DNA of 54,657 bases, taken from Octopus bimaculoides. Taxonomy: Eukaryota. The stretch is from positions 4,669,108-4,723,764 of the forward strand of contig NC_068986.1 in NCBI RefSeq assembly GCF_001194135.2, given 5' to 3'. This document shows, in pieces, positions 1 through 54,657 of the stretch. The position numbers were made by a program, and so were the translations under genes. How positions within the stretch are numbered: the first letter of the stretch is position 1; each line of letters opens with the position of its first letter. Under the pieces are notes generated by a model, which had not been told where the DNA came from, ran no database searches, and was given only the letters and a program-made list of their open reading frames with translations.

Positions 1-230
1 GGCACATAAAAGACACCATTTTGAGCGTGGCCGTTTTCGTGCGGGTGGCACGTAAAAGCACCCACTACACTCTCTGAGTGGTTGACGTTAGGAAGGGCAT
101 CCAGCTGTAGAAACTCTGCCAAATTAGACTGGAGCCTGGTGTTGCCATCCGGTTTCACCAGTCCTCAGTCAAATCGTCCAACCCATGCTAGCATGGAAAG
201 CGGACGTTAAACGATGATGATGATGATGAT
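1..230 (+). mobile_element. SINE/LINE-tail family C with (GAT)n tail, truncated by window start
   Basis: AGGAAGGGCATCCAGCTGTAGAAACTCTGCC..CCAACCCATGCTAGCATGGAAAGCGGACGTTAAAC(GAT)n. Six copies in the window. Confidence 0.85.
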
Positions 231-3006
231 ATATATATATATAGCAAAGCTTGTAAATTAAGATATTATATATGTAGAGCATAGGTTCAAAACTTGGGGT
301 GGGGTTTTATAGCAGATGTTTGTGGGGTGGGGTGGAATATCCAAATATAATAATACCCACTCAAAAATATGCGATTGTCTGATTGTTATTTGGTGACTTA
401 ATCTATCTAATGACACCAGTAAAACATGCAAATTGAAAGAATATTAAATGTATTACTTTAAAATATTACAGCTGTCTCCTCTTTATTTTCTCTGCCATCA
501 TTGTTATCTTAATTTCCCAAAAGAAAAACCTCACAAATCCATATTTTACATCTTTCCTTTAGTCTCTTTCAAATACTTTCATTCTCCTTGTCACTCATTT
601 ACTTTCAAGATCACCACCACCCCAACCCTTTTTTTTTCTTCTTATATGTTCTATCTCCTTTCATGTTCTTTTTCTCTTTGTGTTTCCACATGTTCTGTTA
701 ACTTTTAAACCCTTTTCTCTTTTAGAACTTTTCATTTTATTCCCTGAAAGCCTTTATTTTATACTCTCCTTTCAAGTTCAGTGTTTTTGTATATTTTTTA
801 TTGTTTTTCTTATTTTTTTCATTTTTGCTTTTCTTTCATCTTTACATTATCCATTTAACTCTATCTCCCCTCTAAATTATGTGCTTATTTCTCTATTTTC
901 CTCTACCTTCTTGTCCTCCCTTTTTCCCATTCCCCTAGACTTTAATTCTCAAGTACTCATTTAACCTTTCCTATTACAATCCTAATTGATCAAAGAGAAT
1001 CAATAACAAAAATTTGTTTAGTTACAAATTGGTTCCTCCATTAAAATCTTTTATAATCTTTATCTTCTGTTGACTGTAAGTAATCAAATGCTCCATCTTT
1101 GATTCATTAAGATAGCCACCATGTTTTAAATGTTATCGTCAATATTTTATCTACTTTTGGTTAAAAACTATAAAATATAAAACAAAGGAATTTATAAGAA
1201 AAACCTGCATTGAAAATATAAATTTCTTTACATGCATGTTTCTTTACCTTTTCTTAAAATGTTTTGATGTTAATTTTTGCCTAAAATTTCAAAAATATAT
1301 ATTTTTTATTTGTTTGTTTTATAGGTTTTATGCTGTGGCTTTTGAATGCTAAACAGTGAGTAATTGAAATTAAAATAAATTAACTTCAGTTCTTACATAA
1401 TGATTTTACAACACTTCATCTGTTCATTTTTCATCCGTGTTACTTTGGGTTCTGTTCCCTTGTTGATTTGAGTCTCTGTACTCCTTAACAATACATATAT
1501 GGAGGGAAACATTCGATTAAAAACAAAAATGTGTTTGTGTGTGTGTGTATGTTTTATTTCCATGTAGAAATAACATAAAACATTTATGGTTTCCAGTCTT
1601 GTATAAATTTTTATAAAATGACATCGCTGTTTTCTTATTTCCCTGCTAAATTACTTTAATTAAAATTTATAGAGTTCTATAATTTATATACTTGGGCAGC
1701 TAATTATTCTGAAAAATTTTCTATCTATTGAAAGTCACCCCTATTTACAAACTTTTTGATAACACAATGTTTGCTCTTTAATTAGTTTGTTTTGTTTTCG
1801 TAATCTATACATCACCTTCAGACTGCCTCCGGTTCTTTGACACAGACTTCCTGTTTTAAAGTTATCTAAATTAAAATATTTCATCAAAATTTCATGTTAA
1901 TTTGTCTTAGGTATTTTTCTAAATTCTTCATTCTTTTCAAAATTATTCTAAATGAAGGCAATCTACTTCAACAGAAATATAGTAACATAAGGATTATGTA
2001 TAAAATTATCTTATATTTTTTTCTCTAGTTTCCAATAGCAAAAATCTTCTTTACATTCCTCAATATATACTAAATTTTCTAATGACTCTGCAATAGTAAT
2101 TCTAAACTTGATATTCTCATGTTCAAGAAAAAATAATTAAGCAGCATAGTCGTACTAATTATCATATATCACTGTAGACGAAAATATATTGATTTCTAAC
2201 TTTGGTACAAGCCACACACTTTGTGGAGGTATAGTCAATGATAACCAGTAGTTAACCGATCAGCCCCAGAAGAATGAAAGATAATGTGAGTAGTTTGGGC
2301 AAAATTCTTGCTTAAAATGGACATAAAATATATTGATCAGACTACAGTTTTCTAAGAGGTGAAATAACTTAGCTCTTCTCATTTATTTTATTCACAACAA
2401 TGGCAACCAGCTTTATTTGTTGTTTTTATTTAGCCTCCAATTCCTATTTAACCATATGGTTAAATCACCATATGGACATGTTTTTCTATCTGTTCATTTT
2501 GGCACATTTATTGAAGCTACTTGCTTCCTTTTATAGCTTTATGAATATCCTCACATATTCCTGTTAATTTATCTTCCACAGTGCATGGTGTAATAAACAG
2601 TTTTGCTTAACTTCCTATAATCACTAAAGAAAAAAAAAAATGCCCTTCCTGTAAATTCTTTATTTCTCATAGAAACTGAAAAATTCTAATGATATTGTCT
2701 ACTGTCTCCTCCACTTGACTTCTAAAAAAGAAAGGAAGAAAAGAAGGAAGGCAGGCAGGCAGGCATCTGTAGACATCATACATGTATGCTTAGAATAACA
2801 GATTGTATTGTAATAGATATTTAGAAATAACACTACTTACTGACAATGTTGTTGATTTTTCATCTCAACAGTAAAGACTTGTGTTTAATTGTAAGTGTTT
2901 TAAATTTTACTTTTTATAACCTGTGAAATGATCTGCTAATTACTGTGAATTAGTAGTTAAGCAAACTTTACAGCATTTACCTTTTTAGTTTATTATTGTA
3001 TAGCAT

Positions 3007-3147
3007 AAGGTAGTGAGCTGGTAGAATTGTTAGCATTTCTTCTGGCTTTACACTCTCAAGTTCAAATTACACAGTCTGATTTTGCCTTTCATCCTTTCAA
3101 TGTAATTCCCCAAAACTTCAGGCCTTGCACCTATAGCAGAAAGGATT
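3007..3147 (+). mobile_element. tRNA-derived SINE family B, internally deleted
   Basis: AAGGTAGTGAGCTGGTAGAATTGTTAGCA head, GTTCAAATT B box, TTTGCCTTTCATCCTTT core, GGCCTTG..ATAGCAGAAAGGATT end. Confidence 0.7.
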
Positions 3148-3362
3148 TATTGTATAGCATCCATTCTTTTTAATTTATTTCATTGTTTCAACATCTGTTT
3201 TCTTAGCTGTCAGTATAAATAGAATGGCATTTCACAAAGATGGATATTTATATATTTTGAGGGCTGTTTTACCATGATAAATAAAATTTATTGGCCTTTA
3301 GGCAGAAGAGAGATTGTGCATCTGGGTGTACCAAAATGGCAAACATTGGTGTCTGCTGTCAT

Positions 3363-3458
3363 GCCACCTAGTGGCCTATCTCATCGAAAGGACCTAATTC
3401 AGCTATCTTTGCCACCCGGTGGTGTTTGCCAGCTAAGGGACATAATTCAACTATCTTT
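3363..3458. repeat. 2 x 48-bp tandem repeat containing CTCF-like motifs
   Basis: Units GCCACCTAGTGG...TAATTCAGCTATCTTT (3363-3410) and GCCACCCGGTGG...TAATTCAACTATCTTT (3411-3458). Confidence 0.8.
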
Positions 3459-3624
3459 GCTATGCTACATGGCCATTCCTTTAGGCTTTTGCTAGGAATA
3501 GAACCCGTTAACAATTACACAAGCTAACATAGACATTTATTTGCATTTCTTACAAGCAAAGCGCAATTGCTCAAGTATTCAGAGTGGAATTTGTGACTAT
3601 TCAGTTTCTATTCCAGCATGTTGA

Positions 3625-3826
3625 AGACATAGCCATTACTCAGCCTACTAAGAAATAGCTAACAAATATCAACCCTCAGATCATAACTTCTTATCTTTAA
3701 AAAAAACAAGGGACAAGTTGAACAATGTAGTCCTAAATATACAAGCAGATGGGATGGTCATGGTGGGAATATATTTAATCATAGGTCTACTTGATCAGGA
3801 CTAACCTCAGACTAAACAACAATAAC
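3625..3826 (+). repeat. Interspersed family D with (AAC)n tail
   Basis: Shares AGATGGGATGGTCATGG, TTGATCA and CTAAACAAC(AAC) with 42850-43025, 53770-53906 and rc 11605-11760. Confidence 0.55.
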
Positions 3827-4296
3827 TACCTCCATTTTGTCACTCAGAAGAAACAATCTTGTATATGAATAAAATAAACTGTATCTTTACCTGTAAGAAA
3901 TACTTCATGAATGTGTTTATGTCTGTATCTGACACATTTATAAAAGTGGATTGTATCAATCTACTGACAGATCACATCTGAATATTCTGCTTAAATTTGC
4001 AACAAAGATTATTTGACCTTTAACTATTGAAGCTGATTGAAACAGATTTCTGGAAAATGTAAATTAAATGTAGAGGGGTTCCTCATAGCAGGTGGTCTTC
4101 AGGAAATAGTTTAGGATAAGGTGCACTATTTCATGCTTAATTATGTGAAAAAATAGTTTTGGATGCACTTTTTGATGCATGATTTAGTGAAAAAATAGAT
4201 TTGGATGCATTATTTAGCATAACAGTTATTCAAGAAACTAAGTAGTAAATGCTGCAGGATTTAGTGAGGAAATTGATTTAGTAATACTAAATACAT

Positions 4297-4437
4297 AGGT
4301 GCAGGTATGGCTGCTTCACAGCCCTGTGGTCTTAGGTTCAATCCCACTGTATGGCACCTTGAGCAAGTGTCTTCCATGGCCCTGAGCTGACCAAAGTCTT
4401 GTGAGTGGATTTGGTAGACAGAAACTGCAAGAAGCCC

Positions 4438-4440
<3 letters not shown>
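4297..4440 (+). mobile_element. SINE family A, 5' half
   Basis: Colinear with 51487-51650; ends in (TA)n. Confidence 0.75.
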
Positions 4441-4485
<45 letters not shown>

Positions 4486-4489
4486 TGTA

Positions 4490-4860
4490 TGGGTACAGAA
4501 CGTCACCAACTGTGTAAACAACATGAAGTATGAAAACAAATGAGTTAAATATGCAAACGAGATANNNNNNNNNNNNNNNNNNNNNNNNNNNNNNNNNNNN
4601 NNNNNNNNNNNNNNNNNNNNNNNNNNNNNNNNNNNNNNNNNNNNNNNNNNNNNNNNNNNNNNNNNNNNNNNNNNNNNNNNNNNNNNNATATATATATATA
4701 TATATATAGTTCAAATTTACAGAAAACAAAAGACAAAGACAGGTGTAGGAACAACAAGTAGGTGTATTAGTTTAACACTTGGGGAGAATGGAAAAGTCTT
4801 TGGCTTTTCAAGCTTACGCTCTTCAACAGACAAAAACAAAAGGAGAGAGAATGAAAAAAT
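4490..4860. mobile_element. Probable Penelope-like element terminal fragment spanning a gap
   Basis: Carries a hammerhead-like core on the minus strand (4796-4830), as PLE pseudo-LTRs do. Family identity is from recall only; no RT or GIY-YIG coding sequence is visible. Confidence 0.35.
4565..4687. other. Assembly gap (N)
   Basis: Run of N between TA microsatellite edges. Confidence 0.99.
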
Positions 4861-4889
4861 GTGTAGGGATTAACGGTTCAACATGATGT

Positions 4890-5130
4890 ATGTATATGTA
4901 TGTATATCTATGTGTGTCTTTGTACTGTGTTTGTTACCTGTCACCCCCTGACAGTCTTGGTTTGTTTATGTCCTCATAACTTAGGAGCTCAGCAAAAAAA
5001 AAACAAAAAAACTGCTAAGTATCAAGCTTAAGAAAAATAAGTACAGGGTTTGATTCACTTGACTAAATCTTTCAAGGCATGCCCCAGCATAACCACAGTC
5101 CAATGATTGAAACAAGAAATAAGATTAAAA
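4890..5130 (+). mobile_element. SINE family A, 3' half (decayed)
   Basis: Colinear with 51680-51890 (cataacttagg..cccagcataaccacagtccaatgattgaaacaag). Confidence 0.6.
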
Positions 5131-5616
5131 ACTTAAAAAAACATGAGGCCATTATGAATTTGTATGGCTTCAGCATGTATTATGAAGTGAATATTTTAAG
5201 TCTTTTAAGTCTGGGATTGTTCATTTTTTCTTCGAATTAAAATTCTTTTCTATTTAAACATTGACAAATTGCCATCAAATGATAGAAAAAAAAATTTTCA
5301 TTGGGAAAAAAGGGGAGTGTCTGGAAAAACAGTTGCCTGTAATAACAAGGGAAATGATACTGAATTTCAAGGCTGCAAATAAATGGTGGGATACATCGAC
5401 TGTATCTAGGACCACATTAGCCAAAGTGTTCTTCCATTTTCTTAAAAATAAGTGTGAACTGAGAAACTTGAAGTTGCTATTTTTAGCTGGTGGAGCAACA
5501 ACATAGGAACTCCCCACCAATGTTTTTGCCTTTTATTCTTTTAGCATTAACAGTTGACCGTTCACCAATACATGTGGTCTTATGTCTTAGAAATAATAAC
5601 TGTTGTTGTTATTGCA

Positions 5617-5832
5617 AAGGTGGTGAGCTGACAGAATTGTTAGCACAGCGAACAAAATGCTTAGTAGCATTTTGTCTGTTTTTAAGTTATGAGTTCAAAT
5701 TCCACTGAGGTTGACTTTGCACTTCATGATTTGGGGATTGATAAAATGAGTACCAGTTGATCAATGGGATCAATAAGATCGGTTTACCCACCTCCCTCAA
5801 AAATTGCTTGCTTTGTTCCAAAATTTGAAACC
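5617..5832 (+). mobile_element. SINE family B
   Basis: Colinear with 31490-31703. Confidence 0.8.
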
Positions 5833-5844
5833 ATTATTATTATT

Positions 5845-6029
5845 AAGGTGAAGGTGGAAAGTTGACAAAACTGTTAGCACACTGAGGAGAATGTTTTGTT
5901 CCAGCTTTTTACATTCCAAGTTCAAATTCCAGTGAGGTTGACTTTGCCTTTCATCCTTTTGTGGATCAATAAAATAAGTGCCAATCAAACACTTAGGTAA
6001 TCAACTAACCCTCTTTCCCCAAAATTTCA
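5845..6029 (+). mobile_element. SINE family B (tandem with previous)
   Basis: GTTCAAATTCCAGTGAGGTTGACTTTGCCTTTCATCCTTTT core. Confidence 0.75.
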
Positions 6030-6068
6030 TTGGCAGACATATTCATTCTTTATATATTCTGACAGATT

Positions 6069-6284
6069 AAGGCAGTATGGTTAGCACACCAAGCAAAATA
6101 CTTAGTGGCATTTCAACCATCTTCACATTCTGAATTCAAATTCTGTCAAGGTTGACTTTGCCTTTCATCCTTTTGAGCGGGGGAGGGGGGGGGTCAGTAA
6201 AGTAAGTACCAGTTGAGTACTGAGGTTGGTGTAATCAACTTACCCCTCCCCCAAAATTGCTGGCCTTGTACTAAAATTTGAAAT
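6069..6284 (+). mobile_element. SINE family B (third in tandem cluster)
   Basis: Same core and CCCAAAATTGCTGGCCTTGT..AAAATTTGAAA end. Confidence 0.78.
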
Positions 6285-6385
6285 TAACATAGTCTAGCAG
6301 ATTCAATCATAAATATGCTAATCACTGTTGAATTTCATCACTGGATAACAACTTTTCCTTTCAGTCGAATGTGTTTGTAATACAC

Positions 6386-6478
6386 TTGATTCATTGAGGT
6401 GAGGCAACTTTGAGGCATTGGTGTTTCAACCTTATTGTGTGTCTCCTCAGCCTGAGCTACCCATATCCAATGAATCAA
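6386..6478 (-). ncRNA. Type I hammerhead ribozyme-like fold, copy 1 (decayed)
   Basis: Minus strand: stem I GGUAGCUCAGG / UCAAAGUUGCC (9/11 pairs), core CUGAGGA (6444-50), stem II GAC/GUU with 10-nt loop, GAAAC, 10-nt stem III segment. Distal perfect 11-bp helix from 6386-96 and 6468-78 beyond an internal loop. Confidence 0.72.
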
Positions 6479-6636
6479 ACAGCATTTTTTTACTCTTGTT
6501 TGTAAGATTCAGTATATAAGTTATTTACTGATGCATGCTGATGTTTGCCAACTGATAATAAACCACACATGCACGGTAAGCAGCAAGAATCCAAATAATG
6601 ATTAACATATTCATTCTTAATACATTCCAGTACTAA

Positions 6637-6693
6637 GGGGACCTTGGAAAATCAGTGTTTCAACATTGTTGTCTTTCTTCAGCCAAAGCTACC
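6637..6693 (-). ncRNA. Type I hammerhead ribozyme-like fold, copy 2 (decayed)
   Basis: Minus strand: stem I GGUAGCUUUGG / CCAAGGUCCCC (9/11 pairs), core CUGAAGA (6676-82), ..GUU-GAAAC. Same register as copy 1. Confidence 0.62.
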
Positions 6694-8154
6694 ATGGACA
6701 ATGGCAGATTTGTAGGAGCACGCCATCCCCAGTTTTCTTCTTCAGACTGACTGATAAAAGGAAATGAACAAAACCAAAGTTGGTTTTTAGATATGACAAA
6801 ATTGTAGATGAAATACAATAGTACTTTCTTCATCAATTTGTAGAGAAAATTATAAATAAATAATTAAGAGAAAATATGAGAGGTAAATATAGTACTGGAG
6901 CTAATCATTGCCTGGTAAATCTGTACAGTTAATGTCATTTGTGGTAATCACTATGGATTACAATCATGAAATGCACTTGGAATACAAGAACGTTAGTAAT
7001 AATTCAGCTGCTATGTTCACTAATCTTTCCCTCCTGGAAGAAATCTTAATTACAAATAGTAAGCTAAAGGAAATAACACAAGTGGGCCAATGGTTTTAAT
7101 TTAGGTAAATCAGGTAGGTCATGATATACTCAATGGCATATACAAACAGCTCTTCATTGATTGAAATTTACCTTTTAGTTGGAGAAAGATTACAAAAACC
7201 TAGCAGTGACTGCTGGTGATTCTGTTAAAGGTGGGGAAATCATTTCAAGAAAGTACAAATTAATTTCACAGAAACTTGAATTTTCATGTATAGTGGGTAA
7301 AACCTGATATTTGTTAGCACTGTGGCAATTTTAGCTAAATTATAGCAATAGCTTTCTTTAATGGCATGCCAGATTGAAAAATAAAAACTTATTGTGTCTA
7401 TCATACTACTTGTTATTATAAGCTGCAACAGTGATTCACACACACACACACACACACACACATCCACAGTTAAGTTCTTGACTGAGTGCTATTCATAAGA
7501 ACAAAATATAAAAAACTCAAGCAGTCTTGTTTTAATTTGAAATTATTTGTATTATGACCATTGGGGAAATCCCAGTTAAACAGTAGATATTATCTGTTGA
7601 TCAAGTAAATCTAAATCTAAAAATCGAAATTCTTCCATTATAGTCATATTTGCCAAAGATTTCTGTCAGAACACTGAAGGAATAAAAAAATAAAAATAAA
7701 ATAAAAATATTATTAAGTCTGAAATTATTACCTTTTGTCATCAGATTTTGTTTATCTCCAGAGATTAATGAAGTGTTAGTGAATTGTTTTCTAAATAAAG
7801 TTGAGTTAACATGAAGACTAACATCATATTTTCATGTTTGCTTCATTCAATAATGACACTCTTCACTTTGTTCATCTTGACAATGCTTCAGGGAAAGAAC
7901 TTCTTAGTCATCTCATGAAACACAGAAACTACAAGTTGCAATATTATAGCTGAAATGATACTGTAACAACCCCTCAGTGCCACTAATTGAAATATAATTT
8001 CTTTAATATGATAGAATTTTCTCTATAATGAATGTGATGCCCACAACTACATCCTAAGTATACTACAATTCTGATCTTATGTACAACAGCTATAAGCTAT
8101 CAACCACTGACATAGAATTAATGCTATGGCTTGTCTGTCTGTTTGTGTGTGCGT

Positions 8155-8192
8155 ATGTATGTATATATGTATATACATATATATACACGCAT

Positions 8193-8232
<40 letters not shown>

Positions 8233-8279
8233 GTAAGCCTCTATATATATATATTTATATATGTGTGTGTGTGTGTGTG
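8155..8279. repeat. Compound (TA)n/(CA)n/(TG)n microsatellite flanking the maT element
   Basis: Direct inspection. Confidence 0.9.
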
Positions 8280-8283
8280 AATA

Positions 8284-9513
8284 CAGGGTGCAGTGAATAA
8301 ATTGTTGTCTAAATTATGCAAAAATGAAAATAACACTGACATTTCATTTTAACAGATATATTTACCAAAATTGCATTAAAATATCTTGAAATACTAAAGA
8401 GTAAATTTATTCAATATAATCGCCATTTGCTTCAACCACAGCCTCCAGACAATTTCAGAATCTCCTGCAGCTCTTCTGAATAGTTTCCTTGTTTAAGATG
8501 GTGAATGCTGCCTTAATCCATGTCTTCAGTTCATCTTTGGTGTTACTTGGAGTTTTGTTGGTCTCTCACTCAACTGCACCCCACACATAATAATCAAGAG
8601 GGTTACAGTTTGGGGAGTTAGGTGGCCAAATGTTAAAGGTGACGTGGTCACAGAAATTGTCTGACAGTCACAACTAGGTTTTCCTGCTTGTGTAGCATGG
8701 TGCAGAATCCTGTTGCCAGATATAGAGTCTTCCAGCAGTCACCCTCTTGATCTAGGGCAGCACTACTTCCTCCAGGCACTTGATATAAACCTCCATGTTG
8801 AGTTTGAAGCCGTGTGGGAAGATGAATGGAGGCACAATGTCGCCATCATTAGTGACTACTCCAAACACCATGATGTTGACTGGATGTTTGATTTTTATCA
8901 CTCTCGGTACATGTTTTGGAGGCATGGCAAGCCAACAGTTGTTCTGTGTGTTCACCCTCTGATCCTGACAGAAATCCTTCTCATCTGAGAAAAACCAAAG
9001 CATGTTCAGTTGGTGGGGATGCCTGAGTTTGTTCAAAAGCTTCATAGTGTGATCTTTTCTCCTGTCCTTGATGGCTTGTGATAAAAATTGGCCTTTCTCA
9101 TCTCGTATGAAGAATACTGAATGTCTTCATGTACTGCCTGCCTGATAAGAAACTCAGACACTTCCATGTGCCTGGCGATGGATCTGATTGACTTTGAGGA
9201 ATGATCAGAATGAGTTTTTCAAGCTGTCATACCTTCATAATCACCATTAGACTCATCCAACTCTTTGCGAATCTTCTGCACTGTCCTCAGATTGACACAC
9301 AAACACTCTGAAATGTTTGTATTGGAGCTTCCGGCACAAATGCCAAGCAGTACAGCCTGTCGTTTCAAATTTCTGGCAGCATGATGCTGTTTTTCTCACA
9401 GACTGTGCCCAACTAACCCTACTATACTGTGTAGTCGATAAAATCAAAAACAAACAATGCACATGCGCAAAATTAAAATTATAAAATGGTAACAATTTAC
9501 CCATCGCACCCTG
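8284..9513 (-). mobile_element. DD37D (maT/Bmmar1-like) IS630-Tc1-mariner DNA transposon, 1230 bp, decayed
   Basis: 23-bp TIRs CAGGGTGCAGTGAATAAATTGTT (8284-8306) and CAGGGTGCGATGGGTAAATTGTT (rc of 9491-9513), 4 mismatches. TA on both sides (8282-83, 9514-15). Contains a transposase pseudogene. Confidence 0.92.
8407..9382 (-). pseudogene. DD37D transposase pseudogene
   Basis: Manual translation across frameshifts and stops: HTH NISECLCVNLRTVQKIRKELD; SIRSIARHMEVSEFLIRQAV; WFFSDEK; HPVNIMVFGVV; WQQDSAP...WPPNSPNCNPLDYYVWG with 37 residues between the 2nd and 3rd Asp; ends EANGDYIE*. Confidence 0.9.
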
Positions 9514-9540
9514 TATATGCATGTGGTGTGTGTGTGTATA

Positions 9541-9843
9541 TCATCATCATCATCATCATCACCATTTAACATCTGCTTTTCATGTTAGCATGGGTTGGAC
9601 AGTTTGACAGAGGACTGGCAAGCCAATCTGCACTAGGCTTCAGGCTGCACCAGGCTCCAAACTGATCTGGCAAGGTTTCTACAGCTGGATGTCCTTCCTA
9701 ACACCAACCATTCCAAGAGTGTGGTGGGTACTTTTTATGTGCCACTGGTACAGGAGTCAGTTAGGGGGCACTGGCGTTGACCCCGTTCGGATGGTGCTTT
9801 TTACATGCCACTGTCACAGGAGCCAGTCAGGGGGCACTGGCAT
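9541..9843 (-). mobile_element. Family C
   Basis: rc of 1-230, with two internal direct-repeat modules. Confidence 0.8.
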
Positions 9844-9864
9844 GTGTGTGTATATGTATATGCA

Positions 9865-9908
<44 letters not shown>

Positions 9909-10022
9909 TGTGTGTGCGTGTATATATATGTATGCATGTGTGTGTGTGTATATATATATGTATTTGCATGTGTTTGTAAATATATGTGTGTATATATATG
10001 TATGTGTATGTGTGTATATATA
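9844..10022. repeat. Compound (TA)n/(TG)n microsatellite
   Basis: Direct inspection; source of the YIYI/CVCV ORFs. Confidence 0.9.
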
Positions 10023-11604
10023 TCTAGTTGCTTTATAAAAGTTCTGTTCTCACTGCTGTTTGCTCTGCTATGACTGATCTACCTGTTTACCTTTAACACA
10101 TCTTCTATTTCACTAAACATATGCCAAAATAATCATCATCTTTCAGTTTTTAATCAGAAACACAACATCAAAATAGAGATATTGACTTTGTTGTCAGCTA
10201 AAAATCTCTTTTGCAGGATCTGCCAATTCACGAATGTATATTTTCTCTCACATACACATCATAAACATTTTAATGTTTATACAGTTATTAATAAAACTAA
10301 TTGTGCGAAGTTTCTCTGTCTCGGATTTCAAGATAAATAACATTTCATGTTAGAAAGATACATGCACACTTAACAATAGGTGCCAGGCTGTCTCTACTTT
10401 CACCAGAGGCAACATTATTTGTGTTTGATTATCCCTTGGATGATGATTCACTTCTAAAAAAAGGAAGCCTGTATTTATGTTGAATATTCATTTATTTTCT
10501 TCTTTAAAAAGAACTTGTTTTAAATTACTTATTCTTTAATAGCTGGTATATGACATTGTCTTCAGTAGCAATACTACAACAACAAGAATAACATATACTT
10601 TGCAGATTTAGATTTCAGTTCACATTGTGAAATCCTACACAAGATTTTCTTTTTATATTTAATATAAAATTCCTTTCCTTTTGGCTATCCTGTATATATA
10701 GCTATTATTGTGACACCTACACTGTAAAAGATTGATTTCATTGGCTAATTGAATAATGCAAATCATGTTTATTAACATTTTGAGTGTATTTGTGTGCATA
10801 TGCATTAAAATGAGCATATTTTCAGGCATGAAATGTGCAATAATGTCGATAGTTTATCTGATCTGTAGTCAGTAATTAGTGTGTGAAATTTGAATGAAGA
10901 ACATAGTGATTTAATTGATGATATCAGAGAAAGAAATCTGATAGTTATCGTAGAATTATGTGAAACTCTGGTTATAATTATTGGTAAATTTCTTATTGGA
11001 GATCAAAACGAGTCGAGAGAAATGAAATTGCGGTGTAATTTTAAATATCCTAATCTTTGGTCGATAAATCATTGGCTGTAGTTATTCTGTTCAAGGAATG
11101 TGTGTGTATGTGCATATACACTCACACACACAAACTAAATATAATATGTATGAATGTGTGTGTGTGTGTATATCTATAATACACAAAATGGCAGTCTGGT
11201 AAGAAGCTTGCTTCCCAACCACATGGTTTTCGGTTCAGTCCCAGCTAGCTTATGTGATACTAGCCTTATGTGATTCTTACAGACCTAGGTTTCTGGATTT
11301 TATCCGTCCTCTGTGTGAGACAATCACCAGCTAATGACAAAATCTATCTCCACTTGCAAACACACACATTTTTATTAAAGCTGCAAACTTATCACAAGAC
11401 TATTACTCAGAGTTTCATGTCCCTTTCATTAGACATCACAACTGTCCGATGAATTGGAATGTAAAATAATGATTAACAGTTTTGTGATAATTTTGTAGCT
11501 TTAATAAAAGTATATTACTCTATGTTTGGTATTCAAGTACTATTTTTCACTTTATGCGCTCACCTGTGTGTGTGTGTGCGTGTGTGTGTTTGTTTGTGGT
11601 TCTA

Positions 11605-11760
11605 TTGTTTAGCTCCAGGTCAATCTTTATTGAGCAAAAGCATTCCAACCATGATGATTCTGCCTAATTATGAATATATAAGACCACATTTGCCAATGTA
11701 TCTTTTTCCCAAGATGGTAGGGAGAGATTTGAAAGAAATTTAGTTGCTATTTCTTGTAGT
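11605..11760 (-). repeat. Family D
   Basis: ttgtttagctccaggtcaa..aaagcattccaaccatga..ttgctatttct is the rc of family D. Confidence 0.5.
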
Positions 11761-13618
11761 CTTGTAGTTTTCATTAGCTTGTGTGTATGTATGGATAAGA
11801 TATTAGATTACCAGTTCATGGCTTACAATGCTTCATCGATACCAAAATTTATAATGAAATGAATAAATGCTGCAATTATTATTATAAATGCTGCATGTTA
11901 ATAAACAAGATTAATTGTTTGTTTTAAATAGTAAATCACATTAGAACAGAAATATAAGCAAAGTGACCTACAAGAATATGAAAACTAAAATAGGTTGTAA
12001 CATTTAATTCACTTCGAAATTTAATAATGTCGCATCGTGCTGCAGTTTTTCACTCTACATTTACAAGTAGAATGACCTTTTAATGTTCATATGATCTCTG
12101 AATAATCTAAGTGGAAACTATTCTTGAATAGTCATGTCATAAATAAATGTTGGTTTTCTGTAAGGACGTGTTAAAATTTAATTTGAGCAAGCAACAGTGC
12201 AAAAATAAAAAGAAAAGAAAGAGAGAGAGAGAAAAATAGAGAAAGGAAGTCATTTGAGATGTTTACAAGGGTTTATCTAAGATCCCTAGGCAATATGTAA
12301 AAAGAAAAAGAAAAAATATTTGAAGACAAACGTTTTTAAATATGACAAAAATGGTAAATGTTTAAGAAAACCTGTATTTATATAATTTAATTTCTTGAAA
12401 TATTATTAATTTTTTTTTCAGAAATGCATTTTGGCTTTTGATATTCTTAAACCCAATGGAAATTAAAGTAATGTTCATAGAGCTAACATGAATGAATTAT
12501 GTCTTTTAGTTTCATTTTCCACATACTAAGAGAAAATAAACCTCTTCTAGCTTTGTTTGGCACAAAAATTCAATAATAGTTAGAGTGAATATGATTTTGT
12601 GAGAACAGGTTAAAAATACATTGGAAAAACAGCAGTAAAAAACAAAAATGTTTAGTTACATGATATTAATAAAATGTTAGGTGTGCATAATGTGCTGTGA
12701 GAGTGTACATGTATATTGTGAAAGTCAAATACGTAAAAGCAGATTGATAATGGTCAACAGTACAAAGAAAGGCAGGAAATTTTTATATTTTAAACTGATG
12801 GAAATATTAATTGGCATCTCATTCTGCAAACAATTTAAAATAGCTGATTCTATTCTATCGAGGCAAAACCCAAGAGAAAGCTAACTCTAGCTGAAAGAAA
12901 GAGAAATAAGACAGCTTGTTCATGGCTGTTGATTGAAAATAAGAGAAAATCTTGACTTCCACTTCAATAAGTTTGTAAGTAGTGGTCCAGTAGTCTATAA
13001 GTTGGTTCTAAAACTTACTTATAAACTACTGGTCTTTGACTGGTTAAAATAATGTATATAAAAAAAAACATTGAAACAGTAAAATGTTACTTGAATGAGA
13101 TTACTACAACGCTTATTATGTTGGTTTCAGTTTGACATTCTTAGCATCCATTGCATTTTATCTAAATAATTAGTTATATAAAGTTTATTAAACGCTAGTG
13201 TTTCACAAAAATTCTTATATTTGCAATTTCTTTCATTATAGTTCTCATGAATTTTGCTTTTATCCTGAAAAACTCTACCAGAAAAAACTAAGATAAGCAT
13301 GTAGCATACATTTTGGTGGCTAACCACTTAAAAGTGTTATCAGATACCAAGTGATTACTAGGATTAGAGCAAGTTATCTTAGCTTCCACCTTCTCATAAA
13401 ACTATGATTTCCTTGACAAAATACAGTATTTTCACAAGTCATTCTCTTAATATGGTATCTCTCTTTTGAAAGACAATTCAACTAATTATTAAGTACCTGT
13501 CAAGGTATGCTTAGTAGAGAATGGCACACATCCTAATATAAACAATATTTTTAAGATGTGACATAAATTATTTATATATTTCATGTGTGCATGTGTGTTT
13601 ATATGTATGCTTACATAA

Positions 13619-13668
<50 letters not shown>

Positions 13669-14022
13669 GCATACTCACAATCTATGTATATCTGAAAACA
13701 TGTTGTCTATTACATAATTGTTGTCTTACCTCAATTAACACTACAAATTTTATCCAGATTAATTACAAGGAAAACAAATTACTTCTGTAATTTAAGTGTC
13801 TGGAATCAACTTTGTGTCACATGGTTTTATCTAATTAATTACTTGGTAATTTTTCTTTATCATCCAGCTTTTGTTAATGATAGGAAGGGTAAATTTAATG
13901 AAATCGGCTATTTTATATAATTCTTAATAAATGGTATAGCATAGAATTAACTCATCAAATTCTTGAAACAAAGCACTAGACCAATTCCATGACAAATGTG
14001 TTGCATTGGAATGCAATATATT

Positions 14023-14407
14023 CTTTTCTACTCTAGGTACAGGGCCCAAAATTTTGGGGGAGGAGGCCAGTCGATTAGATCAATCCCAGTGTTCAACAGG
14101 TACTTAATTTATTGACCCTGAAAGGATGAAAGGCAAAGTTGTCCTCAGCAGAATTTGAACTCAGAACATAGAGACAAATGAAAAGAGTATTCTTTTCTAC
14201 TCAAGGCACAAGACCCGAAATTTTTGGGGAGGGGTCCAGTTGGTTAGATCGACCCCAATAAACAACTGGTACTTAATTTATCAACTCTGAAAGGATAAAA
14301 GGGAAAGTCGACCTCAGCGGAATTTGAACTCAGAAAATAAAAATAGATGAAATACCGCTAAGCATTTTTCCCAGTGTGCTAACATTTCTACCATCTTGCT
14401 GTCTTTG
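14023..14407 (-). mobile_element. SINE family B head-to-tail dimer
   Basis: A full copy (14185-14407) plus a head-less copy (14023-14182). Flanked once by GCAATATATT (14013-22, 14412-21). Confidence 0.82.
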
Positions 14408-15282
14408 AAACGCAATATATTGTAAGTAAAAAGGTTTAAATTAAGTGGAAAATTACCTTTGCAGATATTTTGGGGATCAACTTTTGTTTTGTGTGGATAT
14501 CAGTTTGAAGAGAAAAAGATTTTAGAAGGGCATTTTAGCAGTTTTCTCAATTTTGATAATGTGCTTAGGTATTCATTATTTTACAGGTATGGGAAAGTGC
14601 ATAGCCTAGTAATTAGGGTATTTTGATTGTGTCATATTGATAAAAGAATTAGTAAACAAAAAATCAAATTTGACAGTATAAAATTGAAGATCTTATACTG
14701 TCAATAGGAACAAGAACGGAATTTTATTGGTACACTGTCAAAGAAACAGCTATACCTCTCTTGAATATCAGTTCTTAGCTTGGTTACCAAAGGAAGTTTC
14801 ATAAGACTGAACAAATCAAACATCACCATAATGTATAAACTGTGCCATCATACTATCGTACTACTGTCATGCATGAAAAAAGCCCAACCTTTGAAAATAC
14901 TGCCTTTGAACTGGTAGAGATTTCAATTAACTTTAGAAGGAAGGATCTATGAAATGACATAAACTCCTACTCGTGTCATTCGTTTATCTAAACAGACTTG
15001 CTTTCATCTGAATCTGTTATGACTTTATGCAATTGCATTGGGGCAGGCAAATTTTTTAAAGAATCTCCCTTTAGCCAAATAGAAAATTGGAGAAATGTAG
15101 TTTTTCAGAAAAAAGAGGGGAAAAAAACTATAATTTTATTATTATTGTTAGATATTAGTTGATTTATAAAGCTCTACAATTTTCTTCGAAATAACAAGTT
15201 CTGACTTTCAGCTCATCCTGAAATTTTTTATATTTCATTAAGTTTAGCCAGTCATCTTGATTAAAATATATTCCAAGTTCCT

Positions 15283-15640
15283 TTTATTCATTCCACTAGT
15301 TTCAGTCATTGTGAATTGCCTTGAAGGGCTTCAGTTAATCATCTCTATCTCCAGTACTTATTTCAGTTTGAGGCTTATTTTATCAATCTCTTTTTGTTAA
15401 ACCACTAAGTTACAGATGTGAAGCAGCACAACAACACACAATCTAGTTTTCAAACCAGTTAAACATAAGGACAAACACACAAATGCATATATATTACAGG
15501 CTTCTACACAGTTTCCAATTACTAAATTCCACTCACAGACTATTAGTCAACTCAAGGATATAGTAGATAACACTTGTCCAAAATACCATGTTGTAGGTTC
15601 AAACCTTGGACTGTGCTACTGTGAAGCTAACCTCTTAACA
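15283..15640 (-). mobile_element. SINE family A, decayed
   Basis: rc similarity: aaccactaagttac, ccactcaca, tatagtagataacacttgtcc. Confidence 0.55.
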
Positions 15641-18600
15641 ATAGTTACCATTTTATCTTTAGTTTATTACTTTTATGTATCCCAGCTCACAAAGCAGCAT
15701 ATTAAGAAAATAGTTCTTGAGACAGCAGTCATCCTATACAAGTCTCAAGTTTAATTGCAACAGCAACAATGGTAATGTATTATGTTTCACTACAGTACAT
15801 TTTGCCTAAACATCTTAATAAAAGAAGGGTAACTAAGAGGAATTTTCATGTGCATTATTACTGGTACTGCATATTCTTATGGCATGAAAGTCTGTAGATG
15901 ATTATTATTATTCTTTCACTGTTCTTTCTGTCTCTATGATTGATTAGTCCCTATGGCTGTTTTATTGTACAGCTCATATAACTATTTACCATTATTCATC
16001 ACATTTGTCATATTGAGAACAAGGATTTATAAAGACATTATGTGAATAATTTCTTGATATTTTGGATTTGAAGCATATCTGATTATAAGGATATAATTTC
16101 TCCAGCAAAAGACTTTGCTGTTTTTATTCATCGCCTTGCCTTCAAATAGTTCATCATTTTAACTCATTTAAAAGCCCTGGTTGTATTAACAAATATATTT
16201 CTTAATCTTATCTGGTGATTTGCCTGGATCAATGCAACTTTTTCATCCCAAACGTCTTGATTGAGCAATAAGGCATGATTGTTTGACTTCGGTTTTAGTT
16301 ATATTGGTCTTTTCTCTAACTGAAATCTCTCATCAGCACATGTCATGACTACAGATGACAGCTATAGTTTGCAAACTGAAATGCTTGACCCTGGTCATCA
16401 ACAGTTTGTTGTTTGTTCATCTGCTGAAATAGTCACATCCACGATGCTGCATTCCTTGATTTTAATTTGGTTACATGCTATTTAACCAATAGAGTAGCTG
16501 ACAGGTGCAGCTACTCCAGCTCAGAGTTGACCTGGAAACAGAGATAGCTATATGGTGATTCCACACTCCTCAAAATCCGAGAACATCTGAACCAGGGCCC
16601 CACTACCAGATGCAGTTTAAAGACATACCCCAGAACTAATATATTTCTATCCTATTAATTAAGCTGAGATACAAGTAACAAGTTTTATGATTAAAGAGAT
16701 GGAACACAAATCGAATAATAACCAATAAAAGAGTCAAACAGTATTTATAGACTTATTGAAATATTCTTTAGTACATGTTTAAAAATTATAAGTAATCTTT
16801 CACAAAAATTTATCTCAGATTGAAGTATGTATTATTTTTGGTCAATTAGATCATTTATCATAATAAATATTAATGATATTCAGGGAACACATTTATACAC
16901 AGAAATATAAAAGTATAATTTTAACTCTTAGAGGCCTCAGACCTAAAGCAATATCAATTCAAGTGAATGATATGACTTGTATTAAAAGAGATTAAAAGAT
17001 GTTTCAATATATCTGACAAAGATTGGGATCTATCTGTATAATAACTCCAATTATTTTAATCAGTTTTAACATTTACTGTTATCTGTAAATGTATCAAACC
17101 CTCACTCAATAAACAAGTCTCTTCAATGACCTAATTTTACAATATACCTTACAGTGCTTAAGGCTTGCATACCTGTTTTTAATCTTTAATATCTTTTGTC
17201 TTCAAATTGAGGTTGATATATGAACATTTCTTGAAGCATTATTATCTAAGTTCTTTATACAAAAAATTAAAGCTAAATTAAAGCTAAATCACAATTATTA
17301 AAACACTAAAAGAAATCTCACTGATCAGTTTATCTTTAATAATTAACCAAAACTGATGATTTTTAAAATATATCTTAAAAGCAATCTTTATTTTCAGGAA
17401 ATATCCAGGTATTTTCTGACAAAGAGTTAATATGATTATATACAACAGTAAACACATTTTTTGAAAATGTAACTGAATGAAATACATCACTATCAGTTAT
17501 ATAAGTACCAGTTATATACTGAAGTTCGTTACTTCAATCACACCAGTTCTTTGCACATGTTGTCTTTGTGCCTAGGGGGAAAAAAAAACTGTTATCATTA
17601 TTATTGATGATGTCAACTGATGAAATGTTTATGTAGGTTCTTGTAAAAGATAGAAACACTGGTGGCATTAAAGAATAAGATAGATGTTCTGCAGTTTAGT
17701 GGTTTCTCTGATCAAATCCATCTGTTAACAATCTATATATGATACTTCAAGCCATTTGTCCATATTTCTCTCTCTCTCTGTTCTAGAAACAGGGGCAATT
17801 TGAAAGCTGTTTCATTTTTCTTTCTCTGAAGTAAAACGTTGCAATATTTCTATACATAATGTGGAATAGAAATTATTGAAATACTTTTTATTTTGGATGA
17901 AAAGGGATTAATACGATGTGGTTGAGTGCGTATTCAAAGGAATCAATATTTCAGACCCTAGACGGCCACCGTTAGACAAACATCAGGAACTCACAAAGAT
18001 AACCCTCGCCCAAAACAGTTTCTCTTCTATTCAATGTAGTGATTTGAAAGACAAGTCCTCCTGAATGTATAATGCAAGTTTCTGCACAGACGTAATAATA
18101 GCTGTAGCTTGAAAACTAATAAATTATATCAAAATTTATTTAACCAACATTTAAACTGTAGCCAATTATCAACCGCTTTTCTTTCAACTTCACTACTGAT
18201 CAAATACATCACATAATCAAAGTATCGATTGTGTATAAAATATAGACATTAAAGGGTCAGTTATTTCCCAGTACTAGAAGCAAATGTTTAATACTGGAGT
18301 CATGTATAAAATTAAATGTTATGGTTGGATACCCTTCGTAGCATGAATAGTTTTTATATAAAAAAATACATATATTTCTTTCATTTCTTTTTTTTTTTGT
18401 TAATGAAACTGGTTTGTAAAATGAAGCAAGTGAATGGTGAAAATTGGGTGAGTAAATAGTATGGGATAGCGATTACTGACAAATAAAAATGATACTCTGA
18501 AGGGAATTGTAGCTACTAATTTGCAGGATGTAGTTTTGTAACAGAATTAAACTCGAGTCAGTCTGTAATAGGGGAAAGAGTTTCCAGCAACTCATTTTAA

Positions 18601-19540
18601 TCAATATCTGAAAAGAAAAGCTAATGATTGTGACTACAATAAGCATTATCATGTAAAACAAATTTAAATTGCATTCAAGATAATTTTGTTTGCGCAATAA
18701 TATATTGCTATTTGCTACATTTCTCCATATTATAAAACAATTTTTGCTGCTATGGATTTTCCGAAACCCTTTCTTTCTCTATATGAATTACTAAGTATTT
18801 ACCTAAATTCAACAGCTAAGGATTAGAAGCATTGCATGGAAAGGAATAAGAATAACTGTTTTACCTTTTTGGTATTCTTATTCTTCAGTTATCAATAATG
18901 CTTCACTTTTCATGTTTGCTCAAAGATTTTCCAACATATAAAAATGTGCTATAGGGGCATCACTCTCAAAATCCTTGTTTTATTTGTTCTTTGTTTTGTT
19001 TTTGTTTTTGTTTTCTTTTGTTTTTTAACACAGCAATAAATAAATAAACAATTGCTAGTTTTTCAAATAAACAACTTCTGCATCACTCAAAAAGCAATTC
19101 TTTTCTTCAAACTTTCCTTGAATGAAGACTCCATTGCTAACAATGCACACTGAATATTACTCATAAAATTAACTCCACATTATTGGTATCTAACAAATTC
19201 TTTGTTTATAAGCAAAAAAAAAACCACAAACAAAAAACACATTAACACTTTTTGATTTTGAGTGTTCTTCATCTGTTCTTTCACTGTTTTAATATGGGTT
19301 GGATTTAGAAAAATCAGCTTTCGTAGCTATTTTACTTGAATTATAAGATTTAAAGAAAGCTTATAACTTTGTAAAACTTCAAAACCAAAAGATATAATCT
19401 TAATGTCATTTATATTCTAATTTGATTAAAGTTACTTCACATATGAGATGAATTAAACATTGTTAATTTTACCATGTCAGTTATAGAAATAAGCAGTTTT
19501 AGTTAATTAGCTACACACCTTTATTTTACAGTTTATATAT

Positions 19541-19739
19541 TCTTTTACTTATTTCAGTCATTTGACTGTGGCCTTGCTAGAGCACTGCTTTTAGTCGAAC
19601 AAGTCGACTCCAGGACTTATTCTTTGTAAGCCTAGTACTTATTCTATTGGTCTCTTTTGCCAAACCACTAAGTTACGGGGATATAAACACACCAACATCA
19701 GTTGTCAAGTGATAGTAGGGGACAAACACAGACACACAA

Positions 19740-19778
<39 letters not shown>

Positions 19779-19943
19779 CAACAAGCTTCTTTCAGTTTCA
19801 ATCTACCAAATCCACTCACAAGGCTTTGGTTGGTCCGAGGCTATAGTAGAAGACACTTGCCCAAGATGCCACGCAGTGGGACTGAATCCAGAACCATGTG
19901 GTTGAAAAGCAAGCTTCTTACACCCCCACCCCCTCCTGCACCT
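19541..19943 (-). mobile_element. SINE family A, full length
   Basis: Reverse complement of 51487-51904 over its whole length. Confidence 0.88.
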
Positions 19944-20354
19944 ATTTGCATGTTAACCAGAAACCCTTTTTTTCTTAAACTCTTGATCGTCATATGTCCA
20001 GTTTCAAGTTAAGAAATTGTTTTGCAGTTCAGAAAAATGTTTAATTCCATTAATGATTCTTTATCAGTTTAATCTATTCGAAATATATTCCATGAAAGCA
20101 AAAATTTAATGCTTTGCAAACCCAATGACTGAAAGATATATATTATTATTTAATTAGAATTTGAATTGTAATAATATTGATATTAACATTGCTAATGGTA
20201 AAAAAAACAAAATGTTACTTGGGATACTTTCCACAGTTGAAATCCAGATGACAGCATTCCATATTCCACATAAAATATAATCTGAAAAGTTAAAAAAGTG
20301 AAAAGGTTTGTCAGATCTATTCACTGAAAAATTTCAGTAACATACATGTAGCTT

Positions 20355-20605
20355 TATTATTATCATTATTATTATCATTATTATTATTCAGTAGTTTTAT
20401 TTTTATAACGTGCTTTCACTTCACTACCGAGCGCAGCTCTGTGCGCCTTGGGTATGTGCTGTGGTTTGCTGTGATGCTCTTATGGTTACTGTATTGAAAG
20501 TGTTTTGCGTAGGATGTGTGCTGTGCCCAGTAGTGCAATTTTCTGTATGTTATATATATTTGTAAGTCCTGGTGTTTTTGTTATGTATTTGTCTGAATAT
20601 TTTTT
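20355..20605 (-). mobile_element. R4/Dong-like non-LTR retrotransposon 3' end with (TAA)n tail
   Basis: Minus strand reads KYSDKYITKTPGLTNIYNIQKIALLGTAHILRKTLSIQ* (stop 20486-88). The QK..LLGTA.ILRK.L C-terminus is typical of RLE-type elements. About 100-nt UTR, then (AAT/GAT)n. Confidence 0.75.
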
Positions 20606-20616
20606 TTATTATACCT

Positions 20617-20780
20617 AAGGCGAAATGCTTAGCAGTATTTCATCTGACTTCGTGTTCTGAGCTCAAATTCCATTCAGGTCAACTTTGTCTTTCTTGGGTT
20701 CGATAAAATAAGTACCAGTTGAATATTGGAGCGGGGGGGGGGGCGATGTAATCGACTGTCCCCCACCCCCAAATTTCAGG
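20617..20780 (+). mobile_element. SINE family B, partial
   Basis: aaatgcttagcagtatttc..gataaaataagtaccagttg..caaatttcagg. Confidence 0.72.
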
Positions 20781-21225
20781 GGTGATAAGGTGCTGAGGCA
20801 ACCCCACAAAGTGAGTTGACGGATTGCTTTGGAAGATTGTATGGGAAGGAGTATGAGGAGTTAGGAAGGTAGGCTGCCAAAATGGGTAGGGTAGAAAGGA
20901 TGGATGAGCAAGAAGCTATGAGTTGGGGTAGATAGAGAGTTGCTGAAGAGAGAGGCATATAATTGAATAAATCAATACTAAAATTTGATCTTGGAATGCT
21001 AAAAAGCCAAGTTGATACCAGCAGGGTTTAAATGTAGTATGTAAAATGTCATGAATAAATACTGTAATGTCTTTTGTTCATAAACTCAACCAATCCTGGT
21101 CATCTAACAATCTTATTAATAATCTTAATATTTCATCAATGATATTAAATTGCTCACATTATATTTCACACTAAACATTGTTACAGGCAGAAATAAACAA
21201 ACTACATTGCAGTGATTAGTTTTAT

Positions 21226-21585
21226 ATTTACCTCCGCCAAGGAAGGAGGTTATGTTTTCATCAGTACTGGTTTGTCCGCCTGTGTGCAAGATAACTCAAA
21301 AAGTTGTGAACAGTATTTGATGAAACTTGCAGGCAAAGTTGATAATGATGAGATCTTGGTAGTGATCTGGGAATTTTTATGGATTCTTGAAGGATTTTTC
21401 ATTTGTTATATCTACTTTACATGAAGTATTTCAATGTTAGGTTCTTTGATTATCTCCCTTGAAAGTACGTTCATCATTTCTACATAACCTATGGTGGCAT
21501 TGTTGTTTCCAAAGTATATTTACATTTCTCTATTAGTAATTTTACTCGCGTATCTATCTTAAAATGAACTGCTTGGCGGAGGTCT
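21226..21585 (+). mobile_element. Helentron-associated element (HINE/DINE-1-like), 3' stem-loop missing
   Basis: Perfect 12-bp subterminal IR ACCTCCGCCAAG (21230-41) / CTTGGCGGAGGT (21572-83) and T-rich 5' end, followed by GGAGGTTATGTTTT. Family assignment is from recall of HINE architecture. Confidence 0.65.
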
Positions 21586-22078
21586 ACAGAGGATGACATG
21601 ACAAGCCTTGACTATTGGGATCAACTAAAAAAGCTCAGGCTTTGCTCCCTCCACCGCCGCTGTGAGCTCTATATCATCTGTATGATGTGGAAAATATTCC
21701 ATCAACATTGCCCATCTTTAAAATTCGTCCAAGGCTTGGCTCCCATGCCATCCATCCACTACAGAAATGTTTGTGTCGTATCACAACACTGTGACAGAAC
21801 TATTTCACCTCAATTGGCCCAACTCTCTTTAACATCGTGCCAGACACACATAAAGGAGGAAAGTGACTTCATGGCATTCAAACGATCCCTAGATGATTAC
21901 CCCCAACAAATACCAGATAAACCACCCACACCCAGATATGTCTCTGAAAACAATAACATTCTGCTTGAATGGGCTGCAGTTTCCCAGAGCTGACTGTGTA
22001 TCTCTTACAGGTGGTGCTATTAAATTAGACATGGCCTGAGTCAACTTCGGGCGAAACTTATCGAAGTAATCTAATCTA
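21586..22078 (+). mobile_element. 5'-truncated CR1-like LINE, ORF2 C-terminus plus 3' UTR
   Basis: MTSLDYWDQLKKLRLCSLHRRCELYIICMMWKI..(frameshift) SIGPTLFNIVP..FKRSLDDYPQQIPDKPPTPRY..NNILLEW*. Short AATCT-type tail at 22068-78. Confidence 0.8.
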
Positions 22079-22456
22079 TGTTGTAAGCTTTTAATCAAAG
22101 CATGACAACATGGGTAGAGGCTGATATCTTAACATTTCTGATGGTCTTAAGTATAAGAAAAATTATTAAAAATTTATATAGAAGTACATTCAGAGTATGT
22201 CTATAAGCTATTGTGTTTAGACCTGGTTTCTATCCTCAAACTGTTCCGTTTTGTAGATGCAATTTTTTTTTTTTTTTTTAATAAAGCACTCCGAAATTAG
22301 AAAAATCAAAAATCTGCAGCAATCTTGGTCCCATGAGTATCGGATAATGGATTTTCAACTGTGTAAAGAAACTGATTGTGGTGATTGTAGTTTTGACGTT
22401 GATTGTGGTGAAAGCAGAGACAGTGCTGATGATGACGATGGTCGAGACAAGTATGG

Positions 22457-22606
22457 GAGGAGGTTATGTTTTTGCCAGTGTTGGTTTGGGAAATTGGGCG
22501 ATTTTCAGCATGCGTGTATATGGGTGGAAATGGGTGGAAATGCGTGTATATGGGTGGAAATGAGGTGCTTGGCGGAGGTCTGCACTCTCCAAGTGCTTTT
22601 CTAGTT
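22457..22606 (+). mobile_element. Second, internally deleted HINE-like copy with intact 3' end
   Basis: GGAGGTTATGTTTTtgccagtgttggtttg resembles 21245-21274. It is followed by CTTGGCGGAGGT (22568-79), stem-loop GCACT-ctcca-AGTGC (22582-96) and TTTTCTAGTT. Confidence 0.65.
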
Positions 22607-23269
22607 CTATGTTATTTATTTTTACATTTTTAATTTATATACTGAAGATCCCTTTGTACTTCAACTCTCAGGAGTTGATAAAATAAATATCAACCATGTA
22701 CTAGACCCGACTGCTGTCTTCTTACGCTTTGTGACTCTTTGCCAAAGTGACATGTGTGTGTGTGTTATGAATAACACAACAGTGAGAAGAATATAATGAT
22801 TTTATTGCATTTTCAAGTCAATGTACCTGATATATTTTGTAGAATATGTAACTATCAAAATATAAATGAAATCAAACCTCAAAGTAAAACTAAATACGGT
22901 AATAGTTTTAAGATAGAAACAAGCCATCGTTCGAATGCTATATGTTTAATAGATATTTTGTATTCAAACAGTGCATATTAAAAAAATATATATCTATATA
23001 AATACATAGGTTTCGCTTAAGCATTGTTAGATTAATAAGCTTTCTCACTGGTAATGCCTTCCCTGTACATTGCAAAATGGAATTGTTTTTCTCCAAATAA
23101 ATTCATATTGTAGGCTGTAATAAAGCTATAGGTACTCAGCTAAGAGTCACACTGCATCTTATAGCAGAAACAGCTGTTATGCTAATGAAGTTTATGACAT
23201 GACCATTATTTTTCCTGAATCATCTCTTTTTCTTATATATATATATATATATGCAGACACACACACACA

Positions 23270-23470
23270 TGAGGGGGTGCTGAAAAGTTGCTGGCTTTGA
23301 GAAAAGAAAATACAGGAGGATCAGTTAATTATGATTTTATTGAACAGATTCACACACTTATTGCAGCAGTCCTTCAGTTTCTCTAACCTCTGTCAAAGAA
23401 CTCAAAAGGGTGTGCCTCCCACCAGGCCTTTAGCGGTACTCTTAAAGCATGGACTTTTCAACACTCCCTT
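23270..23470 (-). mobile_element. Mariner-derived MITE (copy 2)
   Basis: TIRs GAGGGGGTGCTGAAAAGTTGCTGGCTTT / AAAGCATGGACTTTTCAACACTCCCT. Interior is the reverse complement of 41315-41531. Confidence 0.82.
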
Positions 23471-25408
23471 CTGTATATGTACTTATATACATGTACATTC
23501 ATACTTGTTAAACATAGGCAAAAAAACAAAAAACATGATGGTGTGTAAACTTAATTTATTAAGACTGAAGGAGTTTGAGTAAAAATATTTTTTATCTACT
23601 ACAAATAATACCTGTTCACTGTTTCTCTTTTTAATTGATAGCCTTGTCAAAATAATTGAGAGTATGTATCACACTAATTTCTAAGTTGAATACATGCTTC
23701 AATATTTTAATGCTAGTCTCAGAATTTTGAAAACCTTTCTATCCTTTTGACATAGGAAAATGGTTCTGAGCTATCTTCAAGAAATCAATATGTGGATTAG
23801 GAAAGTGTTCAAGGCTGTCAATACTGATATTTAGTATATTTTCCCTTTTGGAAGGAATCTTACATGTATTGAGGAAATGGTAACATTGAGAAAAGCAAAA
23901 ATGTGCATTATCCACTAACTACTCAACATGCTAATGATAGTAAATTTAAAAAATAGGAAGTAAATATTTGCTTCTGTGTGGAATCTATTATTATGACCTA
24001 CTGCAATATGTAGTCCCACACAGGCCACAAGGGAAGTTTATACTTTTATTTAATAGAATTTTAAAATCTGTTTTTAGATGTAGACATATATTCATAAAAT
24101 TTTAAAATAAAAATGTATATTGCTTGGAGTTAGAATGCAGATGCAGCACATGCAGTGCTTATTTTCTCTAAAGATATCCAGCATATTCCAATTTGTTTTA
24201 CTCTTTTGGTGTGCCAACCACCTTAATAACTAATAGATTAGTCAACATTTCCCAATGCAAATTTCGTATTCATCATTACCAAATGTGTGTGTGTGTGTGT
24301 GTGTGAAAAAGAAAGAAAGAAAGAAATGAACAACATAAATTATTATCATCCAAATTAAAGAGTAAACAATTTAGTTCCAACGTGCTGCACCAGCTTCCTA
24401 AATAATAAAGATTTCAATGAAACATCGTTCACAGGACAGGAAGAGTTCAAAATGATTAACATTCTTTGGTAATGATTCAATAAAAGATTTAAATAGAAAA
24501 GAGTACATGTCAACATTAAGATTTACTGTATCAGCTTCCATTTCTGACAGTAAGGGGAGTGCTGTCTTTTCTATTTCATTGAACCAAAAAAAGTGTCTGA
24601 AATAAAAAAAAAAGACTTTCTTTCCATTAATTAACTTAGCAATTTCCATTTTATTGCTTTAACAACTTCACTTTCACTGTTAGTTATGTCAAATCAATCA
24701 GCCATACAATGGATTGTTCTTTGCCTTTCATCTTTTCTTTTCCTTTTCTCTTTGTTATTAGTTTCTTAGACATTTTCTTTTACATCCAAAAATATATAAA
24801 CAAAGTTTTTATTTTTGTTGTGTGAACTCATAAACTTATAGCGGTTGCTCATAGAATTTTGAACCTTTTGTGCTTTGAACACAAAGTAGATGGAAATAAA
24901 GTTTGCTAATCTATATTGAAACCAATGTCAAGCCATTGTTGATATTTCATTAGGTATTATTATGACAAGACATAAATCTCCAGTTGTTGCACTGATCAAT
25001 GTTTATCCACTTCAGTTCCTTATTCATTTGTTAGCCATCTTATAGAAAGATTATACTTCACTGAGGAGGTTTAATAAAAGCAAAATATGACCAGAGTTGT
25101 CTCCCATACTACAAAATACACACGACATTCAGTTTTTAATTTAAATTTTAGAGTTATCTCCTTTGCCTTTCTTGACCAGAATGAATAATTGTTTTTCTCC
25201 ATACTTGTGTAATTAATTGAAATTGTTGTGCTCACTACATTAAGTTTGTTAGCTATGACTTAACTAAGTTGTGAATGGAATTGGTAATCAATTTAGCCAG
25301 GAACTAAATCTAAGTAACTTCTATCTTGCTTTTGGAAATTATTGAAAATTTCTGTATTTATGTTCAAATAATTATTATTGCAAGAGTTAGTTGTAAGTTA
25401 GTTTATGT

Positions 25409-25566
25409 TGGTGCTGACACGGCTGTATGGTTAAGAAGCTTATGCAGCAAAGCCATGGTTTTGGGTTCAGTCCCACTGAACAGCAAGTGCCTTCCACTTA
25501 TAACCCAGGGCTAACCAGTGCCTTGTGAGTGAAGTTGATAGGTGGAAACTGTGTGGCATGCCATCA
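25409..25566 (+). mobile_element. SINE family A, 5' half
   Basis: ggctgtatggttaagaagc..gggttcagtcccactg..gccttgtgagtg. Confidence 0.7.
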
Positions 25567-25580
25567 TATATATATATATA

Positions 25581-25766
25581 ATCATCATCATCATCATCGC
25601 TTAACGTCCACTTTCCATGCTAGCATGGGTTGGACAATTTGACTTAGGACTGGCAAACCAGATGGCTGTGCCAGGTACCAATCTGACCTGGTAGAGTTTC
25701 TACAGCTGGATACCCTTCCTAATGCCAAAAACTCCGAGTGTGTAGTGGGTGCTTTTACATGCCACA
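25581..25766 (-). mobile_element. Family C
   Basis: (CAT)n-cgcttaacgtccactttccatgctagc..ctacagctggatacccttcct. Confidence 0.82.
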
Positions 25767-25768
25767 CA

Positions 25769-25799
<31 letters not shown>

Positions 25800-26772
25800 N
25801 NNNNNNNNNNNNNNNNNNNNNNNNNNNNNNNNNNNNNNNNNNNNNNNNNNNNNNNNNNNNNNNNNNNNNNNNNNNNNNNNNNNNNNNNNNNNNNNNNNNN
25901 NNNNNNNNNNNNNNNNNNNNNNNNNNNNNNNNNNNNNNNNNNNNNNNNNNNNNNNNNNNNNNNNNNNNNNNNNNNNNNNNNNNNNNNNNNNNNNNNNNNN
26001 NNNNNNNNNNNNNNNNNNNNNNNNNNNNNNNNNNNNNNNNNNNNNNNNNNNNNNNNNNNNNNNNNNNNNNNNNNNNNNNNNNNNNNNNNNNNNNNNNNNN
26101 NNNNNNNNNNNNNNNNNNNNNNNNNNNNNNNNNNNNNNNNNNNNNNNNNNNNNNNNNNNNNNNNNNNNNNNNNNNNNNNNNNNNNNNNNNNNNNNNNNNN
26201 NNNNNNNNNNNNNNNNNNNNNNNNNNNNNNNNNNNNNNNNNNNNNNNNNNNNNNNNNNNNNNNNNNNNNNNNNNNNNNNNNNNNNNNNNNNNNNNNNNNN
26301 NNNNNNNNNNNNNNNNNNNNNNNNNNNNNNNNNNNNNNNNNNNNNNNNNNNNNNNNNNNNNNNNNNNNNNNNNNNNNNNNNNNNNNNNNNNNNNNNNNNN
26401 NNNNNNNNNNNNNNNNNNNNNNNNNNNNNNNNNNNNNNNNNNNNNNNNNNNNNNNNNNNNNNNNNNNNNNNNNNNNNNNNNNNNNNNNNNNNNNNNNNNN
26501 NNNNNNNNNNNNNNNNNNNNNNNNNNNNNNNNNNNNNNNNNNNNNNNNNNNNNNNNNNNNNNNNNNNNNNNNNNNNNNNNNNNNNNNNNNNNNNNNNNNN
26601 NNNNNNNNNNNNNNNNNNNNNNNNNNNNNNNNNNNNNNNNNNNNNNNNNNNNNNNNNNNNNNNNNNNNNNNNNNNNNNNNNNNNNNNNNNNNNNNNNNNN
26701 NNNNNNNNNNNNNNNNNNNNNNNNNNNNNNNNNNNNNNNNNNNNNNNNNNNNNNNNNNNNNNNNNNNNNNNN
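25800..26772. other. Assembly gap (N)
   Basis: Run of about 970 N; the four long X-filled ORFs in the track are artefacts of it. Confidence 0.99.
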
Positions 26773-26825
26773 GACTACTGACCGAGACCTTTGGAAATGT
26801 GCTGTGGGTGAGAAGACCCGGCAAA
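26773..26825 (+). mobile_element. Extreme 3' end of an RTE-clade LINE at the gap edge
   Basis: TTDRDLWKCAVGEKTRQ. Shares GAAGACCC and context with the end of 40227-40620. Confidence 0.55.
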
Positions 26826-26907
26826 CAATGTGGATAAATAAGCATTACATTTAGCTGAATAATTTCAATGCTAAAGGGTTAGATAGCTAATTACTATTAA
26901 GTGTACT
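26823..26907 (+). repeat. Exact 85-bp direct duplicate of 28098-28182
   Basis: Base-by-base identity from AAACAATGTGG to TAAGTGTACT. Confidence 0.95.
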
Positions 26908-27216
26908 TATTCTAGCAGTCTCTTTTGCCGAACCACTAAGTTACAGGGATGTAAACACACTGACATCAGTTGTCAAGTAATGGTGGGGGGGGGGACACTA
27001 ACACAAAGACAAACTCACATAAATATATACATATATATATATATATATTATATGCAAGCTCCTTTCAGGTTCCATCTACCAAATCAGCTCACAAGGCCTT
27101 GATCAGTCCAAAGGTTATAGTAGAAGACACTTGTCCAAGGTACCAAGCAGAGGGACTGAACTCGGAACGATGTGGTTAAGAAGAAAGTTTCTTACCATGC
27201 AGCCACACCTACACCT
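26903..27216 (-). mobile_element. SINE family A, 3'-truncated
   Basis: rc of family A from the head to ..AATAAGTAC; the tail portion is missing. Confidence 0.82.
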
Positions 27217-27234
27217 ATACATGCATACATAATG

Positions 27235-27402
27235 GGCTTTGAACAGATTCCAGATTCCATCCACCAAAATCATTCAGAAGGCACTGATGATCACAAAACT
27301 ATTGTAGTAGATATAGTAGATACCTGCCTAAGATGCTGTAGAGTAGGACTGGATCTACATGACCCACATGATCGAGAAGCAAATTTCTTCACCATACAAC
27401 CA
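27235..27402 (-). mobile_element. SINE family A, old decayed 5' half
   Basis: tatagtagatacctgcctaagatgc..accatacaacc matches the family-A head in reverse. Confidence 0.5.
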
Positions 27403-27547
27403 AACCAAAAATTAAATGGGATTACCTAGTGTATTTCAATATGAATATAGTGAGGAAATGATATAGTTCTCAGTTTTGAGTTTTTATTTTTTTAATGCAA
27501 TTTAGTTGCTACTTTCTAGTCTTCATTGGAAATCCAACATTTTTTAA

Positions 27548-27805
27548 TTCTTTAGCATTTAAACCTGCCATAACCAGCAGGCTCAAACCAGTCAGATCTG
27601 GCCTCTCATGTCCACCCCTACGATACCCTTCTAAAAATACACAATCAGGCGTGGTTGTCTGGTAAGAAGCTTGCTACCCAACCACCTGGCTCCGGGCTCA
27701 GTCTCACTCCATGGCACCTTCTGGCAAGTATCTTCTGCTATAGCCTCGGGCCAAGATTTGGTAGACAGAAACTGAAAAAGCCCATTCTATATGTGTGTAT
27801 GTATG

Positions 27806-27858
<53 letters not shown>

Positions 27859-28153
27859 ACCACCACTGCTTGACAACTAGTGTTGGTGTGTTTACATCCC
27901 CGTAACTTACTGGTTCAGCAAAGGAAATCGATAGAATAAGTACCAGGCTTATAAAAAAATTTTTATTAGGGTCAATACATTCGACTAAAATTTCTTCAAG
28001 GCAGTGCACCAGCATGGCCGCAGTCTAATGACTGAAACAAGTAAAAGATAAAAGATATAAAAATTTGGAAGCTATGAGATTATGTATGATTAATTTAAAA
28101 CAATGTGGATAAATAAGCATTACATTTAGCTGAATAATTTCAATGCTAAAGGG
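27548..28153. mobile_element. piggyBac-like MITE interrupted by a SINE-A insertion
   Basis: TTAA|ttCTTTAGCATT (27548-59) ... AATGCTAAAGGG|TTAG (28142-53), i.e. short TIRs and a TTAA-like target. Interior AAACCAGxCAGATCTGGCCTCTCAT recurs at 32607-32631. Confidence 0.65.
27647..28056 (+). mobile_element. SINE family A, full length, inserted in a MITE
   Basis: Colinear with 51487-51904; AAAAGAT tail. Confidence 0.87.
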
Positions 28154-28189
28154 TTAGATAGCTAATTACTATTAAGTGTACTCTTTTGT

Positions 28190-28331
28190 TTATTTATTTA
28201 TTTTATTAATCAACAGAAGTTACAGAGTGACTCGGAGGCAAAGAGTTTCATGCACTGGCACTTATTAAACTTATCAAAATGCATGAAACTTGAGTCACTC
28301 TGTAGCTTTTGTGAATTAATGAAATAATAAA
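28190..28331. repeat. Long imperfect palindrome (hairpin/MITE-like)
   Basis: TACAGAGTGACTC/GAGTCACTCTGTA and AGTTTCATGCA/TGCATGAAACT arms around a 25-nt loop. Confidence 0.8.
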
Positions 28332-28974
28332 GAGAATATATACTCATGTTTTGAGTTTTATTTTCCTGTTTGTATCACCAAGTCTTTTAATTATATTAGA
28401 AACTTCAACCTGTACCATAGTTCATCTAAGCTGTATCTGCATCCTTATTTGAATTAATTACTCATTAGGTATGTATATTTTCCATGAAATTTAAATTTCA
28501 GTGAAATTATGATTTCATTTTTAATCTGTTCTGCTAAGATATGCCATTGTAGAAAGTTGATTTTAATGAGACAATGAAGCAGTTTGATTACATTTGCTTG
28601 AATTATTATGTTAGCATGGAAAAACATACATTAAAAACAAACAAATTGGCAATTGTTACCTGAACTTGATATTTTAATTGATAGTGATAAATTGGCTAAC
28701 TTCCAGCTGGAAAGAAGTTATTAATGTTGATAGGTTACATGAGAAACTTCATAGCAAGACATGGGGATTCTTGGAGGTGGAGTCTTATATGTAGCTAAAT
28801 AAAGTTTCATTCAGAATTTGTGCAGAAAAAATAGTTAAAAATTAAGATATTCAAAAGTAGCTAAAAAGGTGAAAATAATTTAGTATGACCAGTAGAATAG
28901 GGCTTGTGACCAGGTTGTATGTCTTCACTGAAATCTATTGGCATTTTATAGTTTCTGATAAGGAGTTAAAAAGT

Positions 28975-29149
28975 ACCCAGTCCACTCTATAAAGTGGTTG
29001 GCATTAAGAAGGGCATCCAGCTGTAAAAACCATTCCAAAATAGATTGTAGAGCTTGGTGCAGTCTTCTAGCTGACCAGCTCCTATCAAACCATCCAACCC
29101 ATGCCAGCATGGAAGACATGTTAAATGATGATGATGGTGATGATGATGA
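28975..29149 (+). mobile_element. Family C
   Basis: gaagggcatccagctgtaaaaac..ccaacccatgccagcatggaa..(GAT)n. Confidence 0.78.
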
Positions 29150-29150
29150 A

Positions 29151-29370
29151 TGGCAGAATCATTAGCATGCCATACAAAACACTTAGAAGCATTTCTTCCA
29201 GATTTACATTCTGAGTTCAAATCCTGCCAAGGTCTACTTTGCCTTTCATCCTTTGTGGTGGGGTTGGGGTTGGGGGGGCAATAGAATAAGTACCAGTTGA
29301 GTTCTGGGGTCAGTGTAAGCGAGTAGCCCCTTCCCCAAAACTCACACCTTGTGCCTGAAGTGGAATGAAT
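29151..29370 (+). mobile_element. SINE family B
   Basis: TGGCAGAATCATTAGCATGCC head, core GCCTTTCATCCTTT, AATAAGTACCAGTTG. Confidence 0.75.
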
Positions 29371-30014
29371 TTTATAATATCTTACATCTTACATAGCAAC
29401 AAGACCGGAAACAAGAAGGGAGGAGTAATCAATTTAACCATCCCAATACTTGTCTGGTTCTTTAATTTACCCACTCTGGTAGGTTGACAAGCAAAGTTAA
29501 CCTTGTCTTGAACTTAGAACATCAAGAGTTACAACAGATTCCGCAAGTTATTTATAATACAATCAACTAATTCCAGTAGTATCAGTGAGTAGGTCATAAA
29601 TGGAGAGCATTTTTTGACATCTAAATAGTTTATAAGACTATGGAACAATAAAACGGAAGCAAGTACAACAGTCTATGTGTGTTTTAAATTACTCATCCAC
29701 ACTGTAATTGTTTTAGTTCCAACACAAGAACTCAGATCAAGTCACTTGTCAAACAACAACTCAAAAATAATCTTGTTTATTTCTATAAGAGTTCAGAAAC
29801 ATCAATGACTACAACCAGTATGATCATTGTCTATACATGGTTTGTAAGCAGCTAAGAAAACGGTGCACTGTGATGTATGCTAATAGCAAATGGAAATTTA
29901 CAGTAAACTATAGAAGATTTGAAATGACAATGTCATATAGAGACTTCTGACCTGGTAGTAAACCAACTTACATGAAGGTGAGATAAACAATTAGAAGTGG
30001 TTTTAACTATTTGA

Positions 30015-30055
30015 TATATATATATATATATATATATTTGTGTGTGTATATATCT

Positions 30056-30091
<36 letters not shown>

Positions 30092-30157
30092 ATATATGTA
30101 TGTATATATGTATGTGTGTATAGCTAGATATATATACATACATATATACACACACAC
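30015..30157. repeat. Compound (TA)n/(TG)n microsatellite upstream of TPST
   Basis: Direct inspection. Confidence 0.9.
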
Positions 30158-30538
30158 AACAATGATGATGCTGTTTCCAATCTAATGTATTTACCTTCTG
30201 AAATGTAATTATTTTTGATCTGTATGCTTGTAGAAATAGAAATATTTTTTCTTGTGTAAACAATTTGATGGAATACGTCAACATAATATTTATATTAAAT
30301 TTGAATGATTGCTAATTTCTTGTATTTCTGTTTTGTTTCAGTTTCTTCTATGATGTCTTCTCGATGGGTCCGTCAAATACATACGTTCAGCAAAAAATTG
30401 ATTTCATGTATCTGACAAATAGTTAACTCTACTCATATATGTATATATATATATATGTATACATATATATGTAACTAATGCTAACAAAGTCGGAAAACTT
30501 TCACAAGAGCTATATTATAAACTTTGCAGAACTTTCCT

Positions 30539-31401
30539 ATGTGGAGTAGACTATACTTGCAAACAATGATAAGTATGCATGGAAGAAAAGGTAGCATCCG
30601 TAAGCGGCTATTTGTCGGTGCTACATTTATTGTAATTTGCATCTATTTGTCCTACCAAACTTTCTCATGCGTTGGAGGCCCTAAAGTCTACATGGTTCCA
30701 AGCGACCCAATACATTACATTTACGATGAAAAGAATCGAGCTATCCCATATAACAAAGATATGCCTCTTATTTTTATTGGTGGAATGCCTCGAAGTGGTA
30801 CAACACTAATGCGTGCAATGTTAGATGCTCATCCTCTAGTACGATGCGGAGAGGAGACACGAGTCATTCCCCGTATTCTTGCCATGAGATTTCAATGGGA
30901 AAAATCAGCTGTTGAGAAAAAGAGACTCATGGAAGCAGGTATGACGTCTGATGTCGTTGATTCAGCCATATCTGCTTTCATTTTAGAAGTTATTGCAAAA
31001 CATGGAGAAGCTGCACCTCGCTTGTGTAACAAGGATCCCTTCACATTAAAATCAGGTCTTTATCTTAAGCAGTTGTTTCCAAATGCACGTTTTCTGCTGT
31101 TAATACGTGACGGCAGAGCTGTTGTACACTCTATAATTACACGCAAAGTCACAATTACCGGTTTTGATTTGACCAGCTACAGTAAATGTTTAAAGAAATG
31201 GAACCAAGCTATAGAAGCAATGTACTCGCAATGTATTCAGGCTGGCTCCAGTAGATGTATGCCAGTCTATTATGAGAAATTAGTTTTACAACCAGAAATA
31301 TGGATGCGTAAAATTCTTGAATTTCTTGACTTAGAATGGGACAGCAAAGTTTTACACCATGAAGAATATATTGGAAAACCTGGTGGTATATCTATTTCAA
31401 A
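30539..31401 (+). CDS. TPST: Protein-tyrosine sulfotransferase, coding exon 1 (type II Golgi membrane protein)
   Basis: Short basic N-tail, TM helix [20 protein letters not shown] 5'-PSB motif [40 protein letters not shown], 3'-PB motif [11 protein letters not shown] and conserved Cys in [17 protein letters not shown]. First in-frame ATG is 30539 (alternatives 30566, 30575). The exon ends AA|GTAAGT (phase-2 donor at 31402). The TTG start in the ORF track is not the likely start. Confidence 0.96.
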
Positions 31402-31489
31402 GTAAGTACAAACATAATTGTATCACTTTATGTTAACTGCCTTTTTTGTTTTATATTTTTGTATATAGTTTTTAATATCAGCAAAGTAG

Positions 31490-31703
31490 AAGGCAGCGAG
31501 CTGGCAGAATTGTTACTGTGCCGGGCAAAATGCTTTGTGGCATTCCATTCATCTTTACATTCTGAGTTCAAATTTTACCGAGGTTCACTTTGCCTATCAT
31601 CCTTTTGGGGTTGATAAAATAAGTACCAGTCGATCACTGGGTTCAATGTAATCAACTTACCCCCTCCCCTGAAATTGCTGGCCTTGTGCCAAAATTTGAG
31701 GTC
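31490..31703 (+). mobile_element. SINE family B in the TPST intron
   Basis: Full-length. Degenerate flanking repeat aatat(c/t)a(g/a)caaa(g)tag. The central GCCT(T)TCATCC..GATAAAATAAGTACCAG resembles the recalled Meta/MESC SINE core (unverified). Confidence 0.85.
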
Positions 31704-32549
31704 AATATTAACAAATAGACTTTTTTGCATTTATGAGGAATAGCATTGTTGGATATTATTCCTACATCAAATAGGATCTCAATGGCCAAGTCAATGATTC
31801 ATTGCAATTCTGAAAATGGAAATTCTCACAAATGATGTAATAATTCATAGAAAATAAGACTATTAACAACCCATAACCATCTGTAGCCTTACTTTATATG
31901 ATTGCTTTTAACAATTAATTCAGGTGTAATTATTTAGAAAGCAGTGTTTCTGTTTTTATGATCAATGAAAAGCAACTTTGCAATGTTATTTTACTGTGAA
32001 CTTTAAACAACTTGACTGTTTGGATCATCATTATTAGATTATTATTATTATTATTTCCATAGTATCCATAACCTCCACAGGTTATGAATAAATAAATAGT
32101 TGGAGTCATGGGGTAGATCAAAGTTTGCTTTTTATTTCATTTAGCATCTAAATGTCAAAAGCCAAAACATAACCGCTGATTTGAAATTAATGAGTGGTGT
32201 ACATTATAAACTAGTGATAAAGCCCACATAGTCGTTTCAATCCCTATTGAACCATTTTACTGCGTTTACACCGCTAGTACCCACAAGAAAGGCATGAACA
32301 GATAAAAGAAATCAATATTTATATATAGCTGAGAACACAGAATTGGCTGAAATAGTAGAAGTAGAATACCTGATCAAATGCCATGCTGCTATGCAGTAGA
32401 TAGCAAGATGATTATTCTTGATTTGTAAATAATATTCTTTATCAATATATTTATATTTAAAAGGACTTTAAGGCTGAATTCCCTTCTTTTGCACTTGTAG
32501 GATGTAGGCATTAATAATTAATCTAGGCACAAGTGATAAATTCTTTTAA

Positions 32550-32640
32550 CCATTCAGCAATTAAACCAGCCATATCAGACCAAAATAGTCTGCCTATTTT
32601 ATGTTCAAACCAGCCAGATCTGGCCTCTCATACCAGTGTG
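32550..32640. mobile_element. Fragment of the same piggyBac-like MITE, in the TPST intron
   Basis: TTAA|CCATTCAGCAATTAAACCAGCCATA...AAACCAGCCAGATCTGGCCTCTCAT matches 27548-27609. Confidence 0.55.
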
Positions 32641-32956
32641 CTAATGATTCTGCCAGCTTATAGTACATATTTGCATAGAAAGATTACTTTTCTATCTACA
32701 ACATTGGTTTCAGAACATGACTACTTTAGCTATTAAACACATTGTTTCTATGAAGAAAAGTGTGCAGCTTTTCCTACTGTTAATTTAATTTAAGTGTACA
32801 TGGTAAAAATGGAATTGCCCTGATAAATGAACTATTTATTAACTTCTTTGTTGCCCAAGACTCAAGAAAAATTGTCAAATATACATTTTAAAGATGTTAA
32901 GGATGTTCAATTAATTGTAGATGAAGGAAACTCTTAGAAAGTTGGTGCTACTATTG

Positions 32957-33236
32957 TTACTTACTTACCTAAACCTTTCGCTCTCTATAGAGCATAGGTC
33001 AAAGATAACTCTTCTCCACTGTTCTTGATGCTAGGCTACCTCTGTAACTTTGCTTTCTTCTAGATAGAGGTGTTGGCCCAACACAAACCCATTTTTACCT
33101 CTGGGAAATGATTGTCCATATTAGTTTGGCCGCTATTCTTTGACTGGTCCAGCATGAGAGACCTTCTCAGGAGCTTGATTCTGCCATAATAGCTCTCAGT
33201 GTCATTGAGGCACATAAGCACCATGCCATAACAAGG
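32957..33236 (-). mobile_element. Internally deleted (bipartite) RTE element in the TPST intron
   Basis: On the minus strand, a segment resembling recalled RTE 5' UTRs (GTGCCTCAATGACACTGAGAGCTA..GGTCTCTCATGC) is joined to a C-terminal remnant QEQWRRVIFDLCSIESERFR* and a (TAAG)n tail. Confidence 0.6.
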
Positions 33237-33398
33237 ATTATGGAGTACTATAGTTAGGAAGCATCTTATTGTCTAACATCATTGATTCTTTGTGCTCTCA
33301 CTTGCTTCATCATGGTGAAACAATGTTATTGCCTGTATTGTAAATTATATTCACTTTTTTTTTTTGTAACCATATTTTTTATCACTTAAATTTCTTAG

Positions 33399-33753
33399 AA
33401 CTGAGCGCTCAACAGACCAAGTAATTCAACCTGTAAATCTAGAAGCTTTGTCAAAATGGGTTGGTAAAATGCCGAAGGATGTTGTTGAAGGCATGTCTGA
33501 AATTGCTCCAATGCTCGCTGTTCTTGGATATGATCCAAAAGCAAACCCACCTAATTATGGAAAGCCTGATGCAATGGTGGCAGAAAATACTCAGAATATA
33601 CAGAAGAACAGAGAATTCTGGAAGAAAAAAGTCGACATAATCATTAAAGATACCCCAGCAAAAGGTTCTATCTCCAATCGAACACAAAGTTTTCACAAAT
33701 CTCTTAGCAGAACAGATAAGCATTGGAGGAACACATCAAGTCACATGACATGA
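33399..33753 (+). CDS. TPST: Protein-tyrosine sulfotransferase, coding exon 2 (C-terminus)
   Basis: Acceptor tttcttAG at 33397-33398. The phase-2 join gives GGISISK|[48 protein letters not shown], the TPST1/2 C-terminal signature. Stop TGA 33751-33753. Joined CDS is 1218 nt = 405 aa. Confidence 0.95.
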
Positions 33754-35546
33754 TCTTGTATTAACAAAGTAAATCAAAATTCCACCATTACTAAAGCAGT
33801 TTATAATTCAGTAACCAAGGAGATATTTGTTAGATGTTCCAGCATCATTGTATCTCATCAAGAAATCTGCTGCCATGTAAACCAGGGCAATTTTAGTTTG
33901 AATTTAATCTGTGACAGAAAGAATTACATTTTAAATATTTGCTGACAGTATGTTTATGTGCAAAAAAACTGAAATGGTACAAATACACCCCCACCCCAAC
34001 AAACAAACAAAAAAAAATTAATCATGTACTTACTAAAAGAAGATTATTTTGAAAGAACTTAACCTTCTCTCTCTATTAGTTTGCAACATCCACAAAAACA
34101 TATTTAGATTTATTTTTTCACATACATCATCAAAATATTTTCATTTCCACGAAAATATTATTTCCATCTTTATTTCTCATAATTATTCATTTTTGTTGGA
34201 TTTCTTTTCAACTCTCATTCCAAAACACATCAGACTGACAATGTTAAGATATGAACATCAATTATGAAGAGATTAAAACAGAGACAAGAATGAAAACTGG
34301 ATTTTGTTTTATGTATATTTTTACTTGGCAATTCCAAGAAAGTTATCATGAAAAAAATTTAGTCAAAATAAAAGATGTCATTTTTCATTTTTTTTTTTCC
34401 TTTTTTTCTGTTGAAGTGGGATTATCTTCATCGTATAATACATGTCTTTCATTGACCACAGAAGTCGAAAAAATGACACCACAAATCATAAAGTCAAAAA
34501 AATTGACACTGCAGATCATAATGTTGAGAAAGAGCCATCAGAGATCACGATGTCAAAGATAGAAATCCCTGCCACCAAAAACATTCATTTCATCAATAAA
34601 AAGATTTTTGCAACAGATTGTTCTCTTTTAATTGTATTCTTTGATATCTTTTAATGAATTAACAACTGTAATTAATAATTTAATCTCTGCGATATAGTTA
34701 AATGTAACGTATAAATGTTAACTTATAGTAGCATGCCAGTTCTGGATTACAAGCTCTAAGGACAAGTATTTGAAGCTCAACCAGATAGTAGTATTTCCTT
34801 TTGGCCTTGTTACTAATCTTACTTCTCAGTATCACATTATCACAATATACATTTCATGGTCAAATAATTTACAGAAGACAGTTTTACTATAAAACAGTAA
34901 CTTTAACAATTCCTTGTAAATATTTGAATTTTCAGTTTTATCTCAAAAAGAAGTACATAAAAATATCAGAAACAGATATACAATATTACTGTATAGTTTT
35001 TGTTTTAATTCAAAAATCTTACTATATCTCAAGTGTTTTGTTTAAATCAAAGGTTCTTATATTATCTTTTCATGTTTTCAGAGATTTGCTGATCCACTGA
35101 GTGGAATTAGCTAAATACAGTGAATTTACAGACCAGATATAAACTGTTAAGAGTTATGTTATGTTATGTTTCCATTGTCAATCTGACAGACTGAAGTAGT
35201 CCTACATATTTCATTTGTTTAACAACTGCTTTCCTAGTTAATGAGTTAGACAGTGAATTATTTGAAGCAGGATTTAATAGTCAGATGCTCTTCCTGTTGC
35301 CAACCCTTGTTTTTAAGAAAGGTTGTTTTTTTGTTTTTTTTACTCCAGAAGCACAGAACAACCAGTCATAATGTCAAAACCATCCCTGTTTCACTCAACC
35401 AGGGATGAGTCTGGAATGTCAACATTCTATGAAAGGAAATAGTGTGAAGATGGTGAAGAGGGGACATCACTGTTTGAATGTTTACTGAAGTTTGAGACTG
35501 AATATCTACTGCAGCAATTTTTGAAACATTTGATTTCTGATATATG

Positions 35547-36069
35547 TGATGGATTCTCTCGTTGTGAACAACAAATGAGGGTTCAGCAAAATAAAGCAGT
35601 AATCATGTTCTATGGACACGAATGTGACTCTTGAAGCCTGCTGGTGCCTTGCAAAGCCTTTGGCAAATGGAACAAGTTGAGAACTCAGGTTTCTCGAGTG
35701 CTTGGTGGTCATTTGTTATGTGGTTTCTTGAGTAGACAGCAAGGCCTGCTTTGCTTCATGCCACAAAACCACAATGACAGGTAAAGTTTCCATTTAGAGG
35801 CGTAGTGTTATGCCAGTGTGCTTTCATTAAATTGATCCTAGTGTTGGAGTCGACTTTTATCAAATCTTTGAACTGAGGAGAAGCAGGACTGGTGCTGCGT
35901 CCTGTGTTCTAATACTTTGTTTTCCCTGGAAGAAAAAGGAATCTTGCATCACTTCAGTTTGTCTTTGAAGCACAAGAGTGGCCTTCCACCCGACCTTCCT
36001 GATAGGAATTGGCCAAAGAGAAGTTGCTTTGGAATTCTGATGTCGTTCATATGTGAGAGATGACTTGAC
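35547..36069 (-). mobile_element. RTE (BovB-like) LINE 3' fragment with two zinc-finger motifs
   Basis: HMNDIRIPKQLLFGQFLSGRSGGRPLLCFKDKLK* ... VQRFDKSRLQH (frameshift) FTCHCGFVA*SKAGLAVYSRNH...STCSICQRLCKAPAGFKSHIRVHRT* (stop 35603-05). Short 3' UTR ending ..ACAACGAGAGAATCCATC. Confidence 0.8.
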
Positions 36070-36070
36070 C

Positions 36071-36278
36071 ATCATCATCGTTTAACAGGTTTTCCATGCT
36101 GGCATGGGTTGGACGGTTTGACTGAGGTCTGGAAAGCCAGCAGCTGCACCAGGCTCCAATCCGATCAGGCAATATTTCTACAGCTGGATGCCCTTCTTAG
36201 CGCCAACCACTCCAAGAGTGTAGTGGGTGCCTTTTACATGTCACCGGCACAGGAGCCAGTCAGGCGGGCCTGGCATTG
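36071..36278 (-). mobile_element. Family C
   Basis: rc copy whose tail abuts the RTE fragment 35547-36069. Confidence 0.82.
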
Positions 36279-36279
36279 A

Positions 36280-36329
<50 letters not shown>

Positions 36330-36334
36330 CAAAG

Positions 36335-36511
36335 AGGCTTTTATGTATCATGAAAGGCCTGGTGGGAGGCCCAACCTTTTGAGTTCTTTTACAGGGATTA
36401 GATAAACTGACAGGCCACTACAATAAGTGTGTGAACCTGAGAGGGGAATATGTTCAATACAATCATAATTTACTAAGCCTCCTGTATTTTCTTTTACCCA
36501 TAGCCAAGAAC
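36335..36511 (+). mobile_element. Mariner-derived MITE (copy 3, ends eroded)
   Basis: Colinear with 41340-41515 (gaaaggcctggtgggaggcccaacc...caataagtgtgtgaacctgagagggg). Encodes GLDKLTGHYNKCVNLRGEYVQ. Confidence 0.78.
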
Positions 36512-37272
36512 CAACAAGTTTATATATATATATATATATATATAAACTTGTTGCCAGTTCAGATATACTTGAGGCATGTTAAAACCTGTAAGAAAGCCAT
36601 TCACTGCATTCTTTTTATAGAGAAAATTTCTTGCTGTAGACAACTAGGTGTAAACACATCGAGTGAATTCAAAATGACCCCTATCCATTTAGTGTTGGCT
36701 GTCAGAAAGAAAAGAGTACTCAATACCAATAATAGAGATTAAGGATATATTTTGTTTCGGCTGAATTGAGTTTCACAGGGTCTTCAGATAAGTCATAACT
36801 GAAGACTCACAGGCAGAACTCCAAATATGTATATTGACCAGATAAGAGAAGTGAAGTGAGACAATAGATGTTCAATTTGTTGACAGCCATTTCATAATCT
36901 GTATTAGTTGCATATGCAACACTATATCATCTATCACATATATGTATAAATACACACACACACACTTATAAATATAATTGTGTTGCAACATAACAAACAG
37001 ACTACATCAAAACATTTCATGGCAAATCATAACACCAGAATCTGCTATAAATATCAAATAGTTTCATTAATTCAGCAGAATACTAGAATATTTGGTGAAC
37101 ACTAAGAGAGTGAGGACAAACAGATAAAAAAAAATTCAGAAAAAGAATACATTTATTCAAATATTAAAAGATAAATAAAAATAAGTTTATAATAAGGATT
37201 TGGCTGATCATCCTATAATATCTAAAGAAATAAACCATAGTATTAAAAAAAAACAGTAAATAAGATATGTAA

Positions 37273-37422
37273 ATGTATGGTAAGAAGCTTGGTTCCCAAC
37301 CCTATGGTTCCAGGTTCACTCCCACTGTGTGGCACTTTGAGCAAGTGTCTTCCAGTATAGCTTCAGGTTGACTAAAGCCTTGTGGGTGGATTTGGTAGGT
37401 GAAAACCCAAAGAAGCCTGTCA
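37273..37422 (+). mobile_element. SINE family A, 5' half
   Basis: ggtaagaagcttggttcccaacc..gcactttgagcaagtgtcttc..aagaagcctgtc, then (TA)n. Confidence 0.75.
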
Positions 37423-37436
37423 TATATATATATATA

Positions 37437-37834
37437 CTAGCTTAAAAGCTGCACTCTATGCAGACTTTTAAGCTAGCTTTTGCAGAGAGCTAATTGGACC
37501 TGCGGCCCAAAAATTAAAGAGAGTAATAATAATAAAGTATTTATTGGTACCCTACCAATATGGTTTTACTTTAAATTCAGTTTAAATGTAAAACTTGTAA
37601 GTTCACAAATTTTTGAAGTTCTTTTGAAATTTTAATTTTCAACTGTTAGCTTATAACAAATCCTCATCCAGACCTGATTCCAATGCTGGATGTTCAGGAA
37701 CCAAATGCAAATGAAGGGCAAATTTTCAATGCCAGAATCATCTTGATTCCAAAAGGGTATAATATGTCTCTGTAGAGCAAATGTAGACTGAGGTACAAGG
37801 ATCACGGACAGAATTTTGTATTTATTATTATAGA
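37437..37834 (-). mobile_element. Non-autonomous Helitron (398 bp)
   Basis: On the minus strand: A|TCTATAATAATAAA start, CTGCA-TAGAG-TGCAG hairpin 8 nt before the terminal CTAG|T, A|T insertion site, no TSD. These are the canonical Helitron termini. Confidence 0.8.
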
Positions 37835-37840
37835 TAATAT

Positions 37841-38225
37841 AGGCACAGGAGTGGCTGTGTGGTGGGTGGCTTGCTTGCCAACCACATGGTTCCGGGTTTG
37901 GTCCCGCTGCATGGCACCTTGGGTAGGTGTCTTCTACTACGGCCTCGGGCCGACCAAGGCCTTGTGAGTGGATTTGGTAGATGGAAGCTGAAAGAAGCCC
38001 GTCATCTATATGTATATGTATATATATGTGTTTGTCCCCACCAACATTGCTTGACAACCAATGCTGGTGTGTTTACATCCCCATAACTTAGCAGTTCAGC
38101 AAAAGCAACTGATAGAATAAGTACTAAGCTTACAAAGAATAAGTCCTGGGGTCAATTTCCTCGACTAAAGGCAGTGCTCCAGTATGGCCACAGTCAAATG
38201 ACTGAAACAAGTGGAAAAAAAAGAA
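37841..38225 (+). mobile_element. SINE family A, full length
   Basis: Colinear with 51487-51904. Confidence 0.88.
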
Positions 38226-38234
38226 GATATATGT

Positions 38235-38458
38235 ACATATGTGCGTTTGTGTGTCTGAGTTTGTCCTCCACCACCACTTGACAACCGGTGTTAGTGTTTT
38301 TACATTCCCATAACTTAGCACTTCGGCAAAAGAGATCAACAGAGTAAGTACCAGGCTTTAAAAAAAGTACTGGGTTCGATTCCTTCATCTAAAAATTCTT
38401 CTAGGTGGTGCCCCAGCATTGTCATAGTCTAATGACTGAAACAAAAGATAAAAGATTA
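38235..38458 (+). mobile_element. SINE family A, 3' half
   Basis: Second copy of cttgacaacc..cataacttagc..atgactgaaacaa-AAGATAAAAGAT. Confidence 0.75.
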
Positions 38459-39310
38459 AAAAAAAAGAAATAAAATAAAAAGTATGGAGAAAAACTAATA
38501 GGAATTAGAGACCCTGATAGAAGGCCTGGTTTGTTAAAGACAATATGTTCGTTCTTCGGTGCATAGCACAGTGGCCTAAACTATTGAAATTCCATGCACT
38601 GTTGATTTAGAAGGATGGAAGTGCCATTCTAGGACCATTGATTATGGCACACACACACACACTAATTGCACATACAAAATGTTTATAACAAACTAGTAAT
38701 TTCATAAGTGGTAGAAGTTTATCATTTTGTTTAAGTAACCAAACCAGTCTATATTATTATTTGTGTACACAAACACACATGCATATATAAAAGCTATTTA
38801 TACTCATTAATACATCAATTCATACTCTATCAAGTTATCTCATTATCGATCCTAAGAATTAGACAATACGAAAGTGAAGATTATATATCATGTAAATGGA
38901 AACGACAAGCTGAAAGGGAGGGATCAGATATAATTCAATAAAGTATGGGAAATATAAATCTACGAAAAATTAAAGGAGCTACATTCTAGAGTTGACTGGT
39001 AATGTTATTAGTGTGCTAAAGTTCAAGCTAATAGTTTAATTCTTAGTATAATATAGGGAGGATAAATGGTACATTTGCAGACATCATATAAGTAATTAAT
39101 GAGAAAGATTTACAGCTAATTAGTTCATAAATGAAAGACATACACTAATTATATGTATCATTACTATCACTGAATTGCTAATCAAAGTCACCCCACTCCA
39201 GGCAAGGACATGATAAACAAAGCAAGGTAGAAATACAGAAAAATAGAAGGTATACTAATTAGAGGGGACAGACCTACAGAGGTTAAATAGTAATATTAAT
39301 AGTGCATTTT

Positions 39311-39523
39311 AAGGTGGTGAGCTGGCAGAATCATTAATGACCTGGGCAAAAATGCTTAGCAGTATTTTGTCCATCTTCACGTTCTAAGTTCAAATTCCAC
39401 TGAGGTCAACTTTGCCTTTCATCCTTTTGGGGTTGATAAAATAAGTACCAGTTGAACACTGGAGTTAAGGTAATCAATTTATCCCCTCCTCTGAAATCGC
39501 TGGCCTTGTGCCAAAACTTGAAA
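39311..39523 (+). mobile_element. SINE family B
   Basis: Full-length; TSD-like TAGTG(C/T)ATTTT on both sides. Confidence 0.85.
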
Positions 39524-40226
39524 TATCTTAGTGTATTTTGGTTAAAAGTAATAGGTTATTTTTTAGTATTGTCTGGAAGGACATATGGAACATGTGTAGA
39601 CATCATATTATTATATCATCTCATTGGTTAATGAGATTTGATTTACTCTTAATTGTTTTATTTTACATTTCAGATATACACAAATTGGATATATATCGTT
39701 GCTAACTTTATACAGTTGTGCTTTGCATATAATAGACCAATTCATACTCAATTTCTTTATCAGCAAGCATCCATAGAAAATTGAGTAAAGATATAAAATT
39801 AGCTTTACTCCCATCCCTAAAGCAGCAAGTGTAACTATAATATCTGTTTCTTATTATTTGAGGTAGCCCCAATATATACATAGACATTCCTAAGTGCATG
39901 TTCAGAACATTTAACATTCTTACTAAGAGAGTATCCATGAAGCGGGCACAAGGATCTATTTCTACAATTACAAAGTTCATTTACTCCGGTGGATGTTAAG
40001 ATTGCTGTTTACTGTCATACTGAGATGTGTGTTGCTGTCCTCATTATTAGATTGTTAATTCTAAGTTTTATGTAAGCAGAGAATTGCTTGGATAATCATG
40101 TTTTGCCAATTAAACATACAAGTATAACAACGTTTCAGCACATGATTTTACATCAAGAATCTTGCAAAAATGTATTCATATATGTTTGTATTAATGTATA
40201 TACATTCTCAGAATAAATGGCAGAGA

Positions 40227-40620
40227 GATGCTTGTGTTAGAACTCCAATGCTGCATAATAGTGAAACATGGTCCCTGAATGCAAGGGACTTGCAAAACAA
40301 GAAAGAAATGAAGCTAGTATGTGCTTTTGGATGTCCAGTATCAGTGTGCATGAACAACAAATATGATTGTGTTGAGAGAAAAAATTGGACATAAGAGGAA
40401 TCGTGTGTAGTTTGCAAGAGAGAAAAGTGCACTCATGGTCATGTGGAGTATGTAGACATGAGCAGCTATATATATAGTGCTGATCTCTAAATAAGGATGG
40501 ATGACCTAGTAAGATGTGGGATGAAATAGTGAAGATGTGTCTGAGTGTTGAGTTTCATGTAAGGAATGACAAAGGACTGAGATGATTGGTGATTTGCTTT
40601 GCTTAAGAAGACCCATCATC
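40227..40620 (+). mobile_element. RTE-clade LINE 3' fragment (decayed)
   Basis: DACVRTPMLHNSETWSLNARDLQ, RNEASM, LREKLDIRGI, HGHV across frameshifts. These match the L.Y/HGSETW ... W.GHV region that follows the RT core of RTE elements. Confidence 0.75.
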
Positions 40621-41314
40621 ACAACAAAACTGAGGTCATAAGGCATTATTGTTGAAAAGCTATGTTTTGAGCAATATTAAACATTGTGGAGTAGGCCAGC
40701 TTCACAGAGTGTCTGTTAGATGTCTCCTAGTGTGAGCTAGATGCAGGGAAATGTTTGTCCAAAGCTTTGAAAAGTTCTACAGCTATATTGGTTGCTAAAT
40801 TTAATTCAAATGGAGCATTTTCAGAATGACAGTGAGGTTATATCCCAGATTGAACAACAGTTTCTCTTGATAGCCACACAGCAGGTGGAGAGCTTACAGT
40901 GAGCTCTGAGTCTTTGACTCTCAACCTCTATTCTTGTTTTACATGTGTGTGAGAGAGAAATTAACTTTGATAATATTTTCTATAATAATACTGGTTCTTT
41001 TAAAAGACTGATGTTTACTAGGTTGTGTGCATGTGCGTATGTATCTATATTTACATATGTATATGTGTATATATGTGTGTGTATGTATATATCTTGGGTA
41101 GTAGATTTAATCTGTCACCCAATTTAACTACTCCCTGGCAGCTTGGGTACTTGCTGCAGAATCCACTATCAGAAGCGTTCAAACCAGGTTTCCGGTTTAT
41201 TGCAGACCATGTAAAGGATTATAGGCATTACTTCCCTTCTGGCCCAATTGGATTTCACTGAGAGCACCCAAGGCAACAAGTAGTGGTGTTAAACTGGGTA
41301 ATGGATTAAGTCTA

Positions 41315-41531
41315 TGAGGGAGTGCTGAAAAGTTCCTGGCTTTAAGGGTATTGTGAAAGGCCTAGCTGGAGGCCCAACCTTCCAACTTCTTTTACAGAGC
41401 TTAGAAAAACTGAAGAACCACTGCAATAAGTGTGTGAATCTGAGAGGGGGATATGTTGAATAAAAGCATAATTAACTGATTCTGCTGTATTTTGTTTTAC
41501 CCAAAGCCAGGAACTTTCTGCTCCCCACTTG
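41315..41531 (+). mobile_element. Mariner-derived MITE (copy 1, most complete)
   Basis: TA|TGAGGGAGTGCTGAAAAGTTCCTGGCTTT ... AAAGCCAGGAACTTTCTGCTCCCCACTTG|TA. Interior encodes a mariner C-terminus LEKLKNHCNKCVNLRGGYVE*. Confidence 0.85.
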
Positions 41532-41609
41532 TACTACTTAGATAAGCCATCACAGGATTTGAACTCAGAATGTCAATAGCCACAAGGTTCAACATTCTTA
41601 GAGTTCCAT

Positions 41610-41725
41610 TAATCCACTGTTTATTGACCCTAACAGAATGAAAGGCAAAGTTGATCTTGGCAGGATTTGAACTTGAAACATAAAGTCAGAATACTGTGAT
41701 ACATTCTGCTTAATGCTCCAGTGGC
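41610..41725 (-). mobile_element. SINE family B, decayed fragment
   Basis: gaatgaaaggcaaagttgatcttggcaggatttgaac is the rc of the core. Confidence 0.55.
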
Positions 41726-41927
41726 TATGGCAATTTGATCAGTGTATCTGATGGGATCAGAGATTGTAGCAGATGAATAAAGGCTTGCTTTGAAGATTGG
41801 AAAGAAGTTAAGGTTGCTTGAGAAGTCAGGAACATGAGTGGGTGACAAACACTTGATCTTTGTAGGAGGAAGGTGATAGCCAAGATATCATCACTGTGTA
41901 ATGAAGTCTCTAAGAATGGTGATTATA

Positions 41928-42785
41928 CGAGGTCTGATCAATAAGTATCCAAACTGCTTCCATAGTAACAAAGCTAAAGCACACTTGGCGAAGAATGACC
42001 TTGAATTCTGCTGTGCATGCACACTAAGTTTTAACATTCTACTTCACTGCCACTGTTTACAGCAGTGCTTAGAAGGTAGGTGTGTAGCATGTGATCGTCG
42101 CATTGACCATGACAGAGAAGGTTGTCATGGTGATACCTGCTCAGAGACCTACACAAAGTTGTAGAAAGTGTATGGAGAGGAGTGTACAAGTGGTTCAGAC
42201 ATCTCTAAGATGGCCAAAAAAATGTTGATATTGACGAATGTTCTGGGAGACCTGCAACCAGCAGAACTGAGAAAACATTGCAAATGTGCATGCAGCTGTA
42301 AGGGGAAATCATCGAATCACCTTCCATGAGTTATTAGAGGATGTGCAAACTAGTTACGGTTCAGTCCATTATCACTGAAAATTTGGGTACGAGATGCATG
42401 TCTGCCAAACTTGTGCCAAAACTGCTTTCAGCTGACCAAAATGACCCTCGGATTTCAGTTGCACAAGGTCTCCTTAATCATGTTCAAGAACGATGAAAAC
42501 TTTCTGAAAACTTTGCATAGGCATCTGAGCAAGTATCACCAAGCCTTTGAAAAAATTTGATGCAGATTCTCTGCTCAGTTTTCTTTGTCATGGCCAATGC
42601 AACAATCACACACTACACACCTTCCTTCCAAGCACTGTTGTATACAGTGGAAGTGAGCTAGAACATTAAAACATAGTTCATATGCACAGCAGAGTTCAAG
42701 GTCAATCTGTGCTAAGCGGCTTCATTCTGCGTGCTTTAGCTTCATTACTATGGCAACAGTCCGGATACTTATTGATCATACCACG
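41928..42785. mobile_element. Non-autonomous fold-back mariner element made of two inverted 5' arms
   Basis: The first 55 bp of each end match 47/55 (CGAGGTCTGATCAATAAGTATCC.. vs CGTGGTATGATCAATAAGTATCC..), and similarity continues for about 240-290 bp. TA flanks. Left arm encodes a decayed N-terminus (SGRPATS, AKLVPKLL); right arm (minus) encodes MTKKTEQRICIKFFQRLGDTCS. No DDD domain. Confidence 0.88.
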
Positions 42786-42849
42786 TATAGGCAGGAAAGA
42801 TGAGATATCAATGGTTTTGAGAAATATTTGATTAATGAGGAGGCTCACT

Positions 42850-43025
42850 ATGTAGTTGCGTTTAACCTATTAGAAATAGCAATAAAACCACCCCCACCCC
42901 CATCCCACCAAAAAGAATATTACACTGTCGTAAAAAATGGACACATTGGATAATGTAATGTGGATTTCACAAAGCCTGACCAAGATGGGACAGTCTTGGC
43001 TGGAAAGCTTTTGATCATAGCTCTG
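42850..43025 (+). repeat. Family D
   Basis: aacctattagaaatagc..cattggataatgta..agatgggacagtcttggctggaaagcttttgatcatag. Confidence 0.5.
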
Positions 43026-45086
43026 GAGTGTCAGAGTTGACATGCAGCCGTAGAAGACATACCTCTTGTGGTTGTTTGTTGTGAAGAGTAAATTTCAGCT
43101 TTATAAAGTGTTCCACAGAAATGCAAGGAGGAGATGAAGTAACACTGATGGAAATAAATTAAAAAACACAAACACACACATTTTGGGTATCTCGGCAGAG
43201 TTTGAATAAAGTGGGAGATATATTCAGCAAAGAAAAATGAGAGACACAGAAAGAGAGATGAAGTGTTATAGAAGAAAAGACTGCCATAGATCAAAATAAC
43301 TGCTGTAGTAAAGATTGAACTCTTGACTCTGTGGTCACTGGTCCATGACTTTATCTTCATAATCAATGTGCCTCTCTCTTTCTCTCTCTCCCTCCCTCTC
43401 CCTCTCTAGCGTTAATTACTTCTAATATAGGTAAGAAAATTAACTTTAGAGGTTATGACATTCATTTCAAAATGTATTAACTTAAGTGAAAGGAAATCTT
43501 ATCAAATGAGAACGGTAACCGAATCTTAAGCCCAAAGTTGTTGATAAATGACTTCCATCCTGCAGCTTTCACAAAATTTAATAATGATTTTCAATTTAAG
43601 CACAAGCCCTTAAATTCTCAGAAAATAGAGTGGACAAGTCTAGTCTAAAGATATTAGCAACACATATGAAATGAAATAGCTCAGATTGAGAACCTTCCTC
43701 TACAATACTGACCACCAACCACTTAAGAACAAAAATATAACACTACATTCTTCTTCATTCATAAATCATAAGCAGTTCAAAGACATATTACCTGAAAATA
43801 TGTGGTCTAACAATCGCCAATAGTGCCACATGGTCACAAGTCTGTGTGACCTCTGTACTGACACAATGACTGTTCTCTTGAGACTCATTTCATTAATAGA
43901 AACACCAACTCTCTCTCTCTTGCTTTCTCTCTCTCTCTCTCTTGCTTTCTCTCTCTCTCTCTCTCCTAATATTAACATACTACCTCAGTTTCCTGACCCT
44001 AGTATAGCTTACTTAATTTGTCTGCTCTAGATTTTTACCATTCTACAACTAATCTCCTGCTCAAATTCACCAGTCGTCATCCTCTGCAACATTAACTCTG
44101 CTAATGTCACTCAGTTATTTCAATTTCCCAAACTATGACATTAATGGCACTAACTTCTCAACTTCGATTCTTCAGGCTAATGAATTTGAAAGAACAAGAT
44201 ACCTGAACAAATTCACATTTAGCATTTTCAAAATCTTTACCATCCATTTAATAATCTCAGCCATCTTTTAAGCAACATATTGTAAGCCTCTGTATTTCTG
44301 ACAGATCTATTAAATACTTCGTGTTCATAGGGTAATTCTAAGGAGAATTAAGTAAGAATAGTTTCCTGATGCCTTATCAAAGTGCACAAAAGAATATGAG
44401 TTCATCACTGCAAATTTAGGAATCACTAAATAACATACCTACTGATTACAGAAGAGCACTGTAACATCTTATGTTGAATCTTTGATGGTTAACTGACTAA
44501 GTGCCATAGGTACAATGTCATGTTAGTGACAGTATGTACCAGTTCCTTCTTCTCTGGATCCTCAACTCTTGATAGAGTTGTAGGGCTGTTGTCATAAAAG
44601 ACAGCATGTCTTTGGCATTTTAAACCTGACTGAGCCTATCCATCACCCCCATACCTGATCATTCCAAAATTCTTTTAGATAAAGAGGGAGAGAAGAATCA
44701 ACCCTAATACAGTACTGTACCACGAAATGGTGAAAGATAAAGTTGGTCTATGCGGGATTCGAACTCAGAGTGCAGAGAGCTGTAATGTCAATAGCTGACA
44801 TATTATATAGCAGACCAGCATCCTAATAAGCCAGCTGACAAAGACACCTTTTATTTTATAATCTGATTATTTATAAATCAACTATGACACAAACAGTAAG
44901 TCATAAACAATGTCCTCAAATATATCAGTGTTCTGACATTCTAGAATAAAAGAAAACTCTGAAATAAGTGAATAAAAAACTTATACAAAGCTCATTCTAA
45001 AATGTATTTGTTGTTCATACAGATATGCTTATTATTTGTCGAAAACAATCATTGTTGTTATTGTAATTACTATCACTATCATTATT

Positions 45087-45288
45087 AAGGTGGCAGAAAT
45101 ATTAGCACACTGGGCAAAATGCTAAGCAGGTTTTTATCAGTCTTTATGTTCTGAGTTCAAATTCCTCTGAGGTTGACTTTGCCTTTCATCCTTCCAGGGT
45201 CCAAAGAATAAGTACCACTTGCACACTGGGGTTGATGTAATCAACTATCCTCCTTCTCCAAAATTGTTGGCCTTGTCCCAAAATTTGG

Positions 45289-45290
<2 letters not shown>
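45087..45290 (+). mobile_element. SINE family B
   Basis: Colinear with 31490-31703. Confidence 0.82.
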
Positions 45291-45319
<29 letters not shown>

Positions 45320-45329
45320 NNNNNNNNNN
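45320..45329. other. Assembly gap (N)
   Basis: 10 N between poly-T and (AAT)n. Confidence 0.99.

Positions 45330-45409
<80 letters not shown>
45330..45409. repeat. (AAT)n microsatellite
   Basis: Perfect AAT array next to a 10-N gap. Confidence 0.95.
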
Positions 45410-45630
45410 GGTGGTAAGCTGGCAGAGCCATTAACATGCCAGGCAAAATACTTAGCAGCATTTCAACTATCTTTACGTCCTGAGTTCAAATTCCACCAAG
45501 GTTGATTTTGCTTTCATTCTTTTTGGGAGGAGGGTCGATAAATTAAGTACCAATGTTTCACTGGGGTCAATATAATTGACTAGTCCCTTCCCCACAAATT
45601 TCAGGCCTTGTTCCTTTAGTAGAAAGAATT
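45409..45630 (+). mobile_element. SINE family B
   Basis: Full-length; follows the (AAT)n array. Confidence 0.82.
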
Positions 45631-46480
45631 ATTGTTCTTGTCATCCATAATAGTCCCTGACCTGAATGTCCTCAGATAAACTGGCTGGTTTGGTTCAAAG
45701 GATTTTCAGTGTTGGGGACTACTGTGAATAACTTGCAAAAATCCTTAACAGTGATCCTGAGGGAGCACCATTACTTCAAGATAATCTCTACAGGCGCATA
45801 AGTGCAGCTAGGTAGGACTATCCATGATGCACACAAAGTTAATGAGACTATACTGATAATTGAATGTACACATGCAGTTCCCATCTGTTGTCATATGTAA
45901 AACAAATTTGGCTGTTGGCTAAGTCCATCATGAGACCATGAGGGTCAGCCCATCAGCTACCTTTAACAAAGCAAGGTAGGAAGTATTACTCTGTATTATA
46001 AAAGAAGTGTGCAAGACAAGGCTAAAAGATTAAGGATAGACTTCTTCCTCTTTGGTCAAACTCTCATTAACGTTTCTGAGTTCCACTTGGAACAGAAAGT
46101 AAGGGTGGATAGTGAGGCACTTTCTCCCCAGCAAATTTGTCAAACAGTGGTGACTAAAAAAAAAATGATTAAGATGAATGGAAGTATGTACATATAAATT
46201 GAAGAGAAACAATTGGGTGAGGGCTCAGGCTCTTTGTGGTCAAGGTGAGACTGAATCTGTGGGGTTCTTTAATTGGCCTTAGTTGGAGTTTCTTCTACAT
46301 GAGGATGACCATATCACCTGTGTAGTCACATATTTTTGTATACTGTGTATACTTTTTAGCTCATCTTTTCCCCTCCCCTTCTCTTTTCTTCTTACCTTCG
46401 TTATGTAAACTGTCCTTATAATGTCCACTTCAATAGATGCCCTTGTGGAAAATTTAAAAAATATTGTTTTTATTATTATT

Positions 46481-46535
46481 AAGGTAGCAAGCTAGCAGAA
46501 TCATTAACATGCCAGACAAAATGCTGAACAGTATG
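46481..46535 (+). mobile_element. SINE family B head only
   Basis: AAGGTAGCAAGCTAGCAGAATCATTAACATGCCAGACAAAATGCT. Confidence 0.6.
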
Positions 46536-46869
46536 TTGTACCTCTGAATAAGGGTTTTTTAAGGATGGTGAATGGAACACTTATGTTTCCAGAGGTAAAT
46601 TATTCAAACACAAAAGAATTCCACCCAGCACATGGCTATGATCCTCCCCCGCTACTCTTGCTCATGATCAACGATGCACATATTGTCAATCACAAAGGAA
46701 CATGTTCAACTGGTTAAGGTCAAGCAACTCACAAGCAAATCTGTGGTATTGAGCAGAATATTTACTGTAACCCATCTTTTACACCAAGACAAACATGCAC
46801 ATGATAACATTTCCAATCAGTTAAGATCAGAAGCCATGAGAGCTATTGCCTGGTAATGCATCAGTGCAT

Positions 46870-46908
<39 letters not shown>

Positions 46909-47999
46909 CTTCGTGCTGGAAATTAAACTAGATAATTAATTTAATAACTTTAAAACTGCTATTATCCAAACGTTAAGCTACATTTCCTGTACGTGAAGAG
47001 ATGAAATTATTGCCTGAGTGAAGTATGGAAGAAGAAGGAAGGGCACATGGAGAATATTGTTCTGTAAATTACAATATTTCTCTCATCCTTTCCTCCTTCT
47101 TCCGTTCTGTCAACAAACCTATTTCTGACCTTTCACAGCAATCAAATCGTTCATATTTCAACAAGGTCAAAAATATAGTTTATAATTTTAAAGACTGATT
47201 CATGTTATGCAATTACCAATATAGTTTTAACATGGTGCTCTCTCTAAGGACTCTGAAATAGTTAATCACCTAGTTTTTCACAATTCAACTTCCATCTGTT
47301 TTGTTTATCTTGCTTTAATTCTTTTGAGAATTTCTTTCTAGAGCTCTTCATTATGTATTCAATTTATTTATTTTTTTTTTTTTTAACTACATCAGATCAA
47401 GTTCCTCATAGATGGCATATCATAACTCCACCTCTCTTTCTCTCTCAATCTTTAACAGTTACATACACACACACAAGACCACTGATTGAACATGTCAGGA
47501 ACTATATACTTCAAGAGAAGCCATGTAATTTCTGATCAAAACCCTTAAGTGTGAACCAATTTCAGTAAACTACATTCTGCATCATTCAGATTAAGATTAT
47601 ATTGCTATTAGTGAAAAATGTTCAGAACTCTCTCTCTCTCTCTCTCTCACACTCACACTCACACACACACAAAAAAAAAAAAAGAAGCATGCACGCATAT
47701 ACATACGTATGTATGTATGTATGTGTATTCAGACTTAGACCTGGTCAAAATCTACTTGAGCTCCACTGAAACTAGTGCTAGTCCACATCCTTTGGGATTT
47801 AACATCACAATATGGTGGATAGAATGAATACTAATACCAGTAATGTACAAAAGATATTACTATCGACTGTGTGTACAGAAATTGGTCATGAACCTAAGTA
47901 AGAAATCAATATTCATTGAATGAATGGCAGTGAGGGAGGAATCATTCAATAAGCAGCAAATTAGGTTCAATCTTCAAAATAGATTTTACTCACTAACAC

Positions 48000-48510
48000 A
48001 CAATGTTACAAACACAGATAGATCATACACACATATGTAGGCACAGAAAGACAGTGTGTGTATGTGTGTGTGTGTGTGTGTGTCTCTCTCTCTCTCTCCC
48101 CTTGATGCAGACTCACAGTTAACCACACATAAATTATAGGCACGTGGCTAATTGAATATACACAGATATATGTACAACTATACAGATACACACAGATACA
48201 AATATACACATGTGTATGGCTATAGAGGCACTCATATACACAAAATTACATGTGTACAAATACACACACAAGCTCACATCATGTAAAACTACAAACACCC
48301 AGTTAACCACACATACCCAGACAAATGTTTACAACTAGAGGAACTCACATACACAAAAAATACACATATACAAATAGACAAACATCCACTCACACACAAA
48401 CATTTACATGTATTCAGTGTGAGGTACTGTAACAGCATACAGACCCATTACCTTCATATGTACATCCTTAAATATTGTACAAACACTAATCCATTCATAC
48501 ACATATACCC
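48000..48510. repeat. Degenerate CA-rich low-complexity tract
   Basis: ACAC/ATAC-rich sequence without a clean period. Confidence 0.7.
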
Positions 48511-50683
48511 TTCTAAATCCCAATAAAGTTTTATATCTCTATATTGAATCACCATGCTGCTCACAAACCTAAAGCAGAACATACCTTATGGTTTCAACAC
48601 CAAAAATACATCTAGTATGTTCTGTTCTAATTACCATCAATGTCAGTAAAGTCTTCATCTCCATTCCCTGCTACTCACTTAAACAAAAAATACTCGACAC
48701 CACCTTAAGATACAACACAAAACACTAGATAATAGTATACAAAAACATTTTCCAGAACCTGCAATTGTCAGAATTGAGTTCCACCAGGATTCATCTTTTC
48801 ACCCACTCTTTTCAACATATAATTTCACAACTTCCTCAATACCCACCACAAAATATACATGCAGTCTCATATGTATCATACTCACATTCCCCTACCATTC
48901 TCCAGACACTGCCATATATCTATTCCAGCCTGAGAGAAATCACCTAAAATCCTGGCTTCCCAACAACAGACTTTAAGTAGCACTGACCAAATCCAATGTC
49001 CCGCTTCTTACCAGCAATACTAGGGAACATCAAATACAACCAGCATACACCCTCAACGACAAATATGCCACACACATGTATGAGACAAAAATACCGGGTA
49101 TTACACACAATTCTTATACAACACACATAGAAAGAAAGCAAAACTATGCACTAGGATAAAGAAACGGCAACAATAACAGTGTACAAACATTACCATTGTT
49201 GATACCATCATCCCTTATTCCACTCCTGTCAGAATTTCCAGTCTCCCCTCTAAACACCGCAACAAGGTAAAAAGAACATGATCTTTTCACAGGTGTCTCT
49301 AAGACTGCTGGGGAAGAAGAAGAGTGAAAGATCACTACATGCATTATTCTGAAAGTAGAGAGCTTCTATGAATGCTTGAAACAGATTGGACCGCTAATAG
49401 AACCCGAAGCTAAGTATTTAGCCAAGTAATGGATCAAGCTTGCCACCGAAGAAAAGCTACACAGTCCTGTGATAGGACTCTGTGCAGTGTCCCTCTACAT
49501 ATATAAAATAAGAATGTTTCGCTTAAACTGGGAAATTTTTCAGTTGAATCTTTTTGCTTTTGTCTCACCTCTATCATAGCAATGTTTGAATGAAAACAAG
49601 ATTAAAACAAATGAGTAAAGGAATTTAAGGAACAAATAAAGAAACAAATAAATAAAAGCACTAAAAACAGAGGGCAATGACTAGATAGCAAACTTATGGG
49701 GTACTTTGTACTTTTGTTTGGGTATGTAGCAGTTTGACTCTAGCCAAAGTGTAAGAGTCACGGAGTGTCAGGGATGGACAGTTCATTTAGTAGAGTCCAA
49801 CCAATTTCTTTTAAGGACAACTCATCTTCCACTGGCTTCCACCTGGTACTACTTATTACCTGTAGATCTACAAACTATTTTCATGTAACAGTGCACTACC
49901 ACTTGGTTAACAGCATTTGTCAGGTGAGCAACAAGTCTTTAATTCTCATTGAAACACTTTAAGTACTAGTCACCCTAAGCATGAGAGGGCTGGGTATATG
50001 AAATGCTATATAGGAAAAAAAAAACCTCAGCCAGTTTTGGTAGAAAGATGAAGAAACATATAGATCACTTTCATCATTGAACAGCATTCCTGGTATGCTT
50101 CCAATCATATCAGCCCACCTTGTCTCTAATTCAGCAAGCTAGAGATGAGAAAGTAAGGCTGATCATCAAACACTAAAATTTAAGTGCAGCACAGATCAAA
50201 ACTACTTACAACCACAGATGACAGAGTATCTTGTACATCTGTGACTCTGAAATACCACCCTTTCCATAGGCCCCTTAGCTGTTAGAACACACAGAAAGTG
50301 TAGGATAAGTGACAGTAGTCATGGTTCTTTGATTGCCTGCACAGCTGGGCCCACCATTACCAAAGCAATCCTTTGAAAATGACTGATAAAAAAGTCAAAG
50401 TGGGGATATTTCATTTGTCCACTGTTGAGAACCTGACTGTCAGTTCTATACTTAACTAACACCATAGATATGGCTTGAAATTATTCCTATATCATGCTTG
50501 GTTAAACCACAGTATAATAAGGCCTACATCAATAATCCAGTGCAAGTTGCTTAATTAATAAAATATCAAAATGAAAGTTTATGGTACGAATTCTCTTTAA
50601 TCACTTTACAAATATAACTGTCTTGAATTAATACATGCTCAGCTTGGAACACATTTATCTTACCAAACTTCAAATATAATGTC

Positions 50684-52267
50684 TTTATTTCATCAATTTC
50701 TATGTAAATATCCAAATTAATAGAACCAACCAAATTCTAATACATTTCTAAGACATTTCTAATACAAAAAGGAATAATAAATCTTAAAACAATGTTATCC
50801 TTTTCGTTTAATTATTCCCTTTTCTATTATCAATTTGAGATTAAACTGTATTTGTTTTGTGTCTTTTTTTTCAGCCTGGCCATAACATCTAACAAGGACT
50901 TTCAACGAATTAAATGAATTACAAGAAAGTAGATGGTTTATCAAAGAATATAACTCAGTTAACAAGCTTATAAAAATCTTCCTCATCAGATAAATATGTT
51001 ATTTATAATCGCAGTCTCTACTGAAAGCATTTTAATCTCATCTTCCCCTTTGATATTTTTATTTGAGCAAAAAGGATTTGTATACATACAGATACAAGCA
51101 TAGCAGTGAGGTTAAAAAGTTCACTTTATAACCCTATGTTTCTATGTTCGATCCTATTGTACAGCACCTTGGACAAACCACACAAAAATATTGAGGTGTG
51201 TTCTCAAGATCATTAATAGCAAGAGAAATCATTACTTAATTATCATAGATTTAAATTGACAAGAATCTCTTACTCTAGGATGTTTACATCAAACATCTAA
51301 GATAAAGCACAAGAACCAGAGATATTGAATTCTTCACACCTCATAATTGAGCTTACTAAATTATTCTGTTGATTAATTATTGCTGATGCACATCATCAGT
51401 AATTTCCTTGCATTCCAGAGTGAAATGGTTCCAACAAGGATTAAGCAAAAAGCTCCTATAATCTTAAAGGAAAGATGATCATACATAGGCGCGGAGTGGC
51501 TGTGTGGTAAGTAGCCTGCTTACAAACCACATGGTTCCGGGTTCAGTCCCACTGCGTGGCACCTGGGCAAGTGTCTTCTACTATAGCCTCGGGCCGACCA
51601 AAGCCTTGTGAGTGGATTTGATAGACAGAAACTGAAAGAAGTCCGTCGTATATATGTATATATATATGTATGTGTGTGTGTATGTTTGTGTGTCTGTGTT
51701 TGTCCCCCCAACATTGCTTGACAACCGATGGTGGTGTGTTTACGTCCCCGTAACTTAGCGGTTCGGCAAAAGAGATCGATAGAATAAGTACCAGGCTTAC
51801 AAAGAATAAGTCCCGGGGTCGATTTGCTCGACTAAAGGCGGTGCTCCAGCATGGCCGCAGTCAAATGACTGAAACAAGTAAAAGAGTAAAAGAGTAAAAA
51901 GAGTATACATCTTGAAGGGAAGAGAAGAGATACCGGAAGAGAAGAGATACCAGAAGAGAAGAGATACCAGAAGAGAAGAGATACACATATTTGATGAGGA
52001 TTTTTGTAAGCTTGTTAACCGAGTCATATTCTTTGACAAACCATCTATTTTCTTGTAAATCTCTTATTTTGTTGAAAGTCCTTGTTAGATATTGTGTCCA
52101 GGCTGCAAGAAAACAGCTTAACCTCAAACTGATAAAAAAAGAAAATAATTGCATGAAAATGATAATATTGTTTTTAGATTTATTATTCTTTTCTGTGTTA
52201 GAATTTGGTTTGCTCTATTAATTTGGTTATTTACATAGAAATTCTTCAGAGAAATTAATGAAATAAA
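50684..52267. repeat. Inverted duplication (arms about 50684-50998 and 51986-52267)
   Basis: The 107-nt cores 50872-50978 and rc 51999-52105 match 94/107 with no indels; the AT-rich flanks also align, with indels. Confidence 0.9.
51487..51904 (+). mobile_element. tRNA-derived SINE family A, young full-length copy
   Basis: A box TGGCTGTGTGG, B box GGTTCAGTCCC, central (TA/TG)n, (AAAAGAGT)n tail, TSD ATACAT (51481-86, 51905-10), CpGs retained. Confidence 0.9.
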
Positions 52268-52469
52268 TTGAGGTGTTCATGCTTTTCTTGAAGATATAAG
52301 CAGCATGGATAAAGTATTATGGCATCATCCAGAGATTGAAACTATATTCTAGTTTCCACTTGCCAAGAGTTTACTAGAATTTATCATTTGTTCTATTGGT
52401 TTCTAACATAGGCACAAAGCATGAGATATAGGAAAGTGAGTGAATTATAATATTCAATTATGCCATCCT

Positions 52470-52560
52470 CAGTACTTCACTGGTATCTGATTTTATTGAC
52501 AATAGAAGGATGAAAAGCAAAGTTCACCTTGACAAGAATTGAATTCAGAATGTAGAATGG
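52470..52560 (-). mobile_element. SINE family B, decayed fragment
   Basis: gaaggatgaaaagcaaagttcaccttgacaagaattgaattcagaa is the rc of the core. Confidence 0.55.
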
Positions 52561-53487
52561 TAATTAAATTCCACATTTTGTTCACTACACTACTCATACT
52601 GCCAATCCACAGCCACCATTTTTCCTACAGATTCTGTTAACCTGCCTCCTTTAACATCTCTCACACATGCTCTTTCTAACTCTAAGAGCACCCCTCACTC
52701 CCTATCTCTCTTCTCATACACACACAGTTCTTCAGTCTCTCCTTTTTGAAATATAAAATGTCAATTAAGGAAAGAGATTAAGGCAAATTATTACTACTTT
52801 TTTTCTCCATCAATCATCAAACATATTCAATTTAACTCTTTACTTTCACAGTCTGCAAAAATGAAGAGAACGTGAGAAAATGACATATTTCATACAAGTT
52901 TCAGCTATGACCGACCATAATAATCAGATCAATGCTACTTTTATTAGTGTGTACAATGAAATGAAGTCAAAATTAGAATTTATAGATGGGGCATGGTTAC
53001 AAAGAACAAGATGCGATATATGGATTCAGAATAAATGTTACATTTGAGTAACAAATTTGATATAATTAATTTTTAAGTGTTTATTTTTTAAAAGAAATAT
53101 GTACGTAGTATTTTTTAATTAACTAAGCAATTCAGATTGAAGGAAAAATCTAGTGGGAAACAATAATTGAAATAATATTTCCTCTTTGTAATAGCAGTTA
53201 TTTTTGGATGGACATTAACTAAACTAGAAACATTCAAGAAAATAACTGAATCAAGGACCATTTCCTAAATGCCTGATTATATTTCCTGCAGCTGGATTTG
53301 AGTCATTGCGATCAGTGTTAGATAACCGCAACCTATTATGCGAAGTTATGATGACCTAAGGAGGGAGAGCTACTGGGTAATCAGTCAACACATAAAATAA
53401 AATAGTTGTTAAATGTGCTTCAAATTACACAGTTTTGTCCTGGAGAAAAAAAAGGAAAGATGAATTTTGTAAAGTATTCTTAGATGC

Positions 53488-53750
53488 CCTTCATCCTTCA
53501 TGCATCCTTTCCAGGTTTTCTGAGGTTGTCCAACTTCCCTCTTTCCTTCAGTTTGCCAGTTAACACTTGATTTGCAATGCTGCTTGGAGGTCTCTTTAAA
53601 GTGTGACCAATCCAGCCTAATTTCCTTTTCAGAATTTTTTTTATTAATGGGGGTTTTGTTCGTTCTACCCCACAGACTTCTGCTTGAAATTTTGTCCAGC
53701 CACCAGATCTTGGGGATGTAGCACAGACATTTGTTCACAAAGGAAATCAA
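53488..53750 (-). mobile_element. RTE-clade LINE fragment (different subfamily)
   Basis: SFVNKCLCYIPKIWWLDKIS..LWGRTNKTPI (frameshift) KRKLGWIGHTLKRPPSSIA (frameshift) WQTEGKREVGQPQKTWKGCM. Confidence 0.78.
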
Positions 53751-53769
53751 GGAAGTAGCCCAGGATCAC

Positions 53770-53906
53770 ATCCACTGGTATGAAATGGTCACAGCTGTAT
53801 GCTCCTAGTGGAATAATGTGTGTGGACTGACTATTCTTAGATACCCTTAAAAAGACAGGATGGTCATGACTTGCACAAGGCTAATCTGGAGTTAAACAAC
53901 AACAAC
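53770..53906 (+). repeat. Family D
   Basis: agacaggatggtcatga..ggagttaaacaacaacaac. Confidence 0.45.
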
Positions 53907-54085
53907 ATGGAATTATTTGCTTAGACAATTGTGATGGATTAAGAGAGGAAATATACTGAAGTGCAAAAATTTAAATGTGAAAAGTGTTATTATAGAGGTA
54001 AAAACTCAAATAACAAACAAATAAAAATAGAAAAACAAATTACAGAAATAGTATAGTGAGAAAGAAAAAATTACTACTTCTATTA

Positions 54086-54284
54086 ATTCTTTCTGCTATA
54101 GCCACAAAGCCTAAAATTTGGGGAAGACATCTAATTGATTACATTGACTCCAGTGCTCAACTGAAACTTATTTCATTGAACCTGAAAGGACGAAAGGCAA
54201 AGATGACCTCAGCAGAATTTGAACTCAGAAAATAAAGAGAACATTTTGTTCATCATGCTAACAATTCAGCCAGCTTGCTACCTT
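54086..54284 (-). mobile_element. SINE family B
   Basis: rc full-length; TSD ATTACTACT (54070-78, 54286-94). Confidence 0.82.
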
Positions 54285-54321
54285 TATTACTACTGATGCA
54301 GTACCATTTATCTGACACGCG

Positions 54322-54358
<37 letters not shown>

Positions 54359-54365
<7 letters not shown>

Positions 54366-54657
54366 CATCATCGTTTAACGTCCGCTTTCCATACTAGCAT
54401 GGGTTGGACGATTTGACTGAGGACTGGTGCAACCGGATGGCTCCAATCTAATTTGGCAGAGTTTCTACAGCTGGATGCCCTTCCTAATGCCAACCACTCA
54501 GAGAGTGTAGTGGGTGCTTTTACGTGTTACCCGCACGAAAACGGCCACGCTCGAAATGGTGTCTTTTATGTGCCACCCGCACAAGAGCCAGTCCAGGGGC
54601 ACTGGCAACGATCTCGCTCGAAAACCCTACAAGGCCACTCAGGCGGTACTGGCAACG
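54359..54657 (-). mobile_element. Family C, young, truncated by window end
   Basis: rc of 1-230 at high identity. Confidence 0.85.

Follow-up and report, generated by a model that had tools for sequence, protein, structure and literature searches.

Two hammerhead-like motifs on the minus strand

Within the 54,657-nt stretch of Octopus bimaculoides DNA analysed here (the window), two homologous hammerhead-like motifs lie on the minus strand in a single register, at the places where a preliminary description of this DNA had put them. We refer to the copy that is downstream on that strand as c1 and to the upstream one as c2. The features of the locus and its surroundings are the following, in order of position.

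5603-6300, plus strand: SINE-like trimer of head-to-tail units (periods 234, 234 and about 220 nt), immediately downstream of c1 on the minus strand
6369..6492, minus strand: unit c1, downstream of c2 on this strand (nhmmer, 116 bits)
6386..6396, minus strand: 3' arm of the c1 distal helix, CAAUGAAUCAA, part of a perfect 11-bp inverted repeat
6403..6461, minus strand: c1 hammerhead-like motif (descriptor script and anchored pair count)
6413..6414, minus strand: putative c1 cleavage position, after C6414, from the anchored register; triplet GCC, U16.1 absent
6414..6647, minus strand: putative 234-nt monomer between the two predicted cuts, GC 36.8%
6468..6478, minus strand: 5' arm of the c1 distal helix, UUGAUUCAUUG, part of the same perfect 11-bp inverted repeat
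6493..6608, minus strand: single-copy spacer between the units, about 116 nt, without a homologue in self-blastn and nhmmer
6609..6714, minus strand: unit c2, the upstream copy on the minus strand, ~110 nt (nhmmer envelope, 85.7 bits)
6637..6693, minus strand: c2 hammerhead-like motif (descriptor script and anchored pair count)
6647..6648, minus strand: putative c2 cleavage position, after U6648, from the anchored register; triplet UUU, which is not R-U-H
30524-31405: TPST exon, with 63-71% identity to other molluscs and 92% to transcript contigs

The register common to c1 and c2 consists of an 11-nt strand, CUGANGA, a segment of 14-16 nt, GAAA, 10 nt and a complementary 11-nt strand. Read on the minus strand, c1 (6461..6403) is GGUAGCUCAGG CUGAGGA GACACACAAUAAGGUU GAAA CACCAAUGCC UCAAAGUUGCC, and c2 (6693..6637) is GGUAGCUUUGG CUGAAGA AAGACAACAAUGUU GAAA CACUGAUUUU CCAAGGUCCCC. 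The 5' core box CUGANGA is exact in both copies, as CUGAGGA in c1 and CUGAAGA in c2, and stands directly 3' of the helix I 5' strand. The 3' core box GAAAY reads GAAAC after helix II in c1 and c2 alike. The predicted cuts fall at 6414/6413 and 6648/6647, with 234 nt between them.

The cut spacing, the count of nine helix I pairs in each copy and the perfect 11-bp helix of c1, all previously described, were reproduced by our scripts. Some other details of the preliminary description proved to be reconstructions instead of readings of the DNA. Where it gave GUC before GAAA, both copies read GUU-GAAA, and in place of its GUC cleavage triplet c1 has GCC and c2 has UUU. The spacing that it gave as GAAAC, 10 nt and one nucleotide is 2 nt too long compared with the real GAAA plus 10 nt. 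In stem I, the best mix of the two copies, CCAAAGUUGCC, pairs at 11 of 11 positions, two of them G.U, but the strand it had written, CCAAAGCUACC, requires two bases found in neither copy, the actual helix I 3' strands being UCAAAGUUGCC in c1 and CCAAGGUCCCC in c2.

The window has a GC content of 33% and contains assembly gaps and microsatellites. Because the whole stretch is this poor in GC, the 36.8% GC of the putative monomer barely discriminates. SINEs are dense in the window. The SINE-like trimer beside c1 has no sequence in common with the c1 and c2 units; the one resemblance is between 6036-6072 and 6606-6640, the 36 nt that follow c2 on its 3' side. A link between the 234-nt spacing of the motifs and the 234-nt period of the trimer was considered and rejected, since the similarity is confined to these 36 nt, and we treat the equal periods as coincidence. 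Open reading frames between and around the copies reach 58 aa at most. Neither between the copies nor near them is there an RT or GIY-YIG reading frame, and inspection of the ORF list by eye gave no RT-like ORF within 15 kb. The TPST exon marks the window as molluscan, and its closest matches are short transcript-like contigs of 2.3 kb or less.

Helix pairing, ribozyme models and folding energies

Base pairs were counted by script in anchored hammerhead numbering, since the MAFFT alignment of the two copies put its gap inside helix II. Helix I closes the three-way junction in both copies, with 9/11 pairs in each; three of these are G.U in c1 and two in c2. The mismatches sit at different places. 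In c1 they are C.A and A.A, the third and fourth positions counted from the core; in c2, where the seven core-proximal positions all pair, they are U.C and A.C and lie at the outer end. Helix II forms three of four pairs in each copy: c1 (GACA, CACAAUAA, GGUU) has G.U, A-U and C-G followed by an A.G mismatch, and c2 (AAGA, CAACAA, UGUU) has A-U, A-U, a G.G mismatch and A-U. An unbroken helix II, canonically 4 bp, is absent from both; combining bases from c1 and c2 would yield all four pairs.

Helix III shows the same pattern, with two of three pairs in each copy. In c1, A15.1.C16.1 is broken, the C-G and A-U pairs are formed, the tetraloop is CCAA and position 17 is C. In c2, A15.1-U16.1 is paired, C15.2.U16.2 is broken, the next pair is A-U, the loop is CUGA and position 17 is U. 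Both helix III loops are within the 2-4-nt length of the canonical loop, and neither is palindromic. As a consequence of these breaks, the triplet R16.2-U16.1-H17 with its A15.1-U16.1 pair is lacking in both copies, GCC in c1 carrying an A.C mismatch and UUU in c2 leaving 16.2 unpaired with C15.2. In total, 14 of the 18 anchored pairs form in each copy, the breaks are at different positions, and every one of the 18 forms in c1 or in c2.

Outside helix I, c1 continues across an internal loop of 6 x 6 nt into the perfect 11-bp distal helix, which on either side is set off from helix I by 6 nt. The homologous positions of c2 are paired at only about 6/11 by a hand count from the alignments. Perfect 11-bp inverted repeats are commoner in the window than expected (9 vs 2.6). 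The preliminary description proposed a loop I-loop II tertiary contact at the internal loop of c1, which we regard as conjecture. Loop 2 measures 6-8 nt, and the covariance-model alignments showed no match to modelled loops.

We compared the two motifs with curated and custom ribozyme models. At the gathering score, the whole window gave no match to any Rfam family, and at E <= 10 no Rfam hammerhead was returned either in a 901-nt scan or in a 116-nt scan over c1. An 81-nt Rfam scan over c2 ranked RF02275 (Hammerhead_HH9) best of 4227 families, with 13.0 bits against a gathering threshold of 52 and an E-value of 0.66. The alignment of c2 to this type I hammerhead model runs end to end and in the register previously described; scaled to window size, its score is at about chance level. 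We also used a covariance model, R1, based on four retrozyme hammerheads shown by experiment to cleave (one from coral, one from mussel, two from axolotl) and taken from the supplement of PMC7229834. It gave 2.7 bits for c1 (a local match only, without helix I) and 6.7 bits for c2, while unrelated places in the window scored up to 12.5 bits. No hammerhead model accepts c1 or c2. The filter used in the field, which asks for CUGANGA, GAAAY and RUH together with perfect helix topology (PMC7229834 supplement, legend S1), is passed by neither copy.

The folding energies point in the same direction. The hammerhead fold of c1 has -1.7 kcal/mol compared with an MFE of -13.6, and that of c2 has +3.5 compared with -8.9; the competing folds are favoured by about 12 kcal/mol. 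In the MFE fold of c1, AGGC pairs with GCCU straight across the core. Even a composite taking the better base of c1 and c2 still favours another fold (hammerhead -12.6 vs -16.1 kcal/mol). As a 105-nt hairpin, c1 reaches -31.5 kcal/mol (z = -2.6). Folded as a circle, the 234-nt monomer gives -45.7 kcal/mol, and its shuffles give -45.8 +/- 4.4 (z = 0.02), which means no extra self-pairing. On these models, neither copy would be expected to work now, c1 having lost U16.1, c2 the 15.2-16.2 pair, and each carrying a helix II mismatch. Our results here agree with the preliminary description, which had held both copies to be probably inactive: the triplets are GCC and UUU, pairs are broken in helices II and III, and the hammerhead-fold energies are poor.

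Chance expectation and homology of the two copies

We asked how often such motifs arise by chance with two descriptors. The loose descriptor takes an 11-nt strand followed by CUGANGA and, after a gap, by GAAA; a second gap leads to a complementary 11-nt strand, and 9/11 or more positions must pair, G.U included. Scripted over both strands of the 54,657-nt window, it matches at c1 and c2 only. Because 0.16-0.23 matches are expected per window by chance, a single loose match says little. Once the boxes and helix I are in register, however, they fix the helix II and helix III partners in hammerhead numbering, and those pairs therefore constitute an independent test. The strict descriptor adds them to the loose one, with helix II at 3/4 or better and helix III at 2/3 or better, and its expectation falls to 0.0075 per window in 5,313 Markov-1 simulations.

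Two further controls bear on the same question. In the real sequence, 720 permuted-order box pairs of equal composition served as decoys and gave a mean of 0.0097 matches; two matches were obtained for the true boxes only. When the 3' partners were slid by 1-3 nt, the pairs fell from 14/18 to 3-7 in c1 and to 4-11 in c2. Were c1 itself a chance match, the probability that a homologue diverging neutrally by 20-25% passes as well would be 0.0015-0.006. All these chance figures are optimistic by a probably modest factor, because the thresholds were fixed after the matches had been seen and because many windows or motifs may have been screened. At window scale, the pair far exceeds chance and is very unlikely to have arisen by it, under strict-descriptor thresholds that are post hoc.

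The homology of c1 and c2 extends beyond the motifs. An nhmmer profile of both copies delimits it to about 105-124 nt, from 6492 to 6369 in c1 and from 6714 to 6609 in c2. Default blastn aligned 6421-6461 with 6655-6693 (80% identity, 41 nt), and relaxed blastn aligned 6385-6472 with 6616-6703 (67% over 91 columns, E 1e-5). The Smith-Waterman score of c1 against c2 is 28, compared with 9.4 +/- 1.6 for the shuffle null. Within the motifs, 41 of the 59 aligned columns agree. The core is unchanged at all 11 bases, and the remaining motif is about 65% identical. The array amounts to about 1.46 units of roughly 231-234 nt, in which only the ~110-nt unit is duplicated.

No target-site duplication was found around this 1.46-unit block, where the best match scored 6.5 compared with 6.9 for the null. 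Further copies of the unit within the 54 kb were found neither by blastn, nor by relaxed blastn, nor by an nhmmer profile of c1 and c2. The next nhmmer match, at 33816-33893 (E 0.11), was rejected as a copy, as each of the two boxes is missing from it. A further supposed copy at 6374-6291, noticed by eye, was likewise rejected, being not significant (P 0.36-0.69). Two large collections, both without cephalopod genomes, were also searched: the exact degenerate pattern with 23 fixed bases had 0 matches in metagenome contigs, and the 56-aa translation across c1 had no candidate among 5.8 billion proteins.

Relation to known hammerhead elements and origin of the pair

Among known systems, the locus most resembles a metazoan non-LTR retrozyme, a class in which its membership is not established. 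Such retrozymes have monomers of 150-450 bp (220-240 bp in coral) and a GC content below 45-50% (PMC7229834). Like them, the locus has two type-I-oriented motifs on one strand, 234 nt apart, a low GC content (36.8%), and no coding capacity, LTR, primer-binding site or polypurine tract (PMC7229834, PMC7761336). The helix III of c1, 2 bp with a tetraloop, is like that of invertebrate hammerheads, and a dimer is the smallest arrangement reported for the class (PMC7229834). Unlike described retrozymes, the hammerheads here are broken, with no R-U-H and with mismatches in helices I and II, and their loops hold no recognisable tertiary-contact bases. The described circles are highly self-paired (PMC7229834, PMC7761336), unlike the circle here at z = 0.02. 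Moreover, the locus consists of only 1.46 units with an unduplicated spacer, and the 54 kb contain no other copy. Four defining features are missing: the cleavage triplet, an unbroken helix II, a curated model score and a self-paired circle.

The canonical metazoan type I hammerhead has a helix I of 6 bp, a helix II of 4 bp, a helix III of 1-2 bp and a palindromic loop of 2-4 nt (PMC4209133). Compared with this form (Rfam clan CL00010: RF00163 Hammerhead_1, RF02275), the copies share the exact CUGANGA and GAAAC, the order helix I, core, helix II, GAAA, helix III, site and helix I, a helix II of four positions and a short helix III with a 4-nt loop, and c2 can be aligned end to end to RF02275, at 13 bits. 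They differ in scoring far under threshold (c2 13 vs 52; c1 none), in having one or two mismatches per helix and a loop 2 of 6-8 nt, in their non-palindromic CCAA and CUGA loops, and in the broken A15.1-U16.1 of c1 and 15.2-16.2 of c2. In addition, helix I runs for 11 positions and is followed by a further 11-bp helix, where the canonical form has loop 1 after 6 bp.

Other hammerhead systems fit less well. The hammerheads of Penelope-like element pseudo-LTRs (PMC8557442) are likewise of type I orientation, paired on one strand and weak in helix III, and the host lineage here is an animal one that carries Penelope-like elements; theirs, however, flank an RT/GIY-YIG frame of ~3 kb, whereas here only 234 nt separate the motifs and they enclose no frame of that kind. 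We rejected a pseudo-LTR pair on spacing and architecture. Minimal hammerheads (PMC4209133) have a helix II of 7-8 bp, a helix I of 4-5 bp and essentially no helix III, in contrast to the helix II of 4, the helix I of 11 and the helix III present here. Amphibian and Schistosoma hammerhead satellites (PMC7229834, PMC4209133) share with the locus a short AT-rich tandem unit, the type I form and a weak helix III, for which two copies may be needed to act. In these satellites many near-identical units follow one another and the ribozymes are intact and cleave, whereas here there is a single degenerate locus of 1.46 units.

We propose, as the best reading at about even confidence, that the locus is an old, inactive fossil of a retrozyme-like tandem element with a type I hammerhead, comprising about 1.46 units. 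By analogy with metazoan non-LTR retrozymes (PMC7229834, PMC7761336), the transcript of the ancestral tandem units would have folded one hammerhead per unit, and a host RNA ligase would have closed the cleaved monomer into a circle. A reverse transcriptase, probably that of a Penelope-like element, would then have copied the circle for more than one round, and the resulting cDNA, longer than one unit, would have gone into the genome. The common ancestor of c1 and c2 would have had an intact hammerhead, and the two copies would since have drifted neutrally until they were about 30% apart outside the core. Such drift, about 15% per lineage from an intact ancestor, would leave about 14-15 of the 18 pairs in each copy and few broken in both, which fits the pairing counted here. 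The complementary defects of the two copies are likewise what decay of an intact ancestor would be expected to leave. Also in favour are the exact boxes in one register, the loss of pairing when that register is slid, the distal helix that prolongs helix I of c1, the form of its helix III, the retrozyme-like spacing, GC and dimer arrangement, and the type I hammerhead as best Rfam family for c2. The loss of R-U-H in both copies is somewhat unlikely under simple decay. The missing rod-like circle also counts against a fossil retrozyme, with the qualification that 30% divergence would erode such pairing.

The strongest competitor, to which we give appreciable credence though short of an even chance, is that the two motifs are chance look-alikes. 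In this account, hairpin-forming non-coding DNA was partially duplicated in tandem (~1.5 copies, period about 231-234 nt), and it was never a ribozyme. The loose motif is common enough (0.16-0.23 per window) to allow for this, the covariance-model tests all fail or reach chance level only, the cleavage triplet is missing twice, and the hammerhead fold is energetically poor. The 234-nt monomer shows no excess of self-pairing, the repeat is limited to the ~110-nt unit with no target-site duplication found, and perfect 11-bp inverted repeats like that of c1 are already in excess here (9 vs 2.6). The adjoining SINE-like trimer at 5603-6300 shows that local tandem structure occurs next to the motifs, and the pair may stem from the screening of many windows and motif types. 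Against all this, chance would have to produce a very rare joint event, namely 0.0075 for one copy, multiplied by 0.0015-0.006 for its homologue and by the chance of lying in a duplication, and none of the decoy box pairs matches twice in the real sequence. Chance look-alikes also leave it to accident that the defects of c1 and c2 are complementary and that the core is conserved at 11/11 in a motif otherwise only about 65% identical.

It is improbable, in our estimation, that the pair is another kind of hairpin-forming repeat in two nearby copies, such as a LINE/SINE 3'-tail stem-loop, a MITE-like inverted repeat or a tRNA-derived Pol III head. The strong 105-nt hairpin of c1 (-31.5 kcal/mol, z = -2.6) would suit such a repeat, as would the density of SINEs in the window and the recurrence of 6606-6640, 3' of c2, at 6036-6072 beside a SINE-like unit. 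No flanking duplication was found, the unit is unlike the neighbouring SINE-like units and anything else in the 54 kb, and the hammerhead boxes would stay an unexplained coincidence. A MITE was rejected, because the 11-bp inverted repeat of c1 is internal to the homologous unit and hence does not mark its ends. For a tRNA-derived head, GUAGCUCAG is similar to an A box and GGUUGAAAC to a B box, and by eye we take GUAGCUCAG to be like a tRNA D-arm; yet ARAGORN finds no tRNA in the window and Rfam returns no match of tRNA or SINE type, and a tRNA or Pol III head was rejected as being without support from either.

The balance between a fossil retrozyme and its competitors depends on the prior, namely on how likely it is that a retrozyme family was ever present in this genome. 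Among animals, retrozymes occur widely but with a patchy distribution, one bivalve having about 5,000 copies (PMC7229834), the genomes that carry them also carry Penelope-like elements (PMC7761336), and Penelope-like expansions are described in octopus genomes (PMC13282606). The literature that we searched describes no hammerheads or retrozymes in cephalopods beyond Penelope-like elements. A bolder proposal, which we advance only tentatively and consider rather doubtful, is that cephalopods carry an undescribed family of ~230-nt type I hammerhead retrozymes, of which this locus would be one fossil. Intact members would self-cleave, would accumulate as small circRNAs in octopus tissues, and would be moved by Penelope-like elements. 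The locus itself appears dead, and we see no plausible present function for it.

If the motifs are chance look-alikes, they would show how far exact core boxes and permissive helices can mislead, and that descriptor statistics and covariance models can conflict. Circular-RNA retroelements bearing hammerheads are known from cnidarians, bivalves, rotifers, flatworms, arthropods and amphibians. If the locus is instead the fossil of a retrozyme-like element, it would point the way to retroelements of this kind in cephalopods, which would extend this known pattern and not change it.

A SINE-like trimer beside the paired motifs

The two homologous minus-strand hammerhead-like motifs, c1 (6403-6461) and c2 (6637-6693), are directly adjoined by a head-to-tail array:

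5603-6300, + strand, three SINE-like units, with B-box-like GAGTTCAAATTCC in the units

The trimer has periods of 234, 234 and about 220 nt, and neither spacer nor poly-A lies between its three units. It shares the 234-nt period with the c1/c2 locus, but not the sequence. A 36-nt stretch is nevertheless common to both: 6606-6640, which on the minus strand adjoins c2 at its 3' side, matches 6036-6072, at the junction of units 2 and 3 (Smith-Waterman P about 0.003), with a core of 23 nt at 91% identity. Within unit 3, a G-run and a C-run form a hairpin at 6176-6255. The Rfam mir-761 match at these positions is at chance level: it scores 18.8 bits, where the threshold is 82.

Coding sequence and a weak profile match

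Coding sequence, transposon-like fragments and assembly gaps were located as follows:

30524-31405, + strand, protein-tyrosine sulfotransferase (TPST) coding exon
33448-33753, + strand, TPST coding exon
8752-9045, - strand, ORF fragment
21598-21993, + strand, ORF fragment
53409-53750, - strand, ORF fragment
about 4483-4687, N run (assembly gap)
about 25.8-26.8 kb, N run
about 45.3 kb, N run
33816-33893, - strand, weak match to the c1/c2 profile (nhmmer E 0.11)

The proteins matched by the two TPST exons carry Pfam PF13469 and PF00685; the closest database relatives, from transcript contigs, are 92% identical, and named molluscs reach 63-71%. Judged by eye, the three ORF fragments look like mariner/Tc1 transposase and LINE reverse-transcriptase C-terminal regions. 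Microsatellites, (TA)n or (AT)n among them, border the N runs. Directly after the last TPST exon lies the match to the profile built from both c1/c2 units, reading UUGAUGAG...GGAAC, in which both hammerhead boxes (CUGANGA and GAAAY) are missing; its similarity to the profile is probably due to chance.

A second hammerhead-like motif and the tRNA-like SINE heads

One further motif resembles a hammerhead:

11276-11319, - strand, CUCACA-CAGAGGA-CGGAUAAAAUCCA-GAAAC-CUAG-GUC-UGUAAG

GAAAC, GUC and a palindromic tetraloop are present and helix I forms 5 of 6 pairs, while the core is altered by an A in place of U4. The covariance model built from four cleaving retrozyme hammerheads (PMC7229834) gives it 20.6 bits, with a rough E of about 8e-4; a descriptor drawn up post hoc has an expectation of 0.06 per window. 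Rfam at E <= 10 returned no hammerhead match for this motif.

The window contains eight copies, 76-89% identical, of a SINE head that is tRNA-like and about 55 nt long:

11189-11243, copy 1
19877-19921, copy 2
25421-25475, copy 3
27152-27205, copy 4
27652-27706, copy 5
37275-37324, copy 6
37852-37905, copy 7
51497-51551, copy 8

Their B box is of the GGTTCAGTCCC type, and microsatellites adjoin several of them. The 11276-11319 motif itself adjoins such a head, in antisense.
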